Below are positions 1-64,000 of a stretch of 64,000 bases of DNA, in pieces. The number at the start of each line of letters is the position of its first letter. The first letter of the stretch is position 1. This stretch comes from Nitrospirota bacterium (lineage in GTDB: Bacteria; Nitrospirota; UBA9217): the NCBI GenBank assembly GCA_963740085.1, contig CAVUCU010000001.1, positions 160,001-224,000 on the forward strand. The letters are read 5' to 3'. The notes below the pieces were generated by a model, which was not told where the DNA came from, ran no database searches, and saw only the letters and a list, made by a program, of their open reading frames with translations. A program made the position numbers and the translations under genes.

Positions 1-406
1 CTGCCCTGGGACTTCCCGGCAGATTCACGATCAGGGTCTGCTTGCGTATCCCTGCCACGGCCCGGGAGATCATGGCATGAGGCGTCTTCTTGAGGCTTTC
101 AGCGCGCATGGCCTCTGCCATGCCAGGGAGCTCGCGGTCGATCACTGCCAGCGTAGCCTCGGGTGTCACGTCCCGCGCTGACACGCCTGTGCCTCCCGTG
201 GTGATGATGAGATCGATAGTTCCGGAATCGGACAACCGGCTCAGCACTTCGGTAATGCGCTGCCGCTCATCAGGAAGGACCTCATAATGACCGACAAGAG
301 CGTTGATGCCGGTGATCATTTCGCGAATGATCTTTCCGCTCTCGTCCTCGCGTTCTCCTTTTGAGCCTTTGTCGCTCAGGGTTATAACGGCTGCTCGAAT
401 ATTCAT
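1..406 (-). CDS. mog: Molybdopterin adenylyltransferase MogA/MoaB family (3' end runs off the window)
   Basis: Manual translation from ATG at 406: MNIRAAVITLSDKGSKGEREDESG...DLIITTGGTGVSARDVTPEAT, with the TTGGTG..RDVTPEA signature. Confidence 0.9.
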   Translation of the reverse strand, partial: MNIRAAVITLSDKGSKGEREDESGKIIREMITGINALVGHYEVLPDERQRITEVLSRLSDSGTIDLIITTGGTGVSARDVTPEATLAVIDRELPGMAEAMRAESLKKTPHAMISRAVAGIRKQTLIVNLPGSPRA

Positions 407-539
407 GTCATCCCCATCCTTGCCAGGATAAATCAGAATTAAAAGGCGTCTCTCGCAAAGGCGCAGAGTTCGCAGAAAAAAGCGCGAAAAATGTTCGAGT
501 TAAAGCTAATACGTAAAGGTTTTAATTTACTGAGAATCA

Positions 540-1925
540 TCACGTCACAACGCCGCCCACGGTGATCTCGGGTATCCGCAGCGTCGGCTGGGCATCGCTC
601 ACCGGCGACCCCTGCCCGTCCTTGCCGCAAGTCCCGATGGAGAAACCGAGATCGGATCCGACCCGGTCGATGGAGAGAAGGACCTGGGGTCCATTACCCG
701 TGAGCGTGGCCCCGCGCACCAATTCACCGATCTTCCCGTTCTCGATCAGATATCCTTCGCTCACCTCGAACACAAAATCGCCGTTTACAGTATTTACCTG
801 CCCACCGCCCATTTTTTTTACAAAAAGACCGTTCGGCGTTGACTGCAGGATGTCTTCAGGATCGGATTCGCCCGGCACGATCATCGTGTTTGTCATCCGG
901 GGGATCGGCCGGTGTTTGTAGGATTCACGTCTGCCGTTCCCGGTTGACTTCGCTCCGTCTTTCATGGCCGTCAGACGGTCGTACATGAATGTTTTAAGAA
1001 TTCCCTTGTTCACCAGCACCGTGCGTTCCGCATCGACGCCCTCATCATCAAAGCGGAACGACCCGCGCCTGCCTGCAAGCGTTGCGTCGTCCACAACCGT
1101 TATGAGCGATGACGCGATCCGGTCTCCCCTTCTGTTCGAGTAAACCGACAGGCCGGACTGCGCCAGGTCAGCCTCAAGCCCGTGACCGACCGCCTCGTGG
1201 ATCATGGTACCGCCCGCGTCGGAAGAGAGCACAACCGGCATTCTGCCAGCCGGCGCCTTTCTCGCGGAAAGCATCATGATAGCGCGCCGCGCCGCGGTCT
1301 CTGCCGCTTTCTCAAGCGGGTACGCGTCAAAAAGTTCCATGCCGGCAATGCCCCCGATCGGTTCGTACCCGGTCTGGACGATCTCTCCGTCCGCGGCCAC
1401 GACATGGACAAGCGCGGTAAGATACATGCGTTCATCCTCGGCAAGAACACCATCGGAGTTTGCAATAAGGACATGCTGCCGATTCTCCCGGTAGCTCACC
1501 ATGGCTTGCCGTATGCGCGGGTCGAACGACCGTGCTACCCTGTTCGCCTGGAGCACCATCGCCACCTTCCGGGAGGTATCCACCCCTTCCGGGGCCTGTC
1601 TGACCGGCAGATCGACAAGCGGATTCGCCCTTATCAAGGCGACCGCTGGATGATGGACGTCCCCTGCCGCGGCGTGCCGGACAGCGTCGGCCATTTCAAG
1701 CAGCGACTCGGTCGTCAGTTCATTGGTATACGCGTAGGCCGTCCTCTGGCCGAAGATAAGCCGGACTCCGGCGCCCCGGTCCAGTCCGGATATTACCTTT
1801 TCAAGCCTGCGGTCCTCGCATATGAGCGAGAGCGGCGCGCTCTGTTCAACAAAAACGTCCGCGAACTCTCCTCCGTTCTTCAAGGCCCTTTTCAGAACCG
1901 CACCAAGATCTATATTTACGTCCAC
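540..1925 (-). CDS. tldD: TldD/PmbA family metalloprotease (TldD-like)
   Basis: HEAVGHGLEAD motif and C-terminal CGKDGQ..PVSD..PTLRI; probable GTG start at 1925 after AGAGGAG. Confidence 0.9.
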   Translation of the reverse strand: MDVNIDLGAVLKRALKNGGEFADVFVEQSAPLSLICEDRRLEKVISGLDRGAGVRLIFGQRTAYAYTNELTTESLLEMADAVRHAAAGDVHHPAVALIRANPLVDLPVRQAPEGVDTSRKVAMVLQANRVARSFDPRIRQAMVSYRENRQHVLIANSDGVLAEDERMYLTALVHVVAADGEIVQTGYEPIGGIAGMELFDAYPLEKAAETAARRAIMMLSARKAPAGRMPVVLSSDAGGTMIHEAVGHGLEADLAQSGLSVYSNRRGDRIASSLITVVDDATLAGRRGSFRFDDEGVDAERTVLVNKGILKTFMYDRLTAMKDGAKSTGNGRRESYKHRPIPRMTNTMIVPGESDPEDILQSTPNGLFVKKMGGGQVNTVNGDFVFEVSEGYLIENGKIGELVRGATLTGNGPQVLLSIDRVGSDLGFSIGTCGKDGQGSPVSDAQPTLRIPEITVGGVVT

Positions 1926-2177
1926 CGTTTCTCCTCTGCTCGCATCGCGCCCTGACGCGCATTGTAACTTTTTCCCATCATATGGCAATCTAAATACAAT
2001 TGCAACTTTTTATCATCGTGAAAATCGTTACAATGCAGGGCAGATGGACTGAAGTGCATTCCGCCTTTGTACCTGTTGCTGATAAAACCATTTTTTCTGT
2101 TGACAAAACAGACAATAGCGGCTAACCTTTTCTTGTTTTTGATGTCTCCCTCGTAATAGAGGATATTTTAATACACC

Positions 2178-2549
2178 ATGAAAAAACAAAAGAAAATACT
2201 GATAGCGGACGATAATGAGAATATCCGGGAAGCCCTCACCTCTATCCTCGAGGATGAAGGGTACGCATTGTGGATAGCAAAGGACGGAGCAGAAGCACTC
2301 AGGAAAGTCAGGGAGGTTTCTCCGGATATCCTTATCCTCGACGTCACGATGCCGGAGATCAGCGGTTATGACGTCTGCCGTACCATCAAGAACGACCCAA
2401 ACCTCAAAAATATCTACATCCTGATGCTGAGTGCCAAAGGGCAGGCAACAAAGCAGGAGCACGGCAAAGAAGTCGGTGCGGACGAATACATCGCAAAACC
2501 CTTCAGCCCGAGTGAAATACTCGCCCGGATTAAAAAATGTTCTGAATGA
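2178..2549 (+). CDS. Single-domain response regulator (REC)
   Basis: ILIADD...ILDVTMP...KPF receiver motifs. Confidence 0.9.
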   Translation: MKKQKKILIADDNENIREALTSILEDEGYALWIAKDGAEALRKVREVSPDILILDVTMPEISGYDVCRTIKNDPNLKNIYILMLSAKGQATKQEHGKEVGADEYIAKPFSPSEILARIKKCSE

Positions 2550-2751
2550 ACAACATGGCTGTCTCGACCTCCTAAAAAAAGCAGGGCCGGATGATCGGTG
2601 AAGAATCGCCGGTGAGCTTGACGGGCAGTGAACTTCACCTCTCGTCGCTGATACCGGGGTAGTAATTACCCAGCATAATCCGGGTCGAATGCGGGTTTAA
2701 CTGCGGGTTTAACTGCTTGACTTTCCCCCGCTTTTCGATGTAAATTATTCC

Positions 2752-4992
2752 ATGTTTCAACGCGTCATTCATATCCTCAAGCAAAAAGAGCTCCTTTCCC
2801 CCACGGTAATCATCCTGTCGCTTCTGGTCGTACTCTCGATCATCATCATTCTTGGACAGTTCTTTCACCAGACACTTCAGGAAGAGATGGCCTCACAGTT
2901 CAACCAACAGCAGCTCCTGCTTGCCCGCGAAGTGGCGATAAACATAGAAAGCTTCATCGACCATGTGTCCAAGAATATCCGGGTCATCTCTCGACTCCCG
3001 GAGCTGGATCGTATCCATCTCAGCCCCCGTAGTCGAGCTGTCGCTGAATCGATCAATATCGGCTTACAAAACAAAGCATTAGACACCATCCAGGTTCTTA
3101 ACAAAGAAGGCATCGTACTCTACGACAGCACGTATCCCCGGAAGGAAGGTGAGAACTTATCGCGGACCGATTATTTCCAGAAAGCGAGGCTCCTGCCTGA
3201 CAACGAAAGACTCATTACCGATATTATGGATGTTCACAATGGGAATAATCCGGACAAGAAAGAGTTCATCGTAGCCACCCCTATTTATCGGCATGATTCA
3301 AATCACCCCGTCGCTGAATTCAGAGGTATCGTGCTTGCAGTGCTCTCCGTTGACGGCATCACTCAAAAATATCTTTTGCCGATCAAGTCAGGCACGCGCG
3401 GTTATGCCTGGATGATGGATGCCGATGGAACGTTGCTTTATCATCCCACTCAACCCTCGATGGTGGGCAGGAACCTTTATCAATCCAATCGGTCGTGTTT
3501 CCAGTGTCACAAGTCATTCGATGCCGAGAAAAAGATGATGGAAGAGAAATCGGAGACCGTTGGATTTTACGAGGCCCCGGGAGGAGTTAACAAACTTGCG
3601 GCATTCTACCGGTTTCCGATCGCAAGAAAATCATGGATCGTCGTTGTGTCAGCGCCATACTCCGACGTGATCGCGCTCATGCAGAAGAGCAGACGGTTCT
3701 ATTCTCTTCTGATCCTGTCGATTTTCATCACCACGCTGGTTGCTTCGATCACCACGATCATCAACTATAAAAGGAAGATCAAGGCCGAAGAGAAGGCCAA
3801 GCATTTCGAGAACCAGCGCAGGCTGGAACGCGAAATAGAAATCCAGAAGGATTACCTGGAGAACATCATCGAGAACACGAAAACCAACCTCCTGGTCCTT
3901 GACAGAGACCTCAAAGTCAAGACTTTGAACACCGCCCAGGCGAAGACGTTCAGTCGGCCGAAACAGGACATCCTCAACTGCCAGTTCTTCACCCTCTTCC
4001 CCGACAATCTCCAGGCATACGAAGGCATTCCCTTCGAGGCGCTGCTTCATAAAACACTTGAGGGACACAGCTTTGCGATCAAAGATTACGGGATAACAGC
4101 CCTTGACACGGCCCCAATCTATCTGGATATGAATATCAGTCCGCTCATCATCGAAGGAACGATTTCCGGCATCCTGATATCGAGCAACAACGTCACGACG
4201 CGGTTCCACCTGGAGGAGGCCCTCAAACAGTACACGGTGGAGCTCGAGGACAAGGTCGACAAGGGGACCGCAACGGCGAAAAATCTCGAACAGCAGATCA
4301 TGCACTCGGAAAAACTTGCCGCGCTTGGCAGGCTCGCGGCCGGTGTCGCCCACGAGATCGGCAATCCCCTCACCTCGATCTCGACCTTTGCCCAGTTGCT
4401 CCGGGAACTGGCAACTGACGACTTTTCACGGAACAGCCTCGACATCATCAATAACCACATTCAGCGGATCAGCGATATCGTGCGGCGGATGTCCGCTTTC
4501 GCGCGGGCCGATTCTCTCAAAATAAAATCCGTGCAGATCAATGACGTTCTGCAGTCGACCCTCGAACTCATGCGTCTCGACAAGCGAATGAAAAACACGA
4601 TCAAAATTTCTCCTGCTTTTGATCCAGACCTCCCCAAGACCATGATCGATGAAGGTCAGGCGTCCCAGGTGTTCATCAATATCATCCTTAACGCCCTGGA
4701 TGCGATGCCGGAGGGCGGGAAACTGACGATTACGACGAGACAGGAACGGAACGCTTCTGGAAAGGATTCAATCGTTATCGAAGTGGAGGACACCGGCATT
4801 GGGATCCCCACGAGGGATCTTGAAAAGATTTTCGATCCTTTTTACACGACCAAGGAAGTGGGCACGGGCACCGGTCTCGGTCTTTCGCTGAGCTATAATA
4901 TCGTCAAGCGGTTCAAAGGCGACATCAGGGTGGAGAGCGAAGTCGGCAAAGGGACGATATTCACCATCATTCTTCCGGTTGAACACGAGTAA
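2752..4992 (+). CDS. Membrane sensor histidine kinase: periplasmic Cache-like domain with CxxCH, then PAS, HisKA, HATPase
   Basis: Two hydrophobic TM segments, CFQCH between them, H-box AHEIGNPL, N/G1/F/G2 boxes. Confidence 0.9.
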   Translation: MFQRVIHILKQKELLSPTVIILSLLVVLSIIIILGQFFHQTLQEEMASQFNQQQLLLAREVAINIESFIDHVSKNIRVISRLPELDRIHLSPRSRAVAESINIGLQNKALDTIQVLNKEGIVLYDSTYPRKEGENLSRTDYFQKARLLPDNERLITDIMDVHNGNNPDKKEFIVATPIYRHDSNHPVAEFRGIVLAVLSVDGITQKYLLPIKSGTRGYAWMMDADGTLLYHPTQPSMVGRNLYQSNRSCFQCHKSFDAEKKMMEEKSETVGFYEAPGGVNKLAAFYRFPIARKSWIVVVSAPYSDVIALMQKSRRFYSLLILSIFITTLVASITTIINYKRKIKAEEKAKHFENQRRLEREIEIQKDYLENIIENTKTNLLVLDRDLKVKTLNTAQAKTFSRPKQDILNCQFFTLFPDNLQAYEGIPFEALLHKTLEGHSFAIKDYGITALDTAPIYLDMNISPLIIEGTISGILISSNNVTTRFHLEEALKQYTVELEDKVDKGTATAKNLEQQIMHSEKLAALGRLAAGVAHEIGNPLTSISTFAQLLRELATDDFSRNSLDIINNHIQRISDIVRRMSAFARADSLKIKSVQINDVLQSTLELMRLDKRMKNTIKISPAFDPDLPKTMIDEGQASQVFINIILNALDAMPEGGKLTITTRQERNASGKDSIVIEVEDTGIGIPTRDLEKIFDPFYTTKEVGTGTGLGLSLSYNIVKRFKGDIRVESEVGKGTIFTIILPVEHE

Positions 4993-5007
4993 AGGGAGAC
5001 GGCTGTC

Positions 5008-6366
5008 ATGGACAAAAAAAAGATTCTGGTCGTCGACGATGAAAAAGACATCTGCATGGCCTTGAACATCATCCTCACCAAGGAGGGATACGAGGTCAAG
5101 GAAGCGTACAATGGCGAGCAGGCGCTGGACCGCATCAAGCAGGAAAACTTTGACATCATCATGACCGACATCAAGATGGAGAAGATGGACGGATTCGAGG
5201 TCCTGAAGCAGGCACAGCAAATAAGCCCGGAGACATCGGTCGTCATGATGACGGCCTTTGCCTCCGTCGTGTCCGCGGTCGAGGCCATGCGCGCAGGCGC
5301 TGTGGACTACATTACCAAGCCATTCATCAACGATGAGATCAGGATGACCATCAAGAACATCCTGCAAAGCCGTCAGCTCCAGATGGAGAACCAGATACTG
5401 CGGCAGGAGCTGAGTCAGCGGCAGACCGCCTTCACCAACATCATCGGGAGCTCGGAACCCATGCAGAAGGTCTTCTCGGTCATGGGAAAAGTGATCCCGA
5501 ATAAGAGCAATATCCTGATCACCGGTGAAAGCGGGACAGGCAAGGGACTTGTTGCCCAGGCGATCCATGAGGCGGGACCCCGCAAAACGAAGCCTTTTAT
5601 CGCCATCAACTGCGGGGCCATCCCGGAGAACCTGCTCGAGAGCGAGCTCTTCGGCCACAAAAAAGGAGCCTTCACGTCGGCCAACGAGGACAAAAAAGGC
5701 CTCATCACCATGGCGCACACCGGCACCTTGTTCCTGGACGAGATCGGAGAACTGCCCCAGGCGCTCCAGGTCAAACTGCTTCATATCATTCAGACCAAGG
5801 AACTCACCCCTGTCGGCGACACGCGGGTCATCACCGTGGAGGTCAGGATCATCGCAGCCACGAATGCCGACCTTATGCAGCGTGTGAAGGAAGGACGTTT
5901 TCGGGAAGATCTCTACTATCGTTTGAACGTCATCGAGATCCACATGCCGTCGCTGCGCGAGCGCCGTGACGATATTCCGTTGCTCATCAAACATTATCTT
6001 GCGATCTCCGCAAAGGAAGCGGGAAAGAAGATCAAGGACATTGATTATGAGGCAATGCAGGCCCTGCTCGCCTATGACTGGCCGGGCAACATCAGGGAAC
6101 TGAGAAATACGATCGAGCGTGCAACCGTGCTCGCGGACGGGGAAGTGATCACCATTCACGACCTGCCGGACAACTTCAGGACCCTGGACATTGAAGGGGT
6201 TTCGACCTCATCGCTTAAGCAGGCGATCGATGAATTTGAGCGTGAGTATATACGAAGAAGCATGACGGAATGCAAGGGGAACAAGGAAGCGGCGGCGAAC
6301 AAGCTCGGAGTCGACCTTGCAACCTTATATCGGAAACTGAAAAAGCTCAGAATCGAGACGGCGTAG
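5008..6366 (+). CDS. Sigma54-dependent response regulator (NtrC/AtoC family)
   Basis: REC domain, GESGTGK, ELFGHKKGAFTSA, WPGNIREL, C-terminal Fis-type HTH. Confidence 0.93.
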   Translation: MDKKKILVVDDEKDICMALNIILTKEGYEVKEAYNGEQALDRIKQENFDIIMTDIKMEKMDGFEVLKQAQQISPETSVVMMTAFASVVSAVEAMRAGAVDYITKPFINDEIRMTIKNILQSRQLQMENQILRQELSQRQTAFTNIIGSSEPMQKVFSVMGKVIPNKSNILITGESGTGKGLVAQAIHEAGPRKTKPFIAINCGAIPENLLESELFGHKKGAFTSANEDKKGLITMAHTGTLFLDEIGELPQALQVKLLHIIQTKELTPVGDTRVITVEVRIIAATNADLMQRVKEGRFREDLYYRLNVIEIHMPSLRERRDDIPLLIKHYLAISAKEAGKKIKDIDYEAMQALLAYDWPGNIRELRNTIERATVLADGEVITIHDLPDNFRTLDIEGVSTSSLKQAIDEFEREYIRRSMTECKGNKEAAANKLGVDLATLYRKLKKLRIETA

Positions 6367-6370
6367 CGTT

Positions 6371-6598
6371 TCAGACCCCCTCCCCTGATCCCCAGTCCGG
6401 AAATCGTTCAACCTCCCTTTTTTCACTGTCTCCCTTGAGTGTTATGGTTCCTACCGATGATACCGGGAGCGCGATCCACTGCGTCGAGCTTTTAAGATGC
6501 ACTTCAACATCTGAGACCTCGATCAACACGCCCGCGTATTTCATTCCGTTCGCGATGACCTCGACTTCCTTGCCGATCATTGATTGAATATCAGGCAT
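6371..6598 (-). CDS. Small hypothetical protein, possibly Sm/LSm-like beta-barrel
   Basis: GGGAGG RBS; IGKEVEV..NG.KYAGVLIEV pattern. Confidence 0.6.
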   Translation of the reverse strand: MPDIQSMIGKEVEVIANGMKYAGVLIEVSDVEVHLKSSTQWIALPVSSVGTITLKGDSEKREVERFPDWGSGEGV

Positions 6599-6639
6599 AC
6601 AAACCTCCCCTTTCTACCTGTCTTCTGTCTCCTGCCTCA

Positions 6640-7956
6640 TTATATCTCAAGTTTACCCCATCGCTCTTTACGATACCTCCAAAGCAATAGGGACATTCGT
6701 ACGATCCAATCTACGATCATCACCGACCACACATAACGGATGTCGGCTTTCACGACCACTGCCAAAAGGGCCGCAGCAGGCAGCCGGACGAACCACATGC
6801 CTGCAATGGTGGCGAACATGATGAAACCCGTGTCCCCTGCCCCGCGGAGCGACCCTCCGACCACCATGGTTATGGCAAGCGGGATCTGGGCGAACGCAAC
6901 GATCTTCATATACAGGATACCATATTTAAGAACGGCGGGGTCGCTCGTGAAGATCCGCAGGAGCACGTAGGGGAAGAAAAAGAACACGAGCCCCATGGCG
7001 GCCATCAGTATGACGGCAAGCCGGTTGGCTTCATATGCAGAGATCCGGGCGCGCTCCGACTTTCCGGCCCCGAGGTTCTGTCCCACCATGGTCGCTGCGG
7101 CAACAGCGATGCCATAACCGGGCATGAAGGAGAAGGCCTCGATGGCCAGTCCAACCTGATGCGCTGCGTATACCGCGGTCCCGTAGAGCAGTACCACCTT
7201 GGCAAAGACGAGAGAGCCCGTGTTCTGGAGCAGCCGATCGATGAAGATGGGGTAGCCTATCTTGAACGTCATGGCAGTGTACTTCATCTCAAGGTCCCTG
7301 TTGATGATGATATAGCGTTTGTGCAGGGAGCGGATGAACAGAAAGACCGCCCCCATGCTTTCAGAGACCGCGATCGCGATGGCCGCGCCCTTGACCCCGA
7401 GTTTCGGCTGCCCGAGATATCCATAGATCAACGGATAGGCCACGGCCACATGAATGATGTTCACGATCAAGGTCGCGTAAAGAGGGGTTTTCGTGTCGCC
7501 GGTGCCGTGCATGATACCGGCGAGCACATTGACCGCGATCGTGAAGAAGATAAAAGTAAAGATGATGTCCGTGTAATCCAGCAGGATGGCCTGCACCTCG
7601 TTATTTGCACCGAGGAACGAAGCGACCGTTCCGCCGAACGATCGTCCGATGACGGTGATGAGGACAGCCGCCCCGATCGCGATCAGCATTGCCTGATATG
7701 ACGCCTTTGCCGCGTCCCCTTTCCGTCCAGCGCCCCACAACTGGGCGACCTGCACGGTGACCCCGACATTGATGCCCCAGGACAAGCTCATGACCACAAA
7801 GACCATGATCTGCGCAATACCTACCGCCGCGATAGAAGAAGCGCCCAATCCGCCGACCAGAAATATATCGACGATCCCGACAGACCGCTGGAGCAGACTC
7901 GAGAGGACAACGGGAAGTGCAAGGGAAAAGACCTGCTGTCGGACGCTGGTTTGCAT
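6640..7956 (-). CDS. MATE family efflux transporter
   Basis: About 12 TMs, LALPVVLSSLLQ...VD.FLVG.LG, G.GDTKTP, GQNLGAG motifs. Confidence 0.92.
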   Translation of the reverse strand: MQTSVRQQVFSLALPVVLSSLLQRSVGIVDIFLVGGLGASSIAAVGIAQIMVFVVMSLSWGINVGVTVQVAQLWGAGRKGDAAKASYQAMLIAIGAAVLITVIGRSFGGTVASFLGANNEVQAILLDYTDIIFTFIFFTIAVNVLAGIMHGTGDTKTPLYATLIVNIIHVAVAYPLIYGYLGQPKLGVKGAAIAIAVSESMGAVFLFIRSLHKRYIIINRDLEMKYTAMTFKIGYPIFIDRLLQNTGSLVFAKVVLLYGTAVYAAHQVGLAIEAFSFMPGYGIAVAAATMVGQNLGAGKSERARISAYEANRLAVILMAAMGLVFFFFPYVLLRIFTSDPAVLKYGILYMKIVAFAQIPLAITMVVGGSLRGAGDTGFIMFATIAGMWFVRLPAAALLAVVVKADIRYVWSVMIVDWIVRMSLLLWRYRKERWGKLEI

Positions 7957-8620
7957 GATGTTTTTTATTATGGTGATGTTTCCGACATAGTGATATATGC
8001 CTTGGCGATGTTTACAAAGCCTTTTTGTTGCCGCGCGAACTGTCGTTATATTTCGTTAAAACCGATTAATGTTACGCGACGTTGAGTGGCGGGGTTGTGG
8101 ATTTCAGTTGTTCATCCGGTTTTCGAATAGTGCCGACAATCGCAAGCTTACCTGTCACCCTTCAACAATGGGCAATGAACAAGAAACGCACAACACCTGT
8201 TGTGGACTATGGTCACGAACAATTGAATTCAGCAGCCGGCGATGTATTTCGCCGGAATGGTATCTCAGGCTGCATCACGATGAGTCCCCTGACGGAGGGA
8301 GCGCCTGCTCGAGAGCGATCGGTGTCCCCTCGATCGCTTCCAATGGGCCCACTTTTAGCCTGGTCCCTGAGCGCGCCAGGACCATAATCCGGTGCAATCC
8401 GATCTCAAGGGATTGTTTCTCCCGATAGTCGAGGGTATCGTATTTTAGAGGAAAGGGCAAGAAGAAATGTCTTCAAGTACGTGGTGCAAAACTGTTGGAC
8501 CTGTTCAGCGTTTTGAGTCAGGGAAGCTCAGTTCCTCGCTTTATCTTGCATCAATCAAATAAAACACGCTGAGGTCACCATACGGGAATTAGCCGTTAAC
8601 GTAGTGCTCATACACCCGTC

Positions 8621-9616
8621 TTAACAGATCCTCGGCAACTGCTCGCCCTGCAGCATGTCAATGATGCGGGTCCCGCCGATCGCGGTTTCGAGCAGGACGC
8701 CGCCGGAAGGAGATTCCACAACCTCGCCGATGATGACGGCATGACGACCAAACTCGTGCTGATGCATTGCGGTCACGACAGCCCCTGCCACGGATGCATC
8801 TACGATAGCAATGAGTATCCCCTCGTTTGCCACAAAGATCGGATCGAGACCGAGAAGACTGCATGCTCCTTTCACGCCCGGAGGTATTGGAAGGGAGGGT
8901 TCCAGGATACGCATGCAGAGACCCGACTCCAGTGCCGCTTCTTTAAGCGTCGTAGCCAGTCCGCCGCGTGTAGGGTCGCGCATAAAGCGGATCCCGTTCG
9001 AGGCCGCATACATTACACTGACGAGGCCATTCAACGCCCTCGAATCGCTCGTAACAGGCGGATCAAAGGTGAGCCCGTTCCGTTCCGACATGACTGCAAC
9101 ACCGTGGCTGCCGATATCGCCGCTGATAATAACCTTGTCGCCTTTTTTGACATTTGATCCGGAAATTTCCCGTCCCTCAGGCACGACACCTATGCCGGAG
9201 GTATTGATGAATATCCCGTCCGCCTTGCCCTTGTTCACCACCTTGGTATCGCCCGCAACGATTTTTACCCCGGATTGCCGAGCAGCGACAGCCATGGACG
9301 AAATGATGGCCTTGAGATCTGCAAGAGGGAACCCTTCTTCGATCACAAATCCCGCGGTGAGATACAGCGGCTCCGCCCCGGAAACAGCAAGATCGTTCAC
9401 CGTGCCGTTCACCGCAAGATCGCCGATGTTGCCTCCGGGAAAGAAGAGCGGGGTGACCACATAGGAATCGGTGGTGTATGCAAGCCTGTGTGACGGCACG
9501 CTGACGTACGCTGAATCACCTGATTTCTGAATGTCAAAAGCAGGCCCGAAATGCGTTCGGATAAGTTCGTGCATCAGTTTGCCGCCACTGCCGTGCCCCA
9601 GGAGAATTCTATCCAT
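8621..9616 (-). CDS. hypE: Hydrogenase maturation carbamoyl dehydratase HypE
   Basis: ILLGHGSGG N-terminus, DPTRGGL, C-terminal GEQLPRIC. Confidence 0.95.
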   Translation of the reverse strand: MDRILLGHGSGGKLMHELIRTHFGPAFDIQKSGDSAYVSVPSHRLAYTTDSYVVTPLFFPGGNIGDLAVNGTVNDLAVSGAEPLYLTAGFVIEEGFPLADLKAIISSMAVAARQSGVKIVAGDTKVVNKGKADGIFINTSGIGVVPEGREISGSNVKKGDKVIISGDIGSHGVAVMSERNGLTFDPPVTSDSRALNGLVSVMYAASNGIRFMRDPTRGGLATTLKEAALESGLCMRILEPSLPIPPGVKGACSLLGLDPIFVANEGILIAIVDASVAGAVVTAMHQHEFGRHAVIIGEVVESPSGGVLLETAIGGTRIIDMLQGEQLPRIC

Positions 9617-10674
9617 GATAATTCCCGTATTTATAATATGCAGCACAGCTCCCCTCGGTGCTGACCATGCATGGCCCGATAGGATTTTCCGGCGTGCACC
9701 CGGTCCCGAACAGCGCGCATTCTGTCGGGACCTTTACCCCTCGAAGGATATCGCCGCAGGAGCAAAGCTCAGGTTCTGTGGCAGTCAGAGATCGGGGGAT
9801 GGAACCGTATATTCGCGTCAAATGCCGTGTAGTGCTCTCTGAGCTTCAGTCCGCTCCCGGGGATAACACCGATCCCCCGCCAGTAGGCGTCGGCAGACTC
9901 GAAATATTTCTCAAGGAGGGCAACGGCCCGCGGATTTCCTTCCGGGCGAACAACACTCGTATATTGGATCTCGATTGCCGACCTTTTTTCCGCAATCTGC
10001 CGCACGATCATAAGAATGCCCTCGATGATCTCCCCGGCCGCGAACCCGGTCACTACTGACGGTTTTTTATACTGTGCGGCTACGAACTCATACGGGTGAG
10101 TGCCGATGATCGTGCTGACATGGCCCGGCAGGATGAAGCCGTCCACTTGAACATCCGGCGAATCGAGCAGAGCTTTCAACGCGGGCGGTACAAGCTTATG
10201 CGCGGTGAAAATAGTAAAATTTTTCGTTCCCGCCGACTCGGCATGGGCGATTGTGCCTGCAATAAGCGGAGAGGTGGTCTCAAATCCTGTTGCAAAGAAC
10301 ACGACCTCCTTCTCCGGCGACTTTTGAGCAAGCGTCAGCGCATCAATGGGAGAATAGAGCACGCGTACATCAGCACCCTCGGATCGCGCTTCAAGAAGCG
10401 ACCCATTTCCACCCGGGACCCGCATCATATCACCAAAGGTCGCAAGAATGACCCCCGGGTTCCTCGCGATCGCGATCGCTGCATCCACGTCATGCACCGA
10501 GGTCACACATACCGGACAACCGGGCCCGCTTAAGAGCGTGATGTTTTTCGGGATCACATCGCGGATCCCGTGCCTGAAGATCTCGACGGTGTGAGTACCG
10601 CAAACCTCCATAAGCTTCAGCGGCCTGTTGATATCGGCCGTCAGTTGATGCAATTCATCAAGCATTTTTTTCAT
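9609..10674 (-). pseudogene. hypD: Hydrogenase maturation protein HypD, frameshifted as sequenced (one extra base near 9790-9800; possibly a sequencing error)
   Basis: MEVCGTHT, GPGCPVC and PGHVS in ORF 9769..10743; the C-terminal C.CG.IL.G...CP/ALFG..CTP..P.GPCMVS.EG.CAAYY block lies in the shifted frame (9609..9821). Confidence 0.9.
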
Positions 10675-10691
10675 TGTATTGTCCGCGCCCC

Positions 10692-13106
10692 TCACTCCTT
10701 GAGCCGCTCCCTGACCAGATACGCCTGCCCCAGAGAAATACACGCGTCATTACAGGGAACCTTATGATTCAGAAAAACGTTCAAGCCGTTCCAGGACAGC
10801 ACTTTGATCACCCTGTTCAGAATATAAAGGTTCTGAAATGTGCCGCCGCTCAAGGCAACATCATTGAGCCCAAACTGTTCACTCAACTCACTCACCATCG
10901 CGCGAACAACCGATACTATGGTATTGTGAAACTTCGCTGAGATTATTCCTGCTGCTGTTCCATGTGCGAGGTCGTTGTTGATGATCGTCAGGATAACCGG
11001 GGAGAAGTCGATGACAGTATACCCATTTTCTTTCTTGAACTCAACGTGATACTCGTCATCGATCCCCTCCTGCGCAATAGCCTCCAGTGCCATTGCCGCC
11101 TCGCCTTCGAACGTATTCCGGTCACCGATGCCGAGCAGTGCGGACACTGCATCGAACAGCCGCCCTGCCCCCGAGGCGAGGGGTGAAAATTCGCGCGATC
11201 GCGCGACGATCATAAGGTTCTCGATCATTTCCCTGCCGTATTTTTTGGCAAACCCTATCCGTTCCAGACAGTCGAAGGCGTTATCGCCTGCGGCCTCCAT
11301 AACATAACTTACGGCTGTCTTCCATGGTTCTTTGATCGCAGCTTCTCCGCCGGGTAACGGGACATATTTGAACTGTCCGACCCTGTCGAAACCCCCGATA
11401 TCTGCAATAAGGAATTCCCCGCCCCAGAGATTGCCGTCAATACCATACCCGGTTCCGTCGAATGCAACACCGATGACCTTTGTCGTCAAACCATGCTCGG
11501 CCATCACCGATCCAATATGAGCATAGTGATGCTGGATTCCGAATTTCTTTATGCTGTTCTCTTCCCCCTGACTCCCTTCCCCTGACCCCTGATTCACCGC
11601 CCCCTGCTCCGCCGCCCATTTCGTCGAAAGGTAGCCGGGATGCAGATCATGGACAATCGCCACCGGTTCAGATCGATAGACGGCCTTAAGATTTGCCAAA
11701 CACTCTTCAAAAAAACTCACGGTCTCGTAATTTTCCATGTCCCCCACATGCTGGCTGGGGATCGCAAACGATCCCTTGGTAAGCGTGAAGGTATTTTTCA
11801 AATCAGCGCCGCAGCCGAGCACTTCCGGTCCTTCGTCGTGAAGGGGAATGGGGTCAGGCGCGAATCCGCGGGATCTTCGAAGAAACTGCAGTTCATATTT
11901 CGGGGTCCGAAGTTCGGAGTTGATTGCTCTCCCAACTCCCGGCTCCCCGCTCCGGACCCGAATCACCGAATCATCGACTCGCATGAATATATCACGGTCG
12001 TGCAGGAGGAACCCGTCAACGATACCGGAAAGCTTCCGGATGGCCTCATCATTATCGCGTACGATAGGTTCTTCCGACAAGTTGCCGCTCGTCATTACCA
12101 GCGCCTTGAAATGCGGGTCCTTGATTTGAGCGCCGGATTCGGGCGGATGAGTGAACAAAAGAGCATGCAAGGGCGTGTAGGGCAGCATACACCCGATATA
12201 ATTATTATTCGGCGATACAGCCGCGGCAAGCACATCATGGCCATTCTTGCGCAACAAAACGATAGGCCGCCTGTTCGACTGCAGAACCTTCCGCTCCTCA
12301 TCAGAAATGGCGCAGTATTGCTCTACACAAGAGATATCATTCGACATGACCGCAAAGGGCTTATTACTCTTTCTTTTCTTTTCCCTCAATCTTGCGACGG
12401 CATCATCGTTACCTGCATCACAGGCAATATGAAACCCGCCGAGGCCCTTGATGGCGACTATACCACCGTCCCTCAATAGCTGGATTGCCGTTGTAATGGC
12501 CTTTGATCCCCGAGCCCCCGACTCCGGACCTCTCACTCTGAACTCGACCCGTGGCCCGCAGGCAGGACATGCATTCGGCTGGGCATGGAATCTCCGGTCG
12601 CGGGGATCGAAGTATTCCCTGAGACAATCAGGACACATCGTGAAATGGGCCATCGTGGTATTCGGCCGGTCATAGGGAACTGACCGGGTGATGGAATAGC
12701 GCGGCCCGCAATTCGTACAATTGATAAAGGGGTAAAGGTATCGCCTGTCAGAGGGATCCAGCAGTTCCCGGAGGCAATCGTCGCACGTCGAGGTGTCGGG
12801 GGATACAAGGGTAAAGGAACGACCAGCCGCAGTGTCGGTGCTGGCAAGAATGGCAAAATCAGTATACCCGTGATGGGGCAGCGAAGTTACGGTGACATCC
12901 GTTATCCGGGAGAGCGACGGAGATTCGCTGCGAATGCGCTGGACAAAATCGGCAACCCGCGCTCCCTCGATGTCGACCAGAACGCCCTCACTGGTGTTCG
13001 TTACATATCCCTTGAGACCAAGAGACTCGGCAAGGTTATAGACTGAGGGCCTGAAACCGACGCCCTGCACGATGCCTTTAATTATGATCTGAACCCGCTC
13101 AACCAT
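10692..13106 (-). CDS. hypF: Carbamoyltransferase HypF
   Basis: GIVQGVGFRP acylphosphatase domain, two CxxC zinc fingers, KGLGGFH, QHHYAH, PCNDACISLGQ. Confidence 0.96.
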   Translation of the reverse strand: MVERVQIIIKGIVQGVGFRPSVYNLAESLGLKGYVTNTSEGVLVDIEGARVADFVQRIRSESPSLSRITDVTVTSLPHHGYTDFAILASTDTAAGRSFTLVSPDTSTCDDCLRELLDPSDRRYLYPFINCTNCGPRYSITRSVPYDRPNTTMAHFTMCPDCLREYFDPRDRRFHAQPNACPACGPRVEFRVRGPESGARGSKAITTAIQLLRDGGIVAIKGLGGFHIACDAGNDDAVARLREKKRKSNKPFAVMSNDISCVEQYCAISDEERKVLQSNRRPIVLLRKNGHDVLAAAVSPNNNYIGCMLPYTPLHALLFTHPPESGAQIKDPHFKALVMTSGNLSEEPIVRDNDEAIRKLSGIVDGFLLHDRDIFMRVDDSVIRVRSGEPGVGRAINSELRTPKYELQFLRRSRGFAPDPIPLHDEGPEVLGCGADLKNTFTLTKGSFAIPSQHVGDMENYETVSFFEECLANLKAVYRSEPVAIVHDLHPGYLSTKWAAEQGAVNQGSGEGSQGEENSIKKFGIQHHYAHIGSVMAEHGLTTKVIGVAFDGTGYGIDGNLWGGEFLIADIGGFDRVGQFKYVPLPGGEAAIKEPWKTAVSYVMEAAGDNAFDCLERIGFAKKYGREMIENLMIVARSREFSPLASGAGRLFDAVSALLGIGDRNTFEGEAAMALEAIAQEGIDDEYHVEFKKENGYTVIDFSPVILTIINNDLAHGTAAGIISAKFHNTIVSVVRAMVSELSEQFGLNDVALSGGTFQNLYILNRVIKVLSWNGLNVFLNHKVPCNDACISLGQAYLVRERLKE

Positions 13107-13726
13107 GTGGCCCATGCATCGATCCCTGCGCCGCTCGTGCAAGAGACCTCGAATATCTTCAGTTTTGGATTGAGCGCAAGTGAATCGTTCCGAACTTTGT
13201 TCATATCGGTATTCATGTACGGCAGCAGGTCCATCTTGTTCAGGACCAGGGCCGATGACTCGCGGAACATGAGCGGATATTTGAGCGGCTTGTCGTGTCC
13301 TTCGGCGATCGAAAGCACCATCATTTTCATGTCTTCGCCCACCTTGAACTCGGCCGGGCAGACAAGATTTCCGACGTTCTCTATGATCAGCATGTCGAGG
13401 TCGCGAAGCGGCAGATCGTCCAGCACCTCACTGACCATATTCGCATCCAGATGGCACGCCCCGCCCGTATTGATCTGCACCACCGGAACGTTCAGGGCGC
13501 TGATGCGTTCTGCATCGTCGGAACCAACGATGTCCCCTTCTACCACGCCGATCTTCAGATGGGGTTTAAGGGCCTGGATCGTCCGTTCAAGTAGCGTGGT
13601 CTTACCCGCCCCGGGTGCTCCCATGAGGTTGACAACGTAAACACCCGCCTCGTGGAACCGCTTCCGGTTCTCCTCGGCAATACGGTCGTTTGCTTCAAGA
13701 ATGCGGGTGACGACCTTGACCTTCAT
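13082..13726 (-). CDS. hypB: Hydrogenase nickel incorporation GTPase HypB
   Basis: GAPGAGKTTLLE, TGGACHLDA, ENVGNLVCPAEF, NKMD. Confidence 0.96.
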   Translation of the reverse strand: MKVKVVTRILEANDRIAEENRKRFHEAGVYVVNLMGAPGAGKTTLLERTIQALKPHLKIGVVEGDIVGSDDAERISALNVPVVQINTGGACHLDANMVSEVLDDLPLRDLDMLIIENVGNLVCPAEFKVGEDMKMMVLSIAEGHDKPLKYPLMFRESSALVLNKMDLLPYMNTDMNKVRNDSLALNPKLKIFEVSCTSGAGIDAWATWLSGFRS

Positions 13727-14265
13727 CAGTTGATCTCCATATCCACGATTTCCATCTCGCGGCCGGTCTTTATTTCAAAGGACTTGGAACCGCAAAGGGG
13801 GCAGGAGAAGACGTACTGGGCATCATCGACGGTAAAGTCCTTTTTGCAATCATTGCAGACGCCGCCGACAGGAACCGATTCTATAACCAGATGGGCATTC
13901 TTTGCCACTGTATTGTCCTTGGCCGCATCGAAGGCGAAAACAAGGGAGTCGGGCATGACTCCGGCGGCTTTTCCGATACGGACATTGATCGAATCGACGG
14001 ACCGGCATCCTTCTTCCCTGCATTTTGTCTGGACGATATCGAGAATGCTCAGTGCTAGCGATGCCTCATGCATAATCTCACCTGAGTCAATTGTTTCCTT
14101 GTCGATTGTTTGTATAGCAAAACCGGCATGAACGAGCACATAATCGCCCACGTTCGGCTCTTCCGGCAGAAGCATGATGCTGACCTGCCGTTGAGCCCCA
14201 TATACATCGATAGTCGCGATAAGATTATCTATACTGACGATTTTTGAGGGGACTGCAAGACACAT
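13726..14265 (-). CDS. hypC/hypA: HypC-HypA in-frame fusion (HypC from 14265, HypA from MHE at 14073)
   Basis: MCLAVP...GDYVLVHAGFAI continues without a stop into MHEASLA...CNDC...CPLCGS...GREM. Confidence 0.9.
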   Translation of the reverse strand: MCLAVPSKIVSIDNLIATIDVYGAQRQVSIMLLPEEPNVGDYVLVHAGFAIQTIDKETIDSGEIMHEASLALSILDIVQTKCREEGCRSVDSINVRIGKAAGVMPDSLVFAFDAAKDNTVAKNAHLVIESVPVGGVCNDCKKDFTVDDAQYVFSCPLCGSKSFEIKTGREMEIVDMEIN

Positions 14266-14810
14266 TCGATGTTCCAATCTTTCAATTTCTTCAGCACATG
14301 ATCGATTATTGTATTTAACTGCTCTCGGACCTCAAGTGTCATCTCAAGACCGACATCAAGATATTTCGGCTGCACGCCGACGAGACAGACATCGGGAGGT
14401 GTATCCCGCATGAGTTTGGCGGCAAAGAGCACATCGGAGAGGCCTATATGGTGCACGGACAGCTTGGAATTCAACACCGAAGGGATATCATTCCCATTAA
14501 GGACACCAACATGACCTGCTTTTTTCCCAAAGTCCACTGCATCGATGATCAATATCTTATCACGCGTTTGAAAAATGGGCAAAAGGTCAAGCCCCATGGT
14601 TCCCCCGTCAATCAGATCAATTTCTGGAGAAAATAAATATCGCTCTTTCAGCAAATCGATCACATGTACGCCGACGCCTTCATCAGAGAGGAGGATGTTT
14701 CCTATGCCTAAAACAGTAACACGCCCGGTGTCACTATCGTCTGTAATCACCGGGCGTGCCTTAGAAACCTGATTACTATTTCCAGATCCCACTATTGATT
14801 TTACTCCCAT
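14229..14810 (-). CDS. hyaD: Hydrogenase maturation endopeptidase (HyaD/HybD family)
   Basis: VLGIGNILLSDEGVG, DGGT, IIDAV, SVHHIG. Confidence 0.92.
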   Translation of the reverse strand: MGVKSIVGSGNSNQVSKARPVITDDSDTGRVTVLGIGNILLSDEGVGVHVIDLLKERYLFSPEIDLIDGGTMGLDLLPIFQTRDKILIIDAVDFGKKAGHVGVLNGNDIPSVLNSKLSVHHIGLSDVLFAAKLMRDTPPDVCLVGVQPKYLDVGLEMTLEVREQLNTIIDHVLKKLKDWNIECVLQSPQKSSV

Positions 14811-15466
14811 TCTTTTCCGGTTACGAACTTATACCCGCCGAATATCGAACCCATTACACCATTCTTTTCCACGGAATCGAGATACCACCCGATGTACACA
14901 TGGATCAAAGTAAATGCTATCAGGAGGTACATGACCAGGTGATGCCACAGCCTGATCGTCTGCACATTCATGATCTGCACAAGCCAGCCGCCGGCGATCA
15001 TCAGGAAAAAGCTGTGAAGATGGCTTTGGGAATACAAAGCGAACCCTGTCAGCATCTCGAAGATAAACAACAAGAACACTCCGAGATACGTGATCGACGC
15101 CACTGCCGAATGGCCGACGGCATAGGGCGGCTGCTTTCTGAGAAACAGGTAGAATTTCAGCCCGCTCAGCATGTCTTCCCTTTGCCGCTTCCTCAGCGGG
15201 ATAAACACCCTCCAACTGGCGTACTTATTGCCGGCAAACATCCAGTAAATACGAATGATCATGCTGAAAAGAAACACGTAGCCCACAACAAAATGAAGAA
15301 ACCGTATCCACCCCATTATGTACTGCTGCGTGGACACCGCATGCATGAACGGGTTCCCAATATAGAACCCCGTAATGCAGAAGGCGACCAAACAGAGGGC
15401 GTTTATCCAGTGGGTAAAGCGGACCGGAAACTCCCATGCATATACTCGAATCCTGTTAGCCTGCAT
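14801..15466 (-). CDS. hyaC: Ni/Fe-hydrogenase b-type cytochrome subunit
   Basis: YAWEFPVRFTHW, RFLHF, RLWHH, IHVY heme-ligand His; 4 TMs. Confidence 0.92.
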   Translation of the reverse strand: MQANRIRVYAWEFPVRFTHWINALCLVAFCITGFYIGNPFMHAVSTQQYIMGWIRFLHFVVGYVFLFSMIIRIYWMFAGNKYASWRVFIPLRKRQREDMLSGLKFYLFLRKQPPYAVGHSAVASITYLGVFLLFIFEMLTGFALYSQSHLHSFFLMIAGGWLVQIMNVQTIRLWHHLVMYLLIAFTLIHVYIGWYLDSVEKNGVMGSIFGGYKFVTGKEWE

Positions 15467-15482
15467 GGCACACCTCCTCTCG

Positions 15483-17198
15483 CTAAACGATCCTGATCTT
15501 AGTTACTTCCTTCCCCTCGGCATCCACGACATGCACAGCGCAGGCCATGCATGGATCGAAAGAATGAATTGTACGAAGAATCTCGACCGGTTTGTTCGGA
15601 TCTGCGACCGGAGTGCCGATCAGGGATGCTTCATAAGGACCTCTCTGGCCTTTTGCGTCTCGAGGAGATCCGTTCCACGTACTCGGCACGACACACTGAT
15701 AATTCGCTATCTTTCCATCCTTTATTCGGATCCAGTGGCCGAGACAACCTCGCGGCGCCTCGTGGAAACCAACGCCTTTTGCTTCCTTGGGCCAGGTTGA
15801 GGGATCCCACTTCTCCCCATTGTGGATCCTGAGGTCTCCCTTTTTCATATTGGCCGTAAGCTCGTCAAGCCATGTTGGCAGCATCTCGGCTGTTACGAGG
15901 GTCTCGATGCCGCGAGCTGCAGTTCGACCGAGGGTGGAAAACAATGCTGCCGGACCGACATCCAGTTTCTTTAGCACCATGTTCACAACTTCCTGGACGC
16001 GTTTGTGTCCTGAGCCATAGGCGACCAGCATCCGGGCCAAAGGACCGACTTCCATGGGCATCTCGTCATACCGCGGAGCCTTGACCCAGGAGTACTTCTT
16101 GCTCTCACTCACAAAGCCGTTCTCGAAGGGAGGTTTCGGTCCAGAATACTTGAAATTGGTTTCTCCATCATAGGGATGAACCGATTTTGCATCGCCTTCC
16201 TTGTATTCGTACCAGGAATGGCTCACATATTCCATGATCTTTGTCTGGTCTACAGGATGCACCTTTGTCAGATCTTTGTTCTTTATGATCCCTCTCGGTA
16301 ACCACAGGTTCGTAGAATCAGGAGTGGAATCATTCGGGAAATCGCCACAAGCAAGGAAGTTTCCCACACCTCCGCCATAAGAAGCCCATTCCTTGTAGAA
16401 AGAGGCGACCGCAAGCAGATCGGGGACATAAACCTTGGCCACAAAATCATGGGCCTTTTTGGCGAGACCGCTAATAAAGGCAATGCTGCCCGCATTCAGT
16501 GCATGTTGACTGTTCGGATCTACCGGGATGGACATGCCGCCGACCAGATAGGTCTGGGCATGGGGGTTCTTGGCCCCGAGGAGAGCCTGAATCTTGATAA
16601 CATCGCGCTGCCAATCGAGCGCCTCAAGATAGTGCGCAACAGCCATCAGATTCGCTTCAGCCGGAAGCTTGTAGGCCGGATGCCCCCAATAGCCGTTCGC
16701 GAAAATCCCCAACTGACCACTTTCCACGAGTGTTTTGACTTTCTGCTGGACTCCCTTGAAATACGTCGCAGAATTATTTGGCCAGTCGGAGATCGACATT
16801 GCCAGAGACGACGTTTTTGAAGGATCGGCCTTCAGTGCACTCACCACGTCTACCCAGTCAAGTGCATGCAGATGATAAAAATGGATCACGTGATCCTGTA
16901 CATACTGGATTCCCAGGATCAGATTCCGGATGATGCGGGCATTATCAGGGATTACGATACCTAAAGCGTTTTCGACAGCTCGGACCGAGCTGGTTGCGTG
17001 AACCGTTGTTCAGACCCCTCAAATGCGTTGGGTGAACAGCCACGCATCTCGCGGATCCCGGTCCTTCACAATAAGCTCGATGCCGCGGAACATGGTGCTT
17101 GATGACCAGGCATCAACAACCTTTCCGCCTTCTACCTGAGCTTCGATCCTTAAATGACCTTCAATTCTTGTGATAGGATCTATTGCAATCTTCGGCAT
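15483..17198 (-). CDS. hyaB: Group 1 [NiFe]-hydrogenase large subunit, 571 aa, with two in-frame TGA (codons 60 and 63) predicted as selenocysteine
   Basis: ATG 17198 after GGAGGAGG RBS; MPKIAIDPITRIEGHL...FTQRI*GV*TTVH in frame with ORF 15483..16889, which ends SFDPCMACAVHVV plus a cleavable tail. Confidence 0.92.
16976..16992 (-). promoter_or_regulatory. Putative SECIS hairpin of the hydrogenase large subunit
   Basis: CAGCUCG-GUC-CGAGCUG, perfect 7-bp stem; loop G is +25 from the second UGA. Confidence 0.65.
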
Positions 17199-17232
17199 AG
17201 TCCCTCCTCCTTAGATTAATGAATATATCGTT

Positions 17233-18309
17233 TCAATCCTTTTTTTCCTCGTCACTTTTGGGTTTCATGGCCCTGCCGATGCCATGCGCTGCCAGACCAA
17301 CCGCTGTAGCGACCGCCAGTCCGACTCCGATTTTGTCAGCCGTTGATTCAACGCCAAATCCAGGAACGTTCGGCAGCCTCTTATAGAATGGGTACATCGT
17401 GTCCCAGTTATTATCAGCTGCGCATGCGATGCACCCGTGACCTCCCTGCACCGGCCAGCTGGTTCCCTCATTATATTTTATTGTAGGACAATTCAGATTT
17501 GCTTCAGGCCCCTTGCATCCCATTTCATAAAGACACCACCCCTGGCGGTGTCCCTCATCCCCCCAGGTTCTGACAAACTGACCCGCATCGAAATGCGCTC
17601 TTCTCTCGCAATTGTCATGGACCCGTTGACCGTGAGCAAAAAGCGGCCGGTTATGGCTGTCCAACTGAGGCAACGAGCCAAATGTAAGAAAATGGACGAT
17701 GGTCGCGGTGAGATTTTCAGGATTGACGGGACAGCCGGGAAGATTCACAACCGTTGCCCCCGGTACAGCCTCCTTTACGCCGACAGCACCCGTCGGATTT
17801 GGTTTGGCGCTAGGGATGCCGCCCCATGAAGCACAGGATCCGATCGCGAGTGTGGCAGCTGCATTGCCGCATACTTCCCTGGCTATGGAAAGAGCTGTCC
17901 TGCCGGCTACGGTACAATAGATTCCGCCATCTGCCATCGGTATAGCGCCCTCAACGATTGTGATATATTTACCCTTCTGATTTTTCACAACATCTGCAAG
18001 AGACTTTTCAGCCATCTTCCCGGAAGGTGCCATTATCGTTTCATGGTATTCAAGGGATATGACGTCGAGCACAATCTGAGCAATCGTAGGTTTGCTCGCG
18101 CGGAGCGTTGCCTCTGAATCTCCGGCACAATCCGAGAATTCAAGCCACACAACATACGGTTTCTGAGCTTTCTCTAATGCCTCGGCAATCTTGGATATGT
18201 ATGATGCCGGCAGTGCCAACGTTGCGGCCATAGCAGCGCAAAATTTCATAAAATCACGCCGCGATACACCGCGCTTGACAAGACCCTGGTACACACTCTC
18301 GTCCCGCAT
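17233..18309 (-). CDS. hyaA: [NiFe]-hydrogenase small subunit with Tat signal and C-terminal membrane anchor
   Basis: SRRDFMK twin-arginine motif, DCAGDSE, GSCASWGG, PGCP, HDNC...CLYEMGCKGP...GHGCIAC. Confidence 0.95.
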   Translation of the reverse strand: MRDESVYQGLVKRGVSRRDFMKFCAAMAATLALPASYISKIAEALEKAQKPYVVWLEFSDCAGDSEATLRASKPTIAQIVLDVISLEYHETIMAPSGKMAEKSLADVVKNQKGKYITIVEGAIPMADGGIYCTVAGRTALSIAREVCGNAAATLAIGSCASWGGIPSAKPNPTGAVGVKEAVPGATVVNLPGCPVNPENLTATIVHFLTFGSLPQLDSHNRPLFAHGQRVHDNCERRAHFDAGQFVRTWGDEGHRQGWCLYEMGCKGPEANLNCPTIKYNEGTSWPVQGGHGCIACAADNNWDTMYPFYKRLPNVPGFGVESTADKIGVGLAVATAVGLAAHGIGRAMKPKSDEEKKD

Positions 18310-18550
18310 AGCAAACCTCCTCTTTAGCTAAGAATTTTTTGTTATGATTACAAAACATTCCTGTATGAAGTGTATTGCTGATATCATTAAATGTCAAGAG
18401 CAGGCAGTACTTTTCATGATCACTGCATACTTTAGTAGCAAATATCTATCTCTTCTCATCAGTCGCTGTTGCGTCTACCATTCATCGAGCTTCAACAAAA
18501 TAAAAACCATCGATACAGCGGGGATTATTTAGTTGCGCAGCGCAGCCCGA

Positions 18551-18640
18551 TAATCCGGAATACTCAGGCACGTAACACCCGCTCCCGCTTCCCCGAGAGG
18601 TAACGCCGCCGCGCCTCAGAAAAAAGCCGGGATCGCACAG
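18551..18640 (-). pseudogene. Decayed copy of the 5' part of the MipA/OmpV gene at 25847..26686
   Basis: Ungapped match to 26562..26651, about 73/90 identical by hand count, with an in-frame stop. Confidence 0.75.
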
Positions 18641-18854
18641 AAAACACGTTCTTTTTTATCTTTATCAAATAATTCTCTACAACACCAGAGGCCCCAATCA
18701 GTAGGATTCCCGGTAAACTGTTATCCATGCTAAATTCCTTCGGCCTGGCAAGAAGTTCCAGTGGAAGTTGTGTTGACTACCTTTATTGCTTTGAAACGCA
18801 GCAACGATATATGCCGTAAACTTCGTAACTCGGTGCTTGTGCAGTATAGCTCGT

Positions 18855-19922
18855 TTATGGAACCTTCGGATACTGTATCGTAATCTCCTCGCCGGTTAGC
18901 GCTTCAGTGAGGAATGCCATGAGGGACTTCTTCTCCTGGATACTCAGGCCGAGAGGCTTCAGCGCGGTATTCCCTTTTCCACCTCCCCGGTCGAAGAACT
19001 CGATGACCTCGTCGAGCGTATGAAAAATGCCGTTGTGCATGTACGGACCGGTCCTGGAGATCTCCCAGAGAGCCGGCGTCTTGAATGCCTTCCAGTCCTT
19101 CTTGTCCTTCGTGATAAGATACCTGCCCGGATCTTCTTTAAGGTTCCGGAAGTCTTCGTAATGGTAAACCTTGGCCACGAATCTTCGCGTTGCCGCAACG
19201 CGCGGGTCTTTTTCCTGTGCCTCGTTCTCGGGCACATCCAGGGCGTGGAACCTGTTGTCCGACAGGCTCACCCCGTTGTGGCAGTCCGCGCAATTGCCTT
19301 TACCCGTGAAGATGTCATATCCATTTTTTGCCTCGGCGGAAAGGGCTTTTTTGTCGCCCCTCAGCCAGCGGTCCAGGGGAGGATTAACGGAGACCAGGGT
19401 GCGCTCGAACGCGGCAATGGCCATGGCGATGCGCTCACGGGAGATGTCGCCATCACCGAAGACCTTCTTGAACTCCTCCACATATTCGGGAACAGACCTG
19501 ATCACCTCTTCAACGAAATCCAGGTTCCGGTTCATTTCGAATGCGGACATCATCGGGAACAGGGCCTGCTGCTCCAGGGTCTGCGCGCGGCCGTCGTAAA
19601 AGAGGGACTTCTGGTACGCCACGTTGATGAGCGTTGGGGAGTTGCGCCAGTTTCTTGTCGTAGGGTAGTTGAGCGAAATGTCGAGCCCGTCGGTGAACGC
19701 CTTTTCCGGCTCATGGCAGGTCGCGCAATTCATGGTGCCGTCGCCGGAGAGCCTGCGGTCAAAAAAGAGCTTCTTGCCGAGCTCGATCTTCTCCGGTGTC
19801 TGGGGGTTCTGCTTCGGTATCGGAACCGGCTTGAACGGTTCGAGAGGACCGGCAGACGCCGGGACAGCGGGGACGAACGCAATAAGCGTGAATATTATGG
19901 TTGCCAACAGTCGGCTCAGCAT
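18855..19922 (-). CDS. Di-heme cytochrome c peroxidase (CcpA/MauG family)
   Basis: Signal peptide, LGKKLFFD.RLS, CATCH, RNSPT, CADCH, PYMHNG. Confidence 0.92.
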   Translation of the reverse strand: MLSRLLATIIFTLIAFVPAVPASAGPLEPFKPVPIPKQNPQTPEKIELGKKLFFDRRLSGDGTMNCATCHEPEKAFTDGLDISLNYPTTRNWRNSPTLINVAYQKSLFYDGRAQTLEQQALFPMMSAFEMNRNLDFVEEVIRSVPEYVEEFKKVFGDGDISRERIAMAIAAFERTLVSVNPPLDRWLRGDKKALSAEAKNGYDIFTGKGNCADCHNGVSLSDNRFHALDVPENEAQEKDPRVAATRRFVAKVYHYEDFRNLKEDPGRYLITKDKKDWKAFKTPALWEISRTGPYMHNGIFHTLDEVIEFFDRGGGKGNTALKPLGLSIQEKKSLMAFLTEALTGEEITIQYPKVP

Positions 19923-20049
19923 GGCTTTTTACCTCCAGGCCGTATCTTCGGATTGAGAAGCAAGGTATTCGGTTACGAGGCCCGTATCGGAAATCGGCAT
20001 GCGTCACGGAAGAGACGAATGACGTAACCGTACGACGAAACAGGCATCG

Positions 20050-20649
20050 TTACCGTTTGACCGTCAGCGCAGCCTTCAGCTCCTCATCGATAATCTTCTT
20101 GAAATAGTCGAACTGCCGTTCACCGATGACCCTTCTTCCGTTGATGAAAAAGGTCGGCGTGTTATAAAGGTCCAGATCGACGGCAAGCTTGAGGTCTGCG
20201 TCGATCTCCTTTGCATGCTTCTGGGAATCGATGGATTCGGTGAACTTTTTTACATCCAGTCCCAGTTCTTTGGCATACTGAATAAGGCTAGCCCGGTCCA
20301 GCTTCGGGGATCTCTTGATCAGAAGGTCGTGCATTTCCCAGTATTTGTCCTGGTCTCGCGCCGCGAGGGACGCCTCTGCGGCAATGCGGGCGTAGTCCCG
20401 GTAGCGGTAGGGATAGTTCTTGATAACAAGGCGCACCCTGCCGTTGTAGGTTTTCATGATCTTTTTGACGGTCGGACCGGCCGCCACGCAATGGGGTCAC
20501 TGAAAGTCGATGAACTCGATGATCGTGACCGGCGCGTTTGTCGGTCCCATTTGCGGTGAATCGCCTATCGGCACATCATATCTTTTTTCCTGTGCTCCTG
20601 CATGAGAAGCGGCAAGAAGGACTATGATCACACAAATCAGTTTTCTCAT
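20050..20649 (-). CDS. Exported DsbA/thioredoxin-fold protein with UxxC (Sec51) active site, 199 aa
   Basis: ATG 20649, signal peptide, GPTNAPVTIIEFIDFQ*PHC (TGA at 20497-20499), TPTFFING cis-Pro motif. Confidence 0.88.
20467..20485 (-). promoter_or_regulatory. Putative SECIS hairpin of the DsbA-like gene
   Basis: GGCGG-C-CG-GUC-CG-A-CCGUC; loop G is +20 from UGA. Confidence 0.55.
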
Positions 20650-20780
20650 TATTTTCTACCAGGCAAGGGCGCTGTAAAATAAACATTGAAGCCCGCAAGA
20701 GGCCGCGTCCTTGCATCATGTGAGTGGGTAATGTCTCTATTCCAGAGGCAGGAGAGCTGGACTTCTCCTGCCCCGCCCTC

Positions 20781-21386
20781 TTAAAACCCCTGTTCCTTAA
20801 CCCATTTGCCATGCCGTTTCCTCGCCCATTCGAGGGGTACGGTGCCGTAGACCATAATTCTGAACGTACCGGGATTGGCAAGGGAACCGAGGTAGATATG
20901 CGCCGGAATGGCAAAGACCAGGAAATCGAAGCTGATATTGTGAAGGAGATGCGCGAGTCGAACCATCTCAATCGTGCCGACCAGAAACCAGATCATGAAC
21001 CCGGAAATGGAAATCAGGTAGGCAAAGAACAGGAACACGAGGTAGAAGAGCTTCTGGCCCGTGTTGAGCGCCCCCTGCGGCGGAAGTGAAACCTTTTCCC
21101 GCGAGAGATACCCGCCTGCCTTCTTGATCCATTCCTTGTCGTCAGCAGTCCAGGTGACGGCTTCTTTGAAGTAGGCTGACATGGTCAGGAAAACCGAGAC
21201 TACGAACACGATGCCTCCCCAGTTGTGGAGCAACCGCATCACATTGAAGCTTCCGAAAAGCGAATTCAGCCCTTCAAGGTGAAAGAGAAACGCAAAGCCC
21301 GTAATGGCGAGCAGGAAGAAGCTTATTGCCATCACCCAATGGTTAACGATCTTTCCAACGGTCGCTTTTCTCACCATCTGTGCCAT
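20781..21386 (-). CDS. fdnI: Formate dehydrogenase cytochrome b556 (gamma) subunit
   Basis: NHW, LLHNWGG, NTGQKL, HLLHN, AHIYL; 4 TMs; operon context. Confidence 0.9.
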   Translation of the reverse strand: MAQMVRKATVGKIVNHWVMAISFFLLAITGFAFLFHLEGLNSLFGSFNVMRLLHNWGGIVFVVSVFLTMSAYFKEAVTWTADDKEWIKKAGGYLSREKVSLPPQGALNTGQKLFYLVFLFFAYLISISGFMIWFLVGTIEMVRLAHLLHNISFDFLVFAIPAHIYLGSLANPGTFRIMVYGTVPLEWARKRHGKWVKEQGF

Positions 21387-21387
21387 C

Positions 21388-22155
21388 TTACTTTACCTCC
21401 TCTTCTTTTTCTTTCTTCGGGCCGACGGCTGCGTAGTGGATAAGCGCAGCGGCCACCGAAGTCCCAAGGGCGATATAGGAAAGGGGTTTGAACACGTTGT
21501 CCCAGAAGATCACGGACTCGGCGATCTCCGGCTTCTCGGCCAGACCAAGGAGCTTCGGTGGGTCCTTGAAGGCATACAGTGTCCCCAGCCCCTCAAGATC
21601 CTGTTCACCGTAGACCTTGCTGAAGCCCTCTTTTTTCGCCGTGCCCACGAGTTCATCCCTGTTGCCGAAACGAAGCGTACCGGTGGGGCAGGCCTTCGCG
21701 CAGGCGGGCTCGAGCCCTGCCGCGACCCGGTCGAAGCAGAGGTGGCACTTTCCGATCTTGTTATTCTCGTCGTACCTCGGAACATCGAACGGGCAGCCCG
21801 CACGACAGAGTTTGCAGCCGATGCACTTTTCTTTATTGAAGTTTACGATGCCCTCCTTGGTCTTGAAGAGGGCGCCGGGCGCGGGGCAGATCCGTATGCA
21901 GCCCGCGTCGCCGCAGTGCATGCACCGCCGGTTCACGAAAAGCCACCGGAACTTGTCCGTCTCCGATGGCAGCTCAGAGTACTTGATCATGTTGAAAAGA
22001 TCGGGCGTGAGGTCCGGAGGATTTTGCATAGTGCCGGTGTTGATCGTTCTCTGGCCGGGGAGCTGGTTCCAGCTCTTGCACGCCGTCTGACAGGCCCGGC
22101 AGCCTATGCACCGCTCGGGAGTTACGAGTATTGCCTTTCGTGTCATCTTTTCCAT
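21388..22155 (-). CDS. fdnH: Formate dehydrogenase Fe-S (beta) subunit
   Basis: CIGCRACQTAC, CMHC...C...CP, CIGCKLC...CP, KCHLC...PACAKACP; C-terminal TM. Confidence 0.93.
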   Translation of the reverse strand: MEKMTRKAILVTPERCIGCRACQTACKSWNQLPGQRTINTGTMQNPPDLTPDLFNMIKYSELPSETDKFRWLFVNRRCMHCGDAGCIRICPAPGALFKTKEGIVNFNKEKCIGCKLCRAGCPFDVPRYDENNKIGKCHLCFDRVAAGLEPACAKACPTGTLRFGNRDELVGTAKKEGFSKVYGEQDLEGLGTLYAFKDPPKLLGLAEKPEIAESVIFWDNVFKPLSYIALGTSVAAALIHYAAVGPKKEKEEEVK

Positions 22156-22173
22156 AATTGTCCCCCTCTCCCC

Positions 22174-25100
22174 CTATGCCTTTACCACATTGACCATAAA
22201 GGCCTTGGATTCCGGTATCATGGTGTTCGCGTCGCCGATGGTCGGCGTCAGCAGGTTCGCGCTGTCGCCGCCGCTGCCGTCCTTCGGATACTGCCAGCCG
22301 AAGCACCACGGCAGCCCCACCTGGTGTACGGTGGAACCGGCGACCTTGAAGGGCTTGAACCTCGCTGTTACGACCGCAATGGCCCAGAGCTCGCCCCTCC
22401 CCGACTTTACCATGACTTTTTCGCCGTTCCGTATGTTTTTCTCCTTGGCAAGTTCCTCGCTCATCTCAACGAACATCTGGGGTTGCATCTCGAGCTGCCA
22501 GGGTTCGTGCCTCGTCAACACACCCGTTTGCCAGTGCTCGGAAACGCGGTAGGTCGTCGCCACAAAGGGATACCGGACATCACAGGAGTAGAAAGCATCT
22601 TCCTTCTCGTTGAAAAGCTTGATCGTGGGGTTGATCCGCTGCTTTGACATCACGTTCTCCTCGAGCGGACATTCAAGGGCCTCATAGTGCTCGGGGAAGG
22701 GACCATCGGCAAGACCCGGGCCGAAGATCGCCCCGACACCGTCCGCACGCATGATGAAGGGATACTTGCCGGCGGCGTCCATGGGCGGCGCGGGCCCGTC
22801 GGGCACGTCACCGACCCACGTGCCGGGTTTCTTGGTCGCGGGGTTTTCTTTATTCGGGTCCCATTTGATGACCGCCCGCTTCGGGTCCCAGGGTCTCCCC
22901 TGGAGATCAACGGAAGCACGATTGTAAATAATCCTCCGGTTGACCGGCCACGCCCAGGTCCATTCAGGGTACATGCCGAGACCGGTCGGATCTGCCTTTC
23001 CCCTTCTGGCCATCATGTTGATGACCTTGCCCTCTTTCTGCGTGTAGCTCTGCGTGTATATCCAGTTACCGCTGGATGTCGTGCCGTCAGCCTGAAGATG
23101 GGCAAAAGTCGCGCAGAGCTCTCCCTTCTTGCCGATGAGCTTCGGGGGAGTTGCGGTCTTGTCGTACACGTCTTCGAGGTAGTAGCCGTTGATCTCTTTT
23201 GCCACATTGTGAATATTGATTTCCTTGATTTTTCCGTCCTGCCCTTTTTCGCCGTAGCTCCACGTCAGATTCAGGATCGGATCGGGGAACTTGCCGCCCA
23301 GCTTCTCGTAAAGGCTCTTCACGCGGAAGTAGAGTTCGTTCATGATCTCCGAGTCCGGTTTGGACTGGCCGATCGGATCAATGGCTTTATACCGCCACTG
23401 CGCCCAGCGACCGGAGTTCGAGAGACTTCCTTCCTTCTCCACGGATGAGCTGCAGGGCAGCAGGAACACCTCGGTCTGGATGTCCTTGGGATCCATGCCC
23501 GGGCCTTTCCAGAAAGAGCCGGTTTCGTTGTCGAAAAGATTGATGTTCACCATCCACTTGAGCTTGGAAAGCGCATTTCGTGTCTTGTTCGAATTTGCGC
23601 CGGAGCATGCGGGGTTCTGGCCCCAGGCGAAGAAGCCTTCGAACTTGCCCTTGAACATCTGGTCGAAGAGTACAAGCCACGACGCGTTCATGCCTTCGTC
23701 GAGCTTCGGGAGCCAGGCATAGCCGAAGTCGTTATCACGGTGCGCTTTGCTGCCGTAGATCGCCTTGAGGTAGCTCGTGATATATTTCCCCCGGTTTGAC
23801 CACCAGTTCACGCTTCTGGGGTCCTTGGTCTTGGGCGTATATTTCTCAATATAGGATTTAAGGTCCGCGAGGGAGCCTGCAGGCGTCGGGAGGTAACCGG
23901 TGAGGATGTGGAACAGGAGACCGTGGTCAGTAGACCCCTGCACGTTGCTTTCGCCGCGCAGGGCATTGATGCCGCCTCCGGCCATTCCCACATTGCCGAG
24001 AAGAAGCTGGACGATGCACATGGCCCTGATGTTCTGGGTCCCGATCGTATGCTGCGTCCAGCCCATGGCATAGAGTTCGGTGCCGACCTTATTGGCTTTC
24101 CCGGTGGAAGCGTAGAGTTTATAGACTTCGAGGAGCTTTTCCTTCGGAGTCCCGGTGATGTTCGACACGTTGTCGACCGTGTACCGCTTGTATTGTTTTT
24201 TGAGGAGTTGGAACACACAGTGCGGATTTTGGAGTGTATGGTCTTTCTTCGGGACACCGTTCTCGTCGAGTTGAAAGGACCATGTCTTTTTGTCGTACTT
24301 CCGGGTCTTTTCGTCGTAGCCGGAAAAGAGGCCGTTCAACTCCCCCGGTCCCTTGAACTCGGGATTCACGAGGAAGGGGGCATTGGTGTAATTGACGACG
24401 TATTCCTTGAAGAAGAGGTTGTTGTCAAGGATATACTTGATCATCCCGCCGAGAAAGGGAATGTCCGTACCCGAACGCATCGGCGCATAGACGTCCGACC
24501 TGGCGGCGGTTTGCGAGAACCGGGGGTCCACGACGATGAGCTTTGCTCCCCGCTCCTTTGCCTTCAAGATCCATTTCATGGAAACGGGGTGGTTCGATGC
24601 GGGATTGCTCCCCATAACGAGAATTACATCTGCATTACGAATGTCGATCCAGTGATTGGTCATTGCACCGCGTCCGAACGACTCTCCCAGAGCCGCTACT
24701 GTCGCGGAATGTCAGATACGGGCCTGATGTTCTATATATACCAGGCCCCAGGATCGCAACATCTTTTGGAGCATGTAACACTCTTCGTTGTCCAGGGCAG
24801 CGCTCCCCACATGGGCAATGCCGTCCGTGCGGTTCACGACGAAGTCCTTTTCTACTACCTTTTCCGTGCCGTCTGCCGCCTTTTCCTTCACCTTGGACTT
24901 CGAGGTGATCTTGAAGGTCCTGTCGCGGGTGTCCTTGATCCTTTTCGCGATCTCATCCAGCGCCCAGTCCCATTCGACTTCTTTCCAGTCCGCGGCGCCG
25001 GCCGCCCGATATTTCGGCTTCGTCAGGCGGAGCGGATTGTTGATGATCTGGTAGAGCGACGCCCCCTTTGAGCACAGGGTCCCTTCACTGATCGGATGGT

Positions 25101-25317
25101 CCGGGTCGCCCTCGGTGTAGATCACCTTCCCTTCTTTCGAGTACACGATGATACCGCAGCCCACCGAGCAGTACGGGCAGACCGTGCGGGTCTCTTTTGC
25201 GCCCTTGATTCTGAGTTCCCGCTCCTGTGCTTCAGCGGATCCGGGAGCGGCGCCGAGAGCCCCCATAACCAGAGAACTGCCGGAGATCTTCAGAAAATCA
25301 CGTCTTGATACCCCCAT
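22174..25317 (-). CDS. fdnG: Formate dehydrogenase alpha subunit, Tat-exported selenoprotein (Sec202), 1047 aa
   Basis: SRRDFLK, CPYCSVGC; HQARI*HSATVAALGESFGRGAMTNHW joins ORFs 24712..25317 and 22174..24663 in frame. Confidence 0.96.
24678..24696 (-). promoter_or_regulatory. SECIS hairpin of fdnG
   Basis: GCGGCUCU-GGG-AGAGUCGU; loop G is +24 from UGA. Confidence 0.75.
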
Positions 25318-25846
25318 AACACCCTCCTTTTTAAAGAAAAATATGTAGTCACTCTAGAGAAGATATAGTACTTGAAAGCTCAAAGATAGATAAAAGACAG
25401 GCCAACATAATCCTCTTGTAACTTATAAAACTGAAAAAGAAAACGTTCGTTGTTCGTCCGAAAACGAAAAAGGTATTTGATATTTCCGCCTGGTGAAATA
25501 ATAAACTGTTGGTGCAAAATAAAAACAAAAAATTACATCCAAGCGTAACGATTAAAACTGTATACGAAATATTTCCATTTTGCAAGTTTTTTTTATGGAT
25601 CTATAAAATGAAATAATACTGGAGAGAGGACGTCAGCAGGGATCGAGGTATCGCCCGGCCCTTCCGTCTGGCCCATGAGCGATCTTCCGGAGGATGCGGT
25701 GCATGATCTTGTCGCTCCGTTTCTTCGGGAACCGGGCGCGAACTGCAGCTTTGCAGGGCCTGTCGAACCACAAAAAGACTTTTTCAATAGCCTGTGAGAA
25801 CGCCGAGTAATATGGCGTCCCTCCCCGGCAAAAATATAATGATCTT

Positions 25847-26686
25847 TTATTGAGATGTATGCACCAGGGTCTCTGACTGCCCGAACACCCAGGCAAATCC
25901 GAATCCTCCCATATACGAATGACTGGTCTTCACTAAGGGACTGTTTTCGAATACAGCACCGGTCAGTTCATCGTAGCGGGCGAATGCGCCAAACCAGAAA
26001 TGTTCAAAACGTTTGCTTAACGCGAGCACCAGTAGTGTACCGCTGTAGCCGGATCGGCTATCATAGGCAGGACGGATGTTGGGAATAGCATACTGAGGGG
26101 AAACCTGGTAATAATAATCATGGTATCGTTCCGTGGCAAAGAGCGGGCCGAGCGCAAAACCAAAATCCCACCCTCCCCCCGGTCCGACATTGTTAAAATC
26201 AAAATTGAGCTGGGGATTGACGACAAAACCAATCCCGGCGAACCGGGATAAATCAGAAGCTACAGCCGCCCGCACTGGAAGACGGAACTGTACAACACGA
26301 TCAGCATCACAATCCTGAACAAGACAGATCTCCAGAGAAGGCCCTATCTGGATTGTCGGGTCGAGGTTAGGCATACCCGTGCGAGCTGTATTCCTGCCAC
26401 TATTTACGGGAACCCCGCCGTCAACGCTGATGTTGAACTCCACGTGCTGAGAATGATACAGCAGACCGTACATTCCTTTTCTGTCTATCCGCAGGATATC
26501 TCCCCGATACTTCACATAAGGAAGCGGCAGCAGGTAACCGTGTCGTTCATCTGAACCCCGGTAATCCGGGATACTCAGGCCGGAAACACCCGCTCCCGCT
26601 TCCCAGAGAGGCAACTCCTCCGCGCCATAAAGCAATGCCGGTATTACACAGAGAAATACCGAAAAAAAAATGATCGATCGATACAT
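25847..26686 (-). CDS. MipA/OmpV family outer-membrane protein
   Basis: PLWEAGAG....PDYRGSD..., beta-strand pattern, YHDYYYQV. Confidence 0.8.
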   Translation of the reverse strand: MYRSIIFFSVFLCVIPALLYGAEELPLWEAGAGVSGLSIPDYRGSDERHGYLLPLPYVKYRGDILRIDRKGMYGLLYHSQHVEFNISVDGGVPVNSGRNTARTGMPNLDPTIQIGPSLEICLVQDCDADRVVQFRLPVRAAVASDLSRFAGIGFVVNPQLNFDFNNVGPGGGWDFGFALGPLFATERYHDYYYQVSPQYAIPNIRPAYDSRSGYSGTLLVLALSKRFEHFWFGAFARYDELTGAVFENSPLVKTSHSYMGGFGFAWVFGQSETLVHTSQ

Positions 26687-26690
26687 GAAC

Positions 26691-27017
26691 CTACTTAAAG
26701 GCCTTTAAAATGTACTTCGCTATTTCCTTCGCCTCGTGGTCAGAAAGGGTCTTTTCATCGAAGGTGGTCATACCCGGACCTGGTTTTCTCATGGTTCTGA
26801 TAATGTCAGCTTCGGTCCTGATGTTGTTAGCCTCTCGGTCCTTCTTGAGCAAAGTCTTTTTCGGGTTGACGATGTTCCCTCCATCCGGATGGCACAGCGC
26901 ACAATGTTCTTTAAACTCCGCCTCCCCCGGATTTTTTGTAGCTTTTTCCGCGTATGCCATAGCTCCTGCAAAGCACACCGTGAGTACGATTACCAGAAGA
27001 ACAATCCTTTTTTTCAT
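26691..27017 (-). CDS. Periplasmic monoheme cytochrome c (c6/c553-like)
   Basis: Signal peptide, CALCHPDGGNIVNPKKTL, distal Met (PGMTTF); start MKKRI after GGGAGAGG. Confidence 0.88.
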   Translation of the reverse strand: MKKRIVLLVIVLTVCFAGAMAYAEKATKNPGEAEFKEHCALCHPDGGNIVNPKKTLLKKDREANNIRTEADIIRTMRKPGPGMTTFDEKTLSDHEAKEIAKYILKAFK

Positions 27018-27173
27018 GGCCTCTCCCTCTTTCTGCATTGGATTGAACAAATAGTACAATTATAGCAGGAATACATTCGATCGACAAAACGTGATGCGAA
27101 AAGGATAACTGAGAATTTTTTCTCTTATTATATCAGATTAAGGACACAATGGCATTATGAAGAATAGCTCGGG

Positions 27174-28028
27174 TTACACCTGCATGCGCGAGTGGATCAC
27201 CAGATAACCGGAGAAAAGAATGAGGAGGCCGCCAAAAAGGGCCGCGAAAGTAGGCGTTTCCGACAGGAACAGATACGCGAGGGGGATCGCGGCGAGCGGC
27301 TCCATGTAGCCGAGTATCGCGGCATGCTGGGCCATCACTTTTTTGAGCGCATTATAATAGAGGAGCGGCGCAAGAGTGGAATGCATCACGCCGGTTATCA
27401 GTAAAAGACCCGCCGTGCGATAGTGCAAATGATAGTCCATGGTCAAAGCCCACGGCGCTGTCACCAGTGTCGTGGTCCAGAGTATAATCACGACCGCCTG
27501 GTGATGCAGCAGCATCCGGCTCAGTTTTCTGGAATAAATAATGATAAAGGCATAGGCGATTCCCGATACCATGCCGGCGGCGATCCCGGACATGTCCCCG
27601 CTGGTTGTTCGGAGACCTCCCTCGGACAACACGATCATGACCATGCCAAGCGCGGCAATGGGGAGGGAAATGAGGGTCACCTTCAGGATCCGTTCGGCGA
27701 TCATGAGCGGTGCAAGAACTGCGACCAGGAGCGGTGCGGTGTAGTGGGTAAAAACTGCGTTCGAAACCGTAGTGTGCCCCAGCGAATAAAAATACGAGAT
27801 ATTGTTCGTGATCGACGAAACGGCGAGCAAGGCAAAAAGCCACCAGACCTCCCGAACGCCTGAAAGAGCAAGCTCTCCCCTTACGTGCAATACCGCCGGC
27901 ACCGTAAAGCTTGCGATCAGCGATGAATAAAAGAGAACAACGACGGCAGGAAGAGCGAGCCAGCGTATGATGAGGCCCCAGGTGCTCCAGATCAGCATGG
28001 CCGCGATTATTTTGAGGTAGTTGTTCAT
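27174..28028 (-). CDS. DMT/EamA family transporter
   Basis: About 10 TMs, two EamA repeats (IWSTWG; HYTAP; YMEPLAA). Confidence 0.88.
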   Translation of the reverse strand: MNNYLKIIAAMLIWSTWGLIIRWLALPAVVVLFYSSLIASFTVPAVLHVRGELALSGVREVWWLFALLAVSSITNNISYFYSLGHTTVSNAVFTHYTAPLLVAVLAPLMIAERILKVTLISLPIAALGMVMIVLSEGGLRTTSGDMSGIAAGMVSGIAYAFIIIYSRKLSRMLLHHQAVVIILWTTTLVTAPWALTMDYHLHYRTAGLLLITGVMHSTLAPLLYYNALKKVMAQHAAILGYMEPLAAIPLAYLFLSETPTFAALFGGLLILFSGYLVIHSRMQV

Positions 28029-28139
28029 GTGGTGAAAATGAAGGAGCCAGAAGTCAGGAGACAGAATTCAGAATAATACTCTCTCTGACCTCTGCTTCCC
28101 GACCCCTGGCTCCCGATCCCTGACTATTTTGTTTGCTGC

Positions 28140-28217
28140 CTACGTACCCATTTCCCACGATGCGAGGTACTGCTTCTGCTCGGGTGTAAGCTTGCCGATC
28201 TTCACACCCATGGCCCG
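28140..28217 (-). pseudogene. ahcY: C-terminal remnant of a different ahcY
   Basis: Translates RAMGVKIGKLTPEQKQYLASWEMGT*, the typical C-terminus of short-type SAH hydrolases; lies directly after the stop of the intact ahcY. Confidence 0.8.
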
Positions 28218-28218
28218 C

Positions 28219-29625
<1,407 letters not shown>

Positions 29626-29653
29626 AGGACACTCCATTCACAAGATTTATGAA

Positions 29654-29740
29654 TGGGCGCCGTTGCTCCATGTTGAACCACCCCATCGAGCCTGACAGAC
29701 CCACCTTGCGGTGACTGCTGCAGCGCCCCTCGACGGGGTG
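29654..29740 (-). ncRNA. SAH riboswitch
   Basis: GAGGGGCGCUGCAG...CAGGCUCGA...AACGGCGCCCA consensus immediately 5' of ahcY. Confidence 0.85.
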
Positions 29741-29782
29741 TTGTGTTTTGAATTTACAGTCCTGCGTCTGCGCACAATGTTG

Positions 29783-29809
29783 AGGGCAGCCTCACAGGGC
29801 TGCCCCTAC
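29783..29809 (-). repeat. GTAG-type REP-like palindrome
   Basis: GTAG-GGGCAGCC-CTGTGA-GGCTGCCC-T. Confidence 0.5.
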
Positions 29810-29877
29810 ATGATTTTCATTCTCTGCAGAATAGATCCAGATTCTTTAATCCGCAATCCGAATTCCGAAATCCACAA

Positions 29878-31038
29878 TCAGTTCACTCCCGCGTCCTTTT
29901 TGAGCTTTGCGGCTTTGTCCGTTTTTTCCCAGGTGAACTCAGGCTCGGTCCTGCCGAAGTGGCCGTATGCCGCGGTCTTCCGGTAAATAGGCCGTCTGAG
30001 GTTCAGGGTTTTCACGATGCCCTTGGGAGTCATGTCAAAGTTTTTTCTGATGATCTTGACGAGTTTGTCATGATGGATCTTGCCGGTTCCGAAATCGTCC
30101 ACGTGGATGGAGACCGGATGCGGAACCCCGATGGCATAGGCCAGCTGCACCTCTACCTCAGTGCAGAGACCGGCTGCCACGATGTTCTTCGCAACGTAAC
30201 GGGCCATGTAGGACGCGGATCGGTCGACCTTCGTCGGGTCCTTGCCGGAGAAGCATCCGCCGCCGTGGCTGCCCACACCGCCATAGGTGTCCACGATGAT
30301 CTTGCGGCCCGTGAGGCCGGTGTCGCCCATAGGTCCCCCGGTCACGAACCTGCCTGTGGGATTAATGTGATAGATAATGGTCTTTTCATCGAGCAGTTTC
30401 TTCGGGAGCACCGGAAGGATCACCTTCTCGATGATCTCCCTGCGCAGTTGCTTGAGCGTCACATCAGGACTGTGCTGCGACGAAACCACGATGGTATGGA
30501 GACGGTAGGGTTTACCTTCCCGGTATTCGATGGTCACCTGGGACTTACCGTCCGGCCGCAGATAGGGAAGGATCTCCTTCTTTCGAACTTCCGAAAGACG
30601 GCGAGTGAGCTTGTGCGCGAGCATGATGGTCATCGGCATCAGTTCCGGTGTCTCGTCGCAGGCATAGCCGAACATGAGGCCCTGGTCCCCTGCGCCGCCG
30701 GTGTCAACGCCCATGGCGATATCGGGCGACTGAGAGTGGACCGACGTGACGACCGCGCAGGTCTCGGAATCGAAGCCGTACTTTGCCCGGGTGTAACCGA
30801 TGTCCTTGATGGTCTTCCTGACGATATCAGGGATCTCCACATATCCCTTCGTGGTGATCTCTCCGGCTACCATGGCAAGCCCCGTGGTCAGAAGCGTTTC
30901 GCATGCCACACGGCTCATCGGGTCCTGCGCAAGCAGCGCGTCGAGGACCGCATCTGAAATCTGGTCGGCTATTTTGTCTGGATGACCCTCGGTCACCGAT
31001 TCCGAGGTAAAAAGGTAATTCTTGTTAATGCTGCTCAT
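29878..31038 (-). CDS. metK: S-adenosylmethionine synthetase
   Basis: [35 protein letters not shown]. Confidence 0.98.
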
Positions 31039-31173
31039 CTGATCTCCTTCCGGCCATAATGACCATTTGATAACTTATCATCACCGAACTTCAGCGGATT
31101 GTTGCTCAAGGATAAAACTGCCTTCATCACAAAACAGGACTTCCGCTGCCAAGAAAGCGGCAAACGAGGTAGT

Positions 31174-31202
31174 ACATTACCTGAACCGGACCGACTTTTC
31201 AA
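31174..31202 (-). promoter_or_regulatory. Putative sigma70 promoter of metK
   Basis: TTGAAA-17 nt-TAATGT. Confidence 0.45.
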
Positions 31203-31356
31203 GATATTTTTTCGCGTACTTAACAACCCACGTCAACCGTTCCATGTCCTGGTCGGATTGCGGAAGCCGGACAGAGTTCCGGTGAAACGATTGAGGGCAC
31301 AAGAGGAAGGGTGAGCGAGCCGTTCAGCGAACAAAGCGGCCCCGCGTGAGCGCCAG

Positions 31357-32559
31357 CTAGTTTGTTTCCGCGGCAATTTCCTTGTTCATTTGAACGGGAT
31401 CGAAAGGGAGTAGTTGCGTCTGAAAACCCGCGACACCGGGAGGGGGCTGTAAATAACGGATCTCGAATTTGACGCTTCCCATAGGCGGGATGACAACGTC
31501 TTTTTCCTGAGGACGCTTCGCTTTCAGTTCCTGCACATTGACGCCACGCCCGGCAAGGATGTCGTAATCCCGCCGGGTATAGATCTGCCGGCCGTTCAGC
31601 AACCTGATTTTTGCGAGCTCAGCGCCTTGTGCATCATTCACCACGGCCAGCACATACCAGGCAGGCCTCTCCTTTACTGTCGAGTTCTCGATGACGCCGG
31701 AGATAAGCAGATCACCATTCGCCTCCATGGATCCGACAGGGTTCAGGATTTGCAGTCCTTCGATCGAGGTTATCTCTCGAGGCGCTTCTCTCACCTTTTG
31801 CAAGGAAGGCTGAGAAGATTGAAGATAGAGGAAAATGCCATAAGCCGCCAGACCGGCTATGATGAGCACAGCAAAAAGGACCACAAGCATTCGTCCAGAA
31901 CGGGAAGGCATCGATGAATGAACAGGTTCCATTATTATTCGTTCTGCTGCGGGCGAAGCCGGCGGTGTGGCGGGATGTGCGTACTCTTTCTTCGGCACTG
32001 CCGGCTGTATGGGAGGCGCGGGCGGGGTTTCTCTTTCCGCCGCAGGCATTGATTGAGGCTGTGGCACGAACAATGGTTCTGGTTCTGGCTCTGACTTTGG
32101 CTCAGGCATCTGCTCAGATAGTTGTTCAGCAGTAAGTTCACCTTTTGATTTTACCGGCGTGAGGGTCTCGGACTTATCCTCAACAGTCGGTTCCAGCTTC
32201 GATGCCGGTGTAGATTCAAAATGATCCGGTTCGATAGACAACGGGGCCTTTTCCTCCAGCGCATTTTCATACGTGGTTTGCTCTGCAAAGTCAGAGGTCT
32301 TTGATTGAGTCTCCGGAGAGGCCGTCTCCCCGGAAGCAGGTTCCACTCCTTCAGGAGACAAAGACGCCGGGGCGGGCTTTGCTTCAAACAAATCGAGAAC
32401 GGAAACGGCACCGTGTGAAAGAGTGTAATGCTCAAAGTCCCCGCGTGTGATCTTCACATATGCGCCGCAGCGCGTACACGGGAACTTTATCCCTGCTCCG
32501 GTGATCTTGTCATCCGAGACACGGAAAAGCTTATTGCATTTTTCACACCGGACTTCCAT
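31357..32559 (-). CDS. Zinc-ribbon (MJ0042-like) membrane protein with Pro/Glu-rich linker and DUF3426-like C-terminal domain
   Basis: MEVRCEKC...KFPCTRC, low-complexity linker, single TM, ISGVIEN beta domain. Confidence 0.75.
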   Translation of the reverse strand: MEVRCEKCNKLFRVSDDKITGAGIKFPCTRCGAYVKITRGDFEHYTLSHGAVSVLDLFEAKPAPASLSPEGVEPASGETASPETQSKTSDFAEQTTYENALEEKAPLSIEPDHFESTPASKLEPTVEDKSETLTPVKSKGELTAEQLSEQMPEPKSEPEPEPLFVPQPQSMPAAERETPPAPPIQPAVPKKEYAHPATPPASPAAERIIMEPVHSSMPSRSGRMLVVLFAVLIIAGLAAYGIFLYLQSSQPSLQKVREAPREITSIEGLQILNPVGSMEANGDLLISGVIENSTVKERPAWYVLAVVNDAQGAELAKIRLLNGRQIYTRRDYDILAGRGVNVQELKAKRPQEKDVVIPPMGSVKFEIRYLQPPPGVAGFQTQLLPFDPVQMNKEIAAETN

Positions 32560-32736
32560 CCTGCAAAGCCTCCTGATCTGAACTAGATCTGTAATAATGA
32601 TATCTGAATTAGAAACAGTAGAGAACAACTTAAATCCAAAAACATGAGAGCAGCAAATTCCTTAGTAACAAGTTTGCCGCGCATCGTGTTGCGGCCTTCA
32701 TATTCGTTCTATTGTAGTATATTTTTTAAAAATTAT

Positions 32737-32934
32737 CTACTCTTCTGTATGTTTTTTTTCTTCCCGGTCTGCAGCGGGTATTTCCGTCTTTTCACAGGCG
32801 ATCCGGTATTCATCCGAGGCCCACTTCCCCAGATCGATCAGTCTGCATCGCTCAGAACAAAATGGCCTGAATTCATTTCCGTCCCAACGCGTTTCTTTTT
32901 TGCAGAGAGGGCACCTGATAATTTTTTGTTTCAT
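32737..32934 (-). CDS. yacG: DNA gyrase inhibitor YacG
   Basis: CPLC...[23 protein letters not shown]. Confidence 0.93.
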
Positions 32935-32971
32935 AGGGTCCGATTCCCGGCTTCCGTTTTCCCGTTCCGAT

Positions 32972-33646
32972 TCATTTTAGCACATACGCTATCGGCACTT
33001 CAATCCATCCCTGTACTGAAGGCATGGGAGCAGCGCTGTATACAGCCCGGATAGAAGCGCTGTCCAGTATTTCGTAGCCGGAGCTTTTCACTACTTCAAC
33101 CGCGTCTACATTGCCTGCCGAATTAAGCCTGAACCTCAGCCGCACTTCACCTTCGATCCCCCGCTCTCGCGCGAGCCGGGGATAGTTCTTGGTACGCTCA
33201 ATGGCGGCCTGGATCGCCGTCCATTGCTGCGGCGCTATAGATCCTTTACCCGCGTTTTCGCCCTCACCCGCCCCTGCGGGGACGATCGTTTGCCCGTGAA
33301 CATCGGTGTCTGCATCACTGCCACTACTGTCTGATGCAGCAGTGGGAGAATAATCCGGGACTGTTTGGGCTGCGCTCAGATCTGCGGGAGGCTCAAGAGG
33401 GGCTGTTTGCTTTGGTTCAGACATCACACTGACAGTCTGAGGAGTGACTGCTCGTGGTCTCATGCCGTGCCGCTGGATCGTCCCTGCACCTCCCCGGGGA
33501 CCGGGGTCCCCGGGTATGAGTGACACGAGAATAGTACGCGGATAGGACGAGGAGTACCCTTGCCCGTAGTGGGCCACCGCGATCGCACTGCTGAAGATCA
33601 GCAGGTGAGCCGCGATAGAAAGATATAGTGAGCGTCGGAACGTCAT
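32972..33646 (-). CDS. tonB: Energy transducer TonB
   Basis: N-terminal TM with [16 protein letters not shown]...SSGY.ILD. Confidence 0.88.
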
Positions 33647-33756
33647 ACTAAAAGGAACCTTGTAGGCTTGAATTACTGGAAATAGAAATCAGGGAACCCC
33701 TTTCTCAATTTCATACTATCCAGTCTTCCAAGCCTCCCTTCCTCCAAAATTACAGA

Positions 33757-35613
33757 TTAGAACTGTGCGGTGAGCCCGCCATAGAGCTCTTGCGGCGGCA
33801 TGGGATAGCCGGCTATTGTTTCGTACTTCCGGTTAAACATATTTTTCATCCCGATAAAGACATCCAGTTTAAATCCCTTCTCAAAAGCGATTGTTTCGAT
33901 CATTTTTCCGTCAACAGTATAATAATCCCACTTTTCAGCGCCTGGCCGGACATAGTTTTTGACCCTTCGCCCATTAAGCGACAGGGTTGTCTGATTGTCC
34001 AGTGCCAGGCTTAAAGAACCCCCCAGTTCCATATCCGGGATGTGAGAGATATCCGAGAATATCCGATCTCCGGTCAACAAATCGACCGGGAACATTCGGG
34101 TGTAGTTGATCGACCCGGACAACAGCTTGGTAATAAGAAAATGCAATTCCGCCTCGGTCCCGGTAATTCGTGCCCTGCCGATATTCATGGGTGTGAAGGC
34201 AAATGGATTTAACGGATCGATGGGCTGCCAGACAATAAGATCGTTCACCCTTCGCTTGAAGGCGGTAAATTTTATATAATTACCGGTTCCGAACGGCTGT
34301 TCTATCCCGCCATCAAATTCCTCCGATGTTTCAGGCCGCAGGTCCAGGTTCCCATGGTCCCCGAATGGATCCTGGAAATACAGGTCATTTAAGGTAGGCG
34401 CCCTGAAACCCTTTCCGGTAGACGCCCTCAAAATGGTCCCGATTCCAGCCTGGAGATAACGGACACTCGCCCGGGGACTGAACTTATTGCCGAAAGAAGA
34501 ATTGTTGTCATTCCGTCCCCCCAAAACGACGATGACCGAGTCACCGAGGTTCAACTCTTCCTGGAGGTACGCTGACGAGATAGTTGCCGTATGAGTGCCT
34601 GCGGTATTGTTGACCAGGGAGTCCTCCCGCCCCTCAGTACCCGCCGTAAGCATCGAAAACGAGCTCATCAGCCAGTTTACCTGTATTTCTGTTCCGGACG
34701 TTACGCTCCGGTTCGTGTCGAACTCGAGAAAGTCTGGATTCTGATAACCGATATGTTCCTGATTTCGATAGACGCGCAAGCTGTAATCAAGCCCTTGGGA
34801 AAGTCGGGCCTTATATAGAAGACCGGAGATCGCATCGCGGGTCTGCTGGCGCGCGACCGGTGACGAGAAGTCCACAGAACCGGGCACACCGAGATCTTTT
34901 GTAATGTAATCGAATGTCCCTTCGATCGAAGAGCTCGTGTCCAGATCGTAGCCGATCTTGATCCCGGCGACCTTCTGATCAGAGTCACTGTTCGCACGGT
35001 AACCATGAGAACGTTCCTTGCTCAGCGATAAGGCATAGTACGTATTGTTCTCCCTGCCGGTATTATAGAGCGAGGCCGAAGTATAACCACTACGCCCCAT
35101 CGAGCCGCTCAGCGTCGTCAGGGGAGTTGCGGGCTTCTTGGTGATAATGTTTACCACACCGCCCATGGCATCGGAGCCATACAATGCAGAAGATGGACCG
35201 CGGACGATCTCAATGCGCTCGATAGCGGACATCGGGACCGGCAGCTCTGACAGGTCGTATCCACCCGCGCTTCCCGAATTCAACCGTTTGCCGTCCAGCA
35301 GCACCAATACCTGCTGGTACGTGGAACCCCGCAGTGTGACCGATTGAAGCGCTCCAACGGGTCCCTGCTCATTCACCATCACTCCGGCCTTGGTGCTGAT
35401 GACATCCGCGACATTCGTCGCGCCCGACTTCTGGATCTCGTCGGCAGAGATCACCGTGACCGACTGGGTCACATCCTGCGGTTGTTTTTCCGTCTTCGTG
35501 GCAGTGACCACCACTTCCTTTAATTGCACATTTTCGTCCGCCATAACAATTGAACCGGACGAAACGAATCCCAATACTGCCGAAATTAAAACTACGAAAC
35601 TTCTCCTGACCAT
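33757..35613 (-). CDS. btuB: TonB-dependent receptor, probably for vitamin B12 (BtuB-like)
   Basis: TonB box EVVVTAT, IERIEIVRGPSSALYGSDAMGGVVNIIT, C-terminal Phe; cobalamin riboswitch upstream. Confidence 0.85.
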   Translation of the reverse strand: MVRRSFVVLISAVLGFVSSGSIVMADENVQLKEVVVTATKTEKQPQDVTQSVTVISADEIQKSGATNVADVISTKAGVMVNEQGPVGALQSVTLRGSTYQQVLVLLDGKRLNSGSAGGYDLSELPVPMSAIERIEIVRGPSSALYGSDAMGGVVNIITKKPATPLTTLSGSMGRSGYTSASLYNTGRENNTYYALSLSKERSHGYRANSDSDQKVAGIKIGYDLDTSSSIEGTFDYITKDLGVPGSVDFSSPVARQQTRDAISGLLYKARLSQGLDYSLRVYRNQEHIGYQNPDFLEFDTNRSVTSGTEIQVNWLMSSFSMLTAGTEGREDSLVNNTAGTHTATISSAYLQEELNLGDSVIVVLGGRNDNNSSFGNKFSPRASVRYLQAGIGTILRASTGKGFRAPTLNDLYFQDPFGDHGNLDLRPETSEEFDGGIEQPFGTGNYIKFTAFKRRVNDLIVWQPIDPLNPFAFTPMNIGRARITGTEAELHFLITKLLSGSINYTRMFPVDLLTGDRIFSDISHIPDMELGGSLSLALDNQTTLSLNGRRVKNYVRPGAEKWDYYTVDGKMIETIAFEKGFKLDVFIGMKNMFNRKYETIAGYPMPPQELYGGLTAQF

Positions 35614-35640
35614 ATTCTTTCTCCTTTTTTCGAGGTTGTG

Positions 35641-35861
35641 GGAATGTGAGGTCTCCTGGCTTAGGACTCCCTACTCGCCGGCCTTCCCATCATGGGTTAG
35701 GTCCATGACAGTGGTTTTGAGAACCGCAGTTGTTCATGGGCGTCATTCGCTCCAAACTTCGAACTCCTGACTCCTCACGCCGCACGCTTCTCATCGGCTT
35801 TCGTTTCCATCACAGTTGCGGGACAGCTGGGGAATCGCACCCCCTTCCGCTGCATCATTCC
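35641..35861 (-). ncRNA. Cobalamin riboswitch (long variant)
   Basis: CGGAAGGGGGUGCGAUUCCCCAGCUGUCCCGCAACUGU...CCACUG...GGGAAGGC...AGCCAGGAGACCU with a closing P1 stem. Confidence 0.9.
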
Positions 35862-35914
35862 CGGGGAAAATACATACTGCTGTTCCTGGTACTCGACCAT
35901 CAGTCGCATTGATG

Positions 35915-36715
35915 TTAATTCCGTCCGCTCCTCCTTTCTGCGAAGTTACTGTCGTAGCTTATATAGGCGCCATGTGAAGCTGACCGTATCACCTCGACGT
36001 TCACGCCAAAGGCTTTTTTCAGCATGCTTTGCGACAGGACCTCATCGGGCCTGCCGGAGCCGATGAGGTTCCCGTCCTTGATCAGCATCACGTTCTCGAA
36101 CTGGAGAGCCATGTTGATGTCGTGAAGGGCCATGATCACGGCGATGTTCCGTGTCTCCCGCAGGTTCTTGAGAAGCTTCACCAGTTCTATCTGATATTTG
36201 ATATCGAGGTTCGCGAGCGGCTCGTCAAGCAGCAGGAGCCCCGCGCCCTGCACCAGCGTCATGCAGATGAAGGTCCTGCGCCGCTCGCCGCCGGAGAGGT
36301 CCGTGAGGCGCGCATTCGCCTTGTCTCTGAGGCCAACCATGTCCAGGGCCTCGTCAACGCTCAGGGCAGGCGGTATATCATAGGGATAGAGCCCCATGCT
36401 TACCAGTTCCTTGACCGTGAAGGGCACGCTGATATCGAGCGTCTGCGGCAGATAGCTGATCAGTTTTGCGCGGTCCCTGCTGTTCTGCGCAAGGAGGTCC
36501 TTGCCCCATAACCTGAGCAGGCCCGACGATGGCTTCAGGATGCCACAGGCAAGCTTCAGTATCGTGGACTTGCCCGAACCGTTCGCGCCCAAAAGCCCGA
36601 TGAAGCCGCCCTCCGGGATCGAGAACGAGAGATCATGAATGAATGAGCTGTCTTTTTCGTAGGAATAGCGGACACGCTCAAGCTCAAGGATAGGTGGTTT
36701 AGATGCTGAGGACAT
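35915..36715 (-). CDS. btuD: Cobalamin/iron-chelate ABC transporter ATPase
   Basis: GANGSGKST, LSGGERRR, LLLDEP.ANLD, LHDIN. Confidence 0.88.
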   Translation of the reverse strand: MSSASKPPILELERVRYSYEKDSSFIHDLSFSIPEGGFIGLLGANGSGKSTILKLACGILKPSSGLLRLWGKDLLAQNSRDRAKLISYLPQTLDISVPFTVKELVSMGLYPYDIPPALSVDEALDMVGLRDKANARLTDLSGGERRRTFICMTLVQGAGLLLLDEPLANLDIKYQIELVKLLKNLRETRNIAVIMALHDINMALQFENVMLIKDGNLIGSGRPDEVLSQSMLKKAFGVNVEVIRSASHGAYISYDSNFAERRSGRN

Positions 36716-37664
36716 TTTTTTTCCTCAAGAGATAAAGAAAATAGGGTGCACCGATGATCGCCGTGACCACCCCTGCGGGAAGCTCCATCGGCGGCAGTAC
36801 GGAGCGGCTGACCAGGTCGGCAATGCACAAAAGAGACCCGCCCCCGAGCGCTGATGCCGGGATCAGCATCCTGCTGTCCGACCCCATGAAGAACCGCATG
36901 ATATGCGGTATAAGCAGGCCGATGAAGCCGATCATCCCGCCAAGCGACACGGAAGCCGCGGTCAATAATCCGACCGAGACGAAGAGTATGAACCGTTCGC
37001 GCTGGGGAGAGAACCCGAGGCTATGGGCGAATTCATCTCCCAGGATGAGCGCGTTCAGGGCCTTGGCCCTCGTGGCGGACAAAACGATACCGACAACAAC
37101 AAAGGCAAGCCCATAGGGTATCCTGGACCACTCGGACATGGAAAGGTCGCCGAAGATCCAGAGCATGGCCCGACGCAGCCCCTCGTCGGTTGAGATGCTC
37201 ATCATCAGCATAAGAAGCGCCGAGAAGAGAAAGCTCAGGCCTACGCCCGCAAGCAGCAGCCGCTCGGGCCAGAGCCCTCCCCGCTTCCATCCCATCACGC
37301 CGACGATGCCGCCGGTGACCAGGGCCCCGACAAAAGCGAGTGCGGGCACGGTGAAGCTGCCGAGAAAGGACATTCCTCCGATGATGCCGAGTGCGGCGGT
37401 AAGCGACGCGCCGCTCGAGATACCGAGAATATAAGGATCGGCGAGCGGATTTCTCAGGATGCCCTGTAGCACCGCACCCGCAGCGCCCAGGGCCATACCC
37501 ATGAGCATCGCCACGAGAACGCGCGGCAGCCTGATCGAGAACAGGATCTCGCGCTCGATCGCGCTCAACGGACCCGGCGTGATGATCTGCGGCCCGAGAA
37601 ATAGCGCACAGGCGAAAATGAACAAAGCCACAAGAATTACTATGAATATCCTTATTTGAGACAT
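36699..37664 (-). CDS. btuC: Cobalamin/iron-chelate ABC permease (FecCD family)
   Basis: IRLPR, LRNPLADPYILGISSGA, IGFIGL.IPH. Confidence 0.9.
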   Translation of the reverse strand: MSQIRIFIVILVALFIFACALFLGPQIITPGPLSAIEREILFSIRLPRVLVAMLMGMALGAAGAVLQGILRNPLADPYILGISSGASLTAALGIIGGMSFLGSFTVPALAFVGALVTGGIVGVMGWKRGGLWPERLLLAGVGLSFLFSALLMLMMSISTDEGLRRAMLWIFGDLSMSEWSRIPYGLAFVVVGIVLSATRAKALNALILGDEFAHSLGFSPQRERFILFVSVGLLTAASVSLGGMIGFIGLLIPHIMRFFMGSDSRMLIPASALGGGSLLCIADLVSRSVLPPMELPAGVVTAIIGAPYFLYLLRKKNVLSI

Positions 37665-38494
37665 TCAGCCAATTCCTCAATACCCCTGACGACCCGGGGA
37701 GCGAGTCGGTATAAATTGTCGCTCACGTAACAGACCTTGTTATTCCTGACCGCGGGCACCAGGGAGAGTCTCTTCAAAAAGCCCTGCGAGACAGCCCTCA
37801 TGTCCATCCCAGTGGCCTTTCCGATGAACAGAACATCCGGCGCCCGCCGCAGGACCTCTTCGATCGAATACTTCGGATAAGCCGTCGCCGCGCCATGGGC
37901 GATGTTCTCGTAGCCAAGAAGCGCAATTGCATCATCCATGGCAGTACCGGGGCCTGCCACGATCAACGGTTCAGGCCAGACGATGAACAAGACTTTTTTT
38001 GAAGTCCTTGACCCTTGACCCTTGACGCCTGATTCGAATGTCTCGATCGCCCGTTGGATCCCGTCAGCAAGCTTCACCGCCTCTTTATGCACCTCAACCG
38101 CCGCGCCCAACTCCCTGATCCCCTGCGGAAGGTCCTTGAGCCTCCGTGCCGTAAACACGAAGGTCTTGATGTTGAGTGAACGAAGACGTTCAACGAATTC
38201 TTTCGGATTTCCATCAGTCGTGGCCACCACGAGATCAGGTTTAAGCGACACAACTGCCTCGAGCGATGGATTCGACATCCCGCCGATCTTGGGCTTTCTC
38301 TTTGCCTCCTCGGGATAATCGCAGAAGGTCGTGACGCCAACGATCCGATCGCCGAGCCCGAGCGCGAAAAGGATCTCCGTCGTGTTTGGCGCGAGCGAGA
38401 TGATGCGCTGCGGCGGAGCACCCGATCCGCCGGCAAAGACCGGGCGGGAGAGGCCTGCAAGGATTACAAGTATAATGATGAAATATCTCTTCAT
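37652..38494 (-). CDS. btuF: Cobalamin-binding periplasmic protein
   Basis: RIISLAPNTTEILFALG, CDYP; riboswitch upstream. Confidence 0.88.
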   Translation of the reverse strand: MKRYFIIILVILAGLSRPVFAGGSGAPPQRIISLAPNTTEILFALGLGDRIVGVTTFCDYPEEAKRKPKIGGMSNPSLEAVVSLKPDLVVATTDGNPKEFVERLRSLNIKTFVFTARRLKDLPQGIRELGAAVEVHKEAVKLADGIQRAIETFESGVKGQGSRTSKKVLFIVWPEPLIVAGPGTAMDDAIALLGYENIAHGAATAYPKYSIEEVLRRAPDVLFIGKATGMDMRAVSQGFLKRLSLVPAVRNNKVCYVSDNLYRLAPRVVRGIEELAECLK

Positions 38495-38530
38495 GCCTTC
38501 ATGGTAACCTCGTGCCTTCTGGTTAAGATG

Positions 38531-38567
38531 AAAAAAAATCCCCGGTCTTCTTTCAAGACCGGGGATT
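38531..38567 (-). terminator. Intrinsic terminator, probable expression platform of the upstream cobalamin riboswitch
   Basis: AAUCCCCGGUCUU...AAGACCGGGGAUU followed by a U run, between the riboswitch and the btuF start. Confidence 0.8.
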
Positions 38568-38618
38568 AATAAGTGATATTAACCCACACATTATCTTAAC
38601 GCCGAAGACTGTGCGAGG

Positions 38619-38779
38619 ACATCCAGACAGGTCTTCTGGCTCTCCCACCCTGTCCGCCTTCCCAGCCCGGATGGGCCAGTGGCATTTCAGACAGAGATAA
38701 AGGCCTCGCATTCAGCGAGGCCGGGATTACAGCGGCGGGTCCGCTCCCGATTTAAACGGGATTCCCTTCGCCTGGATGT
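38619..38779 (-). ncRNA. Cobalamin riboswitch
   Basis: AGGGAAUCCCGUUUAAAUCGGGAGCGGACCCGCCGCUGU...GCCACUG...GGGAAGGC...AGCCAGAAGACCUG. Confidence 0.92.
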
Positions 38780-38866
38780 GATCGTGCTCTATGTAGGTTG
38801 TCTTTATAACATATGAGGATGATAAAGTCAAAATTTTTTAAACCGGCTCATCGGACTTCCGTACCC

Positions 38867-39322
38867 TCACTTTCCCCCCACCTGCACCCATGTGGCGGAG
38901 GTGACCTTCCAGATATCGGATTCTTTCTTCATCTCTGCGACGAAGGCATAGACGCCGAGCGACTCAGGAATAAGGTCCGACGCGGAACCGGTTTTATTGC
39001 CTCCGGTCAGGACGGCCTGAAAAACCGCCTTGGCGAATGTGCCGGAAACAGATATCTCGAGGTCTGTGATATAAACGGATATCCTGGGGTGCTGGTAGAA
39101 ATAGCCGAGAAGAAGCCCTTTGAGCGAGTCGTAGTTGAACCCCTGCGGATCAAGGTATGTCTTCGACAGGCTGTTGATGATCTTCTTAATATCCTTCTCT
39201 TCAGCCGCCTTCTGAATGCCGGTGATGACCTTCTTGACCTTGTCCTGGTCGGTTTCTTTGTGACAACCGGAGTTTGTGATGCTCATGGCGATAAGAAGTA
39301 CTATCGAGACAGCAGTTCTCAT
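38867..39322 (-). CDS. Hypothetical lipoprotein, possibly NTF2-like fold
   Basis: Signal peptide with SGC lipobox-like site; alpha+beta pattern ending WKVTSATW. Confidence 0.6.
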   Translation of the reverse strand: MRTAVSIVLLIAMSITNSGCHKETDQDKVKKVITGIQKAAEEKDIKKIINSLSKTYLDPQGFNYDSLKGLLLGYFYQHPRISVYITDLEISVSGTFAKAVFQAVLTGGNKTGSASDLIPESLGVYAFVAEMKKESDIWKVTSATWVQVGGK

Positions 39323-39434
39323 GGGTTATTTACACGCTTTCTACTTACGGAACCAAGCTTAGCCGAGCCTGCCGGGTGAGGATTGTTGGCGAGTTATTTT
39401 CAAAATATAACTTCTCCCCTGCAGCCCCCTCACT

Positions 39435-39821
39435 TTAACCCGTTTTGTCCAGGCTCCATTTACCCCCGCCCCGCGAGGCAATGAAGAGAAAAACAAAGCA
39501 GTAGAGAACAGCCAACTCACCCTTGTTCACTGCTGGAAAGAACGCCGGTCCCATTTGGAACTTCCAGTGGAACTGAAAATAAGCCACGGCCATCTCGCCG
39601 CTGGCCAGGAACGCAGCCCAGCGGGTGCGAAAACCGACCATTACCAGCAGGCCGCACGTTAATTCAATAAGCCCGCCGAACCAGAGCTGAGACCCCACCG
39701 GAGGCATGAAATCGGAAAGCACTCCCAGGATCTTCTGGGCGCCGTGAAACGAAAACATGAATCCCGCCATGATACGCATCAAGGCGTAAGCGTAGTCTGA
39801 ATACTTTTCAAGCTGCTTCAT
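39435..39821 (-). CDS. DoxX family membrane protein
   Basis: RIMAGFMF.FHGAQK, G.RTR.AAFLASGEMAVAYF, G.GKWSLD. Confidence 0.9.
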   Translation of the reverse strand: MKQLEKYSDYAYALMRIMAGFMFSFHGAQKILGVLSDFMPPVGSQLWFGGLIELTCGLLVMVGFRTRWAAFLASGEMAVAYFQFHWKFQMGPAFFPAVNKGELAVLYCFVFLFIASRGGGKWSLDKTG

Positions 39822-40004
39822 GAGTGTACCCTCCTCCTAAGGAATTATACACTCTTTCTGTCAGATTGGCGAGTTATGGAGAACGACTGCTTTAGAGCCC
39901 CTTTGTACTTATGATCTTCAGATTAATACGCACGTTCAGCCTGTAAAGATCCGCTTTCCGCTCCGCGGGATTACGGGATAGACGAAAAAACGATATAACA
40001 GCCG

Positions 40005-40562
40005 TCACCTCGCCAGCGCATAACTCAGCAGCACATTCCCGTTGCCGAATTCCCGCGTCTTTGTCAGCTTCAGGGAGAAACGGTCTTTCACTCCTTCGAA
40101 CATGGTCTTACCCTTGCCGATAACAACCGGATTCAGCAGGATCTGGTATTCATCGATCAAACGCTCCTGCGCCAATTGCGAAACAATGCTGCCGCTTCCC
40201 AGCACGGTAAGGTCCTTTTCCGACTCCTGCTTCAAATTCCGGATTTCCGACAGCAGGTCGTTTTTCACCAGCCTCGTATTGTTCCAGTCGACCTTATTCA
40301 GAGTCCGGGAAAAGACGATCTTCTTCGCGCTATTCATGCCCCGGGCCACGATAGGATCGTTCTTGATCGCTTCCGGGGTCGGCCAGTAGCTGGCCATGAG
40401 CTCGTACGTAACGCGGCCGAACAGGAGTGTGTTTCCCGAATTTGAAGCTTCTTTTGCCAGTTCCTGAAACTCCTCATCCACGTTATGCCAGGAGATGTCG
40501 CCGCCCTGTCCCGCAAAGTATCCGTCCAACGTCATCAGGTTGAATACGGTCAGTTTTCTCAT
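40005..40562 (-). CDS. Dihydrofolate reductase-like (RibD C-terminal) protein
   Basis: MRKL....MTLDGY, LLFGRVTYE, GSGS, LIDEY...PVVIGKGK. Confidence 0.88.
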   Translation of the reverse strand: MRKLTVFNLMTLDGYFAGQGGDISWHNVDEEFQELAKEASNSGNTLLFGRVTYELMASYWPTPEAIKNDPIVARGMNSAKKIVFSRTLNKVDWNNTRLVKNDLLSEIRNLKQESEKDLTVLGSGSIVSQLAQERLIDEYQILLNPVVIGKGKTMFEGVKDRFSLKLTKTREFGNGNVLLSYALAR

Positions 40563-40697
40563 CGCAGCGTCCTTTCTCTCGAGTCGTGCCGTCATTCGAG
40601 CGCAAAAGAACCGGTCTTCAAACCGCCCCCGGACGGTAAACACTGATAATAACGCCACTCCTGGTGAAACTACACGTTGATGATATGAATGCTCTCC

Positions 40698-41675
40698 TCA
40701 TGCTGCCTTTCTTTCAATGTTAAGTTTCGCCAGCAGCTCTGCAAGACGGTCCATGGTCTCGAACACGCCTTCCTCCATCCCCGCCTTGATCATCTCGTCC
40801 CGGTCCTCAACCGTTTGGAACACGGATCTTTCCGTTACCTTTGTCCTGCCGTTGAGCCCTTCGAAGGTCGCCGTTTCAAGCGATACATGACCCGGCGTGC
40901 CTTCGAATTCAAAGGTGTCGACAATTCTCTGGGGCGAAAGGATCTCGTGATATACGCCGTGAAATGCGTACTTGTTGCCCGCGGCATCCTTCTGGACAAA
41001 TCGCCAGAGACCGCCCGGCCTCACGTCCATCTTGTCGATCACGGTCTTAAACCGCTTCGGCCCCCACCACTGCGGTATCAGGTTCGGGTCCGTGTATGCT
41101 TTGAACACGAGCTTTCGTGGCGCATCAAACACTCGCGTGATGATGAGCTCTTGTTTTCCCCGCTCTGCCATGATCCTGGTATGGTCTCTTGTCACAATGC
41201 TTTCGGCGAGTTTATCGAAGGATTCGCTCCAACCGGTCTGAGTCAAATCTCTCATCGGGCCCTCCGGGATGCCTTCATGCCGCAGAATCATTTTTGTCTT
41301 GCCGCCGATCTCTTCGAACGTCACCGTCACTTGTAACTCAAGCGGCCAGTCTCCGATCAGTCCGTAGTGCGACGCCGGTACCACGTTCCCCTTCTCATCT
41401 GCGAAACTATCGGTTACGACAATTCGCTCCATGTGAACGATCTCCCGATAAACGCCGGTGCTCCAATAGTCCTTACCGTCCGGACCACGCATACAATAGA
41501 GATACCTGCCGCCCACACGGAGGTCGTTTTTGATGACCGGCGCTGTGAATATTTTAGGTCCCCACCACTTCTTTAAACGCTCAGGTTCGGTCCATGCCTT
41601 CCATATGCGCTCCCGCGGTGCATCGAAGATCCGTGTGATTATTAATTCTTTTTTATTTTTTATTGCTGTTACCAT
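40698..41675 (-). CDS. Tandem SRPBCC/AHSA1-like domain protein
   Basis: Two repeats of ELIITR.FDAPR..V/IWKA.T.P....WWGP...D.RxGG. Confidence 0.88.
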
Positions 41676-42161
41676 GATGCACCTCCTACTCTGTGGCACC
41701 ACCAGTTAAGTTGCGAGAGAGGCGCCTGGGGTCGGTCTTCACCTCTCGCGCTGCTTCCTGACCGATATCGAATGGTGCTCCCCGTGCTCTACTCATGGCC
41801 GAGCGTCATGCTGCTTTTTTGCATGTACAATGGGACGAACACCTCGTCGCAGAATGCCTCGAACGACGCCGTTGTGGCGTTTCCCATCGTGCGCGTTACG
41901 ATCTTTATCCGACCCTCATTAAAGGCCTAGCTCATCCCGGTGCATTGCCTGCTCATGCCAGGCGACAGCTAACACAATACGACACATAAAGGATGATTAT
42001 TATCCTTTATTTATAGGATAGCATCAGATTGCAACGGCGTCAACCCTCGCTATCCTGCTCTACGCTTTTTATTTGTCGAATTATTTTCAGTGCTACAATG
42101 AGAGTAAAAGCACTCGGAGAAAGTTTATAAGAGAAGGGCAGAGAGACCTTAACTCTCTACT

Positions 42162-42300
42162 CGAGGAACCGTCGTTTATTTCACCGCCGATGATATCGAC
42201 GAGACCTTGCGTAGGGGATAAGTGCGAATGGCGGTAAGACCCTGCTCTCGAAAAAAGAACATCGGAAAATACGGGGTCATAGCGCATTTTGAAGAGATTC
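42162..42300 (+). pseudogene. Remnant of a VOC/glyoxalase family gene
   Basis: Across two frameshifts reads RGTVVYFTADDIDETLRR..SANGGKTLLSKKNIGKYGVIAHFEE. Confidence 0.6.
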
Positions 42301-42395
42301 ACTTCTCCGCTTTTTTTGTTTTCGTTCTCCTCTCAAGACGAGGTGAACGATTCCGGGGAGGATAGGGCTCCATCCGGGACTTACTTCCAAAACAT

Positions 42396-43766
42396 CTAAT
42401 TTTTAATGTCCTTGAAAACCGCGGGGTCAAGGTTGTGTTTTTTCAGGAGTGTATAAAAATCTGCCCTGTATTTCCCAGCCATATTTGCCGCACTCGTAAC
42501 ATTTCCTTTCGTCAGCTCGAGAAGACGGACTAAATAGGCCTTCTCGAACGCGTCTCTGGACTGTTTCAGGGGTTTGATCGATTCCTCAGACTCGCGGTTT
42601 ATCGCCGGCAGAATGAGGTCCTCCGTTATCATGTCCTGTGTGGACATAGCGACGGCATACTCTATGGTATTCTCCAGTTCCCGAACATTTCCCGGCCATT
42701 CATGGAGCATCAACTTCTTTAGGGCAATAGGCGTCAAGCCTTTTATCTTTTTTTTCATCTGCTCGCTGAATTTTTTTATGAAGTGCTCCACCAGCAAGGG
42801 TATGTCCTCTCTCCGTTCCCTCAAGGGAGGCAATTCGATAGGAATAACATGGATCCGATAGTAAAGGTCTTCTCGAAACAAACCCAGCTTGACCTGATCC
42901 TCCAGATTTTTATTGGTCGCCACGATAATCCGCACATCGACTTCGAGCTGCTGCTGGCTGCCCACGGGATGGAATTGGCGTTCCTGCAGGACCCGAAGGA
43001 GTTTGGCCTGGATCGAGAGCGGCATGTCACCTATTTCATCAAGAAATATGGTCCCTTTGTGAGCCTGGGAAAAAAGGCCCTTTGAACTCTTGATAGCGCC
43101 GGTAAACGCCCCCTTTTCGTGGCCGAACAGCACGCTCTCAAGGAGTGTCTCGGGAAGGGCCGCACAGTTGACCGCTACAAAAGCCTTGTCCTTTCTCTCG
43201 CTTGCAAGATGGATGGCCTGAGCGATGGCCTCCTTGCCGGTGCCGCTGTCTCCATGAATGTAAACAGTAGACTCGGTGTTCGCTATCCGGGATACCGACT
43301 CCAACACCATCCGCATCTTTTCGCTTTTTGCTATGATGTTTTTAAAGTCATAGCGTTCGGACAGCAGCCCCCGTAGCCTGTTGATCTCCGTGGTAAGCTT
43401 TGCGTTCTCCAATGCCCGAGCTATTTGCAGGGCCAGTTCACGGGCGTCGAACGGCTTCGTAAGATAGGTGTACGCCCCCCGTTTTATCGCCTCAACGGCG
43501 CTCTCAATGCTCCCGTGGGCGGTGAGGATGATGACGGGCAGGTCGGGAATCGTAAGGCGAAGTTCCTCCATAAGAGATATCCCGTCCTGATGAACTAGCT
43601 GGAGGTCAACGACGGCAAGGTCAAATACATGACCGATCACGGACTGTTTTGCTTCCTCTTCGTCCTGGGCTGCCGTTACCTCATAGTCCAGGGACTCGAG
43701 CCTCATCTTGATCAATTCAAGGAGGTTACGGTCATCGTCTACGATCAGTAATTTTCCTGAAGGCAT
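42396..43766 (-). CDS. Sigma54-dependent response regulator (GlrR/QseF-like)
   Basis: REC, GDSGTGKE, LFGHEKGAFTGA, WPGNVREL, GlrR-like HTH (GNVT.AA.MAG.YR.DFY.LL). Confidence 0.9.
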   Translation of the reverse strand: MPSGKLLIVDDDRNLLELIKMRLESLDYEVTAAQDEEEAKQSVIGHVFDLAVVDLQLVHQDGISLMEELRLTIPDLPVIILTAHGSIESAVEAIKRGAYTYLTKPFDARELALQIARALENAKLTTEINRLRGLLSERYDFKNIIAKSEKMRMVLESVSRIANTESTVYIHGDSGTGKEAIAQAIHLASERKDKAFVAVNCAALPETLLESVLFGHEKGAFTGAIKSSKGLFSQAHKGTIFLDEIGDMPLSIQAKLLRVLQERQFHPVGSQQQLEVDVRIIVATNKNLEDQVKLGLFREDLYYRIHVIPIELPPLRERREDIPLLVEHFIKKFSEQMKKKIKGLTPIALKKLMLHEWPGNVRELENTIEYAVAMSTQDMITEDLILPAINRESEESIKPLKQSRDAFEKAYLVRLLELTKGNVTSAANMAGKYRADFYTLLKKHNLDPAVFKDIKN

Positions 43767-43774
43767 GCATGCAC

Positions 43775-44281
43775 CTACTTCGTGAGCTCTTTCTTTTTCT
43801 CTTCGATCTGAATATCTACCTGCTTCGCTTTCTCGATCGCTTCAAGGACACCGACCCATATTTTTGCCTCTTCAGCACGGGGGCTCTGCGGAAAGTCTTT
43901 TATAACTTGCCTGAAGAAACCGAGCGCTTTATGATAGTCCTTTTTCAGATTTTCATAATGCACGTCGATGAGCCCCATATAAAAAAGGGCCTCATCACCG
44001 GGGGGACTCTTCGGAGAGAGGGCAAGTGTCGTCTGGCTTTCTTCTAACGCGCCGTCAAAATCCCCCTGGTTCATGAGTCGTTGCACACGCTGCAGAAAAT
44101 AAACGCTCTCCCGCCTGGCAACCAACGCATCGGTCGATGTGTTGCCGCTAACCAATGCACCGGAAGATGCACTGCTCGTAACCAACGCATCGGTCGATGC
44201 GCATGCAGAAACCATCAATAACATCAGGCCGGTAATGTAAAATGGAATGTGCTTCCTTGCCCAACCGTGCTTTCTACCCAT
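43775..44281 (-). CDS. TPR-like lipoprotein (QseG/YfhG position)
   Basis: VSAC lipobox, TPR-like helices, C-terminal coiled coil; located between kinase and regulator. Confidence 0.7.
   Translation of the reverse strand: MGRKHGWARKHIPFYITGLMLLMVSACASTDALVTSSASSGALVSGNTSTDALVARRESVYFLQRVQRLMNQGDFDGALEESQTTLALSPKSPPGDEALFYMGLIDVHYENLKKDYHKALGFFRQVIKDFPQSPRAEEAKIWVGVLEAIEKAKQVDIQIEEKKKELTK
44120..44209. repeat. Three 30-bp imperfect tandem repeats inside the lipoprotein gene
   Basis: aaccaacgcatcggtcgatg... recurs at 44120, 44150 and 44180. Confidence 0.85.
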
Positions 44282-45663
44282 ACGCGTCCTCCATGAGCCT
44301 GAACAATGTGTTTGACGATCGCCAACCCCAAGCCGGTGCCCTGGATCTTCCGAGAGCCGGCATGGATTGCCTGTCGAAACTTATCAAAAATAATCGCCGT
44401 CTGTTCTTCCGGTATCCCGGGTCCCGTATCGGTCACCGAAACACCCGCGCCGCCGTTCATGGCACGGAGAGATATCTCGACGGCGCCGCCCTGCGGCGTG
44501 AATTTTAAGGCATTCCCTATGATATTTCGCAATACCTGAAGAATTCTTTCTGCATCCACGGCAACGCGCGGCGACCCTTGAATGTCCTTCTTGATTCGAA
44601 TCCCCTTCGCTTCCGCCAAAGGCTCGATTTCGCGAATGACTCTTGCTATCATGGGAGCAAGGTCGGCGTTGATAAAATGAAATGTCGCGATCCCCGCTTC
44701 CAGCTTTGACAGATCGAGTAAAGAATTGACCAGATCGATAAGCCGATTGCTCTCCTCGGCGATGATCGTCAGCAGTCTCTTCTGCTTTTCCGTAACTTCC
44801 CCTCCTTTACCTTCCAGGAACAGGTTCGTACCTTCCTTGATAGAGGTGAGAGGCGTGCGCAGTTCATGAGACATGAGCGAGAAAAAGTCGGATTTCATTC
44901 GGTCCACTTCCTGCAATTTCGTGCACATGGTGTTGAACGCCTGGGCAAGAGCGTTGATTTCAGGCGGAGAGGGAAGGTTCAAATTCGCCTCGAACACACC
45001 TCGGGCGATTTCCGCCGTTTTGTCCCGCATTTTGGAGAGCGGCAGCGTTATACTCCTCGTAATGATAACCGAAAGAACGATCCCGAGCGCGAGGGACACC
45101 GCCGTGAGGAGCATAGCGAAGGTGAGAGCTTTCGATCCGACGTCGCCTAATTTCTTTATTTTACGAACAATATTATCCTCGTTCAAGGATTTCAGTTTGG
45201 TCAACTCATCCAGGACGGATTTCACCGCCCGTTCCTTTGCCTTGTTATACCACTCTTGAGGATAGCTCTGACCTGCTTTGAGGTATCCGGTCTCTGCTTC
45301 ACATAATTTTTGATAATTGTTGTGGAGGTCCTTTATCTTGGCCAAAATATCTTTCGCATCGGCGGACCCGGCATACATGCGGGCCTCACCAAGCTTCTGC
45401 TCAAAATAGTTCTTAGACTTGAGAAAACTTGCCTGGAGAGAACGGTCCCGCATGATGACGAACTTTTTGTCGTAGCGGATCTCCGAGAGTAACGCATCGG
45501 AAAGGTCCTTCTGGAGGTCGATGAGGTAATTATCAAGCAATATGGAATGGCTCACCTGCTTTACCATGTCGAGCTGAACAATGGCATATATCCCCACCCC
45601 GGTCGCAAGCGTCAGGAGAGCAAGATAGCCTGTCATTAATCGAGAAAAAATACTCAGTTTCAC
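44224..45663 (-). CDS. HAMP-domain sensor histidine kinase (GlrK/QseE-like)
   Basis: 2 TMs, HAMP, SHELRTPLTSI, NALKFT, GTGLGL. Confidence 0.92.
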   Translation of the reverse strand: MKLSIFSRLMTGYLALLTLATGVGIYAIVQLDMVKQVSHSILLDNYLIDLQKDLSDALLSEIRYDKKFVIMRDRSLQASFLKSKNYFEQKLGEARMYAGSADAKDILAKIKDLHNNYQKLCEAETGYLKAGQSYPQEWYNKAKERAVKSVLDELTKLKSLNEDNIVRKIKKLGDVGSKALTFAMLLTAVSLALGIVLSVIITRSITLPLSKMRDKTAEIARGVFEANLNLPSPPEINALAQAFNTMCTKLQEVDRMKSDFFSLMSHELRTPLTSIKEGTNLFLEGKGGEVTEKQKRLLTIIAEESNRLIDLVNSLLDLSKLEAGIATFHFINADLAPMIARVIREIEPLAEAKGIRIKKDIQGSPRVAVDAERILQVLRNIIGNALKFTPQGGAVEISLRAMNGGAGVSVTDTGPGIPEEQTAIIFDKFRQAIHAGSRKIQGTGLGLAIVKHIVQAHGGRVWVESTVGQGSTFHFTLPA

Positions 45664-45975
45664 GTCGCTGCCTGAACAATGCCGCCGGTACGATTTCCGT
45701 GGCGCGTTCTCCCTTTTTTATACACATGGTTATTGGGACAGAAAACTTGCTAAAAAAAATTACAGTGTATGGTAAACCATTATACCTTTTTTCTCCATAC
45801 ATTTTTCTGAGGCGTAATGCGTATCAAATTTTACAGCTTATGGAGGCCCTTGACAGCCCGGCATTATCCCGTTATATTGAACTGCCGTATCCGTATGGCA
45901 TAATGCATGACCTTATGATAACCGTCAATTATTACCTGTAAAGAGATCGTCATTGCCTTCTCCGAGGAGGACGTC

Positions 45976-46560
45976 TTGCAAAAGAGCTGTCGTGTCGCTT
46001 TCTTCTGCAGTTTTGTCGCGATCCTGTATCTGTTCACCGCGCTCGACGCAGGCGTCGCATCGAGTCCCGAGTATAAGCGCACCGTGGAACGATACGTGAT
46101 TCCCGATGTGACCCTTATTAACCAGAACGGCAAGCGGGTCAAATTTGAGGCACTGGTGAATTGTGGTAAACCGGTGGTCGTAGACTTCATCTACGGGACA
46201 TGCACAACGATCTGCCCTGTGCTGTCCGCCGGGTTTACGAATTTCCAGCGGACATTGGGAAATGAGTCGAAGGACGTCCAGCTAATTTCGATCTCGATCG
46301 ACCCTGAACACGACAGCCCTGCTGTCATGAGAAAATACCTGCGGAACTACCGGTCGCAGCCGGGATGGGATTTTCTGACCGGGACCAGGGATGATATTGA
46401 CCGCGTCATGAGGGCATTCGATGCCTATGTGCCGAATAAAATGTCCCATTACCCCGTCATGTTTCTTCGAGCGCCGGGCAGTGAACTATGGGTGCGCATT
46501 TATGGCCTTATTAAAGCGTCGGATTTCCTTAAAGAGTACGAGAAAGTGGTGCAAAAATGA
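45976..46560 (+). CDS. SCO family copper chaperone
   Basis: FIYGTCTTICP (CxxxC), ISIDPEHD.P, W.FLTG, conserved His. Confidence 0.9.
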   Translation: MQKSCRVAFFCSFVAILYLFTALDAGVASSPEYKRTVERYVIPDVTLINQNGKRVKFEALVNCGKPVVVDFIYGTCTTICPVLSAGFTNFQRTLGNESKDVQLISISIDPEHDSPAVMRKYLRNYRSQPGWDFLTGTRDDIDRVMRAFDAYVPNKMSHYPVMFLRAPGSELWVRIYGLIKASDFLKEYEKVVQK

Positions 46561-48284
46561 AGTACTTCCCTGGAATCCGGTCGACCCTTGAACGGCGTGT
46601 TGCGTTATTTTTATTCGTTGTCTGTGCTTGCGGTCTGGCGGTGATGCCACCGCTCGTCTATGCCAATGATCCCGCCCCGCCGAAGGGACTGTCGCGGGAA
46701 GATGCGCTTCGGCTCGGCGAAAGAATGTACCGGAAAGGTATCCTGCCCTCGGGAGATGCGATGAAGGCCGTCGTCAAGGGCGACGTTCCCGTTGAGGGGA
46801 CGATGTTCACCTGTTCAAGCTGCCACTATCGTAGCGGTTTCGGGACCTCCGAGGGCCGAGTCAGAACGCCGCCGATCGACGGTACACGGCTGTATTCGCC
46901 CCTGTCAAAGTTCAAAGGAATTCCCTTGAAGAACAGGACCGGCGGACCCAAGAACGAAGACGTTTACCGCCCTGCCTACACGGACGAAACCCTCACGAGG
47001 GTAATACGGACCGGTGAAGACCCTACCGGCAAACAAATATATGATGTGATGCCGATTTATCTCTTAAACGACCGAGATGCGGAGATACTTGTTTACTACC
47101 TCAAGAATTTATCATCGGGACTGCAGCCCGGCGTGACCGACACTGGCCTGCGTTTTGCCACGGTCATTACCGAAGAAGTGCTCAAAGAGGATCGAGAGGC
47201 GATGCTGAGCCCGCTGCAAGCCTTCATCGATCATTGGCACCTGTCGAGAACGATGGAACGTATGACGAGGAGAGATGCATACCTGCAGGAAGGGACGTCC
47301 ACAGGCTTAAAGAAATTATCACTTGCCGTATGGGAACTAAAAGGTCCCGCTGAAACATGGCGAAAACAGCTGGAAGAATACTACAAAAAGGACCCCGTCT
47401 TCGCTCTTCTGGGCGGCATAACAACGGGTGAGTGGGCGCCGATCCACCGCTTCTGTGAAGACAACGGGATACCGGCTGTTTTTCCTATTACGGATTTCCC
47501 CGTCATCTCCGAGACAGACTGGTACACCCTCTATCTCTCGAAAGGTCTTTATCAGGAGGGAGAAACAGCAGCCAGATATCTCCATGGCAGAGATGACTTA
47601 TCAACAAACGTGTCAGTTGTCCAGGTCTTTCGTAATGACCGGTCCGGCCTTGCTCTATCCAAGGCCTTTCAGGAGACGTGGTCGAGTCTCGGCCGCACAG
47701 CTCCCGAAAACGTTGCATTGGACAGCTCTGAGCAGCTTACGGAAGACTTTTGGAAGAAACTGTCCCGCAAACAAAAGCACGTCGTTGTTCTATTATGGCT
47801 GAATGCAGCGGATTTCACTGCTCTTGATAGCCTCGCCAACGTGCAAACCAGACCCGCTCTGGTCTTTGTCTCCTCCACTCTGCTGGGAAAGCGTTTGTAT
47901 TCTTTGCCGGAGACGGAGAGAACCATCGTCTACGTCACTTATCCGTACACGCTTCCCCAAGAGTCCAAGAAATATCAAGTATCAATCGAAGCGTCGCTTA
48001 AAAAAAACAATATCTCCGTCACCAACCCGGAGATCGCATACAAGATGTCGTCTCTCTTCTCGACATTGAACGGCCCATTTGCCATGATGAGAAATTATAT
48101 TTACCGGGATTATTTTCTCGAATTGATTGAATCGTCGCCTGATACATCCGCAACTCCGGTAATTTACCCGCGCCTCAGCTTCGGCTCCGGACAGCGGTAT
48201 GCCTCGAAGGGTTGCTATATCGTCCAGTTGACGAAAGGTCCTCAACCTGAACTTGTCAAGCGAAGTGACTGGGTCATCCACTGA
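46557..48284 (+). CDS. Exported c-type cytochrome fused to a periplasmic-binding-protein-like domain
   Basis: Signal peptide, CSSCH, distal MP; C-terminal PVFALLGG...FCE...IP.VFP. Confidence 0.7.
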   Translation: MKYFPGIRSTLERRVALFLFVVCACGLAVMPPLVYANDPAPPKGLSREDALRLGERMYRKGILPSGDAMKAVVKGDVPVEGTMFTCSSCHYRSGFGTSEGRVRTPPIDGTRLYSPLSKFKGIPLKNRTGGPKNEDVYRPAYTDETLTRVIRTGEDPTGKQIYDVMPIYLLNDRDAEILVYYLKNLSSGLQPGVTDTGLRFATVITEEVLKEDREAMLSPLQAFIDHWHLSRTMERMTRRDAYLQEGTSTGLKKLSLAVWELKGPAETWRKQLEEYYKKDPVFALLGGITTGEWAPIHRFCEDNGIPAVFPITDFPVISETDWYTLYLSKGLYQEGETAARYLHGRDDLSTNVSVVQVFRNDRSGLALSKAFQETWSSLGRTAPENVALDSSEQLTEDFWKKLSRKQKHVVVLLWLNAADFTALDSLANVQTRPALVFVSSTLLGKRLYSLPETERTIVYVTYPYTLPQESKKYQVSIEASLKKNNISVTNPEIAYKMSSLFSTLNGPFAMMRNYIYRDYFLELIESSPDTSATPVIYPRLSFGSGQRYASKGCYIVQLTKGPQPELVKRSDWVIH

Positions 48285-48413
48285 CCCCTGCGAGTTCCCG
48301 CAGAAAAACCAGCGAACATCAGTCTTCCCGTCCACTTCGGTATAAACTTCATCGCAGAACGACTTAGCCGTAGTATTTTTTATCCAGTACACTTCCCACG
48401 ATTTACCTGCTTT

Positions 48414-48872
48414 TCAGTTCGACGCACGCGCATAGATCAAAGAAGAGACCTTCCTGCGTCCCCGGTCGGTATTGCGCAGGATACCCCCTTCTTTCCTCAC
48501 GGGCGCCTTCTGCCGCTGAAATCCCAAGGCGAGAAGATGACGGCCTGCGACTCGGTCTGCGGCAATATGCTTCATCGCAGAATAATCTAATAAATGTCGC
48601 AACACCTCCCGCCCGATGCCTCGACGTCGCCGGCTCCCATACAGGCTGAGCCGTCCTATTTGACTCTTGGCATCCTTTGAGAGAACCGCGAATCCGAGGA
48701 TCCGGTCCTCCCGCGATGCAACCACAGCGTCAGCCCCTGACACATCAAGAAACCCTTCTTGCCGCTTCTTCAGGATATCTGCGATATCGATCCATTCGGA
48801 TTCGTTTGCATGTCTTATATATACCACCTTCCCCGTGATACCCGAAATGCCTGTTTCCCGCGGATTGCCCAT
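48414..48872 (-). CDS. Hypothetical protein, GNAT-like
   Basis: YIRHA, RILGF, RRRGIGREVL motif. Confidence 0.55.
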   Translation of the reverse strand: MGNPRETGISGITGKVVYIRHANESEWIDIADILKKRQEGFLDVSGADAVVASREDRILGFAVLSKDAKSQIGRLSLYGSRRRRGIGREVLRHLLDYSAMKHIAADRVAGRHLLALGFQRQKAPVRKEGGILRNTDRGRRKVSSLIYARASN

Positions 48873-49016
48873 AATACATCCCCCTCCCTGCGTGCTTACC
48901 CTTCTCAATGACTCATTCAGCGAACACCGAAGGGCTTTCGCCCGCACAATCCATGAGCGCACGCTTCCCCGCGCACTGTGCCGTCAGGAGAACGATGTAT
49001 TCGCTCTTCTGATCTG

Positions 49017-49547
49017 TCATGCGGCATGTGCCATGTCCACCAGAGTCCTGAGCGTCTGCAACGGCTTTTCGTAATCCGGATGATTCGAAAGTTCCGGAAC
49101 GATCTCGACATAACGCACCCTGTTGTCACGGTCGAGGATGAAAACCGACCGGGCTAGAAGCCTGAGCTCTTTGATCAGCACGCCGAAGGCGTTGCCGAAT
49201 GAAGCGTCACGGTGGTCGGATAACGTCTTCACCCGTTCGATCCCGGCTACCGTGCAGAAGCGTGCTATTGCAAAGGGCAGGTCCATGCTGATGTTCAATA
49301 CAACGACGTCCGTGGGCAACAGCGAAGCCTCGGTGTTAAAACGCCGCAATTGAAGATCGCATACTGTCGTGTCCAGAGACGGTGTGACGCTTATCAGTTT
49401 GATCTTGTTCTTAAACTCTGAAAGCCGTACTTCGGTCGACTCCTGGTCCAGTACCGTAAAATCAGGTGCAACCATACCGACATCCAATTTTCCACCCATG
49501 AGCGTCAGTGATTTACCGTGCATGGTAATTGTTCTTGAATCGGCCAT
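49017..49547 (-). CDS. tpx: Thiol peroxidase Tpx
   Basis: PSLDTTVCDLQ.RRFN, ISMDLPFA..RFC; start MADSR after GGAGG. Confidence 0.93.
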   Translation of the reverse strand: MADSRTITMHGKSLTLMGGKLDVGMVAPDFTVLDQESTEVRLSEFKNKIKLISVTPSLDTTVCDLQLRRFNTEASLLPTDVVVLNISMDLPFAIARFCTVAGIERVKTLSDHRDASFGNAFGVLIKELRLLARSVFILDRDNRVRYVEIVPELSNHPDYEKPLQTLRTLVDMAHAA

Positions 49548-49762
49548 ACTAATCACCTCCAAAAATAACACATACTCACGCCGGAACAGGCATGATTTCT
49601 CATCTTCGACGCATTCTCTCCCTTTATAATAAGGATAAATCAACTCCTGATTAAAGTCAAGGAGATATCCTGCTCGGTCCCTGTTTGATTTTTCATCGTT
49701 TATGGTTTGAGGAAGATGTAAAAAGCCTCTTCTTCGACTCGCCAAAAAGAAGAGAACGAAAC

Positions 49763-50101
49763 CTAGTACCCGAGAGGGTTCCACGACCGGAAGCGATTCA
49801 CTTCTTCTCCCGGATTCGGCAGGCCTGCTATCTTCCATGCCTTGACCGGGTCACTGAACCGGTCCGTGATACAAGCCCCTGACTGGCCCACGCTCTTGCA
49901 GACAAAACGAACAACGGGAAAGAAATGGTACTTTTCATAATACATCCGCAAAAATCTCAAGATGTCGAACTGCTCTTCAGATAATCTTTCTATGCCTTCC
50001 TTTGCGGCGAGAACTACCGCAAGCGCTTCCGTCCACTCCCCGGTATTCATCAGGAACCCGTCAGCATCCACATTTACACCGCCATCTGCCCGAGTAATCA
50101 T
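49763..50101 (-). CDS. TusE/DsrC/DsvC family protein lacking the C-terminal cysteines
   Basis: DADGFL....WTE.LA..LA..EGI..LSEE...I.RFLR.YY, AWKIAGLPNP. Confidence 0.82.
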   Translation of the reverse strand: MITRADGGVNVDADGFLMNTGEWTEALAVVLAAKEGIERLSEEQFDILRFLRMYYEKYHFFPVVRFVCKSVGQSGACITDRFSDPVKAWKIAGLPNPGEEVNRFRSWNPLGY

Positions 50102-50161
50102 CGACCCCACCTGCCCTTCTTGGCAAACTCACGTAATCAAATTTTAACTACACAGAGTCTA

Positions 50162-50584
50162 TCAGGCTGCGCGTTTTCCCGGTTTTCTCAGTTCCTTCTC
50201 CAGATAGGCCCTCCAAGGCTTCCAGTAGTAGTCGAGCCAGCCTTTGTTCACATTGTCAAAATCGCTTTCCGGCACATTGAGATGCGTCATCTCGATCTTC
50301 CCGTTCTTGCCCTCCGGCAGGAACCTGAGCACAAGGATCGAATCCGGGTCCCCCGGGTTCCAATGATTGCCGCGCCAGAGCTGAACGATATATTGCTTCG
50401 GTACAACCGCAATGGTTTTTCCGTAGATCATGCCGTCGAAAGCCCGGAATTCCGAGCCCACCAAGGGACTGATCGTTACCGCTCCGCCAACGATCGTACC
50501 GTGGATAATCGGATCCAGATACATGTCGAACAGTCTGTCCGACTGTGCAAGAAGTGTAACATTATGTTGAATTATTTTTTGCAT
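50162..50584 (-). CDS. SRPBCC/AHSA1 domain protein
   Basis: F.AFDG.I.G, IVQLWR, GWLDYYW.PW. Confidence 0.82.
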   Translation of the reverse strand: MQKIIQHNVTLLAQSDRLFDMYLDPIIHGTIVGGAVTISPLVGSEFRAFDGMIYGKTIAVVPKQYIVQLWRGNHWNPGDPDSILVLRFLPEGKNGKIEMTHLNVPESDFDNVNKGWLDYYWKPWRAYLEKELRKPGKRAA

Positions 50585-51007
50585 ACACAATACCCCCTTC
50601 CAAATGCAACCCGTTTATCTGAAATTCGAACCCCGGTCTCCTGCTCCCGGCAACAAGGAAAACTCTTTTACGATCTATTCGCTTCGACGACTCTCCTCGG
50701 GGTCTCTCCCTTGCTTATATTATACCAAACCCATCTGATTTAAGCAGGAAGCGCCGGTACCCCAAGTTATCCGTGCTGGTTCAGCCGGAAAGGCAATGTA
50801 GGGGGATATATAAAAGCAGAAGAGACACGATAACGTCGCACCATGCGATGGGCGATGCGAACCATGATTGTGACGATGAGAGCAATAACAATAAATTTGT
50901 ACTCGAAGGCGAGGAATCAAGAATAAGGTTCATGCGCCAGCTCTCCGGATCGGCAAGTTAACCCTCTGCCTCCAGAAGATCACTCATAAGCCCGCATTCA
51001 GGAGGGT

Positions 51008-51430
51008 CTACGGCTGGAAGACGCCAATGCGCTCCATCTGTTCGAAGATCCATTCGTCCGCGGCAAGATCGTCATATGCAAGTTCGGGTAGGGCCGATGA
51101 GTATTCCTTCAGAAAAAGATAGGCGATCTTTCTCGTAGGTGAATTCAGTTTCTCAGTCCAGTCATTCCCGACGCTCATGAGCTGACCCCGGATCCGCGCG
51201 CCGTTGATCCTTTCTTCGATAACCTGGTCTGGGATCATACTGGCAATGAGAATGCGTCTTCCCGTTCCATTTGCAGACACGAGTTTTACCGGCTTCTGTT
51301 CGTCCTTCTCCCTGATGCCGTGCTCTCTGCACCAGCCGGCCACACTCTCCACTATCAGGAGATCGGACTCCTTCATGTTGAGATGCTCCGCCAGATGCTT
51401 GAAGTACCATTCATAATCTTTAACAAACAT
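51008..51430 (-). CDS. Hypothetical protein
   Basis: 140-aa ORF with AGGAGG RBS. Confidence 0.65.
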   Translation of the reverse strand: MFVKDYEWYFKHLAEHLNMKESDLLIVESVAGWCREHGIREKDEQKPVKLVSANGTGRRILIASMIPDQVIEERINGARIRGQLMSVGNDWTEKLNSPTRKIAYLFLKEYSSALPELAYDDLAADEWIFEQMERIGVFQP

Positions 51431-51625
51431 ATGAAACCTCCTTTTCCCCAGCTAAGCGGCTTAAAAAATTCCGCCGCTGAGACCTCCAAAGCAAGCCATT
51501 GAATTCCCGACACAAAACTCTTCACCGTTCTTTTTCATTATCTTGCATGAGCAATCAATCGCTAAAGGTCCAGTCGCAGCATCTGCTGTAACACAGTTTG
51601 ACGGACCCGCGAAGGAGCCTGGGTT

Positions 51626-51691
51626 TCATGACGGAGCACCCTGACGTACGAAGTCGTTCAGCATATCGATGACCAGCAGGGCTTCTTTCAT
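51626..51691 (-). pseudogene. 5' remnant of an isochorismatase/nicotinamidase family gene
   Basis: GAGGAGG RBS then MKEALLVIDMLNDFVRQGAPS*; similarity stops at the stop codon. Confidence 0.7.
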
Positions 51692-52019
51692 GCGATTTTA
51701 CCTCCTCGTCCAAACCTCCTACTCGAATTTTATCACCATGTCCTCTCCTTGGCAAGGAACGGGAGGAGGCCTTTGAACCGTTTTCGCACTTATTTATGCA
51801 ATATCGACGGTCCTGGAAGATCCAGGAAGATATTTTAGCATACCGGGATGATGCACCTCTTTTACTTTTTTGGAGCTATAATGTTAAAAAGATACGAATG
51901 TTCAAGCCCTGCCTTTTAAGTGGGACATCGTAGAGGCGATCTTCGATCGAAGCCGGCGCTTGCGAAACGCAAGCTTGCGAGTAGGGAATATATCCTGAGC
52001 ATGAGAAAGGGAGCTAGTT

Positions 52020-52508
52020 ATGAAAGTCGAGATCTCCACAAAAGAATACCGTGACCTGCTGGATATCCTGCACATTGCCGATGTGGTCATTTCCGGACAT
52101 CGGAAAGAAGAGGACAAGCGCACCGAGCGGCACCGTGCGCTCATCCAGAAACTCTATGCTCTCGCGCATGGCGAAGGTCTTGATCAACTGATCAGATATA
52201 ACGAGAGCATGAATAAATATATACCGACCGATGATTTTGAAAAAAACGCCTTGGCCCATGTGCTGATTGGTGAGTTCGGAGACCACCTCTTCTGGGATGA
52301 ACTGATCACCCGGCTATCAGTCCGGGATGCGGCGCAGGTTGCGGGTGGGCTCGATCGCCTCAACGCTATGAACGACAGTGACCGTCAAGCTTTGGAAGGA
52401 TCAATCCGGCAGCGATATATCGGAGAATTGTCCGCGAATGGTCTGGCCAACCTGGCAGTTATAGAGCAGTTCAGCACCGGAGCAATGCCGGTAGATACAT
52501 CGGACTGA
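52020..52508 (+). CDS. Hypothetical protein
   Basis: 162-aa ORF with GGGAG RBS. Confidence 0.65.
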   Translation: MKVEISTKEYRDLLDILHIADVVISGHRKEEDKRTERHRALIQKLYALAHGEGLDQLIRYNESMNKYIPTDDFEKNALAHVLIGEFGDHLFWDELITRLSVRDAAQVAGGLDRLNAMNDSDRQALEGSIRQRYIGELSANGLANLAVIEQFSTGAMPVDTSD

Positions 52509-52712
52509 TCTTGTCGCTCTTGTCTGAACCCTGTAGGTTCCATTGACAGCAAAAGAACAACCGCGTCCCTTAAAAAGCGGATGATTCTCTTCTGACCTGC
52601 ACTTTTTCCCGCAAGGGATACTTTTCTTCTTCATGAGAAACAAGGTATAATTAGTGATAAGATCACGATACCAACGGGCAGTTTATCCAGCTGAACGAGG
52701 AGAAATAGACAC

Positions 52713-53249
52713 ATGAAGAGGTTGAAAAACGCCATCGAAGGCGCAGCCTTGTTGCTGATGACCGGTATGTTGCTGTCCTGCATGACCGGCGTGCAACTGA
52801 ATACCACTTCAGCCGATCAAACGCTCATCTCCGGAACCTATACACTATTGCTTTACGGATGCCACTATCCTGACCAGATCGACAATGTCGCAATTCTCGT
52901 TGATGAGAACAGCAGATATCCCCTCGAGATATACGACATAGACACATCGTTCAAAGTGAAGAAGGACGTTCCCGCTCGGCAGGCGGTCAAGGAGGCTGAT
53001 GCATTCGTGCGGTGCAGCAGCCACAGAATCCTGCAAACACAGATTGCCAGAATCCCGGATGGCAGCGGCGGGACCATCGGGTATGAATTCAGGCCCCTTT
53101 ATACCGTACCGGAGTTCGGCACTCCCGATGTCCTGATGATCAATTACTCGCTGAGGGGTGGAAAAGTCAGGGCGTATATCAAGACGCTGCCCGAGGCGGA
53201 AGATGCGTCTCGTGCCGGTCGAGGCCGTGGACCCGACCGGCATCGTTAG
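52713..53249 (+). CDS. Hypothetical lipoprotein
   Basis: GAGGAG RBS, LLSC lipobox. Confidence 0.7.
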   Translation: MKRLKNAIEGAALLLMTGMLLSCMTGVQLNTTSADQTLISGTYTLLLYGCHYPDQIDNVAILVDENSRYPLEIYDIDTSFKVKKDVPARQAVKEADAFVRCSSHRILQTQIARIPDGSGGTIGYEFRPLYTVPEFGTPDVLMINYSLRGGKVRAYIKTLPEAEDASRAGRGRGPDRHR

Positions 53250-53277
53250 TTGCGAACGGTCACAGACCTGTCCCACT

Positions 53278-53664
53278 CTATGTCCTGTCGATCGCTTCCT
53301 TAAGTTTTGAACGGACCTGTTCGGCGATTGACTCAAGCTTGGGGTTTTTTACGGCTTGCATCGAGACCATGGGATCTATTGCAGCGACCTCGGCGCCCAC
53401 GCCCTCAACTTCCTGGATGATCACGCTGCAGGGCAGCAGCGTGCCGATCTTGTCTTCCGCCTGGAGGGCCTGATAAGCGAAATTCGGGTTGCATGCACCC
53501 AAAATGCGATATCTCCGGAAATCGACATCCAGCTTCTTTTTCAGCGTTTCTTTAACGTCGATGTCCGTCAGAATGCCGAACCCTTCTTTTTTCAGTTCCT
53601 CGATCACCCGGCTGACAGCGTCGTCGAAGGTTGTCTGTATCGTTTTGCTGAAGTAGTATGACAT
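53278..53664 (-). CDS. DUF302 domain protein
   Basis: GFGILTDID...YRILGACNP...IGTLLPC. Confidence 0.9.
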   Translation of the reverse strand: MSYYFSKTIQTTFDDAVSRVIEELKKEGFGILTDIDVKETLKKKLDVDFRRYRILGACNPNFAYQALQAEDKIGTLLPCSVIIQEVEGVGAEVAAIDPMVSMQAVKNPKLESIAEQVRSKLKEAIDRT

Positions 53665-53737
53665 GAACATCCCCTTTCTTTTTTTCTCGTATGCCTTGTT
53701 GCGCGAGAGCAACTCGATCAACTCCTGTTGCACAAGA

Positions 53738-54688
53738 TCAGGAAACCGTGGCTGCGGTCTTCTTCTGTTCTATGAAATGAGCCGCAGCCAGTGCGGCTAT
53801 GGCTCCATCGGCTGCCGCTATAACGATCTGGGTGGCAAACTTTTGCCTCAAATCCCCGACAGCAAAAATGCCCGGAACGCTCGACTCGCACTTCTCATCG
53901 GTAATAACGAAACCCTGTTCGTTCGTGCGGACCGCAGGGGGGATCAATTGATTATTGGGAACATAGCCGATAAGAATAAAAACACCATCCGTTGGTAATC
54001 TCCCCATTTCTCCGGTCACCGTATCTTCGAAGGAGACGGCCTCAACCGCTCTCCCGTCCCCTTTGATTTCCGTAATGATCGTGTTCCAGATCACTTCGAT
54101 CCCGGGTTCGCTCAGAAGCCGGTTTTGTAATATCTTGCTAGCGCTAAGCGTTTTGCCTCTGTGAACGAGGTATACTTTTCTGACCAGTCTGGACAGGAAC
54201 AGTGCCTCTTCGACAGCGGTGTCGCCTCCCCCGATGACAACGACGGTCTTGCCTTTAAAGAAGAACCCGTCGCAGGTGGGGCAGTAGGAAACGCCGCTCC
54301 CGAGGTATTCCGCTTCACCGGGGACCCCCAGCTTTCGAACGGATCCCCCTGCTCCGAGGATCAAGGCAACCGTGTGGAGCAGATCGCCATTGGCAAGCCT
54401 GACAGAATGAAGACCCGCACCGGCGTTTACTTCCGCAACTTCTTCCTGAATAATGCGCAGGCCGAAGGCCTGGGCATGATGAAGCAGCTTCTCGGCAAGA
54501 TCTAATCCTGTAATGCCCTCCACTCCGGGATAGTTCTCCACCTCTTTTGAAATGGCGATCTGACCGCCGACCAAACCCTTTTCAAACAGAACCGTTTTCA
54601 GCGCGGCCCGCTGGCAATACAGGCCTGCGGCGAGCCCTGCCGGCCCACCACCGACAATGATGACATCATAGGTTTCCTTGATATCCAT
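53738..54688 (-). CDS. trxB: Thioredoxin-disulfide reductase
   Basis: GGGPAG, GVSYCPTCDG, GGGDTAVEEA, AVGD. Confidence 0.93.
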   Translation of the reverse strand: MDIKETYDVIIVGGGPAGLAAGLYCQRAALKTVLFEKGLVGGQIAISKEVENYPGVEGITGLDLAEKLLHHAQAFGLRIIQEEVAEVNAGAGLHSVRLANGDLLHTVALILGAGGSVRKLGVPGEAEYLGSGVSYCPTCDGFFFKGKTVVVIGGGDTAVEEALFLSRLVRKVYLVHRGKTLSASKILQNRLLSEPGIEVIWNTIITEIKGDGRAVEAVSFEDTVTGEMGRLPTDGVFILIGYVPNNQLIPPAVRTNEQGFVITDEKCESSVPGIFAVGDLRQKFATQIVIAAADGAIAALAAAHFIEQKKTAATVS

Positions 54689-54960
54689 ATTCCTCCTGTA
54701 AAGAATGACATCGGCTCGGCCCTCGACGCCGAGCACTCAGCCATCACGCGCAGGGGATCAACCCTCTGTAATATGATAACGCTTGAGGGGAGAATGTCAA
54801 GGAGGGGAAAGATATCGGGGCACCAATTGAAGAAAAAACGCTTCATGACTCGTTTTTGAAGACAGGGAGGGAAACCGGCGGGCTTTGAATTAAATGGAAC
54901 GAGGACTATCCGTTCTTCGAGTTGATCGAGCTCATGGCTCAAATATCGATCGCTTATGTT

Positions 54961-55449
54961 TTATATGGTTTTCTCCATCGCATAGTCGTCCATGACAAAA
55001 CTGTTGCCGATATCCTGAACCAGAGAACCGATGTTTCTGAAACCGATCTTTTCATACGCGCTGATCGCGCTCGTATTATTCTTGTTCACCGTCAGGACGA
55101 TCTTCCGTAATCCCCGATCGCGCGCGACGGTCTCCACGAACTGCACGGACTTCTTTCCGTATCCCTTTGCGCGATGGGACAATTGCAGATAAATTTTACT
55201 CAGGAACAGCTCATCTCCTCTCGGTTGAACAGCGATATATCCTATGGATGCGCGACCTTCCTCAATAATAAAGTAGAGAGCGCCTGAAGCGATTTGCTCT
55301 TTGACTGCCTGTTTGGACTGATACCTGGCCAGCATGTACTCAACCTGTTCCTTGCCGATGATCGGGATATAATGCTCTGTCCAGATTTCCCTGGCGAGCG
55401 ATTCGATGACATCCATTTGATTTTCAGTCGAGACTTCAGTGATTGTCAT
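54961..55449 (-). CDS. GNAT family acetyltransferase
   Basis: LSKIYL...RAKGYG, LTVNKNN..AI.AYEK.GF. Confidence 0.9.
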   Translation of the reverse strand: MTITEVSTENQMDVIESLAREIWTEHYIPIIGKEQVEYMLARYQSKQAVKEQIASGALYFIIEEGRASIGYIAVQPRGDELFLSKIYLQLSHRAKGYGKKSVQFVETVARDRGLRKIVLTVNKNNTSAISAYEKIGFRNIGSLVQDIGNSFVMDDYAMEKTI

Positions 55450-55451
55450 GG

Positions 55452-56294
55452 TTATTGAACGATCGTCCCTTTCTCAGGAACCGGACAGGTTTGTTTATGC
55501 TTTTGCCGCTGCACGAGCTTTAGAAGTTCCGCTTTTCTTGCAGAAGATAATCCAAGTCCGTCTGCCTCCCGGACCAGATCTTCGTAGGAACCTTCGCCCC
55601 CCAAATAGCCGTTCACCCGGGCCACTGCTGTCGAGGCAACAAACGCCGCCGGTTCGGGATATATCTGTTGCAATTCTTTCCAAAATTCGGGAAACTGCTG
55701 AAGAGCGTGCTTCTGATGGTAATTCTCGGCCAGGGTAAAACCACTGTAGGGAACGATCTCCGTATGAATCGTGCTGCCGCGCTCCTTCGCGATACGAGCG
55801 CGACTCTCCTCTGCCAGTCGCCTCTGCTCGTCGTTGTGCACGAAGATGATGGAAGCATATTGACGGGACCAGCTCTTGTAAGTGGGATCATGGCCTGTCC
55901 AGAATGCGTCGAGCAGTTCCTGGTAGGTGATCTTCGAGGAATCGTAGTCGATCTGGATGGTCTCGGAATGATCTCCGAGATTGCGGTAAGTAGGGCCCGG
56001 CTTGGTCCCACCCGCATATCCCACGCGCGTGCTGACCACACCGGGCAGGCTCCCGAACCGGGAGTCAGGGCCCCAGAATCAGCCCATGGCGAACGTCGCC
56101 GTTACAACCTTTTTCGGGACCTGTGTATCGATCAATGGTTTTGAATAAACGATATCGGAAGCAAAGGCACTCTGTTTCACGTCAAGCGTCCCCCTTTCAG
56201 TCGAGAAATACAGCGCGCTCCCGAGTGTCAATACAAACGTTATCAGGAACAGGACCATCGAGATTCTCAATGCATTTTTTTTCAAAGACATCAT
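55452..56294 (-). CDS. msrA: Peptide-methionine (S)-S-oxide reductase MsrA, selenoprotein (GUFW) with N-terminal signal/anchor
   Basis: ATFAMG*FWGPDSRFGSLPGVVSTRVGYAGG joins ORFs 56079..56294 and 55452..56039; AENYHQK motif. Confidence 0.92.
56050..56064 (-). promoter_or_regulatory. Putative SECIS hairpin of msrA
   Basis: CUCCCG-GUU-CGGGAG; loop G is +21 from UGA. Confidence 0.7.
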
Positions 56295-56573
56295 CTCTAT
56301 ATGTTCACCTGTAATAGGACAAAAGCGTAATATTTAATTATCCCACCTTAATACCGTTCAAATCAAGATAAAATATGGGATAGAAATGCTCCCTGTTTGA
56401 GAGATAAATGAGGCCTCGTTGACGAAAATCGGGAGATCAGCGCATTGACTCTCGACGGCTGGATAAATGAGTCAGGATAACAATTCATGGTTCAATGAAC
56501 CTGGTGGTATACTTACTATATCAATGAGAAATAGAGACAGCGGAGAATGATATTTATGAAGGGAGGTAGCAAT

Positions 56574-57116
56574 ATGAAAAAGATACTGGCTTTTGCGATC
56601 GTTATTGTTGCTGGACTGGCACTCGGTCCCCTTGCGGCCTTTTCCGCGGAACATCAGATGATGCCCCCGCCGATAACCCACTCCAGCGACTTTGAACGGA
56701 TGAAAGGACTGGTCGGCGCCTGGGAGGGCAAAGTGGACATGGGACACGGGATGGAAACGCTCAAGGTCACCTATGAAGTGACCTCGGCCGGTAACGCCAT
56801 CCTGGAACGGTTCGCCGCGGGACAGTCCCACGAGATGATCACCGTCTATCATGATCGCGGCGGGAGGCTGGTCATGACCCACTACTGCACGCTCGGGAAC
56901 CAACCGCATATGGAGCTCACCAACCCCGGCGAAACCACGATGAAATTCGTCCTGTCGGAAAAGAGTCCCGGTCTTACTTCGCTCAATGAAATGCACATGC
57001 ATGCGCTTACCATCTCTGTTGAGGGCAAGGACAGCATCTCGCATACCTGGACGCTGTACGACAAGGGCGTGAAGAAATCCGATGTTTCGGTCAAACTAAT
57101 GCGCACAAAGATGTAG
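56574..57116 (+). CDS. Exported hypothetical protein, Met/His-rich
   Basis: GGGAGG RBS, signal peptide, MTHYC..GNQP.M motif. Confidence 0.7.
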   Translation: MKKILAFAIVIVAGLALGPLAAFSAEHQMMPPPITHSSDFERMKGLVGAWEGKVDMGHGMETLKVTYEVTSAGNAILERFAAGQSHEMITVYHDRGGRLVMTHYCTLGNQPHMELTNPGETTMKFVLSEKSPGLTSLNEMHMHALTISVEGKDSISHTWTLYDKGVKKSDVSVKLMRTKM

Positions 57117-57237
57117 AGGGTGGTGCTGCCGGTTGCATTGGGGAAGAAGGTTATGAAAGCCGGGGCGTCGTGTCCCGGCTTCAGCTTTGGCACGCGAGGG
57201 TGGTACAATCTGCGAGTGGCGCTACGGGGAGGACAGT

Positions 57238-57687
57238 ATGAAGAGGATCGTGACGGTTTTATTGGCTTTCGGCTCAGTTTTCATGACCCATCCGGTCCAC
57301 GGAGCCGATAAACAGGCGGAGCAGAACAAAAAGACCGTGGTGGAGTTTTACGAAAAGGCGATCAATCAGAAGGATTTCGAAGCGGCCTCGAAGTACCTGG
57401 GCCCGCGTTACACGCAACACAACCCGATGGCAGCCGACGGGCCCGGGGGACTACAGCGTTACCTTCAGTTCCTTCGTGCAAGGTATCCAGCCTCACACAG
57501 CGAGATCAAGCGGGTATTCGCTGACGGAGATTATGTGATACTGCATGTGCACGCGGTACGGGAGCCAGGCACGCGCGGCAGCGCCATCGTCGACATCTTC
57601 AAGCTCGAGAACGGCAAGGTCGTGGAACACTGGGACGTTATCCAGGAGATACCCGAGAAAGCTGCCAACGTGAATGGGATGTTTTAA
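57238..57687 (+). CDS. SnoaL-like/NTF2 family exported protein
   Basis: NK..V..FY, YTQHNP..ADG, VDIFKLENGKVVEHWDV. Confidence 0.85.
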   Translation: MKRIVTVLLAFGSVFMTHPVHGADKQAEQNKKTVVEFYEKAINQKDFEAASKYLGPRYTQHNPMAADGPGGLQRYLQFLRARYPASHSEIKRVFADGDYVILHVHAVREPGTRGSAIVDIFKLENGKVVEHWDVIQEIPEKAANVNGMF

Positions 57688-57815
57688 CTGCCATCGTGAT
57701 TTGGTTAGAAATGTCGTCAAGGATTGCCCCTGCTGCTCGTGAAGCACATCGCATTTCAGCCACATTTTTTCAGTCAAGGTCATTTGTGCTATACTTGTAA
57801 TAACAGGAGGCGATT

Positions 57816-58232
57816 ATGACCGATATCATCCTGGGCATCGGCGTAGCGGTATTCATTATATATACGGGCTTTCACATCTCGTATATGCTGAGCATAAGAC
57901 GGACGAGCGAACAAATGAGCGACATTATTAAGAGCACCGAGAAAAATCTGAACGAGACGCTTGTTGAGCTCAAGGATACGCTTGAAAACCTGAAGTTGAT
58001 CACCGGCAACGTAAACGCCGTTTCGGAGGATGTCAGGCAGATCAGCCGCACAGTGGCAATCGTGGAAAAAAGCATACGCGGTCTGTATGCAATCGGAAGA
58101 GAGGGCCTCGGACCTGCCGCCGGGGCGAATATCGCCGGGCTGAAAGCCGGCATTACGACCGGGGTAACAACCCTGGTAAAAAGTCTCAGACAAAGAAGGA
58201 GGGCTCATCATGAAAGAAGAACTTGGAGTTAA
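57816..58232 (+). CDS. DUF948/YoxC-like membrane coiled-coil protein
   Basis: N-terminal TM plus coiled coil, upstream of a YtxH-like gene. Confidence 0.7.
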   Translation: MTDIILGIGVAVFIIYTGFHISYMLSIRRTSEQMSDIIKSTEKNLNETLVELKDTLENLKLITGNVNAVSEDVRQISRTVAIVEKSIRGLYAIGREGLGPAAGANIAGLKAGITTGVTTLVKSLRQRRRAHHERRTWS

Positions 58233-58494
58233 TAAAGTACAGTCCTTTCTGGTCCCCTTCCTGGCGGGTGGCCTCGTGGGAGCCGGTGTTGCGCTCCTGC
58301 TGGCACCGAAACCGGGCAGGGAGTTAAGAAGAGACATCAAGGACATCGCCGCGAAAACCGGCGACACAATTGGCGCAACCGTTGATAAGGGCAAGGAATT
58401 GTATGTGGAGAGCACCTCAGCGGTCAAGAACGCCATCGATGCGGGAAAGATGGCGTTCGTCGATGAAATAGAAAAACGAAGGAAGACCGCATGA
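58210..58494 (+). CDS. YtxH domain protein
   Basis: FLAGGLVGAGVALLLAPKPGRELR. Confidence 0.88.
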   Translation: MKEELGVNKVQSFLVPFLAGGLVGAGVALLLAPKPGRELRRDIKDIAAKTGDTIGATVDKGKELYVESTSAVKNAIDAGKMAFVDEIEKRRKTA

Positions 58495-58506
58495 CAGGTA
58501 CTCTCT

Positions 58507-58545
58507 AAAGCGCGCTCAAGGGCAGGGAGCGCGCTTTGCTTTTTC
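58507..58545 (+). terminator. Probable intrinsic terminator
   Basis: AAAGCGCGCTC...GAGCGCGCTTT followed by a T-rich tract. Confidence 0.65.
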
Positions 58546-58708
58546 TCCCGCCATAATCCAGTCTTAGGCCATTCCTCTCAGCTTCCGCAGAGTCTCTATC
58601 ACATCGGGTTGTACCAAGACCTTTTAGCAGATCCAGCAGCAGGCCTTCTTAATATTAATAGCCCGCTCCGAAGGAACAGGCTTTTGTGGGTTCGTCTTTC
58701 GTGGGCCG

Positions 58709-58966
58709 CTAATGAGCGCCCTTATGCGCCTCCCCATGGGGTCCTCCCTCATGCCGGTCGCCTTTCAAGGTAGAAATGCCGAGTAATGCATATACAGGGC
58801 AAAAACCGGCGGCACTTGTGGCCAGAAAGATCACAGCCAGGATACCGAGTATCACGGCGGCCGTTCCAGAAAGCTGACCTGCTAAATACAGAGCAACGAC
58901 CACGACAGCAAGGGCCGCCCTCAACACTCGATCTATCATTCCCATGTTCTTCTTCATAAAACTCAC
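58709..58966 (-). CDS. DUF2892 (YgaP-like) membrane protein
   Basis: MKKNMG.IDR..R, GFCPVY.LLGIST. Confidence 0.88.
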   Translation of the reverse strand: MSFMKKNMGMIDRVLRAALAVVVVALYLAGQLSGTAAVILGILAVIFLATSAAGFCPVYALLGISTLKGDRHEGGPHGEAHKGAH

Positions 58967-58993
58967 CTCCCTATCGATTCACCGACCCCTGAC

Positions 58994-59083
58994 TTATAGC
59001 AGCCACTTGAACGCGTAAACAATACCCGCGACCAAGCCGACGCATATAATGCAGGCTAATACAAGCTTTACAACGGTCGGCAT
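58994..59083 (-). CDS. Candidate 29-aa single-TM small protein
   Basis: GAGG RBS; MPTVVKLVLACIICVGLVAGIVYAFKWLL*. Confidence 0.5.
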   Translation of the reverse strand: MPTVVKLVLACIICVGLVAGIVYAFKWLL

Positions 59084-59310
59084 GTCAACATCCTCACTGC
59101 TATATTATACAACTTTTAGACATATGATACTACCGGTCGGAGCAACCGAAGAGAGCTTCCCCTGCTGAAACCTTCGTATTAAAAAAGCTAAAAAACGCTT
59201 ACGGTCATCGTTGACGCCTGTACGATCCGGTGCTATCCTTTAAATAAAGGATTCTTATGGTCCCTTTTCGTCTGGAGTTATTGGACGTAAAAGATTGAGG
59301 AGGACATTAG

Positions 59311-60082
59311 ATGGCCGGAGCGACGATCTGGAAAGGAAACATTCATTTTGGAGACACTGACATTCCGGTGAAGCTGCATACAGCGGTGAGAGAAGAGCGA
59401 ATTCAGTTTCACCTCCTGCACAAGCGAGACCAGGTGCGACTGCGTCAGCAAATGGTCTGTGCTTATGAAAAAAAACCGGTGCCGGCGGAAGAACAGTCCA
59501 AGGGGTTTGAAGTGGAGGAAGGGAAGTATATCATCGTCGATCAGGAGGAACTCGAGCAAACCACTCCTGAAAGCAGCCGGATGATCGAGGTCCACGAATT
59601 CGTCAAACCCTCACAAATCGACCCCATCTTCCTTGACCGGGTGTATTACCTCGAGCCGGATATGCAGGGAAAGGGATATAACGCGCTGCTCGGGGCCTTG
59701 AAGCAGATGGATGTTGCGGGAATCTGTTCCTGGACCATGAGAAAACGGACCTATATCGGGGCTATTCAGGCGATCGGGAATATCCTTCGTCTGATTACGT
59801 TGCGCCATGCCGACGAAGTGATCGCGGTTGAATCTCTTGACCCTGCAGGACGTTCCTCTGTCAGAAAAAGAATTGAAGATCGGGGTCGACTTGATCAATC
59901 AGCTGGCCGCTCCTTTTGAGCCTCGAAAATTCGAAAATGAGCATCAGAAGAAGCTGCAGGATATGATAGAAAAAAAGGCCCGCGGGGAGCACATTGCGAT
60001 CGTCGCCCCCAGACGACTTAAACCCACGGAACCGGACCAGTTGCAGCAGGTGCTTGAAGCGAGCCTGAAAAAGGCCGCCTGA
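59311..60082 (+). pseudogene. ku: NHEJ Ku protein (copy 1), frameshifted as sequenced at about 59841-59843
   Basis: IWKG.I.FG...IPVKL...KGFE...YYLEP in one frame; LSEKEL....LI.QL..PF.P.KF.NE in the +1 frame. Confidence 0.85.
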
Positions 60083-60137
60083 GGGAAGGAAGAGTCCTTT
60101 TAAGACGGATTCAAACGGATTAAACAGGAGGCATACG

Positions 60138-60923
60138 ATGGCTGTTCAGGGTATATGGAGCGGGACTATCAGTTTCAGCCTGGTGGCGATTCCAGTACGG
60201 TTGGTTACCGCGATCGAGCCCGGTCGCGTCTCTTTTCACCTGCTCCACAGCAGGGATTTCTCTCCCCTGTCCCGAAGAATGTTTTGTCCTAAAGAAGGGA
60301 CCATGGTCCCCCCGGATGAGATCGTCAGGGGATACGAGATCGTGCCTGATAAATACATTCTGATGACTGACGAGGAACTGGAATCCGTTTCGCCGGAGCG
60401 GAGCCGCACGATCGAGATCATCGAGTTCATCGATATGAAGGAAGTGGACCCGATCTACTATGATCACCCCTACTACCTCGTGCCTTCGAAAGGAGGCGAA
60501 AAAGCCTACCAGCTGCTGGTGGAGGTGATGCGCCGGACAAACAAGGCCGGTCTCGCAAAATTCGTGCTGGCTGAACGCGAGTATCTGGTGGCGGTCAAAA
60601 GCAGGGACGGAGCGCTGGCACTGACCACGCTCCATTACAGCGACGAAATAGTTTCCGATAGGGACATCCACGTGGAACAAGGGAAGGTCGAAGCTGAAGA
60701 GGAACGCCGGATAAAAACAAACATAGAGAAGATGATCGAAGACTTTAAACCGGCGAAATATGCCGACGAACGCCGGAAAGGGATCTTGGCCCTTCTGGAG
60801 GCGAAGGCGAAAGAAAAGGCCCCGGTGGCGGCCCCGGCCATAGAGGAAGAAGAGGGAGAAGGACCTGCTGATCTGGTCGCCGCACTGGAGGAAAGCATGC
60901 GGAAAGTGAAGGAGAACAGGTGA
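60138..60923 (+). CDS. ku: NHEJ Ku protein (copy 2)
   Basis: IWSGTISFSLVAIPV, RGYE, PYYL.P, DLVAALEESM. Confidence 0.93.
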   Translation: MAVQGIWSGTISFSLVAIPVRLVTAIEPGRVSFHLLHSRDFSPLSRRMFCPKEGTMVPPDEIVRGYEIVPDKYILMTDEELESVSPERSRTIEIIEFIDMKEVDPIYYDHPYYLVPSKGGEKAYQLLVEVMRRTNKAGLAKFVLAEREYLVAVKSRDGALALTTLHYSDEIVSDRDIHVEQGKVEAEEERRIKTNIEKMIEDFKPAKYADERRKGILALLEAKAKEKAPVAAPAIEEEEGEGPADLVAALEESMRKVKENR

Positions 60924-61825
60924 GCCGAACATTTGTGGACATGGCGGGGATCAGACTCCCGCTGTCGAACCTTGAAAAGGACCTTTATCCCTCCTATGGT
61001 TTTACAAAGGCCCAGATCCTGGAATATTACCGCGGGATAGCACCGTTCATGCTGCCCCATTTGAAAGACCGGGCGTTGACCTTTAAGCGCTATCCCGAGG
61101 GAGTGGAAAAGGACTTCTTTTTCGAGAAACGCTGTCCCGGTCACCGCCCTTTCTGGGTGAAAACTGCTGAGATCCCCCAGCATGACGGAGAGCGGATGAC
61201 GGTCTGTCTGGTCAACGATCTGGAAACGCTGATATGGGCGGAAAACCTTGCTTCTCTGGAACTCCATGTGCCGCTGGCCAGGGCCGGTTCCCCGGGAACT
61301 CCGGATTCCATGGTCTTCGACCTGGATCCCGGCGATCAGGCAAACATTTTTGATTGTGCGCGGGTGGCGCTGGTGCTTCGGGATCTGCTCTCACGGCTGG
61401 GACTCGTCACCTATGTCAAAACCTCCGGCAAGAAGGGTCTCCATGTATATGTCCCCCTGAACCGCAGGGAGACGACCTTCGAGGATACCAAGACATTTTC
61501 AAAGACCGTGGCAGGGATCATGCAAAAACATTATCCCGACCTGGTGACCGCAAAAATGTCGAAAACAGAGCGAAAAGCGAAGGTCTTTATCAACTGGTCT
61601 CAAAATGATGCTTCGAAAACGATGGTCTGCGTTTATTCCCTGCGTGCCCGGGAAAAACCGATCGTGTCGTTTCCGCTTGAATGGACGGAACTGCAAAATT
61701 TGTCCGGGCCTGCTGACCCGGATAAACTGCAGGTCATGTATTCGGACGCCGTGAGCAGGGCAAAGACAAAAGGCGACCTTTTTCAAGAAATGCTCTCGAA
61801 AGAGCAGAAGCTGCCGCATTTATGA
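60920..61825 (+). CDS. ligD: LigD primase-polymerase domain (stand-alone)
   Basis: LSNLEK.LYP, RYPEG, FDLDPG, KTSGKKGLH, SLRA. Confidence 0.92.
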   Translation: MSRTFVDMAGIRLPLSNLEKDLYPSYGFTKAQILEYYRGIAPFMLPHLKDRALTFKRYPEGVEKDFFFEKRCPGHRPFWVKTAEIPQHDGERMTVCLVNDLETLIWAENLASLELHVPLARAGSPGTPDSMVFDLDPGDQANIFDCARVALVLRDLLSRLGLVTYVKTSGKKGLHVYVPLNRRETTFEDTKTFSKTVAGIMQKHYPDLVTAKMSKTERKAKVFINWSQNDASKTMVCVYSLRAREKPIVSFPLEWTELQNLSGPADPDKLQVMYSDAVSRAKTKGDLFQEMLSKEQKLPHL

Positions 61826-61941
61826 AAATGAATCGCCAAATAACGAAGCTCGAAATCCTAAACCATATCAGAATTCGAATATTTGAGTTTTGAGCTTGTT
61901 CAGGGTTTAGAAATTCGAACTTAGCATTTTCAGGAACTGAC

Positions 61942-63570
61942 ATGGGATTAACTGAATACAAATCGAAACGGGAATTCGAGAAAACACCCGAACCGAAACC
62001 GGGTCTTCAGTCTCAGGGGAACCGTCTTGTGTTTGTCGTTCATAAGCACGCGGCCCGGGCCCTTCATTATGACCTCAGGCTGGAACTGGATGGGGTGCTT
62101 AAGAGCTGGGCCGTACCGAAGGGTCCCTCGCTTGACCCTGCCGTGAAAAGGCTCGCGGTTATGGTCGAAGACCACCCGTTCGAGTACAAGGATTTTGAGG
62201 GCGTTATTCCGGAGAACAATTATGGCGCTGGAAGCGTCATCATCTGGGACAAGGGCTTTTATCATCACCCTTCCACCAGAGATGAGAACGAAAGCAATAG
62301 GCTTCTTCATGAGGGCTTGAAAAAAGGCGACATGAAGTTCGTCCTCGAAGGAGAAAAACTTCACGGTGAATTCGCGCTGGTGAAAACGGCCAGGGACGGG
62401 AAGTCGTGGCTGCTTCTGAAGAAAAAAGATGGGAATGCGGCCAAAGAGGAAATCCTCAAGGAGAACCGTTCCGTGGTGTCTCATAAGACTCTGGAGGAAG
62501 TACTCGGAGCCGATAAGCATAAATCGTTCAGACAAAAAAAGTCAAACCAGATCCGTCTTCACGAGGCATTGGAAACCGAAGACCTGAAGGATGCGCCGGT
62601 CAAACCGATGCCGCACGGAATAAAACCGATGCTTGCTACCCTGACAAAGGAACCGTTCGATCATCCCGATTGGATCTTTGAGGTGAAATGGGACGGGTAC
62701 CGGGCTGTTGCTGAGATCAGTGACAACGGCGTTTCGCTTTACTCCCGGAACGGGATCTCGCTCGCCAAAAAGTTTGCCCCCGTTGCAGACTCTCTGCGGA
62801 AATTCGGATCTGACGCTGTCTTGGACGGGGAAATCGTTGTCGTAGATGACCAGGGACGCGCCGATTTTCAGGCGCTTCAGCACTACCAGGGCTCGGGAAG
62901 CGGTCATTTGGTCTACTACGTTTTCGATCTCCTCTACCTCCGGGGGCATGATCTGACGGGTCTCCCCCTGATGAGAAGGAAGGAAGTCCTGGAAAAGGTA
63001 CTCCCCTCTTCCTCAAAGATAAAATTCAGCGGTCATGTAGAGAAGGAAGGCGTCTTGTTTTACAACGTCTCCAAGGAAAAAGGCCTGGAAGGGATCGTCG
63101 CCAAACATTCTCAAAGCACATACGAAACAGGCAAAAGGACCCGGCAGTGGCTGAAGGTGAAGACGCGGCCTACCCAGGAGGGCGTGATCGCGGGATTCAC
63201 GGAACCGGGGGGCGGCAGAAAATATTTCGGTGCCCTTGTCCTGGGTGCATTCGATGGAGACAACTTTGTGTACATCGGCAATGTAGGAAGCGGATTCAGG
63301 GAGAAGGATTTAAAGAACATCCGCGAACAATTGGAACCGCTGGTCCAGAAGGAATGCCCCTTTTCCGCTGAACCGGAGACAAATGCGCCGGTCACGTGGG
63401 TAAAGCCGGAGCTGGTCTGCGAGGTTACGTTGACCGGCTGGACCGAGGATAGCGTGATGAGGCAGCCTGCGTTCATACGGCTGCGTGAGGATAAAACAGC
63501 CGGCGAGGTGGTTCGTGAAAAAGAATCATTTCAACGCAGAGACGCCGGGAAGCAGCAAAAAGAAGATTAA
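61942..63570 (+). CDS. ligD: LigD phosphoesterase plus ATP-dependent ligase domains
   Basis: HAARALHYDLRLE...SWAVPKGP; EVKWDGYR, LDGE, EGIVAK, WLKVK. Confidence 0.93.
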   Translation: MGLTEYKSKREFEKTPEPKPGLQSQGNRLVFVVHKHAARALHYDLRLELDGVLKSWAVPKGPSLDPAVKRLAVMVEDHPFEYKDFEGVIPENNYGAGSVIIWDKGFYHHPSTRDENESNRLLHEGLKKGDMKFVLEGEKLHGEFALVKTARDGKSWLLLKKKDGNAAKEEILKENRSVVSHKTLEEVLGADKHKSFRQKKSNQIRLHEALETEDLKDAPVKPMPHGIKPMLATLTKEPFDHPDWIFEVKWDGYRAVAEISDNGVSLYSRNGISLAKKFAPVADSLRKFGSDAVLDGEIVVVDDQGRADFQALQHYQGSGSGHLVYYVFDLLYLRGHDLTGLPLMRRKEVLEKVLPSSSKIKFSGHVEKEGVLFYNVSKEKGLEGIVAKHSQSTYETGKRTRQWLKVKTRPTQEGVIAGFTEPGGGRKYFGALVLGAFDGDNFVYIGNVGSGFREKDLKNIREQLEPLVQKECPFSAEPETNAPVTWVKPELVCEVTLTGWTEDSVMRQPAFIRLREDKTAGEVVREKESFQRRDAGKQQKED

Positions 63571-63647
63571 GCGGTACCTGACACCCTCCTCGGCGCTGCG
63601 GTTAAGCCGGACGTTTACGATATTGTTAACCTGGGAGGAAACAGTTT

Positions 63648-64000
63648 ATGAAGGTCTACGTCGGGACGAGCGGGTTTGCACATGCGGAATGGAAAGGGAA
63701 ATTCTACCCTGAAGAGATCCCGCCGAAGGAAATGCTTCGGTTCTATGCCGGACGCCTCAACACGGTAGAGATCAACAATACCTTTTATCACCGGCCCAAA
63801 GAAAGCGTGCTCGAGCACTGGGCGGAACAGGTTGGCGCTGATTTTGTTTTCGCTCTCAAAGCGCCGCAGGTCATAACGCACATGAAGCAGCTCCGAAACG
63901 TGTTCGAAGAGACCGAATACCTGTTCAGGACACTGTCAATCCTGGACAAAAAACTGGGACCGGTCCTTTTTCAATTTCCCAAAAGCTTTCATGCGGACCT
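63648..64000 (+). CDS. DUF72 family protein (runs off the window)
   Basis: MKVYVGTSGF...WKG.FYP...VEINNTFY. Confidence 0.88.
   Translation, partial: MKVYVGTSGFAHAEWKGKFYPEEIPPKEMLRFYAGRLNTVEINNTFYHRPKESVLEHWAEQVGADFVFALKAPQVITHMKQLRNVFEETEYLFRTLSILDKKLGPVLFQFPKSFHAD

Follow-up and report, generated by a model that had tools for sequence, protein, structure and literature searches.

A Group 1 [NiFe]-hydrogenase gene on the minus strand of the window (the whole stretch of DNA that was analysed, 64,000 nucleotides) carries in-frame UGA codons in place of both cysteines of its N-terminal nickel-binding motif. This gene probably encodes the working catalytic subunit of an uptake [NiFe]-hydrogenase that is periplasmic and anchored in the membrane, and in which both N-terminal Ni ligands, encoded by UGA, are read as selenocysteine (Sec). 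The gene, its two UGA codons and the two RNA structures considered for their decoding are located as follows.

15483..17198, minus strand: hydrogenase large (catalytic) subunit, Group 1 membrane-bound [NiFe], 571 codons, two in-frame UGA
17021-17019, minus strand: UGA1, codon 60, in place of the terminal Ni ligand, which is the first Cys of L1 (RxCxxC)
17012-17010, minus strand: UGA2, codon 63, replacing the second L1 Cys, the Ni-Fe bridging ligand
17012-16999, minus strand: small stem UGAAC-AACG-GUUCA, containing UGA2, which may or may not be functional
16992-16976, minus strand: SECIS-like hairpin CAGCUCG-GUC-CGAGCUG, 7 bp, within the T-S-S-V-R-A-V codons

Translation of 17198..15483 with TGA read as U yields 571 residues that include U60 and U63 and no stop elsewhere, in agreement with the original prediction of two UGAs exactly at the L1 Cys codons of an otherwise intact frame. 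The minus strand reads ...ttcacccaacgcatt TGA ggg gtc TGA acaacggttcac..., giving the protein motif QRI-UGA-GV-UGA-TTVH, and AGGAGG lies 7 nt upstream of the ATG at 17198. A gap-free alignment of QRI-U-GV-U-TTVH with QRACGVCTYVH from the Desulfovibrio gigas large subunit (1frv_B; PDB 1frv/2frv) places the N-terminal Ni motif at its standard position with UGA replacing the Cys codons, U60 and U63 standing at Cys65 and Cys68. The first L1 Cys is a terminal ligand and the second a bridging one according to PMC13582414 and PMC8020662, the same roles that had been assigned to the two codons at the outset. The 59 codons 5′ of UGA1, including a PITRIEGH motif, are conserved. At the other end of the protein the ligands remain Cys, as predicted, in the motif DPCMACAVH (residues 548-556, Cys codons TGC/TGT); a 15-residue tail follows it, and solved mature chains stop at query residue 556. 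The large subunit scores 653 bits with the hydrogenase-2 large subunit model NF007778, its best solved relative is 3myr_B (743 bits), and its nearest Cys-type relatives belong to Geobacteraceae, Acidobacteriota and Roseiflexus. A hint of its place in the HydDB scheme comes from a 72%-identical database protein labelled "hydrogenase, group If" by its source. A genome search found the UxxU gene to be the sole Group 1 hydrogenase of the source genome. Standard gene calling returns a 468-aa fragment only, and of the top 120 database proteins 43 begin downstream of the UGAs, as was to be expected if automatic pipelines truncate such genes.

The surrounding genes are those of a Group 1 uptake operon, with a small subunit bearing a TAT signal, a membrane cytochrome b, a protease for C-terminal processing and the hyp maturation genes.

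17233..18309, minus strand: small subunit with the twin-arginine signal SRRDFMKF (TIGR00391 hydA, 441 bits)
14801..15466, minus strand: b-type cytochrome membrane subunit of the hydrogenase (TIGR02125, 161.6 bits, over cut-off)
14229..14810, minus strand: HyaD/HybD-type maturation endopeptidase, which cuts the large-subunit C-terminal tail (TIGR00140 (hupD), 158.5 bits)
8621..14277, minus strand: hyp maturation genes
13726-14277, minus strand: hypC-hypA, a single ORF
13082-13726, minus strand: hypB
10692-13142, minus strand: hypF
9609-10743, minus strand: hypD, split by a frameshift
8621-9646, minus strand: ORF of HypE size adjoining hypD, a candidate hypE from its size and position

The hypD frameshift falls at a C5 run in the assembly's only hypD; if real, it would make hydrogenase maturation fail.

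The pair of UGA codons recurs widely. Relatives typed at both L1 positions (n=110) comprised 30 UxxU, 14 CxxU and 66 CxxC sequences and no UxxC sequence. The tally of TGA versus TGY proposed for homologues thus gave TGA at the UGA1 codon in 30/110, with TGC or TGT in the remainder, and at the UGA2 codon in 44/110 (the 30 UxxU together with the 14 CxxU). The UxxU genes are distributed over Nitrospirota, Thermodesulfobacteriota, Methylomirabilota and Chloroflexota, every TGA of the relatives is located at the L1 codons, and the C-terminal motif is CxxC in 108/108. In 61 related genomes two TGAs occurred at 8 places and one TGA at 10, and the 80 loci of named genomes divided into 22 UxxU, 4 CxxU and 54 CxxC. 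Among the CxxU genes is a separate clade of about 55% identity within the window's own genus. These are in-frame UGAs opposite the Cys of homologues and conserved between species, the pattern by which bacterial selenoproteins are recognised. Other sequencing data agree with the assembly: contigs from four public metagenome runs (four studies; one of the runs may be the source sample) span 17008-17031 and leave both TGAs unchanged among the differences listed, which lie at 17031, 17037, 17043 and 17046, with 12 further differences outside that list. At the protein level a single residue column, Y217 versus F, separates Sec-type from Cys-type proteins, probably a phylogenetic effect.

The perfect 7-bp hairpin with a GUC loop that had been predicted to follow the UGAs is present, and a covariation analysis across relatives revealed compensatory changes in it. 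Both sides of the stem had changed in 25 cells, compared with 7.9 ± 2.6 in shuffled data, a value reached in 0/500 shuffles, and the pair types varied accordingly (AU12/GC7/UA6, GC19/CG7, CG28/UA4). The paired fraction was 86.6% for the hairpin versus 22-46% in slid controls, and the compensatory changes keep the hairpin despite amino-acid changes. Local hairpin dG was -9.3 ± 1.1 for UxxU (n=28), -11.0 ± 1.7 for CxxU (n=14) and -5.3 ± 2.9 for CxxC (n=66). A GU at loop positions 37-38 together with a dG of -7.3 or better was found in 42/42 of the Sec-type sequences scored, and GU jointly with -7.5 or better in only 4/66 of the Cys-type sequences. Cys-type sisters inside Sec-rich clades have weak hairpins (L092 -1.0, L102 -2.2, L136 -3.6, L146 -1.9), with the exception of L107 (-7.8). 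Whole-region MFE over 66 nt gave no separation of Sec and Cys types (-20.6, -22.3, -21.9); the local hairpin alone separates them. Taken together, these comparisons mark the hairpin as being under clear selection. Counted from the U of each codon, the G-U of its loop is 28-29 nt away for UGA2 and 37-38 nt away for UGA1; the SECIS loop of the formate dehydrogenase gene fdhA of the same genome lies at +27-29 from its UGA. UGA2 is therefore followed by a covarying stem-loop with an apical GU at +28/29 and fdhA-like spacing, as expected of a SECIS element, and UGA1 is 9 nt farther from the hairpin than the spacing of either fdhA or UGA2.

The source genome, searched for the Sec machinery, contains selA (607.8 bits), selB (376.5 bits), selD (351.1 bits) and selC, all above curated cut-offs, the last as a canonical tRNA-Sec (66.7 bits, anticodon tca, G73). 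Its selD itself has one in-frame TGA. Because the same pair of UGAs occurs with a conserved hairpin in 30 genomes of several phyla, the UxxU arrangement is, as judged from the compared sequences, programmed recoding, which gene callers mistake for truncation of the gene; the original argument against two nonsense mutations is upheld by these genomes, by the covarying hairpin and by the full Sec machinery.

How both codons might be decoded can be set out in steps. SelB carrying Sec-tRNA-Sec would bind the single SECIS, which is spaced for UGA2 (loop at +28, like +27 in fdhA); the same SECIS would also serve UGA1, three codons upstream, and a second SelB complex would load once the ribosome has moved 9 nt. 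The resulting Ni site would have one terminal and one bridging selenolate and two C-terminal thiolates. The first position is never Sec without the second (UxxC in none of the 44 Sec-type genes), which suggests that UGA1 depends on the element placed for UGA2. The original prediction had left two arrangements open, one hairpin for both UGAs or a second small stem for the first; in favour of the former, the hairpin is the only conserved element downstream of both codons, and the small stem showed no covariation. We put forward only tentatively, as something that may well hold but that we stop short of calling probable, a Group 1 Ni site with two selenolates produced by reading two UGAs through one SECIS spaced only for UGA2. 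The greater distance of UGA1 from the hairpin counts against the Sec reading. The bSECISearch range is 16-37 nt, which puts the UGA1-to-loop distance of +37/38 at its upper edge, and E. coli SelB hardly tolerates a change in spacing. If the proposal is true, SelB and SECIS can serve a UGA about 9 nt past the normal window, or two SelB complexes hand over from one to the other, and lineages with a Cys-charged mimic of tRNA-Sec could switch the Se content of the active site with Se supply.

Such a mimic is the basis of the strongest alternative, in which decoding is mixed or dependent on Se: a UCA tRNA with U73, charged with Cys, would compete with Sec-tRNA-Sec at SelB and the hairpin, Cys would be read at one codon, UGA1 with its poor spacing being the likeliest, or at both under Se shortage, and the enzyme would in practice be CxxU or CxxC. 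We regard this as unlikely, although a candidate for the tRNA is present. The search for a UCA-anticodon variant of tRNA-Cys recovered a second tRNA-Sec-like gene (G000:C1:48516-48610, outside the window) between yedF and mobA, which would putatively deliver Cys. It is 95 nt long including an encoded CCA, has 8/4 arms (8-bp acceptor, 4-bp T stem), the anticodon loop CUUCAAA with a UCA anticodon, and the acceptor GACUGGUU/AACCAGUC followed by U (U73) and CCA. Its score with RF01852 is 52.6 bits, and it forms part of a family of 11 aligned homologues. These are the published marks of selC*/tRNAReC (at least 80 nt, a UCA or GCA anticodon, U73, a tRNA-Sec-like fold), U73 being taken from PMC5389517, where, in the excerpts available, selC* tRNACys has U73, a GCA or UCA anticodon, 8/4 arms in deltaproteobacteria and a full selABCD alongside. 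According to excerpts of PMC13582414, tRNAReC is able to place Cys at a SECIS-dependent UGA and is present in about 56% of the genomes that have Group 4 UXXU. In the present set, selC*-like tRNAs were found in 11/30 UxxU genomes (UCA type 2, GCA type 9; the GCA-type census in the 61 relatives is incomplete, as E<=1e-8 was used and the copy in genome G048 has only 43 bits).

Against mixed decoding, the tRNA tracks lineage and not motif: within the window's family, 2/6 UxxU genomes, 5/10 CxxU genomes and 6/21 others carry the UCA type, and a link between selC*-like tRNAs and UxxU among the relatives was rejected. No selB* or cysS* copy was found in the source genome, which has one selB and one cysS over cut-off. 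Moreover, a costly hairpin and a UGA that yielded only Cys would bring no gain over UGC, and the hairpin is clearly selected. No selC*-like tRNA was found in 19 UxxU genomes, 9 of Chloroflexota among them, and 8 of these 9 have the canonical tRNA-Sec; in those 8 genomes both UGAs would be readable by tRNA-Sec only. As the Chloroflexota UxxU genomes gave only canonical tRNA-Sec, both sites are most plausibly read as Sec. Of the original claim that selenium occupies both ligands, the recoding therefore stands, and Sec itself is what we infer, since the U73/UCA tRNA could bring Cys instead.

It is a good deal less probable that each UGA has its own element, with the small stem UGAAC-NNNN-GUUCA directing UGA1 and the main hairpin UGA2, or, in a Chloroflexota form of the same idea, with a hairpin ACGGUG-CAUG-CCGU (loop at +21 to +24) directing UGA1. 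The small stem is closed by a Val codon, which is GUU in 21/28 UxxU versus 5/14 CxxU and 20/66 CxxC sequences, and in several Chloroflexota UxxU genes a second hairpin folds between the UGAs and the main hairpin, both as such an arrangement would have it. However, four of the five small-stem pairs are invariant and fixed by the Thr, Val and His codons of T-T-V-H, the fifth is A-U in 24/33 distinct rows and unpaired in 9/33, and no compensatory change was seen among the 33 distinct rows. The loop of the small stem is without G-U, and both candidate extra hairpins are clade-specific and not common to all UxxU genes.

That the gene is dead or mis-assembled, with translation ending at codon 60, is extremely improbable: the lone 468-aa fragment from standard calling and at least one frameshift in the assembly, in the C5 run of hypD, could be taken in its favour, but 29 further UxxU assemblies have TGA at both of these codons in frames that are otherwise open (66-87% identity across residues 1-571), the 59 codons upstream with PITRIEGH are conserved, the hairpin covaries, metagenome contigs keep the TGAs, and this is the only Group 1 hydrogenase of the genome. 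Sequencing error and pseudogene were rejected, as was a general reassignment of UGA, since other genes end in UGA and read-through occurs at specific codons only.

Group 1 contains the [NiFe]-hydrogenases best characterised by structure and electrochemistry, and a natural enzyme with Se at both N-terminal ligands would be the direct counterpart to the engineered Hyd-1 variants C76U and C79U and would reveal the effect of Se at non-classical ligand positions. The gene family is widespread and systematically mis-annotated, and is consequently undercounted in surveys of hydrogen metabolism. UxxU also offers a clean natural test of the reach of a bacterial SECIS, and the Cys-type mimics of tRNA-Sec in many of these genomes make it testable when such tRNAs replace Sec.

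The window's gene shares with the classical [NiFeSe] hydrogenases (Group 1a; Desulfomicrobium baculatum 1cc1, D. vulgaris Hys 2wpn/5jsh) a periplasmic Ni-Fe enzyme, a UGA-encoded Ni ligand and selABCD. In the classical enzymes, however, Sec is the C-terminal terminal ligand (DPUxxC), whereas the window's gene has DPCMAC there and scores 426.5 bits with the HysA model NF045518, below its cut-off of 780; the classical chains match it at about 350 bits over residues 177-569 only, compared with the 743 bits of 3myr_B. The second tRNA resembles selC* tRNACys/tRNAReC (Mukai et al., NAR 2017, PMC5389517, in the excerpts available) in U73, UCA, a tRNA-Sec-like D arm, 8-bp and 4-bp stems and a genome with complete selABCD. 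It differs in having no adjoining selB* or cysS* and in G1:C72, in place of the A1:U72 of the cysS*-tied UCA forms. Vargas-Rodriguez et al. (2018) are reportedly a further source on selC* tRNACys/tRNAReC.

Evans et al. (PNAS 2021, PMC8020662) engineered E. coli Hyd-1, likewise a Group 1 membrane-bound enzyme, to carry Sec at one or the other of the two N-terminal ligand positions, in single substitutions made via UAG and EF-Tu; the natural enzyme would have it at both positions at once and under selection. According to the available text, C76U kept 3% and C79U 13% of activity, O2 tolerance was not improved and both were nearly inactive at 10% O2. The lowered activity and unimproved O2 tolerance with Sec at these equivalent positions count against a clear benefit.

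The closest published systems are the Group 4 [NiFeSe] hydrogenases with N-terminal CXXU, UXXC or UXXU described in silico by Takano et al. (Front Microbiol 2026, PMC13582414), a survey restricted to Group 4. As in the window's gene, it is the N-terminal Ni motif that carries the Sec codons and the C-terminal one has Cys, Sec and Cys types are intermixed on the tree, and tRNAReC-like tRNAs occur in some of the genomes. In the Group 4 UXXU genes, too, the UGAs are set 9 nt apart and a single SECIS-like hairpin comes after them, its apical loop containing G, so that these genes pose the same question of how one SECIS serves two UGAs. UXXC is present in Group 4e and in 0/110 of the sequences typed here. 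The Group 4 enzymes are energy-converting and multisubunit, in contrast to the Group 1 periplasmic uptake enzyme of the window with its TAT small subunit and cytochrome b.

Two selenoproteome reviews, in the portions available, list hydrogenases as UxxC only, and literature searches for Group 1 UxxU gave nothing past the Group 4 paper. PMC13582414 credits Baltazar et al. (2011) with two Group 1 sequences that have N-terminal CXXU, and PMC8020662 alludes to them. As the excerpts of PMC13582414 show both Group 1 CXXU and Group 4 UXXU to have been published, the original description of a "new type" of selenium hydrogenase was overstated. The Baltazar sequences have Sec at the bridging L1 position and are of the same kind as the 14 CxxU genes found here, whereas the Sec codons of the window's gene cover both L1 positions and so extend to the terminal ligand. 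It is this UXXU arrangement in a Group 1 enzyme that is new.

The original prediction described a [NiFe]-hydrogenase large subunit in which both cysteines of the N-terminal L1 motif (RxCxxC) are encoded by TGA, and this description of the sequence is right throughout. At L1 the minus strand reads TTC ACC CAA CGC ATT TGA GGG GTC TGA ACA ACG GTT CAC, and if TGA is taken as U, no other stop interrupts the 571 codons from the ATG at 17198, which has AGGAGG 7 nt upstream, to 15483 (C-terminus ...FDPCMACAVHVVDAEGKEVTKIRIV). Over the N-terminal 99 residues the protein aligns with zero gaps to the Desulfovibrio gigas large subunit, U60 and U63 falling on Cys65 and Cys68; the first L1 cysteine is described as binding Ni terminally, and the second as the Ni-Fe bridge (PMC13582414, PMC8020662). 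The features of this region are as follows.

18309-17233, minus strand, small subunit with twin-arginine signal
17198-15483, minus strand, large subunit, between the small subunit and b-type cytochrome genes
17021-17019, minus strand, UGA1, in-frame TGA read as U60
17012-17010, minus strand, UGA2, in-frame TGA read as U63
17012-16999, minus strand, small stem UGAAC-AACG-GUUCA
16992-16976, minus strand, main hairpin, perfect, CAGCUCG-GUC-CGAGCUG
15466-14801, minus strand, b-type cytochrome
14810-14229, minus strand, HyaD/HybD protease
then hypC-hypA, hypB, hypF, hypD and an ORF with the size of a HypE gene

This gene order is the standard operon of a membrane-bound uptake hydrogenase. The closest solved relatives of the large subunit are ordinary [NiFe] enzymes (3myr_B, 743 bits; Hyd-5 4c3o, 669 bits), whereas its match to classical [NiFeSe] enzymes does not go beyond about 350 bits, and it scores far under the cut-off of the NCBIfam HysA model. 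A database protein 72% identical to it carries its source's own label "hydrogenase, group If", and the window's gene encodes the sole Group 1 large subunit of the 3.46-Mb genome. Among the accessory genes, the 183-codon ORF at 13726-14277 (minus strand) matches HypC over residues 5-62 and HypA over residues 69-182, and is either a HypC-HypA fusion or two genes with no stop between them. The sole hypD of the genome (9609-10743, minus strand) lies in two frames: one gives 324 amino acids before a TGA, and the other holds the authentic C-terminus (...CSCGDILRG...CMVSTEGSCAAYY); the junction is near 9795-9780, at a five-C run, and reflects either an assembly homopolymer error or a true hydrogenase-maturation defect.

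Homologues at E<=1e-50 were present in 42 of 61 related genomes, with two TGAs at eight places (the window included) and one TGA at ten; in all eight the TGAs were both L1 codons, and in all ten the second. A one-genome-per-species scan gave 80 loci (22 UxxU, 4 CxxU and 54 CxxC), and the 110 sequences typed in total comprise 30 UxxU, 14 CxxU and 66 CxxC, with no UxxC. The C-terminal motif is CxxC in every sequence whose C-terminus is on the contig (108/108). Sources of UxxU genes are Nitrospirota/Thermodesulfovibrionales, Thermodesulfobacteriota, Methylomirabilia and Chloroflexota (Anaerolineae, Thermoflexus). On a quick FastTree of 108 rows without an outgroup root the states are clustered yet mosaic, well-supported branches forcing at least six UxxU label changes and CxxU and CxxC genes being nested within UxxU clades. 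Contigs from four metagenome runs of four studies (one of the runs may be the window's own source) cover both codons and leave the TGAs unchanged while nearby sites differ, among the differences listed (12 more lie outside these). As predicted of automatic pipelines, databases hold the UGA-containing gene mostly as a truncated call: with the read-through protein as query, the best 120 matches comprise 77 Cys types of full length, with identities of up to 82%, and 43 that start past the UGAs, typically as 498 residues from the Val codon in the hairpin loop. A separate Group 1 large-subunit clade, about 55% identical to the window's, reads CGVU, with a Sec codon at the bridging L1 position only (loci L031-L039 and L041, in genomes G001, G003, G006, G012, G014, G018, G028, G029, G031 and G036); three member genomes belong to the window's own genus, and in the window's genome the UxxU type stands in place of this paralogue, which is absent.

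The hairpin that the original prediction noted after the UGAs is conserved. Numbered from the U of UGA1, positions 29/30-35 pair with 41-46/47 around a loop in which G37-U38 open a Val codon. This GU is present in each of the 42 Sec-type (UxxU and CxxU) sequences analysed, with local dG of -7.3 to -13.2 kcal/mol; among 66 Cys-type (CxxC) genes, 14 share the GU, 18 fold at a dG of -7.5 or better, and 4 combine the two. The hairpin is lost from Cys-type genes nested in Sec-rich clades (-1.0, -2.2, -3.6, -1.9), except for one at -7.8. In an alignment of the window's clade (34 sequences, 33 distinct rows), three stem pairs vary (AU12/GC7/UA6/UG1; GC19/CG7; CG28/UA4). Two-sided changes occur in 25 cells; shuffles gave 7.9+-2.6, and 0 of 500 reached 25. 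Stem pairing is 86.6%, against 22-46% with a slid partner, and the seven rows that appear unpaired at two variable pairs have a bulged, shifted register. The compensatory changes span non-synonymous codon pairs (Ser/Ala, Cys/Ala, Ala/Gly, Ala/Ser), and the protein sequence is therefore constrained by RNA structure. The original prediction left open one hairpin or two; the small stem gave no covariation signal in the 33 distinct rows: the Thr-Thr-Val-His codons fix four of its pairs, which are invariant, and 9 of the 33 rows lack the fifth. In six Chloroflexota UxxU genes (L095, L098, L105, L111, L113, L148) an extra hairpin folds downstream of the UGAs and upstream of the main one, spanning about +15 to +30 from UGA1 with its loop at +21-24; Nitrospirota-type genes do not fold it.

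The genome also encodes selA, selB, selD (with one in-frame TGA) and a canonical tRNA-Sec (66.7 bits, anticodon tca, G73, 8/5 arms). With recurrent TGAs at the L1 codons, a covarying hairpin and this machinery, programmed recoding of both codons is very likely real. Nearby, the gene at 20050-20649 (minus strand) encodes a DsbA/thioredoxin-like member of the Rcas_1661 (seleno)lipoprotein family, in which a TGA in frame at 20499-20497 yields the motif U-P-H-C; this gene is another selenoprotein gene adjoining the operon. A formate dehydrogenase alpha subunit (25317-22174, minus strand; TAT signal, 1047 codons) has Sec codon 202 (ARI-U-HSATV) and is accompanied by 20781-21386 and 21388-22155, with a gamma (cytochrome b) subunit downstream; a 10-kb stretch therefore holds three selenoprotein genes.

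Counted from the U of its UGA, the GGG loop of this formate dehydrogenase's SECIS occupies +27-29. The hydrogenase loop occupies +28-30 relative to UGA2 and +37-39 relative to UGA1, and the hairpin position is identical in CxxU and UxxU genes; the element is therefore placed for UGA2, and UGA1 is three codons upstream of the normal SECIS window. Since the spacing fits UGA2 and UxxC is absent, UGA1 may ride on the element that serves UGA2.

The original prediction also raised a UCA-anticodon tRNA-Cys variant, and a second RF01852 match above the gathering score (G000:C1:48519-48611, 52.6 bits), uncalled by ARAGORN, corresponds to a candidate of this kind outside the window.

G000:C1:48516-48610 (L002 1498-1592), minus strand, second tRNA-Sec-like gene

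Its sequence, GACUGGUU...CUUCAAA...AACCAGUC-U-CCA, forms acceptor, D and T stems of 8, 6 and 4 bp, the D stem closing a 4-nt loop, and carries a UCA anticodon, U73 and an encoded CCA, the features listed for selC* tRNACys (PMC5389517). The gene lies immediately downstream of yedF (selenium metabolism), between it and mobA. Such tRNAs, named tRNAReC, can read SECIS-dependent UGA as Cys (PMC13582414). In the window's organism Cys may be inserted at one or both codons, especially with scarce selenium; no selB* or cysS* paralogue was found above cut-off in this genome. With a covariance model built from 11 such sequences, the UCA type was found in 13 of 61 related genomes, all within the window's family (13/37; 2/6 UxxU, 5/10 CxxU and 6/21 other genomes), and a second type, which has a GCA anticodon and shares the U73-CCA end, in G007, G048, G056 and eight named Nitrospirota genomes. 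Either type occurs in 11 of 30 UxxU genomes; neither was found in the other 19, three of which (86-89% complete) have no detectable tRNA-Sec either. Nine of the 19 are Chloroflexota, eight with canonical tRNA-Sec, and the sub-threshold matches of at least 88 nt fetched from Chloroflexota UxxU genomes were all tRNA-Ser. We conclude that UxxU can do without the mimic tRNA. Sec is likely at the bridging position, and Sec at the terminal position too is the best reading, which we infer; recoding of both codons with Sec at both positions is, as a whole, reasonably probable.

According to PMC13582414 (September 2026), Sec variants were earlier known in Groups 1 and 3 only, N-terminal CXXU in two Group 1 sequences and one Group 3 (Baltazar 2011, as cited there), and UXXC and UXXU were "previously unrecognized" until 47 Group 4 sequences; passages of two selenoproteome reviews (PMC13188914, PMC9312934) give hydrogenases with UxxC only. 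No description of a Group 1 enzyme with UxxU came up in a full-text literature search, so the claim of a new type holds for that combination and not for N-terminal CXXU or for UXXU itself. Evans et al. (PMC8020662) made Sec variants of E. coli Hyd-1 at each ligand; C76U retained 3% and C79U 13% of activity, both almost inactive at 10% O2, and because of these losses it is not obvious what selective advantage the natural double substitution brings. The UXXU motif just described in Group 4 is here extended to the well-studied Group 1 enzymes, where it is widespread with a clearly covarying SECIS, and where its spacing asymmetry puts the decoding mechanism within reach of testing; a single SECIS for both UGAs has likewise been raised for Group 4 UXXU (PMC13582414).
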